A program made the position numbers and the translations under genes. From the NCBI GenBank assembly GCA_964016885.1, contig OZ024740.1:221836001-221900000 (forward strand): DNA of 64,000 nucleotides, written 5' to 3'. This stretch comes from Eledone cirrhosa (Eukaryota). The notes beneath the pieces are model-generated. The model did not search any database, had not been told where the DNA came from, and was given only the letters and a program-made list of their open reading frames with translations. Positions 1-64,000 of this stretch are shown here, one piece after another (within the stretch, counting starts at the first letter, position 1; each line of letters starts with the position of its first letter).

Positions 1-112
1 TTATCTCTCCGTGAAAAACTCTTCTATCTCTGTTGGAATTGCAAGAGAGTCTTTTATGGAATGATGTAAGAATAAACTAATAATTTAGCTGCTTCTAATA
101 TTTCTACATAGC

Positions 113-265
113 GCGGCGAAGTGGCAGAATCATTAGAACGACGGATAGAATGCTTTGCGGTATTTCTTCCGACTCTCTGCTCTCTGAGTTTACATTTCCT
201 CGAGGTCTACATTTTCTTTCATCCTTTTCAGGTCAATAAAAATTGTACTATTCCAGCACTAAGGT
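113..265 (+). mobile_element. tRNA-derived SINE (mirror copy at ~675-825 on minus)
   Basis: The head GGCGAAGTGGCAGAATCATTAGA is A-box-like. The body ...CGAGGTC...TTTCATCCTTT...GTCAATAAAAA is shared with copies at 5195, 5413, 26800 and 45293. Confidence 0.7.
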
Positions 266-286
266 CGATTCTTCCTCTATATCTAA

Positions 287-344
<58 letters not shown>

Positions 345-377
345 GTATATATACGTATATATATATATGAAAAGCAC

Positions 378-611
378 CAGGACCCCGACGGCTGAGCTCC
401 GGCCGTTTCGACAGCTAGATCCGAACTCAGATCTAGCGCTGTAGAAACGACCGGAGCTCAGCCGTCGGGGTCCTGACTCTTTTCCTATTACCCAATCTAG
501 TAGATAGTAATAGGAAAAGAGTCAGGACACCGACGGCTGAGCTCCGGTCGTTTCTACAGCGCTAGATCTGAGTTCGGATCAAGCTGTCGAAACGGCCGTC
601 GGGGTCCTGAC
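378..611. mobile_element. Family A: 3' half of a hammerhead-bearing PLE-type terminal repeat, folded back twice
   Basis: GAAA-CGGCCG-TC-GGGG at 589-604 is HHR stem III plus a GUC cleavage site, preceded by a long stem-II hairpin. A homologous arrangement occurs at 19141-19260. Confidence 0.6.
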
Positions 612-618
612 GCTTTTC

Positions 619-652
<34 letters not shown>

Positions 653-1997
653 TTAGATATAGAGGAAGAATCGACCTTAGTGCTGGAATAGTACATTTTT
701 TATTGACCTGAAAAGGATGAAAGAAAATGTAGACCTCGAGGAAATGTGAACTCAGAGAGCAGAGAGTCGGAAGAAATACCGCAAAGCATTCTATCCGTCC
801 TTCTAATGATTCTGCCACTTCGGCGCGCTATGTAGAAATATTAGAAGCAGCGAAATTATTAGTTTATTCTTACATCATTCCATGAAAAACTTTCTTGCAA
901 TTCCAACAGAGATAGAAGAGTTTTTCATGTTTAAAAACATGTGTTTTGTTGAATTTAAAAGTGTTTGTTTTTTAACATGAGTTCGAATGGGAATAACTTC
1001 ATTGCATCTTAATTAAAAAAAATGAATTGCACAAACGCACAAAAAGATAAACACGTACTGGCACACACACATACATATATATTAGCACAGTGTAGATATT
1101 TAATAACAACATTACTTCAGATAATATATTAATACAACAGTCGCTCATACGAAGAATACTAGGAAGAGTTCCTATTAACCATTTCGTTAACACATTTCTA
1201 ATAAAAGATACTGTCTATTTTTTTCAAATAATTTCGAAAATAACAAGGAATTTGAAGTGATTTTGTAGCACAACTTTCTCATCATTAAGCGGGTGTATGG
1301 AGCACAAGCACAAAGTTTATTACTTAAAACAGATAGGAGGTATTTAGATAAATATAAACATTTGTGTCAGTCGGTTTGGTATAAAATCACAATAAATTTA
1401 TCTAATGATAAATAAAAAAATATGTATATATATGATACAGAAAGAAAGTGAATCTAAAAGGCAAAGAAAAGAACTGATCGTCATATCCCACTAGGTACAT
1501 TATATTTCCATTAGTCTTTTTATTGATGTTACTATCTACCAGCCGCAATTCCTGGTGGAGGAATTAATGTTTTTCAAGTGCCAGGAAGGTGGATTTGAAC
1601 TGAGAACATATAGAATTGGAACAGATATCGCAAAAGGTCCAACTACTCTTTAACAATCTCACTAATTCAGCGCCCATTGACTGGTACTTTATTTATCGAG
1701 CAAGATAGGATGAAAAGCAAACTCGACCTCGTTTGAATTTGAGCTTGGAATATAGCGAGCCAGAACAAATACTAAAATATTTGATCCGGCAGGTTAACGA
1801 CAACAAAACACTCACAACCTCTAAAAGTAGACAGGCACATAAATTACAGAAAATAATCGATAAAAAAAGGACAACGGAACCAATACACTACTTCCACTTG
1901 TCCAAATAAGAATATTTAGGTTTTACTACAGAACACACACACACAAACACATATATATATATATATATATAGGCATTGTTTATAGATTGGCATTGTT

Positions 1998-2020
<23 letters not shown>

Positions 2021-2028
<8 letters not shown>

Positions 2029-2476
2029 GAAGCTTTCACCGTATTTTTTTGACTAAAGAAATTTTAGTCTGATAGTGAGGTTTAGAGCCCTCAGAGAAAT
2101 GGAAAATGATGAGTATTGACGTACATGGGAGTCGAACCCACATCTTTGGTTATCCAGACCACTATGCTACTAGTACACCAACACATCATCCATGTCCTTC
2201 CATTCAAATTAGAAGTTACATTCTTAGCAAGTATGATGACAAGTAAGAATGTTTTGAAACAGCGGCAAGTTTGAAATTAGAAAATAGAAGCTTTCACCGT
2301 ATTTTTTTGACTAAAGAAATTTTAGCCTGATAGTTGGGTTTAGAACCTTTTTTCCATTTCTCTGAGGGTTCTAAAACCCACTATCAGGCTAAAATTTCTT
2401 TAGTAAAAAAAATACCTTGAAAGCTTCTATTTTCTAATTTCAAACTTGTTCTCTGTTTCAAAACATACTTACTTGA
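2021..2476. mobile_element. Family C: ~260-bp tandem unit with a tRNA-like segment plus an inverted copy, inserted in (TA)n
   Basis: AAATAGAAGCTTTCACCGTA occurs at 2023 and 2282, and an inverted copy spans 2348-2476. Homologues are at 25478-25711 and 37579-37795. Confidence 0.8.
2118..2187 (-). ncRNA. tRNA-like (Pol III A/B-box) sequence inside the Family C repeat; not a canonical tRNA gene
   Basis: Minus strand reads GATGTGT TGGTGTACTAGTAGCAT AGTGGT CTGGATA ACCAAAGAT GTGGG TTCGACT CCCAT GTACGTC. It has an acceptor stem with several G-U pairs, an anticodon-like arm, and a T arm with B-box GGTTCGACTCC. Confidence 0.6.
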
Positions 2477-2574
2477 TATATATATATATATATAAAAGTA
2501 AGTCCAAAGAATCATTAGATAAAATATATACTGTATTTCCTCTACCCTTTAAATTTAATATATACATATATATA

Positions 2575-3214
2575 TAAACAATGTCAATCTGCAACTCACA
2601 ATCTACAACCAGCAAATTACTCAAGTTACGGAGTTTGTATATCTCAATCACAAACTCTCATCAAACAACAATGGAATGGTTGCTGCGCAATATCGCATCG
2701 CACTAGGTTGGGCAGCTTTCAACAAGAACAAGGAGTGCTAACATCAAAACGAGTTTCCTATCATTTGAAGGCTAAGATCTTTGATACTTACATCCTACTA
2801 GTTGTGTTATATGGCCTTGACTGTGTTAATTGGATGACAAGGTCACTTCAGAAGCTCTCTACATTCCAGAACCACATCATGAGACTTATGGGAGGCAAGC
2901 AGCTCAGCAACTGTATCTGTATCAGTGAGCTGCTCAACATTACCAAACTTAGACCAATTACATCAATTGTCAAGTCAAGAGTACTCAAACTATACAGTCA
3001 TATAAAAAGATCAACTTGTGGTGTGAGTAGGCTATGTCTGGAAGGAAGGTTGACTGGTAAGAGAAGCAGAGGCCGGCAGCCAAAACGATGGCTTGATATT
3101 GTCAACTTATGGACTGGACTTGACCATTGCTCTTTGAACTCTGCTGCTGGTGATCGAACTTTGTGGAGAAAAATATCTGATGTTGATGCGCAGTCTGTAA
3201 CTGGCGGAGCTTAG
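2575..3214 (+). mobile_element. RTE-clade LINE 3' fragment (post-RT region), frameshifted
   Basis: Translation gives VTEFVYL...RIALGWAAF, then LKAKIFDTYIL.VVLYG.DC..W and GKRSRGRQPKRWLD, typical of the RTE C-terminus. Confidence 0.85.
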
Positions 3215-3539
3215 CATCACAAGAAGATTTGTACATGCATTTATATTTATGTACATGCATGTATATTTATGTATGTATATATGCAGCATAGTGGAATGTA
3301 TGTGTATATGCAGCATAGTGGAATGTCTAAGAATTTCAGTTCTGTCTTATACCATGCATAGCTTTAGGTCACTCCGAGCTTTGTATGAGGAACAGGATTG
3401 ATGGAAACTGTTTGGAAGAGTTTCAGTTAGTACCAAATATATAGAATATAGCAGTCTAATTCTTGAGGTGCCGAATTCTGTACTCATGCGCAAAGAAGCC
3501 TTATTTCTTATGAACATACAAACAAACAAAGAATATATA

Positions 3540-3777
3540 TATATAAGCAATTACGGTCCCACAAATCTTACACATACGCATACACACACGAGCGCACGCC
3601 CACATATATATATGTTTGTAAGTGTGTGTGTGTATGTATATATATATATATATATATTTATATACATACATGCTTACATACATACATTCATACATATATA
3701 CATGTATATATACATTCATACATAAATACGTACTTACATCCATATACACATACATGCATACATGTGTGTGTGTGTAG

Positions 3778-3818
<41 letters not shown>

Positions 3819-3900
3819 GAATGTATGTGCATATGTATATATATATATATATATATATAAATATATGCATATATTTATATATATGCATATATATATGTAT

Positions 3901-3935
<35 letters not shown>

Positions 3936-4029
3936 CATATATATATATATATACATATATATTCACATATATATTCATATATATATACATATATATATAT
4001 ATATATTCATACATATATATTCATATATA

Positions 4030-4060
<31 letters not shown>

Positions 4061-4062
4061 TC

Positions 4063-4095
<33 letters not shown>

Positions 4096-4142
4096 TACAC
4101 ACACATACACACACACACACACGCACATATATATATATAAAT
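3540..4142. repeat. Compound (TA)n/(CA)n microsatellite
   Basis: Direct inspection. Confidence 0.95.
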
Positions 4143-4494
4143 ATTATTGATCGTTGCTATATTCACTAGAAGACATACAACATTCCTTGCATGATCGCTC
4201 TAAGATCAGCCGCAAACGTGACTCTAAATAAAACGTGTGGAATAGTTCCTATAGTAAGCTACAAAGAAGCCGTATAAAAGTTATGCTTCACTTTGAAAAG
4301 CCAAATTACTATTCTAGGTATTGTTTTGAGATATTTGAACAATTGTCAAGTTATATACTTAGAAATAGTAATATTCTAAACTTTAGATAACATACCGTAT
4401 TTTCTGAATGTGTTTCGTGTAATAAAAGCGTGATTGACAAGAAAACACGAGAAAATGTTGTCACTCTTACGTTTAATGTTATTTTACTTCATAC

Positions 4495-4990
4495 AGGCGA
4501 AGGATCATTGGTTAGTAGTTAGGGTTTTTGACTAGTGATGGTAAGGTCATGCATTCGACTCCCAGTGGTGCGTTGTGTCATTGTGCAATACACTTAGCTA
4601 ACAAAAATAAGTTGTACCTCTAATTCAAAGAGTTAACCATGTCACATCCTATGTCACACTGAATTAAGAGTGCACGCGTGCGCGGAATACTCAGCCACTT
4701 GCACGTAAATTTCAGGCTGTTCCGCTTTTCAAAGTCCCGGCGACGGGTTGAGTTTTTGAGTATCACACTTTATATTTCGTTGCTCCAGTTTACTCAGCTG
4801 GCAAACATGAGTTGTACCTGTAATTCAGTGGGACGGCTTTGTTACACCATGTATTGTGCCGAATCTCCCCGAGAACTACATAAAGAGTGCCTGTATCCGT
4901 GAAATGCTCAGCTATTTGCACGTTAATTTCATGAGTTAGCTGTTCTCTTGTTCGAGCAACTGGAACGCACATCGACGGTACAGACGGAGA
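4495..4990 (+). mobile_element. Degenerate tRNA-SINEs of a second family (two adjacent pieces)
   Basis: TTGGTTAGTAGTTAGG...TTCGACTCCC A/B-box-like head. The body (CACTT...TTGCTCCAGTT...ACTCAGCCACTTGCACGT) is shared with 28013 and 55005. Confidence 0.55.
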
Positions 4991-5192
4991 TCCAACACTA
5001 CATACATATGCTATATATAAACAATACATCGTCCCTACATGGACGTTCGATCTGCCACCACATCTCCGTTAAATTACATTCTGATGTCAAAGAATGGAAT
5101 CGTGCATTGGGTGATGTTATCAGAAATACAATACGCCGATTAAAAATGGTTCGATTGTCAGGTATGGAACACCTTTTATTATAAGACTCTCT

Positions 5193-5625
5193 GAGAGCGG
5201 TGGATTGGCAGTATTGGTAGAGTTGGACACCATGCTTTACAGCATAGAGTTACGGTCCTTTACGGTCCCACCGAGGTTAACTTTGCCTTTCATCCTTACG
5301 GGGTAGATAAAATAAAGCACCAGTAACGTACTTGGGTCGATGTAATCGACGTTCCCCTACCCCAAATTACTGGCCTGGTGCCTATACTAGAAATCATTAT
5401 AAGACTGTTTGAGGGCGGTTGATTGACAGTATCGGTAGAGCGTCAGACATACTTTACAGAATATAGCTACGATCATCCTTTATGATTTGAGTTCAAATCC
5501 CGCCGAAGTTAGCTGTGTCTTTCATCCTTAACGAGTCGATAAAATTAATTACCAGTCACGCACTATGATTGATTTAATCGACTTTCCCTTCTCCAGAAAT
5601 TGCTGGCCTTGTACCTAAATTAGCA
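5193..5625 (+). mobile_element. Two tandem tRNA-derived SINE copies
   Basis: Heads GCGGTGGATTGGCAGTATTGGTAGAG and GCGGTTGATTGACAGTATCGGTAGAG, B-box GAGTTCAAATCCC, shared body TTTCATCCTT...GATAAAAT...GCTGGCCTTGT. Confidence 0.8.
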
Positions 5626-6717
5626 TCCATTGAAGGTCTGTTGAATCAAGGCTAACCTGAGACTAAGCGAGAATAATGATACCACCAACAACAAGGAACG
5701 CTTAGGATGTCACTAGACCTGCTAGAATTAGCACCCAAGTTCTTTTCAAATCATAACCTAAGATTTTATAAAAAGATAAAACAATAAAAGAAATGAGACA
5801 TCGAACAACGTAGTTCTAGACAAACAACGCAGGATTGAACACTTTGGATCATATGACTGTTAGACAGTGGCATTGGTAGAGTTTGTGCATCCCGGGATGG
5901 TCGTTGGGTTTGCTGATCCATCCCAATGAAATAGCCATGCAAAATGCCCCGCTCAAAATGATACCACCCTTCCCCAGACAAATGCAACTCCCTGATTCGC
6001 TCTCGTAGCTACGTTACTGCTTCTCGATCAGGGTTAATTTGAGTTTAAAGAAGATTGGGAAATATTTAATGAGTTGACTACAGTCTAGATTAGTGACTCA
6101 CAAAATGTTCGCTACTGCTCTCTTGTGGGTGTTGGGAGGCACCTGTGAAGCACCGGAAGCCAAGTGAGAGATAGAAGTGTCACTAGAAATCAAAAGTGTA
6201 CAAGGGACATCACGGACGAAGATTACAAATTAATAATTCATCTATTAATATAGAGTACATATCGGCCTTATTGTTGCCATGAAAAAAATTTGACATGTAT
6301 ACCAAATAAATACCATGCAGCGTGTTATCCATTAATCTATGAAATGTAAATATTTTTAAATTTCCCTTATCTGGAGACCATAATGATTCCGGTTGAAGTT
6401 TTTCTGTACTCAATACCGGAAATGTACTGTTCTTGCTTCGAAGCATTTATTTTTAGCTTTTGTGCTGAAGTGAAATAGCTTAGTATATGTAGTAGTTTTA
6501 ATAGTATGATATAGGTGTTGGAAATAGATTCAAGTTAACCTTTTAATTTTCAATTTACAGGGAAATACGTGAATGTAGCACGTGTCTAAATACTGAAAAG
6601 TGTTAATATATATACACATTCACGTAGTCCCGATAACGACAATAATAAAGTTTCTATATATATAGATATAAAATCGTTATATACTTCGGTTGCTTAATAC
6701 ACACACACACACACACA

Positions 6718-6806
<89 letters not shown>

Positions 6807-7377
6807 GTATATATACATTATATACATATATATATGTTTGTGTGTGTGTGTGCATTAAGCAGTCGCCGGATACGATGGGTGTGTGTGTATGCATAAATGT
6901 GTGTTTATATATATATATATATATATATATGTAGGAGGTGAGTTTTATTGTAGTACAATAAAGCAATGCAGATTCGGATAGGAAGCACTCTACAGTTTGT
7001 AGGACAGGAGTATACATAATATATAAGATCAAAAGATGGTTAAATGAGTTCCATGGAACACATTTAACCATCTTTTGATCTTATATATTATATATATATA
7101 TATATATTTCCCTGTAAATTGAAAATTAAAAGGTTAACTTATATATATATAAATATAAGTATGTATACATACATACATATATGTATACAGACGTACAGCA
7201 GTATGTATATGCAGACATACATGCACACATATTCATATATATATATATATATATGTACGTATGGGTTAACCGAACATTTATTATAATGTTCGGTTTGTTT
7301 GTAAACAAACAGCCAGAATTAAGCCGTACAGTGTTCGGCAACCATCGTTGCTTTTGTTCAACACTGACAAAGGAACG

Positions 7378-7414
7378 ATGAACTAGTTTCTAGCTTATTA
7401 GCTGTCATCAGCAC
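7378..7414 (-). ncRNA. Minimal type-I hammerhead ribozyme (Family B)
   Basis: Minus strand GTG-CTGATGA-CAGCTAATAAGCTA-GAAA-CTAG-TT-CAT: full core, stem I GUG/CAU, palindromic stem III ACUAGU. Confidence 0.8.
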
Positions 7415-8053
7415 TGTATACCTTCCTGTCAATCGATTGAACATCTGAAAGTATATACTTTCCTTATGCATATTAACGGCTGAGCAGCCTAATTTGCATA
7501 TCGAGCGAGTTAGTCGGCCGGGCGTACCAAAATCGATAAATGGAAAAAAGGAAATTTCATTTCTCACTCTTAGTACGGCTGATACTTAAATATGAGTATG
7601 TATACGTACATACATATATGTGTACAGACGCACAGTAGTATGTATATGTATACATGCATGCACACATATATATATGTACGTATGGGTTTACCGAACATTT
7701 ATTATAATGTTCGGTTTGTTTGTAAATATTTATTATAATGTTCTGTTTGTTTGTAAACAATTATAATAAATGTTCGGTAAACCCATACGTACATATATAT
7801 ATGTGTACATTTATGTGTGTATATACATACTACCTGACGTCTGTATACATATATGTATATACGTATACATACTTATATTTAAGTATCAGCCGTACTAAGA
7901 GTGAGAAATGAAATTTCATTTTTTCCATTTATCGATTTTGGTACGCCCGGCCGACTAACTCACTCGATATACAAATTAGGCTGATCAGCCGGTAATATGC
8001 ATAAGGGAAGTATATACTTTCAAACATTCAATCGATTGACAGGAAGGTATACA

Positions 8054-8090
8054 GTGCTGATGACAGCTAATAAGCTAGAAACTAGTTCAT
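8054..8090 (+). ncRNA. Minimal type-I hammerhead ribozyme (Family B)
   Basis: GTGCTGATGACAGCTAATAAGCTAGAAACTAGTTCAT, identical to the copy at 7378-7414. Confidence 0.8.
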
Positions 8091-8468
8091 CGTTCCTTTG
8101 TCAGTGTTGAACAAAAGGCAACGATGGTTTCCGAACACTGTACGGCTTAATTCGGGATGTACGTACATATATATATATATATATGTATATGTGTGCATGT
8201 ATGTGTGTATATACATACTGCTGTACGTCTGTATACATATATGTATGTACGTATACATACTTATATTTAAGTGTCAGCCGTACTAAGAGTGAGAAATGAA
8301 ATTTCATATTTTCTATATATATATATATATTTTAAAAAAATAGAGGTGTGACATATATATATATGTGTGTGTGTCTATATACGTTAATGTGTAATTCCCT
8401 CTCTGGGTTTGTGTGTATGACTAAATGTGTGTTTATACACACACACACACACACACACACCCACACAC

Positions 8469-8531
<63 letters not shown>

Positions 8532-10249
8532 CATACATGCAATGCTATACATTTACTTTCTAAATAAAGGAAGGGGTTACGTTTTTGAATAATAATACAT
8601 AAAACATAAGGCTCTCTTAAGAATATCTTTAATAGTGCTTCTTTATCTTTAAAACAACGAAAATATTTCATACTCACCAAAATTCATAAATAACCAGGCA
8701 GAATGGAATTTCAGGTTTTTTTCTTTTCCTCTAGGGTTGTTATGGCAGAGTGCCAGAATGTCAGAAATTATCTCCCGATTTCAATGGGGAAATATTCGAG
8801 TTGTTTTGACTGGTCCTCGGAGAACAAAGGCAGATCATATTCGGAAACATATTGCATACAGATAGCTGAAATATACGTAAACTATGATAAACACGTATCC
8901 ACAATCCAGAAAATAATGTTAAGCCCTCAACAAAGATACAACAATATACTGACGAGAGTATAAATGATTCATGATACGATATTATAAAAGATCAGGAAAG
9001 TAAAATTGTTGATGTACCCACGCAATAAATAAGTGACCATGGGTTTTGTACTCATGACTGACCATGGATTTGCCTCTCCCAGGCACAGGCATGATATGAG
9101 TGATATTTTGAAAGAACATCAGTCACCTATGTAGACAAATCACCGCTTTACACGATATCAATGTTTTCCAAAAGAAAGGTAAAAGCTGTGACAGTTTGGC
9201 GCCAGTGTCATCCTAATATTTTCCAAACTGAGTGAACTGGAGCGACGTGAAATATAAAATCATTCTCAGAAACACGACGCGCCGCTCAGTTTGGGAATTG
9301 TACTCGTGAGCCGAGCACTCTAACAACTAACAGTGCGATTTCATTACGAATTAATAAATACACTATTTGCTGTTTACATACAAAAAAACAACAACTCAAA
9401 TTAAAAAAGTATGAATAAGTAAATCCTTTCAGAGTTATCTCATTAAAGTTTAACTTTCTTATCATTATAGCATTTTTGTTTGGAGTAAAGGTAATTATAA
9501 AATTACGTTGACTTTGAAATCAATAAAAGAAAAAAATAAATTATTGTGCGTTTTTATTCTAGGTATTATTTGAGAGTTACCTGATTCAACGCTACACTAG
9601 AATTCTTATTGGGCCATAGAGAAATTTCAATCCTCCCATGATCAATGATTGTTAATAAGTCAGGATGTATGCTTTTGTAGACACCCACATCGGGAAAAGG
9701 AAACTTATTGCATTTGCAAGATCATAGGATTATCAAAGTATAGATAATAATACAATTCTCCTGAATTGTCAAATGTAATAATCAAAGAAAGAGAATTTTA
9801 AATCACATTCTAACTGAACAATTATACATATTAATATTAATATGTTATTATTATTATCATTATTATTTATGTAATCAGCTTAAATGTCTGTGTTCAGTTG
9901 GTAAGCCATGACAAACTGGGAAATACATCTAATATGCCTTATAATTAAGAATCAAAAGCAGAAACAGAAAAACGGCAAAAGAGACAAAACTAACAAATAC
10001 ACATGTACACACGCAATCATATACATATGACAGTGGCAGCTTGATAATGTCTGTCTTCCTCATTATGTGGCTATTAAGGTCTGATTGCGTAAGCCGATTG
10101 ACGAATTCCGAGTGAGTTCGGTTTGTTTTGCAAGAGTCATGCGTACAGGAAGGCGTTCAGTTTTTGGTATTTGCTGAGAGTGAGTAGGTTGACTGGTGCA
10201 ACAACGGTCTTATTTACACACGCACACACACACTCACACACACGCACAC

Positions 10250-10355
<106 letters not shown>

Positions 10356-10363
10356 ACACACAC

Positions 10364-10399
<36 letters not shown>

Positions 10400-10435
10400 G
10401 TAGTGTCTATATATACATATAAATATATATTTATA

Positions 10436-11204
<769 letters not shown>

Positions 11205-11432
11205 GTCTGCGGTGTTGAGACCGGGGAGACCACTAATCGTGGGAATAATCAATACATGAGGAGATGCAGAGATACGTAAAATCATGGCCATGGCGCCAAG
11301 CGGTTTCGGCTTGTGTCCACAACCTGCGATTTTACACACACTCAGACACACACACACACATACACACACAGACACATACACAGACACACACATACACACA
11401 CAGACACAGACACATACACACACACACATAAT

Positions 11433-11466
<34 letters not shown>

Positions 11467-11661
11467 GAAAACATGGAGAAAAAGACGATTATTAGGAAGA
11501 AAAATTTTTTTTTCCCTTTCTATTTATTTCTCTCTTTTTTTTCTGGGTTAGAAAATGATTAAAACGAAATATTTCACTTTGTGTGAAGTGTTAAGGTATT
11601 AGTTGATTTATTTATTAATTAACAAAGGCATTTATTTATTTATTTATTTATATATTTAATA

Positions 11662-11710
11662 ATTGTCTATTACCGGTTTCAGCATTTTTATGCATTATCA
11701 AATGATAATA
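11662..11710 (-). ncRNA. Degenerate hammerhead in the PLE 3' repeat
   Basis: Minus strand TTGATAA-TGCATAAAAATGCT-GAAA-CCGG-TA, with two core substitutions relative to CTGATGA. Confidence 0.45.
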
Positions 11711-11802
11711 ATATGTATTGGTGTAGAATGGTGGTGTTGGACATGTTAAAGAAATGGTGCAGAAAGAATAATGTTATTTACAAACAAGGTTTATGAAGTG
11801 AA

Positions 11803-12110
11803 AAGGAAAAAGAAAAAAGAAAAAAGAAAAGAAGAAAAAAAGAAAAAAGAAAAAAAGAAAAAAGAAAAAAGAAAAAAGAAAAAAGAAAAAAGAAAAAAGA
11901 AAAAAGAAAAAAGAAAAAAGAAAAAAGAAAAAAGAAAAAAGAAAAAAGAAAAAAGAAAAAAGAAAATAGAAAAAAGAAAAAAGAAAAAAGAAAAAAGAAA
12001 AAAGAAAAAAGAAAAAAGAAAAAAGAAAAAAGAAAAAAGAAAAAAGAAAAAAGAAAAAAGAAAAAAGAAAAAAGAAAAAAGAAAAAAGAAAAAAGAAAAA
12101 ATGAAAAAAA
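11803..12110. repeat. (GAAAAAA)n heptamer satellite
   Basis: About 40 near-perfect 7-mers. Confidence 0.95.
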
Positions 12111-15100
12111 GGGGTAATGTGGAGCATAATAAGTCAATGTGAAAGAAAAAAATGTTATTTACAGGCATAGTTCTTGAAGATAAGCAGATCAAAATGTGTT
12201 AATATAGCAAGGGTGCTTAGTTGATCCATGATGGAGGCAAATGGTGGACTGGGGTTTGATATGATTTCCCTTTTTAGTTAATATGCAGGGGGAGGTAATT
12301 CATGCTGGATGATATTTAATTTATTTAAGAAAAAGGATTAGAGAGACATAGGTATTTGTAAATGTTTGATTGTTCGTTCTAGTTTTAGTTTAGACCGAAG
12401 TTTAGTGCATTAAGTAGAGGTTGCAATTTGTTAATGAAATACGTTTCCTTATTGGTACGATGGATGAAATTAGCGTTGTCTATGAATTTGTAAATGGGGA
12501 AAATTTTAAAGTTTCGATGTTGGTTGGGTGCACAATTGGCGATATGTTCACTAAATGCAATCTTTCTGTATTCCTGTATTTTGATTTGTGATTTATGGAC
12601 GGTCATACGTTGTCGGAGGCTGTTTTTTATCTGTCCTATGTAGTGCTCTTGACAACCTGAGCAGGTCAAAACATAGATTGGGTTTTCAGATGCACATGTA
12701 AAGTTGTGTTTAACTGTGAGATGTTGTCCTTGTTTAAAATGGGATGTTGAATCTTCTATTAGATTTATGCATATGCCACAGTTGGGCCTTCCACATTTTG
12801 TTACTGTAGGGTTCATTGTGAGGGTTTGTTGGATTTTGGCTTGCGTGAGGATGTTTTTTTATGGATTTAGGTTGTCTTTTGCTCTTCATGATGTTGTGTG
12901 TATGGAGGATTTTGTTCATTCTTGGGTCTCATTTTAGTAAAGAAATGTTCTGGAGGATGGTGTCGAATGCCTCATTGTTGAGGGGGTTCTGTGTAGAGAT
13001 GTATGGTAGAGTTTTCTGTGGCGGTTCATTCCTCTGTTTGGGGTGTCTCAGCTCCTGGATGTCGAGTTTTAGGGCTCGTTGGAATCCATTGTTGATTAGG
13101 GATGGTGGGTAGTTTCTGCTGATAAGTGTGTTTTTTAATTCTTCTAGTCGTGTGTAGCATGTGTATTTATCTGAAACTATTGCGCAGATCCTTCTGGCTA
13201 GGTTATAAGGAATTACCCTTTTGGTGTGTCTAGGGTGGCACGAGTTGAATGTAAGATATTGTTTGGAGTCTGTGGGTTTGTAGTATATGTCTGTTTTATA
13301 TTTTGGTGTCTGTTTTCTTGATGACGATGTCGAGGAAAGGGAGTTGTTCATGGCTGTAATCCATTGTGAATTGTAAGTTTGTGTTGAGTCCATTCAGAAG
13401 GGTTTTAAACTCAATCAGTCTATCTATACTTTCATGCCAGAGGATGAAGCAGTCGCCCAGATATCTCTTCCAGTTCTTTCTATGTGTTGGTAGAAGTGGT
13501 TGCCGTATTTGTCTAGAACTTTGCGGTAGAGAGTGGTTTCCAAATATCACATGACAAGGTTGGCGTATGAGGGGGCTACTTTCGTGCCCATGGCAGTCCC
13601 AGATTTCTGTCTGTAGTATTTGGCATTGAATTCGAAGAAATTGTTTTCCTAGATGAATTTGAGTCCCTCCAACACAAATTCTTTAGGTATGCGCTGTGGG
13701 AGTTCACTAGGGAAATTTTCAACCCAGAATTGTATTGCCTCTATACCTAGGTTGTGTGGGATATTGGAATATAAATTGATGACATCAAAGGTTACTATTA
13801 GGGTATGTTCATTATTGAGTGTTGTTGGGAGGTGGTTGAGCATGTCAAGCTCGTCCCTTGTGAAGCTTTTTATGTGTTTTAGGAAAGGTTTAAGCAGAAT
13901 ATCTAGGAAGTTGCTTAGGCGGTTGGTTTCACATGTGGTACTTGCTATTATGGGTCTTAATTTAAGGTCATTAGGAGGGGCTATATTGATGTAAATGTCT
14001 GTGGCTTGCTTGCAGGCCCTACCTATTACTTCGCTTTTGTGTGTCTTTGGGATACCGTAGAAAAGGATGGTTCTGCTTTTGAAATTGGTGATGTAGTTGT
14101 ATTCCTGTCTGTAAGGCCTTCTTTGTAAAGGGTTGTTAGGGATTTTAGGTTTCTCATTATTTTCTGTTGTGTGTATTGTTGGGCCTTTTCATATGTTTGG
14201 TTTTCTAGAGTTGAGAGTACTAGAGTCGTGTAATAATCTGACTCCATAAGGACTACTGCACTCCCTTTATCTGCCTCTTTGGTCGTTAGGGTTTTGTCGT
14301 TTTTTAGACTGTTAAGACCATTCCATTCTTTTTTGCTTAGGTTTTGTTTTTGTTTATGTCTGTGTAGGTAGTGGTATGGGTAATTAGTAATGTGTTCGCA
14401 GAATTGATCGAGGAATTTGTTCTTGCCTTTTGTTGGGGTGTAGTTGTTTCTATTTCTGGCTAATGAGTCATCCTCATTGTATTTGTCGTATAGTTGCTCG
14501 CTGAGTCTTAGTTTTCTACAGAATTCTGCAATATCTTCCTTCATTTTGGGGTAGTTTGGTTGTTGGGGTGTTGGTGTAAATTTTAGACCTTTGGAGAGTA
14601 TGTTGATTTGGTCTGTTGTTAATTCTTTACAGGTTAAATTAACACTTTTTATTACATTTTGTCTCCTGTGTGTATTGTGTTATCTTGTTATCCTGTGTCT
14701 GTGTGCTGTGTCTAAAAAATGATTACGGAAGTTGTGGTGGCTGTTGAAGTTTGGATGTCTCTTATGGTTGTATTGAGCCCTGTTGTTGTTAGATGGTGTG
14801 TAGCTGTGGTGGTTGTTGAAGTTAGGTTGTATCGTGTGGTTGTATTGAGCCCTGCTGATGTTGTAGGGTGTGTAGATATGATGGACGTGGTTATAGGGTG
14901 TGAAGTTGTGGTGGCTGTTGAAGTTGGGTTGTATCGTATGGTTGTACTGAGTACTGCAGTTGTTGTAGGGTGTGTAGACTTGGTGGTAGTTGTAGTAGTG
15001 TTGTCTTGTGTGGTTATATTGAGTCCTGCTGTTATATGGTGTGTAGCTATGGTGGCTGTAGTGGTTAGGGTGTCTCGTGTGGTTGTATTGTCCCCTGCTT

Positions 15101-15673
15101 GCGTTGTTGTAGTAGGATGTGGTTAGTGGGAGAGGGTAGATTAGAATTTCCTTATAGTTGGTGTGTGGTTGTGAGGCCCTATGTGACATGTGTGGTAGTT
15201 GTGTATTTTGGGTTCTATGTTGGAAGTAATGATGGTTGTGGGTTTGTTGTGTGGGGATGTTAGGGGGATTGTAAGTGTGGGGAATTCTATGGTTTCTCTT
15301 GGTGGGAGAGAAGTTGTAGTGTCTATCTTGTAGCTGATGTTTCTCTATTACGATATTTGTTGCTTGGGAATCCGTGTGGTGGTTGTGTGGAGGGTGTAGG
15401 AGGTAGGGGCGAGGTGATGCCTTCTTTTTTTGGAATGAGGGGAGGTATTGATTTTTTGTTGTTGGTTGTTGTGTAGTGTTTGGATGTTGATTGAGTTTTC
15501 TTGTTATTATGGTTTTAATGAAAGGGTTCTTGGAGTTGTCTTCTTTTTGGAAAAGTGTTTCATAGTTAGAGAACCAGGTTTCGTTTATTTCCCAACGTTG
15601 AAGGGATTTTACTTCTTCCTTATTAAAGTCCTCTAACCATAATTTTGAAATATTTTTTAGGGTGATGTCTTTG

Positions 15674-15710
<37 letters not shown>

Positions 15711-16417
15711 GGTAGAATACTAGAGTAGCGAAAAACCAGAGGACAGCCTAAGGCCAGATGTAATTATCTGATCCGATATCTCCGCCACACATCGTCAAAT
15801 ATGGCTAGAGATAGGAAGCGCTGGATATCAACTAGGGAGGGGTTCCTGCAATAGATTTGATAAAGCCCTGGATTTTGGATTTTAGATTTTGGATGTAACT
15901 TTACCCATAGTTCATAAGATAATTTGAAATTTAAGGTGAACCTTAGCTGGTGTATTTAGTAAAGACATACTTTTGATTCACCGTAAAAAGTAAACAAAGT
16001 GATTACACGTATGTTCTCACCATGCCTTGGAAAAAAAATCGATTTCGTTAGTTTCAAGCTATATTATGGTCCAAGTAGGAATCGTTTAGTTCTGTCAACA
16101 GACAGAATCATAGCTTATAGCAGTAAAGTATTCAGAAACTCAGTCAGAACAAAATTAGTCAGTGCAATTCACATAAGAGTGCACATGTTGGTAACGACAA
16201 TTAAGTAAATAATAGAAACACTCACAACGTTTTGTTTTGGTTAATGGTTGTGAGTAGTGACTCCTAAAAGTAAACTCCACCAAAGGTTTTTTTTCTTTCG
16301 GTACCTGGAAAAGATACCAATTCTTCCCCAAATTTTCATTACACACTCTGTCACACATGTACACACGCCCACTCATATACACGTGTGGTGTACGCTAATA
16401 TATATATATATGTATAT

Positions 16418-16637
16418 ATATTTATTAAAATAACAGATTAAAGTTTAAGCAAAGAATCGCTGCTTTCACCCTTAACGGGATCTTCAGAAGATCCCGTTAA
16501 GGGTGAAAGCAGCGATTCTTTGCTTAAACTTTAATCTGTTATTTTAATAAATATTTGCTTTACGGTTCTTATATATTTGATATATATTTATCCTTATCGA
16601 GCCCTCTTTGGATTTTAGTCTTCAATTTTATTATTAT

Positions 16638-16640
<3 letters not shown>
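16418..16640. mobile_element. Family D: perfect ~137-bp palindrome centred on a hammerhead core, plus a unique 3' tail, in (TA)n
   Basis: Centre ...GGGATCTTC-A-GAAGATCCC... at 16486. The minus strand reads CTGAAGA-TCCCGTTAAGGGT-GAAA-GC. Homologues are at 19338-19542 and 45936-45987. Confidence 0.8.
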
Positions 16641-16694
<54 letters not shown>

Positions 16695-16734
16695 AGTATA
16701 TATATATATATATAAATATATATATATATATGTC

Positions 16735-17830
16735 ATTCTGGTTACAATCAGAGGGAGAAAATCAGAGTATATAGAGGAGCCAGAAGCAAATGGGAAAACA
16801 TGGTAAATAATGACACAAATGGGACCTGTCCCTTGAATAGGAGCAAATTTTGGAATAGAATAGAAAGAACTAGGAATAAGGTTAATAGAATAAACTCATG
16901 GTATGATAGCAATAAATATCAGAGTGTAATGTTCATCGATACAACCCCTAGAGGTGGATTAGCTTACAAATTTAGAAGGGCCCTAGATAAACATAAACTC
17001 AATATTAAGATAGTAGAAATACCAGGTTCCTCCATAAAAACACTTATTAGCAATACATACCTTTTTCAAAGACCTCCCTGTATAGATAAGAAATGTATAA
17101 TCTGTAAACTAAGCCCCCATATTAACTGTAAAACTAGAAATGTAGTATATAGCATAAGATGTACGGAAGGACAATGTAGAGATAAGAATATAGTGTACAT
17201 AGGTGAGACAGAACGTAGTATAGGGGAACGGATAAATGAACACTGGCGAGAGCTTCAAGATAGTAAAGAATCATCTGTACTCCACCAACATGCTAAAATA
17301 GAACATAAGGATAAATTAGAGAACAGAAATAAAAAATAGAATCTATACACAGAAAAGACGCAATGTTTAGACAAATCACAGAGGCAATAAACATAAATGA
17401 ACTCCAACCAAAATTAAATAGAAAACATGAATGGAACAGCAATATCACAACTTACAATTAAGGAAAAATGAAAACATACACACACACACACAGAACAAAC
17501 AACCAACCAGTAACATAGTAACATGTAAATAAACAAATAAATAAACAAATATAAACACACACAGACACCCGGATGTACACATGTGCAAACTAAGCACACA
17601 ACACACATACAAACAAGAGGGCGTAGGACAGAACAAAGGAGAGGCACAAAAACAAAGAAAATAATCCCCAGTCACTGAAGAAGTCATAGAATGTGTGACG
17701 AAAGAACTTTGACAATATATGAACAATCGTCTGGTTGTGGAATCAACCAGCCAACCGGAAATTTACAAATTCCTAAATTTATAATAAATTGAAGTGAAAG
17801 CAACTGGTGCGTGTGTTCCTTACAAATATA
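16735..17830 (+). mobile_element. 5'-truncated Penelope-like element (GIY-YIG end plus 3' repeat)
   Basis: ORF 16800..17339: C..C.IC...CKTRNVVYSIRC...YIGETERSIGERINEH. An HHR follows downstream. Confidence 0.9.
17671..17713 (+). ncRNA. Minimal type-I hammerhead ribozyme
   Basis: GTCA-CTGAAGA-A-GTCATA GAATG TGTGAC-GAAA-GAAC-TT-TGAC: 4-bp stem I, 6-bp stem II, short stem III. Confidence 0.8.
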
Positions 17831-17834
17831 ATAA

Positions 17835-19030
17835 ATGAATGTAATAGATAAAATCCATGGGGCTGCAAATCAAAGACTGGAGGACGACCGCTATCCACCA
17901 TCTTCCACCTTTGCCGGTCGCCCTCAAGTGAGGTGGCTAAAGCTTATAGTGTGCTACTACCGGTCACATAGAGGAAAACAGAAAGGGCGAGGAAGATAAG
18001 TCAGCGTTAATATCATGCCACAAGAAAAAAGAAGGGGGAAGGAAGAAATGGAAGAAGAAGAAAAGTCAGGGTTAGTGTCCAGCTACAAGAAGAAAGACAG
18101 AAAGAAAGAGGAAGAAAGGTCGGTACTAATGTCAAACTACAGTCAGGCCAGGAATGTCGCGAAAAAGATTTATTCTAAGGGAGCCGTATCTTAACAACTA
18201 CTAGCGGTCAAATATAGGCAAACAAAAAGGCGGAGGAAGATAAGTCAGCGTTAATATCATGCCACAAAAAGAAAGACAGAAAGAAGGGGGAAGAGAAGGA
18301 AGAAAATGAAGAAGAAGAAAAGTCAGGGTTAATGTCGAGCTACAAGAAGACAGAAAGAAAGAGGAAGAAATGTCGGTACTAATGTCAGACTACAGTCAGG
18401 CCAGGAATAGCGCCAAAGATTTTTTTCGAAGGACCCGTATCTTAGCAGAGGTAAATATATTGGGGGTCTGTATGTTATAATGTGTGAGCAGAAGATTGGA
18501 ACGTTACATTTTTGTTTAGATTTGTAGGATGAAGTTAAAAAAATTATATTTAATATTAACATTATAAAATTAAAGAAATTAGAAAATTGAAAGTTAAACA
18601 GTTTAACATTTTTAAGGTTGCGAGGTTTAAGCAAAGAAAGAGTCTTTTATGAAAAAAACTTAAATTTTATTATAGAGTAAAGATTATGTCTTTGTTTAGC
18701 CGTCAAACAACATGCGGCGACTACAGGCATGCGCAGCCCATCCACTCCGAGTGATATCGCCTAGCGAAAGATATGGAAATCAATTTTTCCGAGCACTCTA
18801 GGAATGTATAACAGGCATCAGGTGCGCCAGCGGGAAGTCAGCCCTCATCGTTAGGCCATCCTTGTACAAAACCAGTACTATTCATTTACCCAGGAGGGGG
18901 ATTTGCTTAAGTAGAGGGAGGCGTGATACATCTAATAGTTATGATTAGATCTGTAATTTAAAGGTACTATATGGCGGTCAAAAATCCGGCTGCGCGCCGG
19001 GCCCCTTGGGCGAGTCAAGCCACTCCGAGT
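17835..19030 (-). mobile_element. Diverged partial copy of Family E (see 46979-49549) with an internal ~240-bp tandem duplication
   Basis: Collinear similarity to 47110-47970 (GTCGCCCTCAA.TG, TAATGTGTGA..GAAGA..GGAACGTT, TTTTTCCGAG.ACTCTAGGAA, CTCCGAGTA). GAGGAAGATAAGTCAGCGTTAATATCATGCC occurs at ~17989 and ~18233. Confidence 0.75.
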
Positions 19031-19059
19031 ATATATATATATATATATATTTTATATAT

Positions 19060-19258
19060 ATAACGAAGGAAGTGTGGTAAGGAACCAGATGGACCATAAC
19101 GCACCAGAGTACTCAATACTTAGGGTAGTAGAGTGGGTAATAGGAAAATGTATAACCCCGACGACAGAGCTCAAACCGTTTCGATGGCTATTTCTGGACT
19201 ATTCCAGAAATAGACGTCGAAACGGCTTGACCTCTGCCGTCGGGGTTATACATTTTCC

Positions 19259-19262
<4 letters not shown>
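19060..19262. mobile_element. Family A relative: fold-back of a hammerhead 3' half in (TA)n
   Basis: Palindrome 19141-19260. The right arm reads GAAA-CGGC TTGACCTCT GCCG-TC-GGGG. Confidence 0.65.
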
Positions 19263-19337
<75 letters not shown>

Positions 19338-19344
<7 letters not shown>

Positions 19345-19539
19345 TAACAGATTAAAGTTTAAGCAAAGAATCGCTGCTTTCACTCTTAACGGGATCTTCT
19401 AAGGGTGAAAGCAGCGATTCTTTGCTTAAACTTTAATCTGTTATTTTAATAAATATTTGCTCTACGGTTCTTATATATTTGATATATATTTATCCTTATC
19501 TAGCCCTCTTTGGATTTTAGTCTTCAAATTTATTATTAT

Positions 19540-19542
<3 letters not shown>
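19338..19542. mobile_element. Family D copy 2 (asymmetric fold-back)
   Basis: Near-identical to 16424-16640. The left arm ends at GGGATCTTC and the right arm starts at TAAGGGTGAAAGC. Confidence 0.85.
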
Positions 19543-19583
<41 letters not shown>

Positions 19584-19848
19584 CATGAAAATGCGAAGTA
19601 GTTTCAGATGTTCAAGTCCTTTATTCATAAGGCTCTGATACATATTACAATGACGTCTGTGGCCACGCGATTCCACCTAACCAGTGCCATGATCTCATCA
19701 AACAGCTTCTTATACAATAAGGTTACGTTCTCGAGGCAATTCACATTAACGCGACGAAGCAACGGACACGCATGATGTTATTGAAGCCTTCGCCCGTTCG
19801 CATTTTCTTTTCCTAAATATGTTCCGTCATTACTATGTGAAAAATATG

Positions 19849-19904
19849 TATACATAATGTATATGGTGGTGTATGTATACACCTACATACACCACCATAT
19901 ACAT

Positions 19905-19966
<62 letters not shown>

Positions 19967-20138
19967 CATACATACATATATATATATATAAAATATATAT
20001 ACATAGTGTACGTGGTGGTGTATGTACACACCTACATACACACCTACATACACCACCATATACATTATGTATGTATATATATATATATATATAATATATA
20101 TATATACATAATGTATATGGTGGTGTATGTAGGTGTGT
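19849..20138. repeat. Short ACATAATGTATATGGTGGTGTATGTA unit in two hairpins plus one half copy, interleaved with (TA)n
   Basis: Palindromes at ~19849-19912 and ~19998-20072, half copy at ~20104-20138. Confidence 0.8.
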
Positions 20139-20269
20139 ATGTTTGTGTGTGAGAGACAGACAGAGAAAGAGAGGAGGAAGAGGAGAGCGAACAAGAGGGA
20201 ACCATATCTTACTCGATTCTGTCAGCTCTGCCTATTATATGCTGACTTTCTTTAATTAAGATTTTATTT

Positions 20270-20870
20270 CTTTCATGCATTCTTCGTTTTCAGATTCTAA
20301 TATAGTTTTCATTATTTGAGGAATGAACTTGATGGCTGAAGATATAGACATAACATATAGAATTCAGACAGGCAACAAACATAATAGCCATGTCTGATAT
20401 TTCAGATTTAGATATTGCCATCGCAATACCAATTGTTGATGGCGTTACAATGCCACACTGGCGACCATTTTGATTTCCTATCTATTATGTCTTTCTTTCA
20501 TCGCCTGCTTCATTTCCTCGGGGATATTAGGTTATTTTCGATTTTCTCCCCCGGCTATAACTGCATTTACTTCCCACTGTTAATTTATTTGACTGGAGTA
20601 CTTCAATAGTCATAAGTTAGAGACTTCTTTGTATCCGTTAACTGTGGAAGTAATGTAAGGCAAGCCGGAATTACACTGTAAACTATGTCATTGCCTCATG
20701 ATTGTTATACATTTTGTACAGATAGTTTATTCATAGAACAGACGCGCAATAATGTTTAAAACCCTCAAATGCTCCGGGAATACACGTGTAAGAATGAAAA
20801 TGCAGTAAACCCATCTCTTCAAGTTAACAAGAATGGCATTATACAGTTATGTGATTTGCCAGAAAATTTT
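20270..20870 (-). pseudogene. Decayed class C (GABA-B-like) GPCR 7TM remnant, copy 2
   Basis: Minus-strand peptides NAILVNLKRWVYCIF (TM3 end), LQCNS...VNGYKEV.NL (ECL2/TM5 GYK) and DMAIMFVACLNSICYVYIF/IKFIPQI (TM7 F.P.), with stops and frameshifts. Confidence 0.45.
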
Positions 20871-21804
20871 CCTGAAATCCAATCCTAAAAATTGTAGGAC
20901 ACATAAAAAAATGAAGTCCAATATATAAAATCAAGAGGATTGGGCATGGCTGAAATGCATTGACGGTATATACGGAATTACAGAACTAAACAGCAGTAAA
21001 CAGCAACGACAACAAATGTCTACACCGCCTTGTTTATATACTGATGGTGGATACACCACCAGTTTCGCCAATAAGTGTTCAGATTTTCGTCAAATGAGCG
21101 TCTCTTAGAATTAACGTGTAGTTATTTGAGTAGTCCGGAGTAACATGTACCCTTAATGTAATTTTCCGTCTCAGTCGGTAAGACATAACACGCAACATAG
21201 CATGACATTTGAATCACTCGTATAAACGATTAGACGGGCTTCCACATGGTTTCCGACTACTCAATTTCCCACACATAGTTTCAGTGGACATTGCTTAATT
21301 AAGGTGCCACACCGTGAGATGGAACCCAGGACCTCATGATTATGAAGCGAAATTATTAATCATTCAAGGTTGCCTGTGTCAACATTAAGATCATGCATCA
21401 TGTACAGAATCTGGTGAAACCGATCCCATTCGTTCTATTCTCTGACGAATACGTTTGCAGAGTGAATCTAGCTGTTCTTGAATATTCCTATTACACAATC
21501 TTCACCATAAAACAATAAAAATATAGCAGTAAGTATAGCAGAGCTAAGAATAAGCATATAGAACCCTTTATCACTGATGTCAACGGAAAGAAAAATTAAT
21601 TAATAACTGAATACTGGAAAACACTTTATGTATGTTATTTTCCCAATCATTGTTTTTGAAGTTACCTGATTACATTAAAATTGAAACGTACGTAGACGTT
21701 AATAAAATGATTTGAAGTATCATCTTTGGTTTGTCAATCGATTTAAATATATACACATACTTACTCATACGCTTACACACACACACACATACTTACTCAT
21801 ACGC

Positions 21805-21900
<96 letters not shown>

Positions 21901-22887
21901 CACACACACTCCATCATCAATATTTAAAAAAATGTATATCATACAAAAAACGCCAACATCAACAGTTTTCCAAGAGTGGGCAACATGAATGGATCTGTTA
22001 TTTTTCTATAAAAAAATAATTTCTGTTTCCGCCCTGCCCGTCTCAACAATCTTTCTATTTCTTCTTTAATTTCTCATTCTTTCTTCTGCAGGAAGATAGT
22101 CTCAACGTCTGAAACCTTGAGACTCTCTTCTTGCAATTTCAAGCGTTAAACTAATATATTCCTTACATGTACTGTGCCGCCTGTTATTTTTGTTATTTTT
22201 GTTTACCTTTTACGTGTTGTGTATAAGTATAGGGGGTAGAGGGTCGAAGATGGTAGTAGAACTTGTTAGTAGCTGGTAGTGCTGGGTATGTATGTATAGG
22301 GGACACGGAGCGAAGGTAGATGGCCGGTGAGGTGGAGTTGGATAGGGGTTAATGGTGTTAATGGTGGGTGATAGGTACGTTAGTTAGTTAGTGCTGTTGA
22401 TAGGGTTAAAAGAGAGTCATATAGGTGTAACATGTAAACTGTTAGCGTGTGGGTATGTTGTAAGAGAGTTGGAGCGTGTGTTAGTGTGCGTATGTGTGTA
22501 TGTGACCTTTTTCTAGTGTTTCTATATATGTGAGTGTGTACGTTTATGTGTGTGTGTGGTGATACAGGGGTGAAAGTGACGGTGACGGGGTGGGACTTTG
22601 GTTATGTGTGTGTGGGTGGTAATTTAGGGAAGTGAGGTGGTAGAGTAGTGTTAATGGTGGATTAGGGTGGCCCGATAGTTGATTAGTTGGTGCCGTTAGT
22701 GGGGTAAAATAAGGGGGTCGTATGGGGGTAACTGGTGTAGGTTGTGTTGGTGAGTCTGTGTGAGGAAGAGAGTTGGGACATTTAGACCGCTTCTGGTGCA
22801 GGTACGGAGAAAAAATATTGTGCGCTGCTTATGTTTCAGGCGTGTCTCAGGGGTACATATAGAGACATCAGGGCAACAAGAAGCTGA

Positions 22888-23168
22888 CCATCGATCGCGG
22901 TAGTAGCGACGGGCGGTATGTGCAAAGGGCAGGGACGTGATCGACGCGGGTTGGTTCCAGGCCCCGATCACTATCACGGGAGGTGGGTCAGAGGTTTCCC
23001 GACCCTCTCGGGCCAGGAGAGTGGCGCCCACTGATACCTCCAGTGTAGCGTGCGTGCGGCCCCGGACATCTAAGGGCATCACAGACCTGTTATCGCTCCG
23101 CCTCGTGCGACTTTCTGCCTCCCGTCCCTCTAAGAAGCGCTGCGTTCGCCAACCCACTGGCCCGGCGC
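22888..23168 (-). pseudogene. 18S rRNA fragment (3' region) with an internal deletion; non-functional
   Basis: Reverse complements of universal 18S blocks GTAGTAGCGACGGGCGGT.TGT.CAAAGGGCAGGGACG and GCGGCCCCGGACATCTAAGGGCATCACAGACCTGTTAT, plus GTCCCTCTAAGAAG. Confidence 0.9.
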
Positions 23169-25300
23169 AACGTTCCACAGCAGGTCTCGATGAACATGGC
23201 CATATGCCTTTTCATGGTCGAGAAAACAAAAATATATATCTTGGCAATACTCCCACGATTTCTTGAAGACCTGCTGCAGTGTAAATATGTGGACAGCTGT
23301 ACTGCGTCCGGGGCGAAATCCGCACTTTTCACCAGCTAGCTTGGACACGACGTTCTCCCTGCATCTCTTTGCCAGACACTAGCAAAGACTTTACCTGGGA
23401 GGCTTAACAAAGAGATCTGTAATTGGAACAATCTCTCTTGTCTCCCTTTTTGAAAATTGGGATTATCACTCCCGATTGCCATTGCCTTTCCAGAGATCCA
23501 GGTCACCACACACACATCAGTCAACCAGAGAACACCATCTCTATTTAAGGGTTTTAACAACTCGGGCCGGATTTCATCTTCCCAAGCAGCCTTGCCATAT
23601 TTGAGGTCTTTAACTGTTCTTGTGATATCAGCCTTCGAGAGAATAATCACCACACCCATATGCATGTCTTGTACATCAGAAGATGCTGCTGTGATCAGTT
23701 TTAGGATATTAGCAAATTATTCTCTTCACCTCGCGAGGACTCACCTGTCTGAATAGAGGAGAACCCAGGTTAGTTCCTGATATCAGGTGTGGAAGAAGGC
23801 TTCTTACTACGAAGTCGGTGAATGGTCTGCCAGAACACTTTATTTGCTGATATGAAGTCGGATTCTAGCTTAACCCCAATGTCCTCCCATGTCTTAACTT
23901 TGGGCATCTTTACTGTCTCTTCTGCTTGTACCGAAAGTGAAAGAAGTAGGACGCATTTCCATCTGGCGCCACACCAAGCTTCTTTTGCCCGCAGCATCTG
24001 ACAGCCGAAGCAGAAACTACTGAGATGAATAATCTCCACTCTATTTCAACGTTCTTAGTTTGCTCAGGGATATCTCTAAAATTGGATGCAATAATATCTG
24101 CATATCTAGTCCTGACCTCCTTATCCACCAACGCTTCTCACTTTATCCTGTAGATCGGCCTGGACCTGCCAGTTTTGTGGGCTTCTTTGATTTTAGCGAG
24201 TCTCAAGTTGCAGATAACTAGATGGTGATCAGTTGACAGCTCAGCCCTTCTCATAACACGAACAACCAGCAGGGAATTGAAGAGATCAGAGACAATAACA
24301 AAATCAATTACTGATTTCTGTCCCCGATTCCTCTGATACCATTATATTTCTGTACTGGAAGAATGTGTTCATAATAGAGAGTTCATTGCTAGAACAGAAG
24401 TATAATAAGGCCTCTTCATTCGTATTTAGATCGGGGTCAATATTCCTTCCGATCACTCCTTTCCATGTTAGGTGGACAGTGCTACCACGCGCATCAGGAT
24501 ATATCACTCAGTCTTAACTACATTTAACGCTGCAGTGATTTCATCAAGGAAGGGACATGTATTTGGACTCCGTGTTTAGTGCATAAACTTGTACCATCCA
24601 CAGAGACCTAACTGTCAGCCTAAGCTTCAAGAAGCAAATCCTCCCTCTTAATGTGATCCAGTCCATAACACATTCTGGCAGCCGGGGTCTTGTGAGTAAC
24701 ACAACTCCAGCATGTGCCTCCTCTAATAGTTCTTGCTTCTTACCTGTGATGGTTGTAATGTTTCAGTTTTCAATTGTGAAGGATTGCTCTATTCCGGAGC
24801 CTTTTTGTGGTTGTCTCCGGATACGCAATCTTTGTGCGTCCATTCCACGCGTCCCAGACCAGGTCACCAGTTTTTGCGTCATGAAATGGGGACTGCAATA
24901 TACTTTTCAAATAGACACCTCTACTTAAGGCCTGAACGGTCCTTTATTAATCCGCGCGAAGGACGATGTCGTGTGGCTCTTTTTTGTTCCTCTCCCCATA
25001 TTGCAGTTTCAGTGGTCTTATTTCTGCTGGTCACCAATCTCGTACTTCCAATCCCGCGAAGACTAAGCTTTTTTAGAGGTGGCCTTTATTGCCTCTTCAT
25101 AGCTTCGTCACTTGATTGTGAGAGGTTTCCTGGGAGCTACTGGTGTCACCCATGCCCCCCCCCCCCCTAGCAGTTTATCGCTGTTGGTCCGGGGTTGCTT
25201 ATTTATTCGACAGCTGCCCTCTTAAACCGCAACTAACCACCATATCTGGTAGCCGTATCGTTATCCACCACTTGCGACCCGTTCACTAGCAGAACAGCTC
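23169..25300 (-). mobile_element. RTE-clade LINE, decayed (5' UTR, APE, start of RT), truncated at the 3' side
   Basis: ELSIMNTFF, LSTDHHLV, LKYGKAAWEDEIRPELLK, ISLLSLPGKVFA, CGFRPGRSTAVHIFTLQQ...CFLD.EKAY..V.R..LW. Confidence 0.9.
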
Positions 25301-25349
25301 CATATGTCTCTGTCTCTCTGTCTCTCTCTTTCTCTCTTTAGCTCTCCCC

Positions 25350-25711
<362 letters not shown>

Positions 25712-25777
25712 ATATATATATATATGTATACATACATATGTATATATATATATATATATGCACACACACGCACACAC

Positions 25778-25815
<38 letters not shown>

Positions 25816-26558
25816 GCATATCCTGGTCGTATCTGTATATCTTACCATCGTGCTTTAAGATATTTGCTGAAACTTTACTATATTTTCTCATTAAATCACC
25901 GTCTCTTTTTATATATTAAAATTAATGTAATTTGGATTTATTTCAAGGTTCAATCACTTATGTATTATATTATAAGGGGAATTGAAAATGTTGAATCTAA
26001 TTCGTCAGCATCTTCTCTGATGTTTGATCCTACAACATTGATTCAATATAATTCCTGTGAATGATAAAGACAATGTAATCCACGACTTCGAGACTACAAA
26101 CGCCTGGTATTAATGTAAAAGATCTTAGTGACGTAAGGATATCTTTGGCAATTTAGCTTCATTGAAGTGAAAGATCTTCAGAATCATACAGTATCTTTAT
26201 AGGCATAATTCGTACATGTTTCTCGCCTATCACAATTGAAATATATTGATTTTCAAGTCAGGAAGATTACAATCTCGGAATGTGTTACTACACAAGTAAC
26301 CAAAGAAATTCGGTGGGGATTATTATATTCTTATGGTGACTGTGAAGAAATATTTATTCTGCAACTCAGTAATTGAAGAATATCCTTGTACCCAAAAGCA
26401 ATATAAAGCTGATTTCCTAGACAATACCATTTCATTGTGAAGGTGAACTTCAAAGTTTATACATGAGTATTATTGGCTAAGAAATCTATGCGCATTAACA
26501 AATAAATAAAATAGAGACAGATGAGCAAGGTGGGGACACACACAAATACAGACAGACA

Positions 26559-26705
<147 letters not shown>

Positions 26706-26804
26706 GCGTGTGTGTGTTCAAATGTAAGTATGGATTAAGAATATTCATCAGTCTCCAACAAGAGAAAAAATATATAACTCATACGAATCAATATGAATAG
26801 ACCA

Positions 26805-26975
26805 CAAATTGGAAGATTCGTTAGAACGTCGGATATAATTCTTTGTGGTATTCGTTTCGTTTCGACTCTTTGCTCTCTGAGTTCAAATCCAGCCGAGGTC
26901 AACTTTGTCATTTATCCTTTCGGAGTCGATAAAAATAGAACCAGTCTAGTACTGGGCTCGGCTCGATTCTTCCTC
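26805..26975 (+). mobile_element. tRNA-derived SINE
   Basis: B-box GAGTTCAAATCC and body CGAGGTCAACTTTGTC...GTCGATAAAA. Confidence 0.7.
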
Positions 26976-27573
26976 TACATCACTTTCTCACTCCCTCTCT
27001 CTTACTCTCTATCCTTCTCTGGAAGAAATCTGTTGTATTCAGACCCGGAGAGAGAGACGTATGTCAAATATGGCGTCCCTACGACCGACTCCTTCAGCAG
27101 TTCTGAGTCCATGCACACATGCAATCAATCTGGATATAATCAACGGAGTATAAACATACATACGTGTACAAACACCCACACGCACACACAAACACCCACA
27201 CGCACACACAAACACACACACGCACATACAAACATTTGTGTGCACAACATAAATACACACGAGCATTTTATAATTTGGGCACAGGCATAACTGCGTGGTT
27301 ACGAAGTTCGATTGTCAATCATGGGTTTACGGTTCCGGCCCTACTGTTTGACATCTGCAGTAAATATCTTTGCGTCAGGTCGACAGAATTCTTATGCGTG
27401 AAATTGGATTGTACTTATAATTCAAAGGTCCAGCATTGAAACATATTGTGTCATGTTAATACGACTTTGGAATTACGTTAGAGATACACATGCCTGTGGT
27501 GTACTCAGTCAAGTACTCGTTATTTCATAGGTTGTATGTTTTTCTTCTTGTCGTATGACATATGCACAATGGT

Positions 27574-27628
<55 letters not shown>

Positions 27629-28009
27629 ATGAGCCAAGCAATGGCGTCATTTGTTTTATTATGGATTGTCTCCAGGCCGCCGGGAAAACGTCTGAGGGGC
27701 AATCCCTAATAACATGCAGCACTGTTTGGTCAGGGTCCCCACAGATTGTGCGTTTAATTGATTGAAGAACTGAATACTCATCCTCTAAACCGATAGGAGA
27801 TATATCATTAGTATAGATGTATTGTACACGATGCGTGAACAGGTAGTAACCGCACTAGGTAGATAACAGTAGAACATGGATACATAAGAGTTAGCAACTA
27901 AAATTATCCAAACTCCATGGGAAATGAGTAATGTACGAAGGTCGGCTGAAACGTTGATAGGCTGACCAAGACACTCTCATGGAATGACCAACGGGGATTT
28001 ATTTTTCAA

Positions 28010-28260
28010 TGTGAAGGCACGAGGCCTAGTAGTTAGAGCGTTGAGCTCACAATCGTAAGGTTGTGAGTCCGAATCCCGAACCAGGCCGTGCGTTGTGTTC
28101 TTGAGCAACACACTTTATTTCACATTGCTCCTTTTCACTCAGCTGTAGAAATGAGTTTCGACGTCACTGGTGCCAAGCTGTGTCGTTCATTGCCTTTCCC
28201 TTGGACAACATCAGCGGCATGAAGAGGGGAACTGGAATGCTTGGTCATTCATGACCGAAT
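28010..28260 (+). mobile_element. tRNA-derived SINE with a Deu/Nin-like core
   Basis: Head GGCCTAGTAGTTAGAGCG...GAGTCCGAATCCC and core TTGTGTTCTTGAGCAACACACTT. A related copy is at ~55005-55230. Confidence 0.65.
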
Positions 28261-28524
28261 ATGACCAACGATAAGAGTCCCTGGAAAAAACCCCCAAAAC
28301 AATGTAATTATTAATAAGAGTTGAAATTATGTAAGAAGGGTGATATTATCGGCATAGGGGTAACCTGGTCAGATATGCTATATGATCCAATGCTGTTACA
28401 ATCTGGTATAGAGACAGTGACGTGACATCGACAAATGAATATAGAGGATGAATCTAATTCATATAAAGAGGTAAACATGAGAAAAAAAACTCACTTTCTG
28501 CACTGGCAGCATAGTATGCAATGA

Positions 28525-28640
28525 GGGGGGGGGGGCAAGGAGAATAGTGAGCGTTGATGTCCCCGATGGCAATTACGTCAGTGGCAGATGAGTTCAGATA
28601 TATGTCCTTAATGCCGAACGAATTATAACTGAAGAGCTGT
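28525..28640 (-). mobile_element. LINE apurinic-endonuclease fragment
   Basis: Peptide DVIAIGDINAH matches the APE GDFNAH motif. Confidence 0.4.
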
Positions 28641-29371
28641 TGTTGGTTGGTGAACAGCACAAATATTCTATCTAGTCATGAATTATTCTTTGTTAACTAT
28701 TCATTATAATAATGATAATTATCATTCTGTAATACATAAATGAAAAAATATAATTAATTCATAGCAATATTTCGTGGTCAAACGGAGAAAATAATGATCA
28801 TATTATTTCAAATTTTACATACAATTAAATATGGTATTCAATCTGATGGCACAAATGTACACATATTTCTTACACATATCAGAATAGTGTTGAATGCAGA
28901 TTAAAACTATTAATTTGATTTTCATTCATTCATTGAAATTAGTTTCCAGATGTTGCGAGTGGTTTTCTCTTTTTGTCTTTCTCTATATTAACATTTTGAA
29001 AAGCCTCAATACGAAATCCTCGTTCTAGACGAAAACACAAATCGTTTAGCTAAGCTTACACAAAAGGGTCATTTATCTCAGTGACTATTTAGGTACATGA
29101 TTTTGCTTTTGCTATCTTGATTTTATGGTTTGAGGTTGAGATGTTCTATATAAAAGCACAGACTCTCATTAAAATCACTAATGGAAAAATTTCGTGCCGA
29201 ATCATTTAATATAAGTTGCAGTGAATTTGTAACATTTTCAAAATAAACTGTGGGCAAATAAAATTACCATATTCGAGTAACGTCTCTATGTGCAAAAACA
29301 TTGAGCATCCATGCACACACACATACACACACAAACACACACATATGCACGCACGCACACGCACACACACG

Positions 29372-29491
<120 letters not shown>

Positions 29492-31375
29492 AAGCCACTG
29501 AATAATGTTGGAGAAAGATTTATGCGATATTTCGGTTCTAAGAAGCCCTTTTTGTAAATGCACGAAAGAACTGAGTTAAACACCAAAACTGTTCTGACAT
29601 GGATAGCATGGCAAGGGTAATAAACCGTTGACAGAGATTTCTGATTATAGTTATTTGTGAGGGTCGACGTCCAATAAATATTACTTAAAACATACAATTG
29701 TTCTTATTCTTTATATGGCAAGTCTTAATAGAAACTTTAACCTTTCAATACTGCCTGTCGTAAATGTACGCGGCAACTCGCAAATATGTAAAAGTAATAA
29801 ACTAATGGAATGAATCCCCGCAAAAGAATCTCAGAATAAATGGTCATAGGAAACGTTTTAAATGGTTGATTTATTGTATTATTATTATGTACATCTATCT
29901 ATATACTACTAAAACTCTGATCTTGCGTGCTTGCTTGCTTGTCTGTTATGTAATACAGTCAAAAGGGCGCATAATGGGTCAATACTTTGAAAGCAAGTTG
30001 CCTCTGAAATGGGAATACAAATTGAATAAAACAAGTTTTGCGAAAATCTGACCCCGGGTTTCCGAGATTCGCGGGTTTTGAGGGGGTACCTTCGTAAATA
30101 GCCACAACGGTGCATACTGGGAAAATAGCTCGAAATTAACATAACCCGCAAAACTTCGTAAATAGCCAAAACATGAGAAAATACTCTAAATAAAACAAGT
30201 TTGGCGTAAATTGCACATGGACAATATTTTCAATTTTCCCAAAATAGCAAGGAATTCATCTAAATTCAATTTACCTTATTTTATAATGAATATCGAAAGA
30301 AATAATCCGTTTATTTTTTGGTTGCCCATTCTGTAGGTAAGAGAGACAGAGAGGGGTGAGAGAGAGAAAGAGAGAGAGAGTGAGAGGATGAGAGAGAGAG
30401 GGGGGGATGACAGATAGGGAAAGAGACAGCGTCCTTAACTTTTATTTATTTTAACTCTCCCCCATATCCATAACGTTATTTCTTTCTCTCTCTTTCACAG
30501 TTATACTGCCACCGTGTGTATCTGTATGTGTATGTGTGCCAGTGCATGTGTTTACGTACTTAGAGACATGTGTGTGCGTGTGTGTATGTGTGTGTAACAG
30601 TACTTAAGTTAGAGACACATATATATATATATATATATTTGTGTGCGTGTGTGTGTGTGTGTAGGATACCTTCGTAAATAGCCAAAACGGTGCATAATGG
30701 AAAAATAGCCCTGTAAGTGATATAACCCTGAAATGGGGATAAAACAGGTTTGACGTAAATCGCCATAAAAATATTTCTCGAATGATGAAAATAGTTTAAT
30801 AATTATTAAATAAAATTTTCAGTGATTTCTCAGTGAATATGATTTCAAAACTACAAGTTGTTTGTACTTCAAGTATCTATATTCGGACTTTCTTTAAACA
30901 GACGATATTTTAATTATCAGAAAAGCATTAAGTGAATATCACTGAAAAATACCAGTTGGTGTTAAATAGTAGGTGTTTATATTTTTGCTTTTGTTAAAAA
31001 GAATATTTCAATTATTTAAAAATATTTTAAAGGGAATTTGATTTCACAAATAGCTTTATTTACATAGACAATATCTTCTTTTTTTAAAAATTATTTTCAA
31101 GTGAATACAATGGAAAAAATATTTCTTAAGTGAAAATGACTTAAAAAATACAAATTATTTGTACACTAAGTATATATATTTCAGCTTTCTTTAAACAGAA
31201 TATTTTAATTATTAATAAGTATTTTTTAAGTGGATATGATTTGAAAAATACGAGTTGTTTAAACAGACAATATTTTCATTATTTAGAAATATTTCTAAAT
31301 GATGATTTAAAAAAAATATTTGTTCAGGTAATAGGAATTTTTTCTAAGGTGAATACGATTTTCTATTCTTAAATA

Positions 31376-34300
31376 ATGCCTCGACGAGGAAGAAAGAAAA
31401 CATCTGGTTGGTCTATCGATAGTGGAAAGAAAGCACGGCTAAGGAGTGCCGAAGAAGGTGAGCAAGATAGTGGTCAACGCCAACAAGATCGGGACAGGCA
31501 TGCGAACAGAAGGATCGATGCGACTGATAAAGCAAGGGCTGCGCGTCCGGCGGAACAGAGGGAAAGAGACAGAAGCAGGAGATATCATGAATCGGATGGT
31601 CGGAGAGCTGCGCGACTGGCGGAACAGAGATAAAGGGGCAGAAGAAGGAGAGATCATGAATCGGATGGTCGGAGAGCTGCGCGACTGGCGGAACAGAGGG
31701 AAAGGGGCAGAAGAAGGAGAGATCATGAATCGGACGCTCGGAGAGCTGAGCGTCAGGCGGAACAGAAGGAAAGAGACAGAAGAAGGAGAGATCATGAATC
31801 GGATGGTCGGAGAGCTGAGCGTCTGGCGGAACAGAGGGAAAGAGACAGAAGCAGGAGAGATCATGAATCGGATGGTCGGAGAGCTGAGCGTCTGGCGGAA
31901 CAGAGGGAAAGAGACAGAAGCAGGAGAGATCATGAATCGTATGGTCGGAGAGCTGAGCATCTGGCGGAACAGAGGGAAAGAAACAGAAGAAGGAGACATC
32001 ATGAATCGGTCGCTCGGAGAACTGACCGTCTTTGCCAACAAACCATTAGGGATAGAGCAAGGACAGTTCAACGACGTGACCTCTCTGCTGGTGTTGGACA
32101 GATGAATAAGATCTGTGTCTCTTGTCATGCAATGCTTTTTCATGGTGAAACTGCTAACTTTTGCTGTATGAATGGAAAAGTCAGGCTGGGGAATCTGCAG
32201 CCTTTACCCCAGGAACTTCAGAGTTTATTTAGTACTGATCAACCTAGGGCAAACGAGTTCAGGAAGAACCTCAGACAATACAACTGCCTGTTCCAAATGG
32301 CATCTTTTGGGGCCGGAGAATTTCGTTCCTCAAGGAGTGGATGGAATCCTTCTATCGTTATTAATGGTCAAATTCACCATTACATCGGTTCCTTAACCCC
32401 TAATCCCAACGAACAACCCAATTTCTTCAAATTTACTTCTTGGATCCTCAGGATAGTGTTGATTTGAGGATCAGGATACTCCATAACGATGGCATTCAGC
32501 TTGACATAGTTGAATTATTGGAAATAATACTCAGACAATATAACCCTTACGTTGCTTCATTTCGAATGGCAAAAGAACAAATTAAAAATATTCTCGAAGC
32601 TTTGATTATTATTGATCCTGATAGGAGACCAGCAATGGAACATGAGAGAAGATTCAATGCACAAACTGCAAACGAAGTTGCCGTTATTATACAAAACAGC
32701 ACCGAACTTCAAGCAAAAGCACGGCACATTGTGTTGAAAGAAAAAGGCGGATAATTGCAGATAATCTCAGAGTCCCATCGGTCCTATGACAGTTTGCAGT
32801 ATGTTCTATTTTTTCCTTTTGGCGATGACGGATGGCATCATGAGCTGTTAATGAGCAACAACAATAAGTTGACGCCAATGCGCTACTATGCCTATCGAAT
32901 AATGAACCATGAGAATGAATTCAACCAACTTCTCAGAGGCGGTCGTTTATTTCAGCAATATTTGGTTGACATGGCTGCGAATATTGAAGGAGATAATCTG
33001 CAATGCATCCGAATGAATCAAACATCATTGCGATCTACAACATACAAGGGCCTTACTGACGCATTGAATGATGATGACGATTTTCGCAATATTGGCAGGC
33101 GAATCATACTCTCTTCCACATTTGTCGGTGGACCGAGATATATGATGGAGCGATGCCAGGATGCCATGATGTACATACGGAAGTACGGCAATCCTTCGTT
33201 CTTCATCACAATGACATGCAATCCAAACTGGCCTGAAATCCGGCAAAACCTATTCCTGAATCAAAAGCCACATGACAGGCCAGATTTAATTGCCAGAGTA
33301 TTTGACCTGAAGCGGAAACTGTTAAGAAAGTATCTTACTGGAGTAGATGGCCTATTTGGCAAGTGCATTGCTTACGTGCTGACAGTCGAATATCAAAAGT
33401 GAGGTCTTCCTCATGTGCACTGTTTGCTATGGCTCAATGAAGCCTCCAAGCCCAGACCGCAGGAATATGATAAATTTGTTCAAGTCGAAATACCAGATCC
33501 AAACAAAGATCCAGAGGGTCATGAATTGGTGCTGAAGCACATGATCCACAGTCCGAATTGCTCTAACAATTCACCGTGTTGGAAAGATGGAACGTGCAGT
33601 AAGCGGTACCGTAAGCCTTTCAATGAATATACATTGTGTGGAAAGGACTCTTATCCTGTGTACAGAAGACGGTCTCCAGGAATGGGAGGATTTGAGGGGC
33701 ACCAAGAAGGAAGGGGAAGCCGAAATATAACTTCGGAATGGGTGGTTCCCTACAATATGAAACTATTAAAACTGTTCAACTGCCACCTAAACGTAAAGAT
33801 GTGCTCTTCCGTGAAATCGATCAAATATGTTATCAAATATACCATGAAGGGCAGTGATCAGGCAATGTTTGGAGTGAACAGGGAAGATGAGATAATACAG
33901 TATTTAACAGGAAGATATATCGGTCTTTCAGAAGCTGTTGCTTTGGTACTTGTATTTCCAATTCATGAGAGAGAACCGGCCGTAGTTCGCCTTCAAGTTC
34001 ATCTACCCGAGGAAAATCAAATCTTCTTTCGGGTCAATGCTGCTGTTAAAGTAAACAATAACATGGCTAAGACGACTCTGACTGAGATCATGGGTCTTTG
34101 CGATCGCGATCCGTTTCCAAAAACATTGTATTATGCCGATGTCCCAAAGTTTTACACTTGGAGTAATAAGAGATGGGAAAGGAGAAAGGTGGGGAAAACA
34201 GTTGAGCAGTAACCGGGGATTTTTGAGGCGACCGTTTTGGGAGGAGTATACACTGTTTCTCCACGAAGTGGTGACCTGTATTATTTGAGACTCCTTCTGC

Positions 34301-36122
34301 ATCACGTCAAAGGGCCAGTATCCTTCAACTCTTTGAAAATGTGTGATGGAGAACTCCTGCCATTATTCAAAGAGAAAGGTTTGCTTCAATCGGATGATCA
34401 TTAGCAGCAGACTCTGGAAGATGTTGAGCGAACAAGGCTTCCCAAAGCCATGAGAGATCTATTCATCGTAATCCTCACAAATACGGAAATTGACAATTCC
34501 AGTGCTTTATGGATTCGATTGAAGCATTCGCTGTCTGTGGATTACCTTCAAATAGAAAAAAGGGCTACCAGAAACTCTAACCTTTTGATTAGCGAGAGAC
34601 ATTATGATCAATGTCTTCTGTATTTTGAAGACAAACTTAACGACCTGGGCAAAAGTCTTAGTGACTTTAACTTGCCAAGGCCAAATAATATTATAGCTAA
34701 TCAGGATATTGGCAATTTGGAGTTATTGCATGAATTGCAATACACCAGAGAAGAGTAGCGACGATTTGTAGAAGAGACGGCGCCTCTATTGAATAGTGAA
34801 CAAAAACACGTGTACGACTTCGTTTGTAACTGTTTAGAGACGAACACATCTGCATTGATTTTCATTGACGCTCCAGGTGGAACAGGAAAGACATTCCTGA
34901 TTAACTTAATTCTTTCAAAAGTCAGGGGAAACGGCGACGTGGCAATTGCTGTTGCGTCATCTGGCATTGCCGCGGCACTTATGCCTGGTGGAAGAACAGC
35001 GCATTCTAGGTTCAAAATACCGATAGTAGTGAAAGAAAATGGTCTGTGTAACATTGATAAAATCTCAAAGACGGCAAACCTCTTCTAGCATACAAGGCTG
35101 ATTGTTTGGGATGAGTGTCCTATGATTCGGAGGGAAAGCTTCGAAGCTGTTGACCTCACTCTGCGTGACATAATGAGGCATTCGGTAGAATTTTGACAAT
35201 TTGCTGTGGCGATTTCCGTCAGCTTCTTCCGGTAGTGAAAAGGGGAAATGAAGCGGACGTGGAAAACGCCTGCATTAAAAAATCCTACTTATGGCGAAGC
35301 TTCAAAAGATTTCAGTTGTAGAAAAACATGCGATTGGGTGGGGGAGCAGGAGACTATTCACACTTCCTATTGGAAAAGATAGATAAAAAAACTGAAAATG
35401 AGGAAATTATTTTGCCAAAAGAAATGGTTCTCCAAGCAACAACTATGGAAGAATGTATTGATTTCATCTACCCCTCATTCGACAATCCAGCTGAAGTGTT
35501 TTCGAACAATTGCATCTTAGTACCTCTCAATCAAATGATGAGAAGCATCAATTCCACCTGTATCAGACGCTTCCCTGGAACCATAAAAGAGTAACGATCC
35601 TATAATTCTCTGAGTGATGGTGCCAATGCCACTCATTTCCCGACTGAATTCCTTGATTCGGTTGAACTATCAGGACTGCCTCCATATAACCTGGAATTGA
35701 AAAAAGGATCGCCAATAATTCTTATGAGAAACTTGAATCCTCCAAGGATTTGTAATGGAACGCGCATGATCGTGAAAGAACTGCACGACAATCTCATAGT
35801 AGCAAGAATCAACACTGCTGCTTTCAGAAATGAGATCGGTATGATACCTAGAATAAGAATTAATCTATCCGAAGGTGAGGATATCCCTTTGCAGCGAAGC
35901 CAATTCCCAGTTCAATGGTACTTTGCTATGACTATTCATAAAGCACAAGGACAAACTATGGAAAACGTCTTGGTTTATCTGGAACGACCTGTATTCCAAC
36001 ACGGTCAACTGTATGTAGCCCTTAGCCGCGGAAAACGAAAAGAAAATGTCAGAGTGTTTCTGAAGGATACCCAGTCAACTAAGAAGGTTGTCATCAAAAG
36101 CATTCTTTTGAACAAACTGTAA
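31376..36122 (+). pseudogene. Helitron RepHel transposase (Zn-finger, HUH Rep, Pif1 helicase), interrupted by stops and frameshifts
   Basis: C..C.A..F.GE...CC.NG, FFITMTCNPNWPEI, VEYQK*GLPHVHCLLW (HUH), KYVIKY..KG (Y2), DAPGGTGKT (Walker A), FAMTIHKAQGQT, HGQLYVALSR. Confidence 0.95.
31540..32035 (+). repeat. 60-bp tandem repeat (~8 copies) in the RepHel N-terminus
   Basis: Recurrent GGAACAGAGGGAAAGAGACAGAAG.AGGAGAGATCATGAATCGGATGGTCGGAGAGCTG, encoding an Arg/Glu-rich 20-mer. Confidence 0.9.
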
Positions 36123-36546
36123 CAGCATAAATATGAGAAAATGTTGATTCCGACGTCAAAAAATGAAAGGAAAAGGAAAAACTAAGACAAGTAAGAATAA
36201 TTTCTTTCAAATTTTTGTAAATAAAACCAACTTTTTATTAACATTGCAACTTTTTAAGCAGAAAAATCTTTCAGAACAAACAGTCAAGCATCCATAGAGA
36301 TATAGAAAAAAGAATTTTGAAGTGGAGTGATTGGATAGCTATTAGTGAAAAATGATTTGATATTTTCTTTGTGAAAATACTTGTGAATAATACAGTGAAA
36401 AGACAAAAATCGGACCACGGGTTCCCGAGATACGCGGGCTTTTTCGGGTACCTTTATAAATAACCAAATCAGCGCATAATGGGAAAATTCTTTGAAAGTA
36501 AGGTACCATTGACATGTGAATACAAACACAGATAGTGGTTGTGGGT

Positions 36547-36633
<87 letters not shown>

Positions 36634-37347
36634 GGTGGCGTTGTTGAATGAAATTATGACAGGTGACTTCAAAGAATTGAATACAGCATTACTGTATCTA
36701 GCTTGAATTTGGTGACTGAATATTAAGTTATATGTATCTTATAACTTGTGTTAGGACAGGATGTATGTGTGTGTGTGTAACCAGTGTATATAGGCAACAT
36801 ACACCCACACACACAAACACATATATATATACACACGTACATACACACACACACACATACACGTATATATATATTGGCTTTCTAATGTCATTTTACATTA
36901 TATACATTTTATGTATATTATAATTATTTTAAAATTATTTTTAAGTGAACATGACCCAACGGGTCACGGGTGGTCTAATATAATACTAAAAGTCTGTGAT
37001 TGCTTGCTTGCTTGTCTGTAACGTAATACAACTGAAAGGGTACATAATGGGAAAATACTTTGAAGAGAAGTTGCCCTTAAAATGGGAATACAAATGGAAT
37101 AAAACAAGTTTCGCGTAAATCGGACCACGTGCTCCCGAGATATGGGTTTTTTTCCGGGTACCTTCATGAATAATTAGAGAGAGAGAGAGAGGGGGAGAGA
37201 GAGCGAGAGAGAAGAAGAGATAGTGGTTGTGACAGAGTAGATTGAAAGAGAGACATAGAGAGAGAGGGAGAGGAGACAGCGAAGGAGAATGGAAGAGATC
37301 TGGTGGTGTTGTGTGTATATATATATATGTGTGTGAATGTATGTATG

Positions 37348-37420
<73 letters not shown>

Positions 37421-37578
37421 GATAACAAAATATCGTTATAGTTAATCCAGTTAGAGGTTATGAATACTTCTTATTATGGATAGTTTTAGCGTACCGCGTT
37501 GTTTGGCTCAACAAGAGGTTTACGTAGATGACGAGATATATATATATAAATATAAATATATAAATATATATATATATA

Positions 37579-37795
37579 TGTAAGAATATTTTCGAAACAG
37601 CGAGTGGGTTTGAAATTATTAGAAATGTAAGCTATCGTCGTATTTTGACTAAAGAAATTAAAGAAATTATTTAGCCTGATAGTGGGGTTAAGAACCCTCG
37701 GAGAAATGGAAAAAGATGAGTATTGACTGCAATCCCCTTGACTTCTTTGTGTGGGGCGCAGTGGAATGAGACACCAACAGGCTAAATAATTTCTT
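37579..37795. mobile_element. Family C copy in (TA)n
   Basis: GACTAAAGAAAT...TAGCCTGATAGTGGGGTT.AGAACCCTC.GAGAAATGGAAAAAGATGAGTATTGAC with a short inverted tail. Confidence 0.75.
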
Positions 37796-37804
37796 ATATA
37801 TATA

Positions 37805-38968
37805 TACAATAAAAAGAAATACACAGATACATGCGAATACATACATATACATGCATATACACACATATATCCCTGAATTTGTGTGGTGCCAACCTTAACC
37901 GTTGTTGCTCTTTGATTAACAGGGCAAAATAATCTGAATGAATTAGATTGACTCAATATCAGAGCTATATAATACATTATAAAGAAAGAAGAACCATTAG
38001 ACATAAACAAAAAAATATATATACCCAGTATTCTTCAACTTCCTCGACCGCGCAGTTTCGTGGCTACTATACATTACATCATAGAGATGCAGTATTTTTG
38101 TGAGGTTTGCCCACTTGTCAAGAGTATACCTCATTAAAGTTTCAAAACACGTCCGCAAGGCGTGAGAGAGAATCCCGGAAAGGCGGAGGGGGAACTTATC
38201 ACGTGATACAGCGGTCAAGAAACAGAGTTAAGCCTCTTACAACCAAGAGAAAAATACCACAAATGGCGGAGGGGGTACTAAAAAAATATATATACCCAAT
38301 ATTATGTTGAAGAATAATGGGTATATATATTTTTTTTCTTTATGTCTAATGTTTCTTCTTTCTTTATAATATATTATATAGCTCTGATATTGAGCCAATC
38401 TAATTCATTCAGATTATTTTGTCGCTATTAATCATAGAGCAACAACGGTTAAGGTTGGCACCACACAAATTCAGGGATATATGTGTGTATATGCATGTAT
38501 ATGTATGTATTCGCATGTATCTGTGTATTTCTTTTTATTGTCTATAACTCCCGACGGTAGAGTAACCACAGAAGTATAGTGACTGCAGTCAAGCTTACAC
38601 TATTTACACTTCTAGCCCTCCTTAGCCACTTCCTCTGTAGCCGAGATGTTAATACCCCCTCCGCCATTTGTGGTATTTTTCTCTTGGTTGTAAGAGGCTT
38701 AACTCTGTTTCTTGACCGCTGTATCACGTGATAAGTTCCCCCTCCGCCTTTCCGGGATTCTCTCTCACGCCTTGCGGACGTGTTTTGAAACTTTAATGAG
38801 GTAGTCTCTTGATAAGTTGGCAAACCTCACAAAAATACTGCATCTCCATGATATAATATTTTTGCATAGTAGCCACGAAACTGCGCAGTCGAGGAAGTTG
38901 AGAAATATTGGGTATATATATATTTTTTATTTATGTCTAATGTTTCTTCTTTCTTTATAATGTATTAC
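37805..38968. mobile_element. Family F: ~590-bp non-coding unit with terminal redundancy and an inverted copy (A-B | A'-C'-B'-A')
   Basis: 37805-38040 is inverted at 38307-38541 and partly at 38897-38968. 38041-38278 is inverted at 38651-38900. GAAA-CTGCGCAG-TC-GAG (half HHR) is at ~38877. Confidence 0.8.
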
Positions 38969-38992
38969 ATATATATATATATATATATATAT

Positions 38993-39350
<358 letters not shown>

Positions 39351-39419
39351 GTGTGTGTGTGTGTGTGTAAATGTGTGTGTGTGTGTGTCTATGACCAGTG
39401 CATATAGATCACAGACACC

Positions 39420-39539
<120 letters not shown>

Positions 39540-40179
39540 CACACACGTATATATATGGACCTTCCAGTTTCATATTCACATTATATACATGTCTGTGTAT
39601 AGTTTTATTATCTAAAAATTATTTTTAAGTCAACATGATTTAGAAAACAATATTTTTAAATGGATGTGACCCAACGGTCACGGGTAGTCTAGTATAGAAT
39701 AAAACGTAATTTCGATGACATACACGTAATAGAGTGAGGCCTGCCTATACACGTTTACGTATTAAATGGAAACACACATTACCGTTACTAAAATAGCTTA
39801 TCCACATCGTCGCAGGATGGTTTGTATCATCGCCACTCATTTACTTATTTACCCCATTTATAATTTACAGCTCGTAGTTGTGAATCGAGGGAGGTTTCAT
39901 TGTTTCTTTTTGCATGTAAACGTTCACGTAGAAGCTTTCAACTTGTTTTTCTGAATACATACACTCAGCCCGTGCATTGAATGCTCATATTGGTACAACC
40001 ACAGTAATTTACTGAATCACAGACACTTTATTTACATACATACATATGGAAAAGTGGATGCATTTAACGTACCATATTCTCGTTGTTCGGGCGAGAGCTT
40101 GGAGTAGCTGTCTAGAACAAATTAAGCTGGGGTACCTACATAAACAACAAAGTTGTGAAAATTGTAGCACTCCAGAGGT

Positions 40180-42010
40180 CAATTATATAATAGATAGACG
40201 TAACGGCGGGCCTTGATTATTGGGATGGCGTAGAAAATCTTAAACTCTGCTCTTCATGCAACACTGGACGGATAGCTTCAGATACAGACAACTTCCCAAC
40301 AAATATAAAAACAACGAGAAACAGCAGACTGTCAACATCCTACCACTTCATTAAAACCCACGAAACCAGTGTTAATCTACAGATTAGACCATTTGTCTCT
40401 AGTATAGAAAGACCCCTCTATAAAACCTATGCTTGCTACTTTTCCTGGACAATTCAGCAGCTGTAACGAAGTCATACACAGACTAGATCAACTTCAACCT
40501 CACAAATTTAAACTCAACAGATATGCCTTTAGCCTCGATGTTGTCTCCCTCTATACGACAATACCCGCTCACCCAGCAGTCAACCTAGTGACTGAATGAA
40601 TGATTTCATACAACAGATACTGCTTCGGCCTCACTGCACAAGACATACATCAGCTTCTATCCGTCATCGTAGAAAATGCATATTTCACTTTCTACCACAG
40701 CACATACAAACGAACAGCAGGGGCTACCCATGGAATCCAGTCTTTCAGGCCTTCTGGCCATCACCTATATGAACCAACTGACACATCAAGGGTTTAACAC
40801 CTGCCGCTCCTGTGTTTTCTTCACCCGATACTTACATGATATACTCATCTTCACATAATCCCGTGAAGAGGCTGACATATTATCTACGACATTCTCAAAC
40901 ATAGATAACAACAGAATATTTACCATAGAGAACCCCGAGAAAAATGGTTCCTGGTCCTTGCTAGACTTTTAGCCTATAATAACATAAGATGGTTCTATAT
41001 ACACCAACTTCTATAGGAACGCCGCCAGCAGAGACCTGTTTGTGAATTATAGATCAGCCCTTCCCATTGGTGCTAAAATCGGATTCATAAGAAATGAATT
41101 TACGCATATCCAGAATAAATGCAAGACAGGACAAGATCACTCAAACTGCACAATACATGGATGTACAGAAGACGAACGGATACCCAACATCCACAATGAA
41201 TCATCTTAGGAATCGAAGGCGCCGCAGGCATAAGACCTCATCTAACACCTGCTTCATGAAAGTACCATAATTCAGTTATCAGCAGAGCCATCCGCAAAGA
41301 AGGATTGGACATACAATTAGCACACTCCGACCCTTTGCTGCGTGGATACCTACCTAAAAAGCAATCCAGAGACAAAAACAACCAATGCTCACTGACTAAC
41401 TGCCCTATCCGCGACACATGTATGTGCCAGCAGACACATGTAGTATACCAGATTGAATGCAGCAAAGGTAAGGAGTTCCACATTGGCAAGACAACTCGAA
41501 CACTCCATACCCATATTAAATAACAATTCAACATACATCCTCATTCAAAAAACACATTGACAAATGCAGAAACATCAACAACGATATACAAGTCAATGTT
41601 GAAGCCAGAGAGAGAAATATGGGCAATTTAAGAATTAAGGGAGCCTTGCTGATATGTAGATGCAATCTACAAACCAATAATAGATTAGAACACAGCACAC
41701 AATACTACACACACACACGCAATCTAAACAACATTTCACAAAACAAAAAAAAAAATTGATTCAATGAAATATTACATCGGCAATTGACGTCATCCTCCGG
41801 CTTCGTAACGCTTGAAAGCTGTTTATAGAATTTAAATCTCAATCTAATTCCAATGAGAAGAAACCGGGAAATTTTTCTCTGAGTGTTCCTTATATTCTGA
41901 AGAAAGGAATTTTATGTCCCGAAATATTAGGACGAAATCCCCCCCCCCCCACAAAAAAGAAAGAAACAAACAAACAAAATAAAGATTACCAGGTAACTAA
42001 GTTTTTTGTT
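40180..42010 (+). mobile_element. Decayed Penelope-like element (RT plus GIY-YIG) with a degenerate HHR at ~41893-41935
   Basis: YHFIKTH...IRPFVS, SLDVVSLY, QQGLPMESSLSGLLA..YM, FTRYLHD, HVVYQIEC....HIGKTTRTL. CTGAAGA...CCCGAAATATTA lies downstream. Confidence 0.88.
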
Positions 42011-42149
42011 ACTTTCATCTAACCGCTCATTTTGCATTGTTTAGCCTTATTACATATATCAGCTTCCACATTGTAATTTTGAAACTTAGGCTGCTGAAGG
42101 AAATGATAAGGTTTTTTTCTAAACGTGTCGAGGTCATGGCAACATTTAT

Positions 42150-43140
42150 GACTCGTTAGTGCCAGAGCATCATCACGATATAGGCCCGTTAGGGAATTTC
42201 TCGACAGGGCAGCACCCTACTACAACTCAGACCTAAGCAACAACAGCTTCTCCGAAAGAATCACGTACTCTCCTGATCACCACCCTACATTAATGTGAAG
42301 ACCAAAGTAGGTAGAAAATTTCTAGGCCTCCTAGATCTTTAATTCTCTGTAGGCCATAAATACCGACACATATTTAATAGTCATACAATGAAAATAAGCT
42401 GCTTTTGTACCAGTAAGATAAAATCTCACATCACTGTCAAATGCAAAACCCTTCCACCTTATGGATGCTCATGCAGAAAGCCAGAAACACGCCCATTAGA
42501 TCAACAGTGCAACACTTCAGAGGTGATATATGAAGCAGTAGTAACCTCCAACAACCAGAATCTCCAAACTGAAGCCTGGAATCATGTCGGAATGTCAAAG
42601 AAATAATGGTTTAAAAGCTGGTACCTAAACCCCGAAACAACCTTCAGACGTCTTGACAAAAACCATGCCACTCAGCTCGCAAACATGGAACATTAAATAT
42701 AATGACACAGCACTTTCTATTAAATGGAGTAAATTATAAAATTCCACCCCCAATCTTAATAGAACATTTTGAGAGCTGTGTAACTCGGAAAAGAGGAATA
42801 TACACTCACAACTGACTTCAGAGAAACACTGCTGTAGTCGCTGTCCACATGGGGCAAAATTCATTCCGAGAAAATGGTACAGACATGTTTAACTGAATTT
42901 AAATTCTTCGAATTCCTAACTTTGCACAGCACAAGAAGCCCCCCCTCTCCATTTGTATTTTAAAAATAGTTATATCTCTTCAAATATTTGTCTCTCTGAC
43001 GCTAAATTCAAGATTACTTGCCCTAGAAAAGCCCACCGGTATTTTAAAAAAAACTTATAAATAATCTGTGGAGGCTGAATGAGTTGTAGAGTATAACCCA
43101 ACGAAACTTAAGTATCTGTGTATGTCACTGTTAAAACTAA
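42150..43140 (+). mobile_element. Penelope-like element 3' fragment (GIY-YIG) plus 3' repeat
   Basis: NVKTKVGRKFL.LLD..F..GHKY.HIFN.HT.KIS; CSCRKPE..PLD.QC....VIYEA.V; HVGMS. Confidence 0.8.
43071..43117 (+). ncRNA. Type-I hammerhead with a one-nt core insertion
   Basis: AGG-CTGAATGA-GTTG...CAAC-GAAA-CTTAAG-TA-TCT, with palindromic stem III ACUUAAGU. Confidence 0.6.
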
Positions 43141-43399
43141 TTGTATATGTACACAGACACACACACACATATATATACATATACACACACACATATATAT
43201 CTCCCTAGTATTAGCTGTTTACGTCACCAGGGATGTAAGATTGAAACTCCCTATCTCCATTTAACTTTAGTTAAACAAGCTGGATATCAACATTTACAGT
43301 TAAATACATTTAATTCTCTCTTCTATGGAGAGGAAGCGTATATAATTAAGAAGGAATTTAAAATTTACAGTTGTTAACACATTTCTTACTAATCTGAAC

Positions 43400-45700
43400 A
43401 AGTTAACAGAAAATCATTCAAATGTCGTGTCCTCTAAAGTATTTCTTACTGATTTATCTTGCTATTGATTTATATATGCCAGCAAATTTCATGCATTAAA
43501 CTTATTATACAACTTTGTTTTAATATAATAGTCTATACACAATTTCTAGAAAGAAAGTTAGATATCAAATATTTATTTCCTTTAATTTTAGCATATATTG
43601 AAAATACCAAAACTGAACATTAATAATTTATGAAGAAAGTGCAATGATGATATATAACTCTTTCATAGTATTACATAATCTCCGACCAGCTTATGTATTA
43701 TCCTTCTAATCCATGGCGATGTCTCTCGATACCCTGGCAGTTCAAGAGGGTAAATCATAAATCTACTTAAACCTTGGAATGTATTTAAAATAACTATAAA
43801 TCTGATATATAATACTAACTATAGTTTAGTTCAATATTAGAAAATACAGATTAATTATTACTAATAGGGTTGCCTGGTGTGACGTTTTCGTCAAATATCA
43901 TCATCGTGGTTATATTTCTATATCGACTAGATCCATTAATACTATTCTATTCTACAAGTCACATATTCTTGAAGAAGGTTAGAAATACATAAATCCTTAC
44001 ATGAAATAATATTGAAATGGAAACTCATGTCATAATACTTGTTTATTAGCTCCAGTAAAGTAAACACATATAAGAACGAGCCACCTGGGACCTCCTCTTG
44101 TTGGGTTATGCTCTTTAAGCAGGTTCCATAACTCTTTGAATCATTTTTCTTTTATGGATAGCTACACATTTATTATAGCCTTCAATATGCGTATTTGACA
44201 GGTCATTGTGGGTGCTGACATTGAGGCACAAAATATGCACACAGGTGTAATATTTTTTAAATACCGTCTTTCATTCTGTATTTCTGTGTGATACGTATTG
44301 TATAATGGAATATATAATAACGCAATAAGATTAGGAGTTTATTATGTGTTTACCAGTTTGCCGTTATTGAGAACAATCTAAATCCAGAATAAAGCGGCAT
44401 ATTCATTTTTGAATAAAATATAAACCTCCTTTATTATATCTGTAATGCCGCATGCATAGCTTTAGAATAGCGAACAGCCTTATTAATACCCAGTTGTGAA
44501 CGTAAGCGAAATTTCATACATAAATAACCAGTCAAAATAGAGTTGCTGGATTATTCTTATCATCTGGGGCAGCTATGTCAGAGCGACAGCAAATTAACTA
44601 CTAATTTGAATAGAAAGAATATTCGGGTAGCTTTGACTAGTCCTCAGAGAACAAAAGCAGATAGACATGAATTTTCGATCTAAGAAATACATTTATATGC
44701 CTGCAACAATATACTGACAATGTGATTTATATAAATAATTCATAATACGACATTATAACACATCGTTTTGGGCACGAATGGAATAAAAATAGTTTATGTA
44801 TCCAAGAAATAATGCTAACATAAAATACAACTCTATTTTGGGTTAACATTAACAAACCTAAATGAGACAATTGATATTTTCGATAACATTTGTGAATCAT
44901 CAATTGCTTTCAAAGCTAGTTATCATCTCACTAAAATTCAAAGTTCCTGCCTGCGTTGTACTGCTGGAAACATGCTTAAAAATATGGCTTTTTGAAATAG
45001 ATCAAGAATACGAGGGAAATTTTGACTTGCAAATTAATAAAAAAAAAAAGAAGAAAGAAATGTGAATGCGTTCTTATTCAGCATGTTACTTCAGATTCAT
45101 GTGATTCAACATTGCCATTCACATGATGCTATAAAGAAATCTCAATTTTCTCTCACGCATCCTCATGCACAATGGATCCGGTCAATCTGCTGAGATTTAT
45201 TTTTCTTCTTTCGAACTGTAATGGTAAGGATTCTCAGCTAATTTTATAAAACTTTTATATTATTTTTTCATTCATTATTTCTTAAAATCCAGGTGGCGGA
45301 TTGGCAGTATCGGTAGAGGGTCTGACGCCATGCTTTGACCTATAGAGTTACAGCCCTTGCCATTCTGAGTTCAAATCCCGCCGAGGTTAACTTTGCCTTT
45401 CATCCTTACGGGGTCGATAAAATAAAGTACCAGTATTGTACTGGTACTTTATTTAATTGCTGGCCTTGTGCCAATAGTAGAAACAATTATTTCTTAAAAT
45501 CCATATTTTTGCCATTATGATGTTACAAACACATTTTAAATGAAATGTTTCCCACAATCGATGATTATTAATAAGTCACAAATATGAAGTTAAAAAGAAA
45601 CTAGGAATTTTCAAATGTAATAACTAAAGAGAGAATGAGAAATATAATAGGACACTCTAAGTAAGCAATTATATGTACTGTATCAACTATTCATGTTATT
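43400..45700 (-). pseudogene. Decayed class C (GABA-B-like) GPCR remnant, copy 3
   Basis: DNA paralogy of ~44370-45700 with ~8540-9850 (e.g. AATATTCG.GT.G.TTTGACT.GTCCTC.GAGAACAAA.GCAGAT). Peptides ILTGY, GGSFLYVFTLL (TM2), ICDL...TKT (TM3), CNTMKELYII..HKLLMFSFGIF (TM5). Confidence 0.5.
45291..45490 (+). mobile_element. tRNA-derived SINE with a target-site duplication
   Basis: A/B boxes (TTGGCAGTATCGG; GAGTTCAAATCCC), flanked by ATTATTT(T)CTTAAAATCCA on both sides. Confidence 0.85.
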
Positions 45701-45900
45701 CAGTAACACACACACACACACACACGCATACACACATATATATATATGCAAAAACTGAATGGAAACAACAGAGCAAGCAATACAGTACAATGAAGGAATG
45801 TATTTTCTACATTAAAAACAGTTACAGTAGAAGTCACTAATTCGATTCCATCTTCAAATTCCACTGCCATCTTTTAATCATCTGATATTTACACACACGC

Positions 45901-45935
<35 letters not shown>

Positions 45936-45985
45936 TTTATTAAAATAACAGATTAAAGTTTAAGCAAAGAATCGCTGCTTTCACC

Positions 45986-46050
<65 letters not shown>

Positions 46051-46214
46051 CGTGCAAGTGTGTTTGTGCGCTTGAAAATGTATCTACAGCTATATATCGA
46101 TTCGTATATAAACACACACACATATATATATATTTAAATATACACTTATGAATGTATCTGTATGTATACACACTCACACACACACACGCACACACACGCA
46201 CACACACACACACA

Positions 46215-46263
<49 letters not shown>

Positions 46264-46849
46264 TCATATTTACATGTATATATGCATGTACATATTTACA
46301 ACCTGACTCATGGCGACTAAACTGGCAACCCCACCAAGGTTTCTTTGTGAGGAGGGTAACTTTGGACATCCTGCAGGACTAAAAACAAAACTTGTCAAAG
46401 GGCAAAGGAGCTCTTAAGAGTCAATGGCCATCCAAAATCACCGGGAGAGATGACCCCTTAGCCTTTGTCAAGGCAGAATTCTAGGAGAAGGAAAACTCTG
46501 ATATAACACGTGCAAATCTGATGGTATCCAATGATGTTGACTTGTTCTTCTTTTTGGTAAATATCATCTTGGTTAAGAGAGTGGGAATGGATTTGTGCAG
46601 TGCCTTTGCTCACTATAAAAGCTTCACGGCACAAGCATTGCTTTATATCTGGAGATCTCTCTGCACTTGTCGTCACATGGTACCATGGGCCCAGCACTAT
46701 GTGTCAATAATTGTCACAAGTGTAGTGTTTGTACCAAAGTTTTCAAGTCGCTGGCTGGACTAAAAAGTCACACTCGTTCAGCGCATCAGTAGGGGTTCTC
46801 CTACATGGATATAAAGTAGTGGCCGTACTCGAAAAGGAGTTGGCAGCCA

Positions 46850-46919
<70 letters not shown>

Positions 46920-46926
46920 ATATATA

Positions 46927-46978
<52 letters not shown>

Positions 46979-47036
46979 TATAAATAAAATAAAATGACAG
47001 GAGGCTGGACTGGTGTAAATCCTTGAAAGGTTTATT

Positions 47037-47094
47037 ATACTATGATCATTTCAATGACCGGGTTCCATATGAATCCGGTGATATCATCAGGTAT
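47037..47094 (-). ncRNA. Type-I hammerhead ribozyme (Family E)
   Basis: Minus strand ATAC-CTGATGA-TATCACCGGATTCATATGGAACCCGGTCATT-GAAA-TGATCA-TA-GTAT. Confidence 0.85.
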
Positions 47095-49000
47095 TGGAAT
47101 ATAATAAAGGAATATGTAAAAAACCATGGGTCCGAAAAATCAGAGACAGAGACAAAGAGGACGACTGACCAACTAGCTGCCTTTATCTCGGCCAGTCGCC
47201 CTCAAAGTGGTGGCAACTGAATCAACTAATGAATATCTGGTGAGTGGGCGAAGGCTTATAATGCACTACCACCTCTCCGTTAAAGAAAAAGGGGAAGAAA
47301 GAAAGAAAGGGAGAAATAAGTCAGCGTAAGGGTCACACTACATTCATGATAGAAAATGCCGCGAAAAAATGCTACTCCAAAGAATCTATAATAGGTGTCT
47401 GTATGTCTAATGTGTGAACCGAAGACAGGAACGTTAAACTTATGTTGCGAGTTATAGGATGAAATTAAATTAAATTAAAAATATTAAATTGCAAAATGAT
47501 AAATTGAAAAATAAGTTATTAGAAAATTAAAGGTTAAGGTAGCGAGATTTATTTAATGAACTTACGGAGAGAGTCTTATATGAAAAAATTTATCTCGATA
47601 AGAAATTAGGATGGGATATAGAGTAAAGATTTCGATTGGGAATCCCAGCCAGCGCCCCCAACCATGAGTCAGCCAGCTTCGAGTGGTATCGTCCATCGAA
47701 AGAAATGGAAATTAATTTTTCCGAGTACTCTAGGAACGTAGCCACCTTAGGCGCCGGGAGCGCCAGCGGGAACTCCACAATTTCGACAGGCCATCGTCTA
47801 TACCAAACGAATATTATTAAATCACACATGAGGGGGTTTATTTACGTGCCAGTAGAGGCATGATACAGCTAATAGTTATGCCTAAACCTGGAGTTTATAG
47901 GTATAAGTATAATATGGCGGCCAAAACACGCGGCGCTGTGCGACCGGGCAAAGCAATCCGCTCCGAGTAATTTCGTTTAGCGAAAGAGGAGAAATTTATT
48001 TTTCCGAGCACTCAAGGAAGGCTGAACTTTCCGAGTGCCCAGCGCGCAGCCGAGAAAAGCCACCAGACAAGTCGAAAGTAGCAACCCAATGAAAAGTGCA
48101 AATAGACCAAAATTATTTTAAAGTCCCAGTTAGTCCGGGTTATAAGTAGTGTGGTTGTTAGGTGGATTGGGTGCTATGAAAGGTGCATAATGACCTGAGT
48201 AAGGAAAGTTACAAAAAAATAATAAAAGCAGGATACAAAGATACATTACAAATATAAAGATAGAATACATTTATAAAAATACATTAATAAAATAATAAAA
48301 AAATAAAAAAATATACATTAATGAAATAATAACAAAATTAATAAAGGTAAATAACTAGGGATGTAGAAAGACGGAAGTATATAAGAACGTATCGGAGGGA
48401 TCACAGTGTAGGGGAAATACAATATAGATCAAGTTGTAGTAAGATCATACAGGTTGTACATATAGATATAGAGGATGAAGGAGATGGAATGGTAACAGGT
48501 TGTACCTAGTGTAAAGTTCGGGTCACCGAATTCAGTGTGAGTCACAAAAAGTCCTGAGGTATAGAGTAGAGAATTCAGTCAATACAATACATGTTTTAGT
48601 ATAATACGTAGAGTTTTGTCGGAATCGGAATCATCCCGACAAGGAAGTAGTATCAGGTGGCGGTAGATAAAGCACAGAGCAGCCAAAATCCGAATGGTAA
48701 GTAGATCAGTTAATCCCATGCTGACAATAGCTGTACACTGAAGTCAATGCCGCTGTTCAATATTACATTTTGAAGTGCTCAACATTATTAGAGCATTATT
48801 TCTTTAGGTTTGTTGGTTCACCACTGGATAGAACTGGTCATTCTGTATGGTCAATCCTGGTGTAATATTGTGAAGAGTACTCAACGCAGTGCAGTTGATC
48901 CATCTTCGTTTGTGTAGTAGGTGGTGCGAATACGGAGTTAATTATAAATAAAATAAAATGACAGGAGGCTGGACTGGTGTAAATCCTTGAAAGGTTTATT

Positions 49001-49058
49001 ATACTATGATCATTTCAATGACCGGGTTCCATATGAATCCGGTGATATCATCAGGTAT
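49001..49058 (-). ncRNA. Type-I hammerhead ribozyme (Family E)
   Basis: Identical to 47037-47094. Confidence 0.85.
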
Positions 49059-49784
49059 TGGAATATAACAAAGGAATATGTAAAAAACCATGGGTCCGAA
49101 AAATCAGAGACAGAGACAAAGAGGACGACAGACCAACTAGCTGCCTTTATCTCGGCCAGTCGCCCTCAAAGTGGTGGCAACTGAATCTACTAATGAACAT
49201 CTGGTGAGGGGGCGAAGGCTTATAATGCACTACCACCTCTCCGTTAAAGAAAAAGGGGAAGAAGGAAAGAAAGGGAGAAAGAAGTCAGCGTAAGGGTCAC
49301 ACTACATTCATGCTAGAAAAAGCCGCGAAAAAATGCTACTCCAAAGAATCTATAATTGGTCTCTGTATGGTCTAATGTGTGAACCGAAGATTGGAACGTT
49401 AAACTTATGTTGCGAGTTATAGGATGGAATTAAATTAAATTAAAAATATTAAATTGAAAAATGATAAATTGAAAAATAAGTTATTAGAAAATTAAAGGTT
49501 AAGGTAGCGAGATTTATTTAATGAACTTACGGAGAGAGTCTTATATGAAGAAAAAAAAAAAGAAAAAAAAAAAATATACATATATATATATATATAAATC
49601 AATAATAATGAGTTCAAATCTCAGGCGATCATTTACAATGAAATAGCTCGAAGAAAGAGTATTTCTGAGCGGTGTAATATAGGTTTATATAAATCAATAT
49701 ATTTGATAAACACAAATACCCTCATATTTATGTTTGTATTGTAAATGACCAAGTTAGCTAGATAGAAATATACTAATAATAATT

Positions 49785-50720
<936 letters not shown>

Positions 50721-51491
50721 ACAATTCCATAATTCAAACTGTACCACCTGAGTCTATTATAATTGTTCCTACTTTTGGTACAAGGCCACCTGAGTCTATT
50801 ATAATAACCCATTATTATTCTTAACTGTCAATAAATGAACTAATCACTGAATCAACATCATAACCTCCTAACTTTTCTTTCTTTCACTCTTTCCCTAAAT
50901 CTATTTCACCTCTTTCATTATATCCTATCGTGTTCTCTTCACTTCTAACATAACTTCCAATCTATGAATTTATTAATTTAACCAATACATCATCATCATC
51001 ATCAACGTTTTACGTCCGTTCTTCCACGATAGCATGGGTTAGACGGGTTGTCCTGTTGTGGGCAGTGTCCGGTCGGCTGACCTTGTCATGCTCATACGGG
51101 AACTGATGTTGGCTTGATTTCTACAGCTGGATGCCCTTCCTTTTCTTTTTTCTTTTTTCTTTTTTTCTTTTTTCTCTTTTCTTTTTTCTTCTTTTTCTCT
51201 TTCTCTCTCTCTTTTTTCTTTTTCTTTCTTTATTACTGATGTTGTGATTTGACTTTTCCTAGTATATTACAAACGCCGTGTATAATTTTAATCAGTTTTT
51301 CCGATGATTTGATTAAACATACATTGTATTTAAAATTGAGTGACACAACTTCAAGTGATTAGCAATTTTTAGACAACCTAATCAATGAAACAATTGTTAA
51401 TACTGTAAATAAAACCCTTTTTGTACTGTTGACCATGTTATTCTTCACTCTTTCACCCTCTCTCACTCTCTCTCTCTCTATATATATATAT

Positions 51492-51538
<47 letters not shown>

Positions 51539-51557
51539 GTCCATACACGTATGCATG

Positions 51558-51671
<114 letters not shown>

Positions 51672-51849
51672 CACATATATACATACGTACATAGATACAT
51701 ACATATTGATGTTTAGAAGTTTTAATAACTTGTAATGGTTCGGTATTATAAACCTTGTGATTATCAAATAAAATATTATCTTGTATGTAACACATGCCTG
51801 GATAGATTTATTAATAATTTGACTAAGTATTATATTAACACACGCTGTT

Positions 51850-53950
51850 AGGCGTAGTTATAATGTTGTGCAAATGAATATCACAAACGTTCCATCAAAC
51901 AGAATCTGTCCATTTTCAATTTATGTTATAGTTCTAATAACTGAACATGTGAGCACTTCATATCAACGAAAATTCGGCGTTGGTTTTAGTTTACTTGTAT
52001 GGGTAAATATAAAACTAGAGCTAGATAAATAAGCGCTGTGATCAATACAAGCAGGATATTACATCTGTATGCTATATATTTCAAAAAGTACATCCGAGCA
52101 TTTCAATCAAATAGTTACAGCCATGTATGTTTATGATTTGTGTTAGCAGAAATACATCTATTTCACACACTGTATTGATTACTAACTCATAAATCTTTGT
52201 AGATTATTGACCATCTTTTTAATTCAGATCGAAGATATAATAAACGTATGCTCGGCAGAACGGCTCATTAGAATTATCTTGTATAGTATAAGATTATTTA
52301 TTGCAAAGAACTATCATAAATGTATTTGAAGGAGAAACGATATAACTACTGCGCGGACATTCAACTTGGTTTCCTTGTATAGCTGGTGCCTGTATATTCC
52401 TAAAATATATTAACACATAATATATTAACATATAACAGTCATCTTATCTCCAGGAAAATAGTAATGGCTGCCAACCACAAGTACAGTGTGTATCAGAAGG
52501 ATATGACTCCATCGGAAAACTGATTTATAGACTTGAGATTGCTCGGCAAATATATAGATATACTACAATATTATGGTGACCACACGCACACGCCTGAGCT
52601 ATGTGATAGCTCGATCTGCTAAACATAGCAGTCAGATTTCCTTCAAATCATAATGAATATCAAAAATTACAAAATAGAATGAGAAAAGTTTATACATTAA
52701 TCGTCCTAGTAGACATTATATCTTATACAAAGAACAGCTTCATCATGGCATGAATACCTGCTCAATCAAGGCAGACATAAAATGCAAGTCTATGACAATA
52801 AATAAATTAATAGCAAGCTATCTCGCATATATTCGAACGTATAACACCAATCATTCGCTCACATTCAAATATAAATATGGTACTTATGGCTGTGTTTCTC
52901 ATTACTGGTGTAATTTCAAAACAATAAACATTTTTGGGTGTCACAGCATAAAGTATGTGTCTGCACGCAACTATACATAGCAGTATAACAGATTAGCTTT
53001 AAAGTTCGCTTCGTAATCATAAAATCCCGTTTTTTTTTCTCACGGCATGACATCTTAGACATGTCATTTACAGTAGTCTCGGGTCGATCGAAGCCTTGTG
53101 AGCAAAATTGGGTTGATGAAAACTGTTGTGAAGCTCATCGGAAGGATTGTACTTATATTTCAGAAAATCAGCTTTGTCACACATCGCATCACATTGAATC
53201 CTCCTCAGAAATACGTTAATATACGTGTCCCTGAAATGCTCAGCCACTTGCATATTACTGAAACTCTCATCTCAACCGACAAGAAAATTAATGGTACCTG
53301 TATTTCAAAAGTTCAGTCTTTGCATACACCATTCCATGCTTAATCTTGATGTGAATTACGCTAAATGCACACATGCCAGTAAAATTCTGGGTCACAAGCA
53401 CATTAATATCAGAAGCAGCCTGTTCCGTTGATCAAGCAGTTGGAGCATTCATCGTTGTAACCGATGCAGTTCCATTCCATTCAATTCTATATTATTCCAT
53501 TTCATTCGAGTCTCTGATTAATAGCAAGCTTCAACGAATTTTAGATACGTAGATGTTTTACTCAATGCATATAAACACCTAGAACAGGTGTTTATATCAC
53601 ACAAGATATAGCTTCCGCCATCGCTATCTCCAGTGTACTATTGTTGAATATGGCGTAATATTGTTAGAAAAATTAGCACATAAATATATGACATATTTAA
53701 ATGTTTTACAGCTTTCACTAAATAAAGTAGATTCATACTTTCCAATAACTATTGTTCGAGCGATATATTATTCTTGGAAAGTAATATGCATTGCATATTT
53801 TTCTATAAATGTGGGAACTTGTAATAAGGAAACATTGAATGGATTTCAAGGAGATGAAATAGATTTCTCAAGTAGGACGGTTCTGGAGAGTTGGTGCTGT
53901 TATATATAGGAAACAGCAATTGTAAACGTTATATTAACTATTGTAGACTG
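51850..53950 (-). pseudogene. Possible decayed class C GPCR remnant, copy 4
   Basis: Minus-strand peptides VSY.TAPTLQNR (~53890, VFT), SPSNTFMIVL, FCRAY, TKIY, EIDVFLL, LKCS..AY..LLVLI, in collinear order. Confidence 0.35.
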
Positions 53951-54383
53951 TCTAATGTAGAAGATTATCTAATCCTAAATTGATAGTACAAGCAAATGTG
54001 TTCTGAATTGTAACAAAAAAAACAAAAAAAAAACAAAAACAAACAAACAACAACAACAACAATAAAACAATCTAAAATTATTGGCCCGAAAATAGGTCAA
54101 ATAATAAAAGAGTAAAGATTAAATAGAAGAGTCATAACTAGTGGTTAATCTTTAAGGTAACTATATGGGTAATACAAATCTAGGTCTCATTGACAATTAG
54201 GTGTGTTTTATGCAGAGGTATAACAAGGGAATATAGCGCCCGTGACAAAGCTCCTGCTCACGCAGCAAGCTATATAGTAGTTGTTAGACAATTGGATTGA
54301 AAGGGCAGTTTAAATAAATGAGGGTTTAGTATATTAAACTGCATTTTCATTTGTTCTACAGATACCCTTTACGCTTAAATAGA

Positions 54384-54546
54384 CCGTATTTCCCGGCGCC
54401 GAAGACGCTTCGCCTCGAGGACGCACCCTAATTTTGACAACCAAAAATGTGAAAAAAAAAAATAACCTTCTGCCTCCAATACGCATGGTAGATTTTTGAG
54501 ACTTATTTTAGGAAAAAAGTAGCACCTTCGACGCCGGAAAGTACGG
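54384..54546. mobile_element. Tc1/mariner-superfamily (Tc2/pogo-like) MITE, 163 bp
   Basis: TIRs CCGTATTTCCCGGCGCCGAAG and CTTCGACGCCGGAAAGTACGG, the latter followed by TA. Confidence 0.75.
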
Positions 54547-55499
54547 TAAGTAAAGTATTGGCAAAAATGTTAGTGTATTTAAAGGGAGTAATCTGTGTAA
54601 TACTGATCTTTGACAAATATTTGACAAGTCATACTATGAACTATGCCTCTGTGATCATGTAGTTCCCATCACTGTATTTATACCTATGGGCCTAATGATT
54701 TATATAAACGGTTTAATGATCAGCCACAATAGTGTTTCTCACCCATGATAATCAAAGACAGATCATACAACTGAAGGAGTTTATTTTATCATTCTCTTAC
54801 GATAGCTTATTTGACTTTAATAGAAAGTGCTCCTAGTCCAGGTAGCGACTCCTTTCAAGAAGCGCCAATGGCACGTGCCATGCTTGCAATACCCTAGATA
54901 CGTCTCTGGTTTTATGAATAATTTCTGTTTTAGGCAAAATGCCAGTAATTTTGTGGGAGCAAAAAAGTCAATTAAATCGACCCCAGTAAATAACTGAAAT
55001 TATTTGTGTGAAGGCGTCTTACTTTGTGAATAGGGTGTTTGGCCCACACTCTTAACGTTGTGAATCCAATTCTTGGTGGTGCATTTTTGTCCTTGAGCAA
55101 GATACTTTATTTCATGTTGTTCCAGTTCAGTTAAGTGGCAAACGTGTTACGCTGAATCTCTTTGAGAACAATTTTAAGGGTGCTTGTGGCTGAAGAATGC
55201 TCAGCCACTTTTATGTTAATTTCTTAGGTAGACTGTTTCGCTATTTGAAATGAAGGAATAATGCATTAATTTCCATCCCCCAAGAACAGTTACTATCACT
55301 CATAAAGATACACATTCTTTTATTTTTTTACTTGTTGCAGTCATTAGATTGCAGCCATGTTTGACCACGGATTTGCAAGGATTTAATCGATCATATCGAC
55401 ACCAGTAATTTATTTTCATCTCCTCTACCTATTTTAACGATCAATGTTTGTCGAAACTCTGGTTTACGAGACATAAATACAGACACAGTGACAGACAAA

Positions 55500-55699
55500 A
55501 TTATATAGAGTCAAAAACAAAAAACACACTTTTTTTCATTCTCGTTCTTTTCTTTCTATGTTTCTTCCTAACTATTATGCAATTATACACCTGATGATGT
55601 CACCGGGTTCATACGTAACCTGGCCACTGAAATGTGCATAGTATTTGCAGTAATAAAATCTAAAGGAATACAACCTGTCCTGCCTCCGGTCATTTTACC

Positions 55700-55705
<6 letters not shown>
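55500..55705 (+). mobile_element. Solo Family-E-related repeat end with a hammerhead at ~55586-55644
   Basis: CTGATGA-TGTCACCGGGTTCATACGTAACCTGGCCACT-GAAA-TGTGCA-TA-GTA...TAATAAA...GCCTCC.GTCATTTTA then (TA)n, homologous to the reverse complement of 46981-47094. Confidence 0.75.
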
Positions 55706-55751
<46 letters not shown>

Positions 55752-55770
55752 CAAAAGTGTAAGTCACCAT

Positions 55771-56144
55771 GTTAAAATTAACTTCGTTTATTCATATTGA
55801 TGCAATATATATTACTCAACAGTTATGACCTCATCAGGCAGCTAGAACTTGAAGGGAAAATAGACAGAAAAATATAATGGTGGAACAAAATTTACCTCCG
55901 TTATTTTGTTCATATGCCTAGTTTCGAAGTGTGGTGTTGTTTTCTCGAGGTTGACTTTGCCTTTCATCCTTACGTGGTCGATAAAATAAAGTACCAGTAA
56001 TGCACTGGGTAATTGCTGGCCTTGTGCCTGAAGTAGAAACGATTATGTTTTCATTTTATTTTCTATTCAAGTTCTAGCTGCCTGATGGGGTCATCACCGA
56101 AATATATATTGCAGCGAATATGAATAAAAGAAGTTAATTTTAAC
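55771..56144. mobile_element. Family G: inverted pair of hammerhead-bearing repeats with a SINE fragment between the arms
   Basis: 55771-55880 is the inverted counterpart of 56040-56144. Confidence 0.8.
56077..56115 (+). ncRNA. Minimal hammerhead (A9 to G variant)
   Basis: GCTGC-CTGATGG-GGTCATCACC-GAAA-TATATA-TT-GCAGC with a 5-bp stem I. The mirror arm keeps CTGATGA. Confidence 0.7.
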
Positions 56145-56270
56145 CCGCTACCTTAAATTTCTTGTTTTTAAATTACTTTTTAAATTACTCTGGAGTAAAC
56201 AGATCCACCTGCGCACTTCATTAAGTGTTCTAATGCATGCTGAAGTCTCAGTAAACAACCAACACATACT

Positions 56271-56375
<105 letters not shown>

Positions 56376-57103
56376 ATACATATATATATTTATATATATA
56401 TAACTGTTTCTGCAAGTTTCCATCTACAAAATTTCACTCACAAAGCATTGGTCCACTAATGACTATAATGTCCAAGCTCTCATGCGGTAGGCCGAACACG
56501 AAACCATATGGTTAAGTCTATGCAACAGAATTCTTAGTTTAAGTCTAAGTTGTTAAATGATGATTAAATATTACACCAGTGGAAGTAAATAATTATTTTT
56601 GTCATACAATTGATATATTCGTTATTATCAACAAATAACAAAAATGAGCAGAAGAGCTATCGAGGAAATCTAGAAAAATGCTCTATGTTTTAAGACACGA
56701 AGCACCCAGTGTATGTAGGACACAAAAGACTAATGGTGTATCGAAGTACATCCGTAGGTGATTACAACTTGAGCATTCGTAAAACTGATGCGTTTCAGGT
56801 GTGAAATTATTTCGTTATTGATTTACAGACATCATTTTCTAGATTATTACATGATCATTGATCTCATACTTTCCGAATGAATTGTAGACTTGACGACTTG
56901 GAATATTAATCCTAGTAGCACTCATCACTCTCTAGTTTTTACCATAGGCAATTTAATTTGTTCCAGAGAGATAGAGATAGAGAGATAGGGAGAGGGAGAG
57001 ATATAGAGAGAGTGAGAAAGAGGGACAGAGAGGGAGAGAAAAGGAGTGAGAAAGGGAGATATATATATAGATGTAGATAGAGATAGAGAAAGAGAGAGTG
57101 ATC

Positions 57104-57134
<31 letters not shown>

Positions 57135-57138
57135 TGAA

Positions 57139-57233
<95 letters not shown>

Positions 57234-57249
57234 AGGGGCAGAACGATAC

Positions 57250-57395
57250 TCAGTGCTGGACTATACGTTACTTATCAACCCTGAAAGAATGAAAAGCAAA
57301 GATGGCCTCGCCGGGATTTGGATTCAGAGCACATCAAACAGTACCGCAAATCAGTCTATGCGACGCCATAACGATTGTGCTAATCCGTCGCCATT
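57250..57395 (-). mobile_element. Degenerate tRNA-derived SINE
   Basis: Reverse complement of the GGCGACGGATTAGCAC head and the CGAGG...TTTCAT...GATAA body. Confidence 0.55.
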
Positions 57396-57854
57396 ATAAG
57401 TGAGATAATTGACTAATAATACTGTGTATATTCTATTTCTGTAAAATTATTGTAGTTCGTTAATTAAAGATATCTATGATTAAAGGAAAATATAAAGTGC
57501 TGTCTTGTTAGTAAGCCTCGTGATGCAATGACTGCTAATGAATACTAAAACAGTCTCAAATGCGCAGCCTCAACTACGACAGTGTGAACAAATCGATGGT
57601 TAACCATCCCAACATTCACCAAAAGCCAACAACTACCACCACCACAGCCAACACCACAAACACCACCAACACCACCAACACGACCAACACCACCGCTACC
57701 ATCATTAATACGACCACCAAGTTCACTAGCATCAATACCCATAAACCCCCCCCCCCCCCCACTACCATCACCACCACCACCGCCACCACCACACAAAGAG
57801 CAACAGCACCACCACCAAGACCATCACTACCACCTCCGCCATCACCACCGCATC

Positions 57855-57855
57855 A

Positions 57856-57898
<43 letters not shown>

Positions 57899-57917
57899 TT
57901 ACTACTACTACTACTAC
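57855..57917. repeat. (CTA)n trinucleotide repeat adjoining an (ACC)-rich low-complexity tract
   Basis: Direct inspection. Confidence 0.9.
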
Positions 57918-58921
57918 CACAACGGCAGTCACAACAACGAAAATTAATCAAATGTGCTGCTGCCAAGAAAATCATCATTTTATTTGATGATATCGCTCCA
58001 TTCCAATAATTAACCACCAGATTGGAAATCTTAGCTACAAAGAGGAATATCTGCGAAAAAAAAAAAAAAAAAAAAAAAATGAATAGTAATGTAATGAAAG
58101 TAAGTTGAGAGAAAATTGTAGAAATCACAAACAGCGAAGGTGGTTTCTTCTAGCTTGCTATAGTGTTAACAATAATGAAAAGTAATTAATCATCTCAATT
58201 GCTAATGTAAACAAATGAAGGAACACATACAAAGAAGAGAAAGACAAAGCTGCCAGGCTCATGACTCAAATAATCTTAAGTTTATGAAATAATCTGTTGA
58301 AGTTTATGTCAGTTTTCTTGTTAAATAATTAAATGATGTACAGCCGCAACTAACATCTTCGCTCGCTACTATATTTACCATATCATACATATTCTAATCT
58401 TTTCGGCCGAACGATTTTAATTAAGTAGAAAATAAAATAAATTTCATTTTAATAATAATTAAGTTCAAAGTAAACACAACACAACGCTAATATATTTTCA
58501 TATCTTCTTCTCTGCTTAAATTAAAATTCACGCGGAAAATAAATCAAACGCGCTATAAGCAGGAATATTTGTGGATAAATTCAGCAAAATATTTGAAAAA
58601 CAAATCTGCCTTCAATATTTGCTTTGGTTTAATTTATTATAAGTTCAAGAAAATTCGTTTCATTTTTTTCTTCATTTTCCAAAGAAGCTTCAGAAAAATA
58701 TCATGCAGCTTGTTTTCTGAAATTATTATTCGATATTCTTTAAGTTCCAACAGGAATAAATAAACATACATTTTTTTTGTAAGTGATATTCAAAATCAGA
58801 TAATCAAATCGTGTCAATAAAGGTGTATTATATAGGGATGGAATTTTAAATTAAATTCTTGTGCCATTTTATCTCTGCCTCTCCTCTTCTTCCCCCCTTT
58901 CCTCTCTCTTTTCTGCAACAC

Positions 58922-58971
<50 letters not shown>

Positions 58972-58973
58972 CA

Positions 58974-59094
<121 letters not shown>

Positions 59095-59524
59095 GTATGT
59101 GTGCGTGTGTGTGTGTGTATGTATGTGTTTATGCATTAAAGTTCAGTTATAATGAATTATTTATTTCTAGTATTGGAATCTAGTTTTATTACTACTCTAC
59201 CTTCCAGAAATATTAAACGCTGTACACCGAAGACAGGATTCATCTGATGAGGCTCATGCGTATGTATTTTAATTTTGTTTTAATTTTAATTTTGATTTTG
59301 ATTTTGAATTTGAATTGCTATACAGAAATAATATAGTATAATATATGCCACTCCACTGTACATCAATATATATATATATATATGTATCTGTATGTCTCTT
59401 GCGTTGGAAAGGAGGTCAATTATGTGTACAAACATTGAAAAATGCTCCGAAGACTCTAAGCCTAGGTTTGGATGAAATAATTGTAAGTGAATAAATGCTT
59501 TGAACATAGCTTTGATTCTTGTGA

Positions 59525-62940
<3,416 letters not shown>

Positions 62941-62972
62941 CCCATCCTTATACACGCACACACACACACACA

Positions 62973-63004
<32 letters not shown>

Positions 63005-63008
63005 TGCA

Positions 63009-63089
<81 letters not shown>

Positions 63090-63090
63090 A

Positions 63091-63126
<36 letters not shown>

Positions 63127-63154
63127 CACACGCACGCACGCACGCACACACGCA

Positions 63155-63245
<91 letters not shown>

Positions 63246-63401
63246 GTGGTAACACAACAGTTAGTTCACCATACAGAGAACAATTGTTTCACTTTAGCGG
63301 ATACTCAGCTCGTCTATCAATTATATTGATACTTATATAAATATAAGTATCAATATTCATGAATGGGACATAGATATATAATATGAGAAATTAAACATTG
63401 T

Positions 63402-63520
63402 TCAATAATTGTTTCTACTTTAGGCACAAGGCCAGCAATTACCCAGTTCATTACTGGTACTTTATTTTATCGACCCCGTAAGGATGAAAGGCAAAGTCAA
63501 CCTCGGCTGGATTCAATAAT
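63402..63520 (-). mobile_element. 5'-truncated SINE with a TTCAATAAT target-site duplication
   Basis: Reverse complement of the SINE body and tail, flanked by TTCAATAAT. Confidence 0.8.
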
Positions 63521-64000
63521 GACCATATGTTTAGTTTAGAAACTTGAGATCAATATACCAAAATCTGAGTTCAAAATGTAGCCTTGCTATAGAGATTAGT
63601 ATTTTATGCAAAGACATACAAATATATATGTATATATACATACATATAGATACGCACGTCCTGAAAATAGAAATTATGTTTACTCAAGCCAACAATATAG
63701 CCATACGAAATGTAAATGATTTCTCTTAATCACTGCTATACATTCCTTGTGTTATAAAAATTTCACAGTATATATATACAAATATATACGATTAACAATC
63801 ATGTCCTCATATATACGATTACCATTCATGTGTTTAACATTATGCACATCTGCAACATACCTCTCAACGACATAGATATATACACATACATATATACACA
63901 TACATATGTATAAATAAATATTTGCGTGCGTCCTCATGCATCACTCATGCATATATACAGACACATATACAAACAGAAAAAATCTATAACACTTTCTATG

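Follow-up and report, generated by a model that had tools for sequence, protein, structure and literature searches.

The window analysed here, a 64-kb stretch of AT-rich, microsatellite-dense animal DNA, perhaps octopus-like to judge by a common SINE in it, holds three loci of one repeat family (2024–2476, 25479–25710 and 37580–37795, referred to below as loci 1, 2 and 3). The element is a 258-bp repeat, dispersed and non-coding, that carries a tRNA-gene-like cassette in its interior and has no hammerhead core. Its period, originally put at about 260 bp, was measured from an identical 17-mer that begins at 2024 and again at 2282. Locus 1 runs from a (TA)n tract through a 324-nt minus arm and a 129-nt inverted plus arm to a second (TA)n tract, with only 1.25 units (2024–2347) ahead of the inverted arm (2348–2476). 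The features of the family loci are listed below.

1998–2023, no strand: (TA)n target tract, left side
2024–2347, minus: long arm of 324 nt, or 1.25 units; its 3′ end at 2024 is a 'short' end
2024–2281, minus: single 258-bp unit
2032–2037, minus: GAAAGC motif, about 10 nt ahead of the short end and similar to a hammerhead core's 3′ half
2051–2069, minus: hairpin 2 (predicted fold)
2069–2094, minus: hairpin 1 (predicted fold); inner 5 bp firm, CUGA:UCAG extension weak (pair probability about 0.2)
2097–2114, minus: 3′ trailer, other strand of a predicted 18-bp helix, spanning the T run
2103–2107, minus: T run 10–14 nt past the discriminator, T4 in the locus 1 copy and T5 in the family majority
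2117–2187, minus: tRNA-like cloverleaf (Rfam) with a non-canonical anticodon loop and U at position 37
2128–2138, minus: B box (GGTTCGACTCC), from the sequence and the Rfam alignment
2170–2180, minus: A box (motifs as in PMC10886601); with the majority letters at 2171 and 2173 the D loop regains its GG and A
2188–2205, minus: 5′ flank, one strand of the predicted 18-bp helix with 2097–2114 (majority letters)
2218–2252, minus: predicted body hairpin whose 5′ arm contains the long-end site; one pair is lost with the majority letter at 2248
2259–2300, minus: predicted junction helix, 2294–2300 with 2259–2264, enclosing the short-end site
2282–2347, minus: 66-bp terminal redundancy, a partial preceding unit, pLTR-like, with 94% identity to 2024–2089
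2348–2476, plus: inverted 5′-truncated arm; its 40–44 nt tail is 2433–2476 and its 3′ end is a 'long' end
2477–2493, no strand: (TA)n target tract, right side
25479–25710: locus 2, an inverted pair with one long and one short end and a small fold-back insert, without the full tRNA
37580–37795: locus 3, a minus arm with a long end, about 50 nt of foreign filler, and an 18-nt inverted arm ending at (TA)n

Inverted pairs are present at all three loci, and the full tRNA module at one of the three (locus 1). The sequence GGTGAAAGCT is intact at loci 1 and 2, with one arm of each altered, and has diverged at locus 3. Two hairpins had been proposed as conserved at the three loci. Their pairing is retained in 95% of 80 cells across six aligned window segments, and falls to 23–56% when the alignment of these segments is slid as a control, but no two-sided changes were found among the six, which are too few for covariation.

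Arm geometry and fixed ends at (TA)n tracts

The inversion and TA targeting claimed in the original prediction were borne out: all six outer 3′ ends, from three independent loci, adjoin (TA)n, against a background of 5.5% of the window lying within 3 nt of such a tract. The ends use two fixed positions 40–44 nt apart. Two arms have short ends, directly after the GAAAGC motif, and three have long ends 40–44 nt further on; the sixth outer end is the 18-nt remnant at locus 3, which terminates within hairpin 2. On passing from the short-end bin into the proximal tail, depth in public contigs drops by roughly half (121,726 to 63,678 in X1 and 3,217 to 2,034 in X4).

According to excerpts of PMC8557442, the marks shown by Penelope-like elements (PLEs) comprise a partial tandem, an inverted 5′-truncated copy, a tail of 30–40 bp at one end and a bias for (TA)n. 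Because the inversion, TA targeting, partial tandem and 40–44 nt tail observed here match these marks, the locus geometry supports PLE-type mobilisation, as had been proposed, and we consider it highly probable that the repeat is a non-autonomous element mobilised by PLE machinery. Hammerhead-bearing inverted families in the window have their sense 3′ ends pointing outward; under the same geometry, the tRNA-sense strand is therefore the RNA strand.

Two of the loci contain inserted sequence. At locus 2, a small fold-back insertion (25508–25545) sits at the junction of short end and tail. The filler of about 50 nt between the arms of locus 3 (37726–37778, plus) translates as DCNPLDFFVWGAVE*DTNR, which we take to be Tc1/mariner transposase-like, and is joined through a 3-nt microhomology that suggests a template switch. 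Nested inverted repeats of 93–95% identity lie nearby between TA tracts (37801–38971).

We surveyed the family in four of the nine listed public runs (X2, X3, X5, X6 and X9 were left out). Matching contigs numbered 3,471 in X1 (organism A) and 811 in X4 (organism B), and two RAD runs of organism A gave 2,693 and 2,343 matching reads; this is a high-copy family under two organism labels. Of the tandem unit originally claimed, what stands is a partial tandem, with a 66-bp terminal redundancy at one of the three loci; no array was found. The 258-bp period is seen over 1.25 units, a stretch that no matching read or contig of the four runs covers whole. The head-to-tail junction also occurs outside locus 1, since X1 and X4 contain contigs that run through tail, body and tRNA. 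Scans with patterns of 22–27 nt gave no matches in metagenomes (0 and 0) or viral sequences (0 and 0); the matches in prokaryote genomes (1 and 1) shared only the 22–27 nt pattern and were treated as chance.

The tRNA-like cassette and its flanks

The cassette scored 41.3 bits against RF00005 (gathering threshold 29), the sole gathering-level Rfam match in the 64 kb. ARAGORN found no tRNA genes in the window; with this result, U at position 37 and three G-U pairs in the acceptor stem, a functional tRNA gene was rejected as a reading. For the isotype, the best phage match, tRNA-Trp at E = 9, was not significant. Anticodon loop and acceptor stem are degenerate, with acceptor pair probabilities of 0.02–0.50. 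In each of the four runs the majority sequence retains the A and B boxes, and with family-majority letters the D stem and the GG of the D loop are complete again. A run of five T residues is a Pol III stop signal. One is present after the tRNA in 98, 64, 90 and 87% of depth across the four data sets, and also at loci 2 and 3.

The unit had been described as tRNA-headed. A tRNA-like module is indeed present at 2117–2187 on the minus strand, but it is internal, because depth stays level from the D arm into the 5′ flank and body (26,634, 21,116 and 19,706 in X1; 1,047, 869 and 1,268 in X4), with no step at the 5′ end of the tRNA (2187); these depths are sums over contigs, distorted by the locus 1 copy's own differences, and give a rough truncation profile. 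D-arm depth is about a tenth of hairpin and trailer depth in X1 and X4, and by public contig depth most copies are 3′ fragments. The tRNA is thus literally absent from most copies, which the original prediction had counted as an argument against itself; 5′ truncation explains the absence, because copies that pass the tRNA mostly run on upstream.

Together with T5 after the tRNA in 64–98% of depth, the missing depth step weakens the idea of a tRNA-headed SINE. It is highly unlikely that the family is an ordinary tRNA SINE that depends on LINEs, or a palindromic element at the DNA level, and that its inversions are secondary. For such an origin speak the tRNA-derived segment with its A and B boxes, the dominance of SINEs in octopus repeat annotations and the fact that no partner element was identified. 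However, neither a poly-A or simple own tail nor a TSD was seen, and the ends lie directly at (TA)n in two fixed positions. The tRNA lies off the 5′ boundary, the reads continue from the unit into upstream sequence, and the upstream flank is conserved. Moreover, all three loci are inverted, and their arms are unequal 5′-truncated pieces, not terminal inverted repeats. Canonical tRNA SINEs (SINE2) likewise have tRNA-derived A and B boxes; here, in contrast, the tRNA does not form the 5′ head, a LINE-derived tail was not seen and a T5 is internal.

With family-majority letters, the 5′ flank and the 3′ trailer of the cassette are predicted to pair over 18 bp with probabilities of 0.58–0.99. None of 5,000 flank shuffles reached 18 bp, and the opposite strand gives 7 bp; the locus 1 copy has 10 contiguous bp, a length reached by 161 of 5,000 shuffles. 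Its mismatches at 2107, 2189 and 2194 are each mended by the majority letter, and common variants at 2196 and 2197 change G-U to A-U. The predicted helix extends the acceptor stem and reaches 6 bp past T5, and therefore needs an RNA begun upstream of the tRNA and continued past the stop signal. The RNA that is copied is probably a long read-through transcript.

Among the variable positions listed, 14 of 18 variants at paired sites keep or restore the pair, compared with 4.7 expected (7.6 with transition bias). This tally uses 29 of 40 listed positions, out of 137, with eleven (2335 and above) excluded because in the second or inverted copy they duplicate positions of the unit, and the helix registers were picked after the variants had been seen; the opposite strand gives a nearly equal 13 of 18, and many variants are decay of the locus 1 copy alone. 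G-U exceeds A-C among the variants by 12 to 0, an excess that is partly circular and for which A-to-I editing could be another source.

The fold of the whole unit is marginal (z −2.0 for the locus 1 copy, −1.5 with majority letters), and a test for global stabilisation was negative, 27 of 150 random edit sets stabilising the unit equally. For the junction helix we observed one anecdotal two-sided change. An alternative rod fold, dominant in the locus 1 copy, was rejected at a probability of at most 0.18 with majority letters. Folded as a circle, the unit is predicted to form the same closed domains.

Given PLE mobilisation, a promoter role for the cassette seems to us more probable than not. 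The combination of kept A and B boxes with a degenerate anticodon loop and acceptor is the promoter-retention pattern as read in Helenus (excerpts of PMC10886601), and the promoter of Sm-alpha is described as driving the following unit (PMC6765202, in part). Against such read-through, a two-unit RNA would have to pass more than one T run, and T5 is a full stop for human Pol III in vitro, although it is leaky in human cells (excerpts of PMC3141230). The strong T5 directly past the tRNA favours a passenger tRNA instead: the element would be PLE-mobilised with the tRNA as captured cargo or a protective fold, its template would be a Pol II read-through RNA, and a Pol III transcript ending at T5 would be irrelevant. 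The flank helix, which needs RNA from both sides of the cassette, also agrees with this, as do reports, in the excerpted texts, that retrozymes are thought to use read-through transcription (PMC7761336) and that PLEs are able to copy host genes in trans (PMC8557442). The promoter-retention pattern argues against a passenger tRNA, which we consider unlikely.

Search for a ribozyme and for a nuclease cut

As originally stated, the family has no canonical hammerhead: CUGANGA is absent from all five scanned arms on both strands, with four of four controls positive. This is not in itself unusual, because Naiad and most Chlamys PLEs also lack a canonical hammerhead (PMC8557442, excerpts).

A further suggestion had been that CUGA and GAAA elements around a branched helix form a variant self-cleaving ribozyme. 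Together with the short palindrome after it, GAAAGC looks like the 3′ half of a Hydra-clade hammerhead, and it is missing from the 40 variable positions listed of 137. However, CUGA is polymorphic at the subfamily level and changed in 27–84% of depth in each run: within the pair of positions 2362 and 2363, the C is altered in 84% of depth in X4 and in 34% of RAD reads, and the U in 27% of depth in X1 and in 41–43% of RAD reads. The predicted fold places CUGA within or next to a hairpin and has the GA of GAAAGC paired in the junction helix; neither stem I nor stem II closes, and no hammerhead 5′ half matching GAAAGC was found in the scanned arms. At loci 1 and 2 no Rfam ribozyme family matched at E values up to 10, a weak negative since a control hammerhead-like motif was missed too. 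A variant ribozyme is thus extremely unlikely, and GAAAGC may be a relic of a hammerhead 3′ half, akin to the 'half core' described in some Naiads.

Several other repeats in the window carry related motifs. One TA-embedded family (7150–8300, 10435–10900 and 39002–39219) has a hammerhead-like motif (CUGAUGA at 8057 plus, 7411 minus and 10736 minus) with a palindromic stem III and was missed by Rfam. A second (16418–16640, 19332–19543 and 45935–45985) ends at two fixed positions and shows a hammerhead-like motif at 16487 minus. At 365–622 and 19126–19284, next to (TA)n, are related inverted elements with a GAAAC motif and no CUGANGA in the pieces present; the first of the two lies within a palindrome (12–927, 85% over about 900 bp). 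A 611-bp direct repeat (46979–47588 and 48943–49553, 97% identity) with CUGAUGA on the minus strand in each copy resembles a pLTR pair.

The missing hammerhead leaves room for a cut by a host nuclease, and release of monomers by RNase P/Z had been proposed. The tRNA fold would then stand in for a ribozyme: RNase P/Z or an anticodon-loop nuclease would cut the multimer once per unit, the 18-bp leader–trailer helix would clamp the permuted halves, and the PLE enzyme would copy the ligated circle; elements so built would form a ribozyme-free, retrozyme-like class. At locus 1 the copy exceeds one unit, the unit is predicted to fold into the same closed domains as a circle, and the steepest fall in depth lies across the anticodon and D arms. 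In retrozymes the tRNA ligase RtcB circularises the RNA (PMC7229834, excerpts).

The 5′ ends lie within about 25 nt of the tRNA 3′ end in four of the five main arms. Two of these, at loci 2 and 3, take in 4–7 nt of the acceptor strand, nucleotides that would be missing after a cut by RNase Z, and two begin at or just past the T run; read joints in public data cluster at 2122–2127. Stalling in a long helix fits this distribution better than an RNase Z cut. The 3′ ends fall about 50–55 and 95 nt short of the following tRNA, upstream of the start at which RNase P would cut, and long leader–trailer pairing hinders RNase P. The fall in depth is partly artefact, reads clipped at 2170 and 2185 carrying on in family sequence. 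These ends weaken the proposal of RNase P/Z release, and we regard once-per-unit nuclease cutting as improbable.

Mobilisation of the repeat and related systems

Sequence recognisable as PLE coding remnants (GIY-YIG and RT) is present inside the window. The GIY-YIG domain lies at 12388–12858 and the RT at 62075–62800, in two decayed coding copies (12385–14700 and 61039–62925, both minus) that are 76% identical over 1.9 kb and ordered RT then GIY-YIG. A PLE 3′ remnant (16716–17830) has a weak GIY-YIG match followed by a hammerhead-like motif at 17675, and an ORF remnant at 49950–50700 without a Pfam match looks by eye like the Hydra-clade PLE linker in the excerpted supplement of PMC8557442. 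A comparison of two window ORFs found nothing. The window also holds what is left of a Helitron, with Rep and Pif1 helicase sequence and a coding minisatellite of 69 bp (31400–36120). A GC-richer stretch at about 22700–23200, without a gathering-level rRNA match in Rfam, has a translation that suggests a small-subunit rDNA fragment.

No autonomous PLE with the same 3′ end was matched in the window. Searching the Naiad, Chlamys and Hydra consensi of PMC8557442, as far as excerpted, with two motifs gave 0 matches, and comparison by eye with the ends of Naiad_Obim, Naiad_Ovul and Hydra-1_Obim in that source revealed no likeness.

The reading we prefer, with odds that we place marginally above even, is a non-autonomous parasite without a ribozyme that is copied by a PLE enzyme and whose tRNA cassette is a leaky Pol III promoter for the next unit. 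A Penelope-like reverse transcriptase-endonuclease would copy the repeat in trans from an RNA longer than one unit, launched into the next unit by the cassette of the preceding one. Priming at nicked (TA)n on both strands would give two outward-pointing arms. The enzyme would usually stall in the helix of about 25 bp formed by flank and acceptor, leaving mostly short 3′ fragments, and rare longer copies such as locus 1 would rebuild a partial tandem that could be transcribed again. The RNA would require neither self-cleavage nor RNase P/Z.

So read, the 258-bp repeat works like several known systems and belongs to none of them. The schistosome SINE-like elements Sm-alpha and Sj-alpha (PMC6765202, PMC2770079; excerpts) share with it a tRNA-derived Pol III promoter in a tandem unit that drives the next unit. 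In Sm-alpha a tRNA-Gln-derived promoter is combined with tandem units and a hammerhead (same excerpts). The schistosome hammerhead is active, whereas here none was found, the tRNA is followed by a T5 and the insertions show an explicit PLE-type geometry. Animal non-LTR retrozymes (PMC7229834 and bioRxiv 10.64898/2026.07.22.740005, in part) are likewise short non-coding tandem units (170–400 nt) with structured RNA, proposed as non-autonomous PLE partners, but they are defined by a type I hammerhead per unit and by circRNA, and the excerpts report no tRNA module; here a hammerhead is found in none of five arms.

Naiad, Hydra-clade PLEs and non-autonomous Chlamys elements such as MRC1 (PMC8557442) have the same partial tandem, inverted 5′-truncated copy, one-sided tail of 30–40 bp and (TA)n bias; the 258-bp repeat differs in having no ORF, and no common 3′ end was found. 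Both the Naiad and Hydra clades are listed for Octopus in the excerpts of that paper, and 'tRNA' occurs 0 times in its supplement text as excerpted. The TRIMp3 elements Helenus, Ajax and Cassandra (PMC10886601, excerpts) carry a small-RNA-gene promoter (tRNA or 5S) inside the terminal repeat of a non-autonomous retroelement. They are of LTR type, with PBS, PPT and TSDs of 4–5 bp, and the 258-bp repeat would be their PLE-type counterpart.

We found no description of a tRNA-bearing, hammerhead-free PLE parasite in the literature searched, which did not take in Repbase, Dfam or most subscription journals. LINEs and, as described recently, LTR elements (TRIMp3; excerpts of PMC10886601) have SINE-like parasites with small-RNA promoters, and the 258-bp family would be their PLE counterpart. 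It would also be a short substrate for asking which features of a template a PLE enzyme recognises, and whether hammerheads have a part in PLE copying, a role left open in the excerpts of PMC8557442. Repeat annotations probably list families of this kind wrongly as tRNA SINEs.

Follow-up and report, generated by a model that had tools for sequence, protein, structure and literature searches.

PLE copies are typically arranged as partial tandems with pseudo-LTRs, are truncated at their 5′ ends and may carry a 3′ extension (PMC8557442), extensions of 30–40 nt having been described (PMC8557442). Chlamydomonas has non-autonomous PLEs that carry pseudo-LTRs (PMC8557442), and animal retrozymes with units of 51–972 nt have been described as PLE derivatives (bioRxiv 10.64898/2026.07.22.740005; PMC7229834). 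PLEs of the Hydra clade are under about 3 kb long and 26 of 27 families insert into (TA)n (PMC8557442 supplement); their consensus sequences end ~35–115 nt past the hammerhead cut, as judged by eye (PMC8557442 supplement), the three complete ORFs begin M-[DE]-x3-8-Y-S-x-K-N-I (PMC8557442 supplement), and the clade is further marked by RWK, DKT and CxCx5C protein motifs and by RT phylogeny (PMC8557442). For the anole PLE PAc, in vitro work places the start of reverse transcription at two adjacent sites that lie in an AC-rich loop, 111–118 nt inside the ORF (PMC11167929); PAc works with a dead hammerhead, and none of its RNA reads stop at the cut (PMC11167929). The ORF start likewise falls within the repeat plus tail of a rotifer PLE (PMC3846280). 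The family described here bears on how PLE partial tandems form and on the role of the hammerhead.

The locus lies in a 64,000-nt stretch of Eledone cirrhosa DNA (contig OZ024740.1), hereafter the window, which is microsatellite-rich animal DNA. It contains 1.31 copies of a protein-free unit of 1,964 nt, and on balance we favor the interpretation that this unit is a non-autonomous, Hydra-derived PLE copied by a helper from uncut read-through RNA. The analysis is at the level of annotation, from DNA.

Structure and coding capacity of the insertion

The locus had been described in an initial annotation as an LTR-like element with near-identical direct repeats of about 605 bp, and the repeats are indeed 606 and 607 nt long with 16 differences between them (15 substitutions, of which five are transitions and 10 transversions, and one indel; 97.4% identity, JC distance 0.025, start-to-start distance 1,964 nt). 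Because the insert comprises one full unit plus one 5′-truncated unit, the repeats are pseudo-LTRs and not LTRs (Table 1). The TA flanks were correctly noted on the left, where there is a long (TA)n tract, but on the right a 25-nt A-rich run precedes the TA. The downstream pseudo-LTR closes with T/A-rich bases that run into (TA)n, 62 nt beyond the predicted hammerhead cut. The GC-richer segment is also kept in the diverged copy discussed below, and folds of its internal repeated motif have z values of −0.98 to +0.44 in six of six cases, so we claim no RNA structure for it.

Table 1. Features of the insertion and of its relatives in the window (positions in the 64,000-nt stretch)
Feature	Position	Strand	Remarks
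Whole insertion, a partial tandem (1.31 copies) of a non-coding 1,964-nt unit	46979..49549	-	From sequence comparison
Upstream pseudo-LTR, the 5′-truncated upstream unit	48943..49549	-	607 nt
Downstream pseudo-LTR, 3′ part of the full unit	46979..47584	-	606 nt
Single-copy interior of the unit	47585..48942	-	Without ORF of PLE homology
GC-richer segment	47670..48040	.	Contains a 61-nt internal repeat plus four TCCGAGYR motifs
(TA)n target tract at 3′ end	46853..46978	.	
A-rich run and short TA tract at 5′ junction	49550..49596	.	TSD none discernible
Type I hammerhead motif, dimer type	48995..49072	-	CUGAUGA core start 49054; predicted cut between 49005 and 49004
Type I hammerhead motif, identical core	47031..47108	-	Core start 47090; predicted cut between 47041 and 47040
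AC-rich stretch at which other copies of the family stop (48803, 48797) and pass into (TA)n	48797..48820	-	From reads; putative internal start of reverse transcription
Probable Hydra-clade ORF-start vestige	48858..48903	-	Post hoc motif
Diverged 5′-truncated relative, matching 47098–47969	17825..19031	-	(TA)n at its 5′ end
Short 5′-truncated solo copy with hammerhead	55570..55703	+	Core 55591; predicted cut between 55640 and 55641

When the insertion was read by eye no TG..CA ends, PBS, PPT or TSD were visible, and a tRNA search found none in the element; the reported absence of TG..CA, PBS and RT is thus borne out by eye and by the Pfam and PLE protein searches described below. These features bear on the proposed resemblance to LTR retrozymes of plants. 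If the locus were a non-autonomous LTR element (a plant retrozyme, TRIM or LARD), the pair of long, ribozyme-bearing direct repeats on either side of non-coding sequence would be explained, but the missing LTR hallmarks would not, nor would a hammerhead motif of type I rather than type III, nor relatives whose 5′ truncation points vary and whose ends lie in (TA)n; with the repeats resolved into a full and a truncated unit, we abandon the likeness and regard an LTR element of any of these kinds as very improbable.

The element lacks the RT plus GIY-YIG ORF of an autonomous PLE, and the longest stop-free stretch within it is 83 codons. Pfam searches of all 12 read-through frames of the element returned no family at E≤1 (four of five control PLE proteins were matched), and a profile built from 46 Neptune-like proteins, which mapped the other PLEs of the window, found no domain in the element at E<1. 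With 92 Neptune-like proteins as tblastn queries against the element the best E value was 0.078, equalled by 30 of 40 shuffles, and a Hydra-like protein without its N-terminal third gave a best E of 2.8 against the unit past the ORF-start motif, where 95 of 100 shuffles did as well. These profile and tblastn comparisons, of the sort that the initial annotation had called for, reveal no ordinary PLE ORF in the interior, the best scores being at shuffle level, and there is no detectable coding remnant past the first 15 codons. We also rejected a candidate peptide within the repeat that resembles a thumb domain, YKP..Q..SCH (E 0.078–0.1, with 30 of 40 shuffles as good). For a neighboring RT, the named relatives are mostly molluscan.

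Hammerhead motifs and Hydra-clade ancestry

The two hammerheads were reported as canonical, and they do lie on the minus strand with identical cores (CUGAUGAU...UGAAA) and with predicted cuts, between AUA and GUAU, 1,964 nt apart. A 25-letter core pattern matches the window three times, each time with 0 mismatches, and none of 100 shuffles has any match; our hammerhead scans of the window are not a census (the strict scan missed the solo copy and the relaxed scan missed both main copies). Helix III is an 8-nt palindrome, AUGAUCAU, suited to pairing in a dimer (duplex −7.2 kcal/mol), and helix I is an open arm of 4 bp and 6 bp with a bulge. Helix II has a U.U at positions 10.1/11.1, below the helix, and then, in order, paired runs of 2, 5 and 3 bp, with a mismatch between each run and the next and a loop of 5 nt at the end. 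In a nearest-neighbour model the monomer hammerhead fold has −3.1 kcal/mol vs −17.0 kcal/mol for the best fold, a gap of ~14 kcal/mol, and the Rfam hammerhead models give no match at gathering thresholds or at E≤10. The palindromic helix III, the U.U, the weak monomer fold and the silence of Rfam all argue against a stand-alone canonical hammerhead. Dimer-type PLE hammerheads cleave weakly in vitro (PMC4209133) and one of nine frog retrozyme dimers cut (bioRxiv 10.64898/2026.07.22.740005). The motif modeled here likely would cut only as a dimer or with the help of protein, and its likely role would be to trim or release transcripts, the ends of the copied RNA being set otherwise.

Elsewhere in the window, Rfam returned TA-repeat noise and one tRNA-like match at 2117. 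A metagenome scan with the exact hammerhead core gave 0 matches. With a looser core pattern there were 23 metagenome and four viral loci, all of which were rejected (helix I has 0–1 pairs in 25 loci, two pairs in one, and five in one that has a G at the cut); by BLAST, none of these 27 loci resembles the element or any PLE protein.

The hammerhead core, the targeting of TA and a frameshifted vestige of an ORF start together point to the Hydra clade. A U.U core of the form CUGANGAU...UGAA is present in 14 of 25 listed Hydra hammerheads and in 0 of 6 from Chlamys/PLE-X, as scored by eye, in a table that holds no Neptune, Poseidon or Nematis motifs, such that the U.U may not be specific to Hydra (PMC8557442). 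The element has this core variant and is inserted in (TA)n. The probable vestige begins with an ATG at 48903, 101–102 nt past the predicted cut, and reads M-D-x6-Y-S, a frameshift, and H-N-I-T-P; a faint PLE-like peptide noted near the repeat in the initial annotation, LHNITPGLTIQ, falls within it. Although the motif was written after seeing the sequence and requires a frameshift, in that form it was produced by none of 20,000 local shuffles and by none of 3,000 shuffles of the whole unit; a single further match in the window, at 51895, is interrupted by a stop in frame, and the background is ~1 per 128 kb. The frameshifted ORF-start motif is the one Hydra protein mark in the element, which has no RT to place in a tree. 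We therefore consider descent from the Hydra clade of PLEs likely on these sequence features.

Hydra-like features might also have arisen by chance or convergence in a non-autonomous PLE of the Neptune, Penelope/Poseidon or Nematis clade. There are Neptune-like elements in the window, Neptune-like elements also favor microsatellites (PMC8557442), and the Hydra attribution rests on short motifs; against this, the Neptune-like hammerhead in the window (at 17675) is of the minimal G-C type, five Neptune-like proteins start differently, and neither the 46-protein profile nor tblastn found anything above background in the element. Origin from one of these other clades thus seems distinctly unlikely.

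Family copies, their ends and the copied RNA

Two relatives of the element are present in the window. The diverged copy, which contains an internal 245-nt duplication, is identical to the main copy at 168/229, 149/186 and 271/363 alignment columns (73–80%), and only 12 of 40 gaps in the alignment are multiples of three, and thus the shared part was already non-coding. It had been said to keep the same non-coding interior, and while the stretch that it shares is non-coding, it spans only 385 of the 1,358 interior bases, the match beyond these being to most of one repeat, with the hammerhead absent. The solo copy is shorter than the 205 nt first assigned to it, the BLAST match being only 115 nt (55589–55703), and its 3′ end meets (TA)n where that of the main copy does, 62 nt past the cut. 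As reported, its core is intact and its helix III still self-complementary, but one of the four pairs of proximal helix I is mismatched (alternatively there is a 2-nt shift). In helix II of its hammerhead an A-U pair is replaced by G-C; overall the hammerhead gains one pair and loses three, one of the three in helix I. With two distinct hammerhead sequences the covariation does not reach significance (128 of 500 shuffles).

No autonomous family with the same hammerhead or 3′ end was found in the window, and a helper sharing either feature was found neither there nor, with five strings of 11–13 letters from the element, in the Craig 2021 supplement (PMC8557442). Two decayed Hydra-like RT/EN fragments in the window (E 1e-17 and 4e-13) have a different hammerhead motif or none. 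A homolog search with a short fragment of the window gave no match.

Seven public runs are listed, none of them recorded as RNA, which has no bearing on expression, and three contain 29–32% of the words of the window. Reads from four of the seven (at most three samples, from two studies) were compared with the unit at 46980–48942 at 80% likeness, and 30 of 30 bins were covered in all four. The junction at which 48942 continues into 46984–90 has depths of 336 and 303 in X1 and 244 and 277 in X2, so that it stands at 240–340 in these data vs 4.9–12.5 for the eight listed X1 contigs. Summed depth, which does not equal copy number and has two dips that come from the repeat filter, is ~500,000 in X1 over the hammerhead and 3′ end, with a 14-fold drop just upstream, and ~80,000 at 48762–48893; the jump across 48762 is 23-fold in X1 and 38-fold in X2. 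Coverage declines toward the 5′ end of the unit, the six 5′-most interior bins in X1 having a mean of 2,779, ~300 times the median of the eight listed contigs. The element belongs to a multi-copy family, and with a relative only 73–80% identical to it the proposal of a lineage of RT-less PLE derivatives is supported, the lineage being of some age.

These data also bear on whether the locus is simply an ordinary PLE altered by private deletion or decay, or the product of local duplication or of an assembly artefact. In its favor, the letter in the window is absent at many sites from organism A (40 of 314 variant sites are listed), although organism A has only 29–32% of the window's words and may be another individual or species, and the least-stopped interior frame has only six stops in 247 codons. 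However, 175 of 2,000 shuffles equal that frame, and its single phmmer match among 1.84 billion representatives was rejected as a repeat artefact (an 11-fold repeat protein, with 31 residues at 27.7 bits each). The repeats differ at 16 sites, and the junction and interior are deep in other samples, the whole unit being found in all four runs and the junction in two, which makes a private deletion or an assembly artefact unlikely; we give explanations of this kind very little weight.

The positions at which family members end are informative about the copied RNA. Loose ends that run into (TA)n occur at 48803 in 43, 42 and seven contigs (297 reads, all four runs) and at 48797 in 32 contigs (253 reads, two runs); mixed flanks occur at 46987–9 in 14 and 21 contigs (246 reads). 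Among the ends listed, family 3′ ends lie either 53–62 nt or 202/208 nt past the predicted cut, and the second class lies 101/107 nt after the vestigial ATG at 48903, directly after the AC-rich run. This class corresponds to a 3′ extension of 140–146 nt, which exceeds the 30–40 nt on record for PLEs (PMC8557442), and ends of both classes are joined to (TA)n. None of the 24 ends listed, out of 889 loose ends, is at the predicted cut, although the others may hide some (15 of 28 read joints are listed), and on crossing the cut the read depth drops no further than to 0.88 in X1 and 0.77 in X2. The insertion itself begins 545 nt before the first cut and runs 62 nt past the second, and it is therefore not a copy of a linear cut-to-cut RNA. 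The initial annotation had predicted a self-excised linear RNA of 1,964 nt with ends at the cut, and as a working intermediate this is contradicted by ends that lie past the cut and, among those listed, never at it; the template RNA was either uncut or circular.

Present data fit an uncut template and a circle alike. Both repeats share letters absent from the family majority (47281, 47067), and at four listed sites only the downstream repeat departs from it, a pattern that fits copying from one template followed by drift. The spread described as recent is so only in a relative sense, as the repeats differ by 2.5%; if they were identical at insertion and if the rate for octopus applies (JC 0.09 corresponding to 25 My; PMC13282606), the insertion would be ~3.5 My old.

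An alternative is that the element is a giant retrozyme, in which the hammerheads pair through helix III to release a monomer of 1,964 nt, a host ligase circularises it, and a helper RT, starting internally, goes round the circle 1.31 times. A circle explains inserts of more than one unit and ends away from the cut equally well, and such a route has been proposed for PLEs by Cervera 2014 (PMC4209133), circles having been shown for animal retrozymes of 170–400 nt (PMC7229834). The stability of the helix III palindrome, the core and the A-U to G-C change of the solo copy, and the shared repeat letters, as one template would give, are in keeping with it, and the circular fold (−412.9) beats eight of eight block shuffles (−378.8 to −401.7). 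On the other hand, only 51% of bases are paired in that fold, one master locus would account for the shared letters too, the in vitro record of dimer-type PLE hammerheads and frog retrozyme dimers is poor (PMC4209133; bioRxiv 10.64898/2026.07.22.740005), and the anole PLE needs no cleavage (PMC11167929). We thus think uncut read-through RNA the more probable template and a circle rather doubtful, and doubtful to a slightly greater degree is the fuller proposition of a 2-kb parasite of Hydra PLEs that lives as a circular RNA of 1,964 nt and is rolling-copied from its relic ORF start. Were the circle true, the unit would be twice the largest reported animal retrozyme unit, would link formation of PLE pseudo-LTRs to RNA circles, and would offer a minimal map of cis-elements for (TA)n-aimed PLE gene insertion.

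The non-autonomous PLE interpretation that we favor is supported by the co-occurrence of a partial tandem with pseudo-LTRs, 5′ truncation and an optional 3′ extension, as is the PLE pattern; the element has all of these, with a type I motif in the pseudo-LTR. We infer Hydra ancestry, a helper, internal initiation and an uncut template. A helper RT-GIY-YIG protein would bind the retained ORF-start region of the unit RNA and nick a (TA)n target, and reverse transcription would start inside uncut read-through RNA, 3′ of the hammerhead. Copying would stop after ~100 nt in most copies and after more than one unit in the main copy, the length of the pseudo-LTR being set by where it stopped. Such a protein-free family would retain only the cis needs of its helper: the hammerhead, the AT-rich 3′ end and ~100 nt of the old ORF start. 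The two classes of ends would correspond to the internal initiation seen in vitro with the lizard element, here at the level of genomic copies and for a second clade.

Comparison with described elements

In the literature searched, outside Repbase/Dfam and most subscription journals, we saw neither a hammerhead PLE of 2 kb that lacks an ORF nor the present family described. The element is a large variant of known non-autonomous PLEs, and the 2-kb, hammerhead-bearing, Hydra-linked form is new to that literature. With the C-terminal EN+ PLEs of the Hydra clade it shares (TA)n targets, a unit of less than 3 kb, a hammerhead just before the 3′ end, a near-palindromic helix III, the U.U core and the ORF-start motif; it differs in lacking RT and GIY-YIG and in its longer, interrupted helix II (PMC8557442). 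Compared with the Hydra consensus set by five short strings of 11–13 letters, it has no DNA match (0 matches in the Craig 2021 supplement; PMC8557442).

The Chlamys PLEs, such as MRC1 of Chlamydomonas, are similarly protein-free, have pseudo-LTRs and were once mistaken for LTR elements, but belong to green algae and to a clade whose EN is N-terminal, and are generally without canonical hammerheads (PMC8557442). Plant LTR retrozymes have two hammerhead-bearing direct repeats around a non-coding middle, as here, together with a type III motif, true LTRs, PBS, PPT and a 4-bp TSD, a Ty3-gypsy helper and circles of 0.6–1 kb (PMC4918200); their DNA hallmarks are absent from the element. In Poseidon PAc of Anolis carolinensis there are likewise two adjacent AC-rich 3′ ends more than 100 nt into the ORF, AT-rich targets and a hammerhead upstream of the start site, but PAc is autonomous, is of another clade and has its cut inside the ORF, whereas that of the element precedes the vestigial ATG (PMC11167929).

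The metazoan non-LTR retrozymes are non-coding, have one type I hammerhead per unit and are PLE-derived and, by inference, mobilised by PLEs (PMC7229834; bioRxiv 10.64898/2026.07.22.740005), as the element would be. The element shares with them at least two hammerheads in tandem, its second unit being partial, but at 1,964 nt it exceeds their size range of ~50–1,000 nt; their units of 51–972 nt lie in tandem arrays (bioRxiv 10.64898/2026.07.22.740005), whereas the element is seen here as a partial tandem and as truncated ends. In size, its unit fills the gap between the small animal retrozymes and full PLEs.

Unit length and possible short copies in the reads

In organism A, which may be another individual or another species, the majority of reads and contigs have four letters in place of the 65 bases at 48355–48419 of the main element; this replacement reaches a depth of about 400 in the public sets X1 and X2, and is present too in X4 and X5. 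Because organism A mostly lacks these bases, the typical unit may be some 60 nt shorter than 1,964 nt. The depth of 48762–48893 is 23–38 times that of its neighbour, one X4 contig enters (TA)n behind 48910, and short copies of the 48803–48910 stretch that lack a hammerhead may be common.

The main element, at 47670–48040, and its diverged relative, at 18735–19031, both contain a repeated block with arms TCG-N5-CGA and GGAAA..TTTCC, and seven of the 11 TCCGAGYR motifs in the window fall within these two intervals. RNA folds of the block were not significant; its sequence is possibly that of a promoter-like element.

Penelope-like element fragments

The window also contains Neptune-like and Hydra-like sequences of Penelope-like elements (PLEs). 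The two minus-strand Neptune-like ORFs are 76% identical to each other. The first Hydra-like fragment is a decayed 3′ part (E 1e-17 against P0098), and 3′ of it, near 43074–43110, we recognized by eye a hammerhead-like core with a palindromic helix III, after which comes a microsatellite. The second, which includes a CxCx5C linker and a GIY-YIG-like region, sits 400 nt to the right of the main element, beyond a TA tract, and no hammerhead was seen downstream of it. Another match to the Hydra-clade ORF-start motif has an in-frame stop, and the nearby TA tract is some 200 nt away; the match is either a chance occurrence or a further remnant. The PLE fragment at 16716–17825 is a 3′ part that includes GIY-YIG and, at 17675, a minimal hammerhead; it adjoins the diverged relative tail to tail and is flanked by two palindromic repeats that are 93.5% identical.

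Other repeats in the window

The tRNA-like match (41.3 bits) has related copies near 2350–2436 and 25610–25734, and is likely the head of a tRNA-derived SINE. A series of ORFs, which we take to resemble Helitron Rep/helicase, includes a 69-nt tandem repeat.

Repeats and element fragments in the window
Feature	Position	Strand	Remark
tRNA-like match	2117–2187	-	
Neptune-like PLE ORF	12406–14640	-	covers nearly entire profile
Palindromic repeat	16398–16676		
PLE 3′ fragment	16716–17825	+	
Palindromic repeat	19312–19578		
Presumed Helitron-like ORF series	31400–36122	+	
Neptune-like PLE ORF	40474–41553	+	
First Hydra-like fragment	42253–43150	+	
Second Hydra-like fragment	49949–50710	+	
ORF-start motif match	51895	-	
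Neptune-like PLE ORF	61019–62947	-
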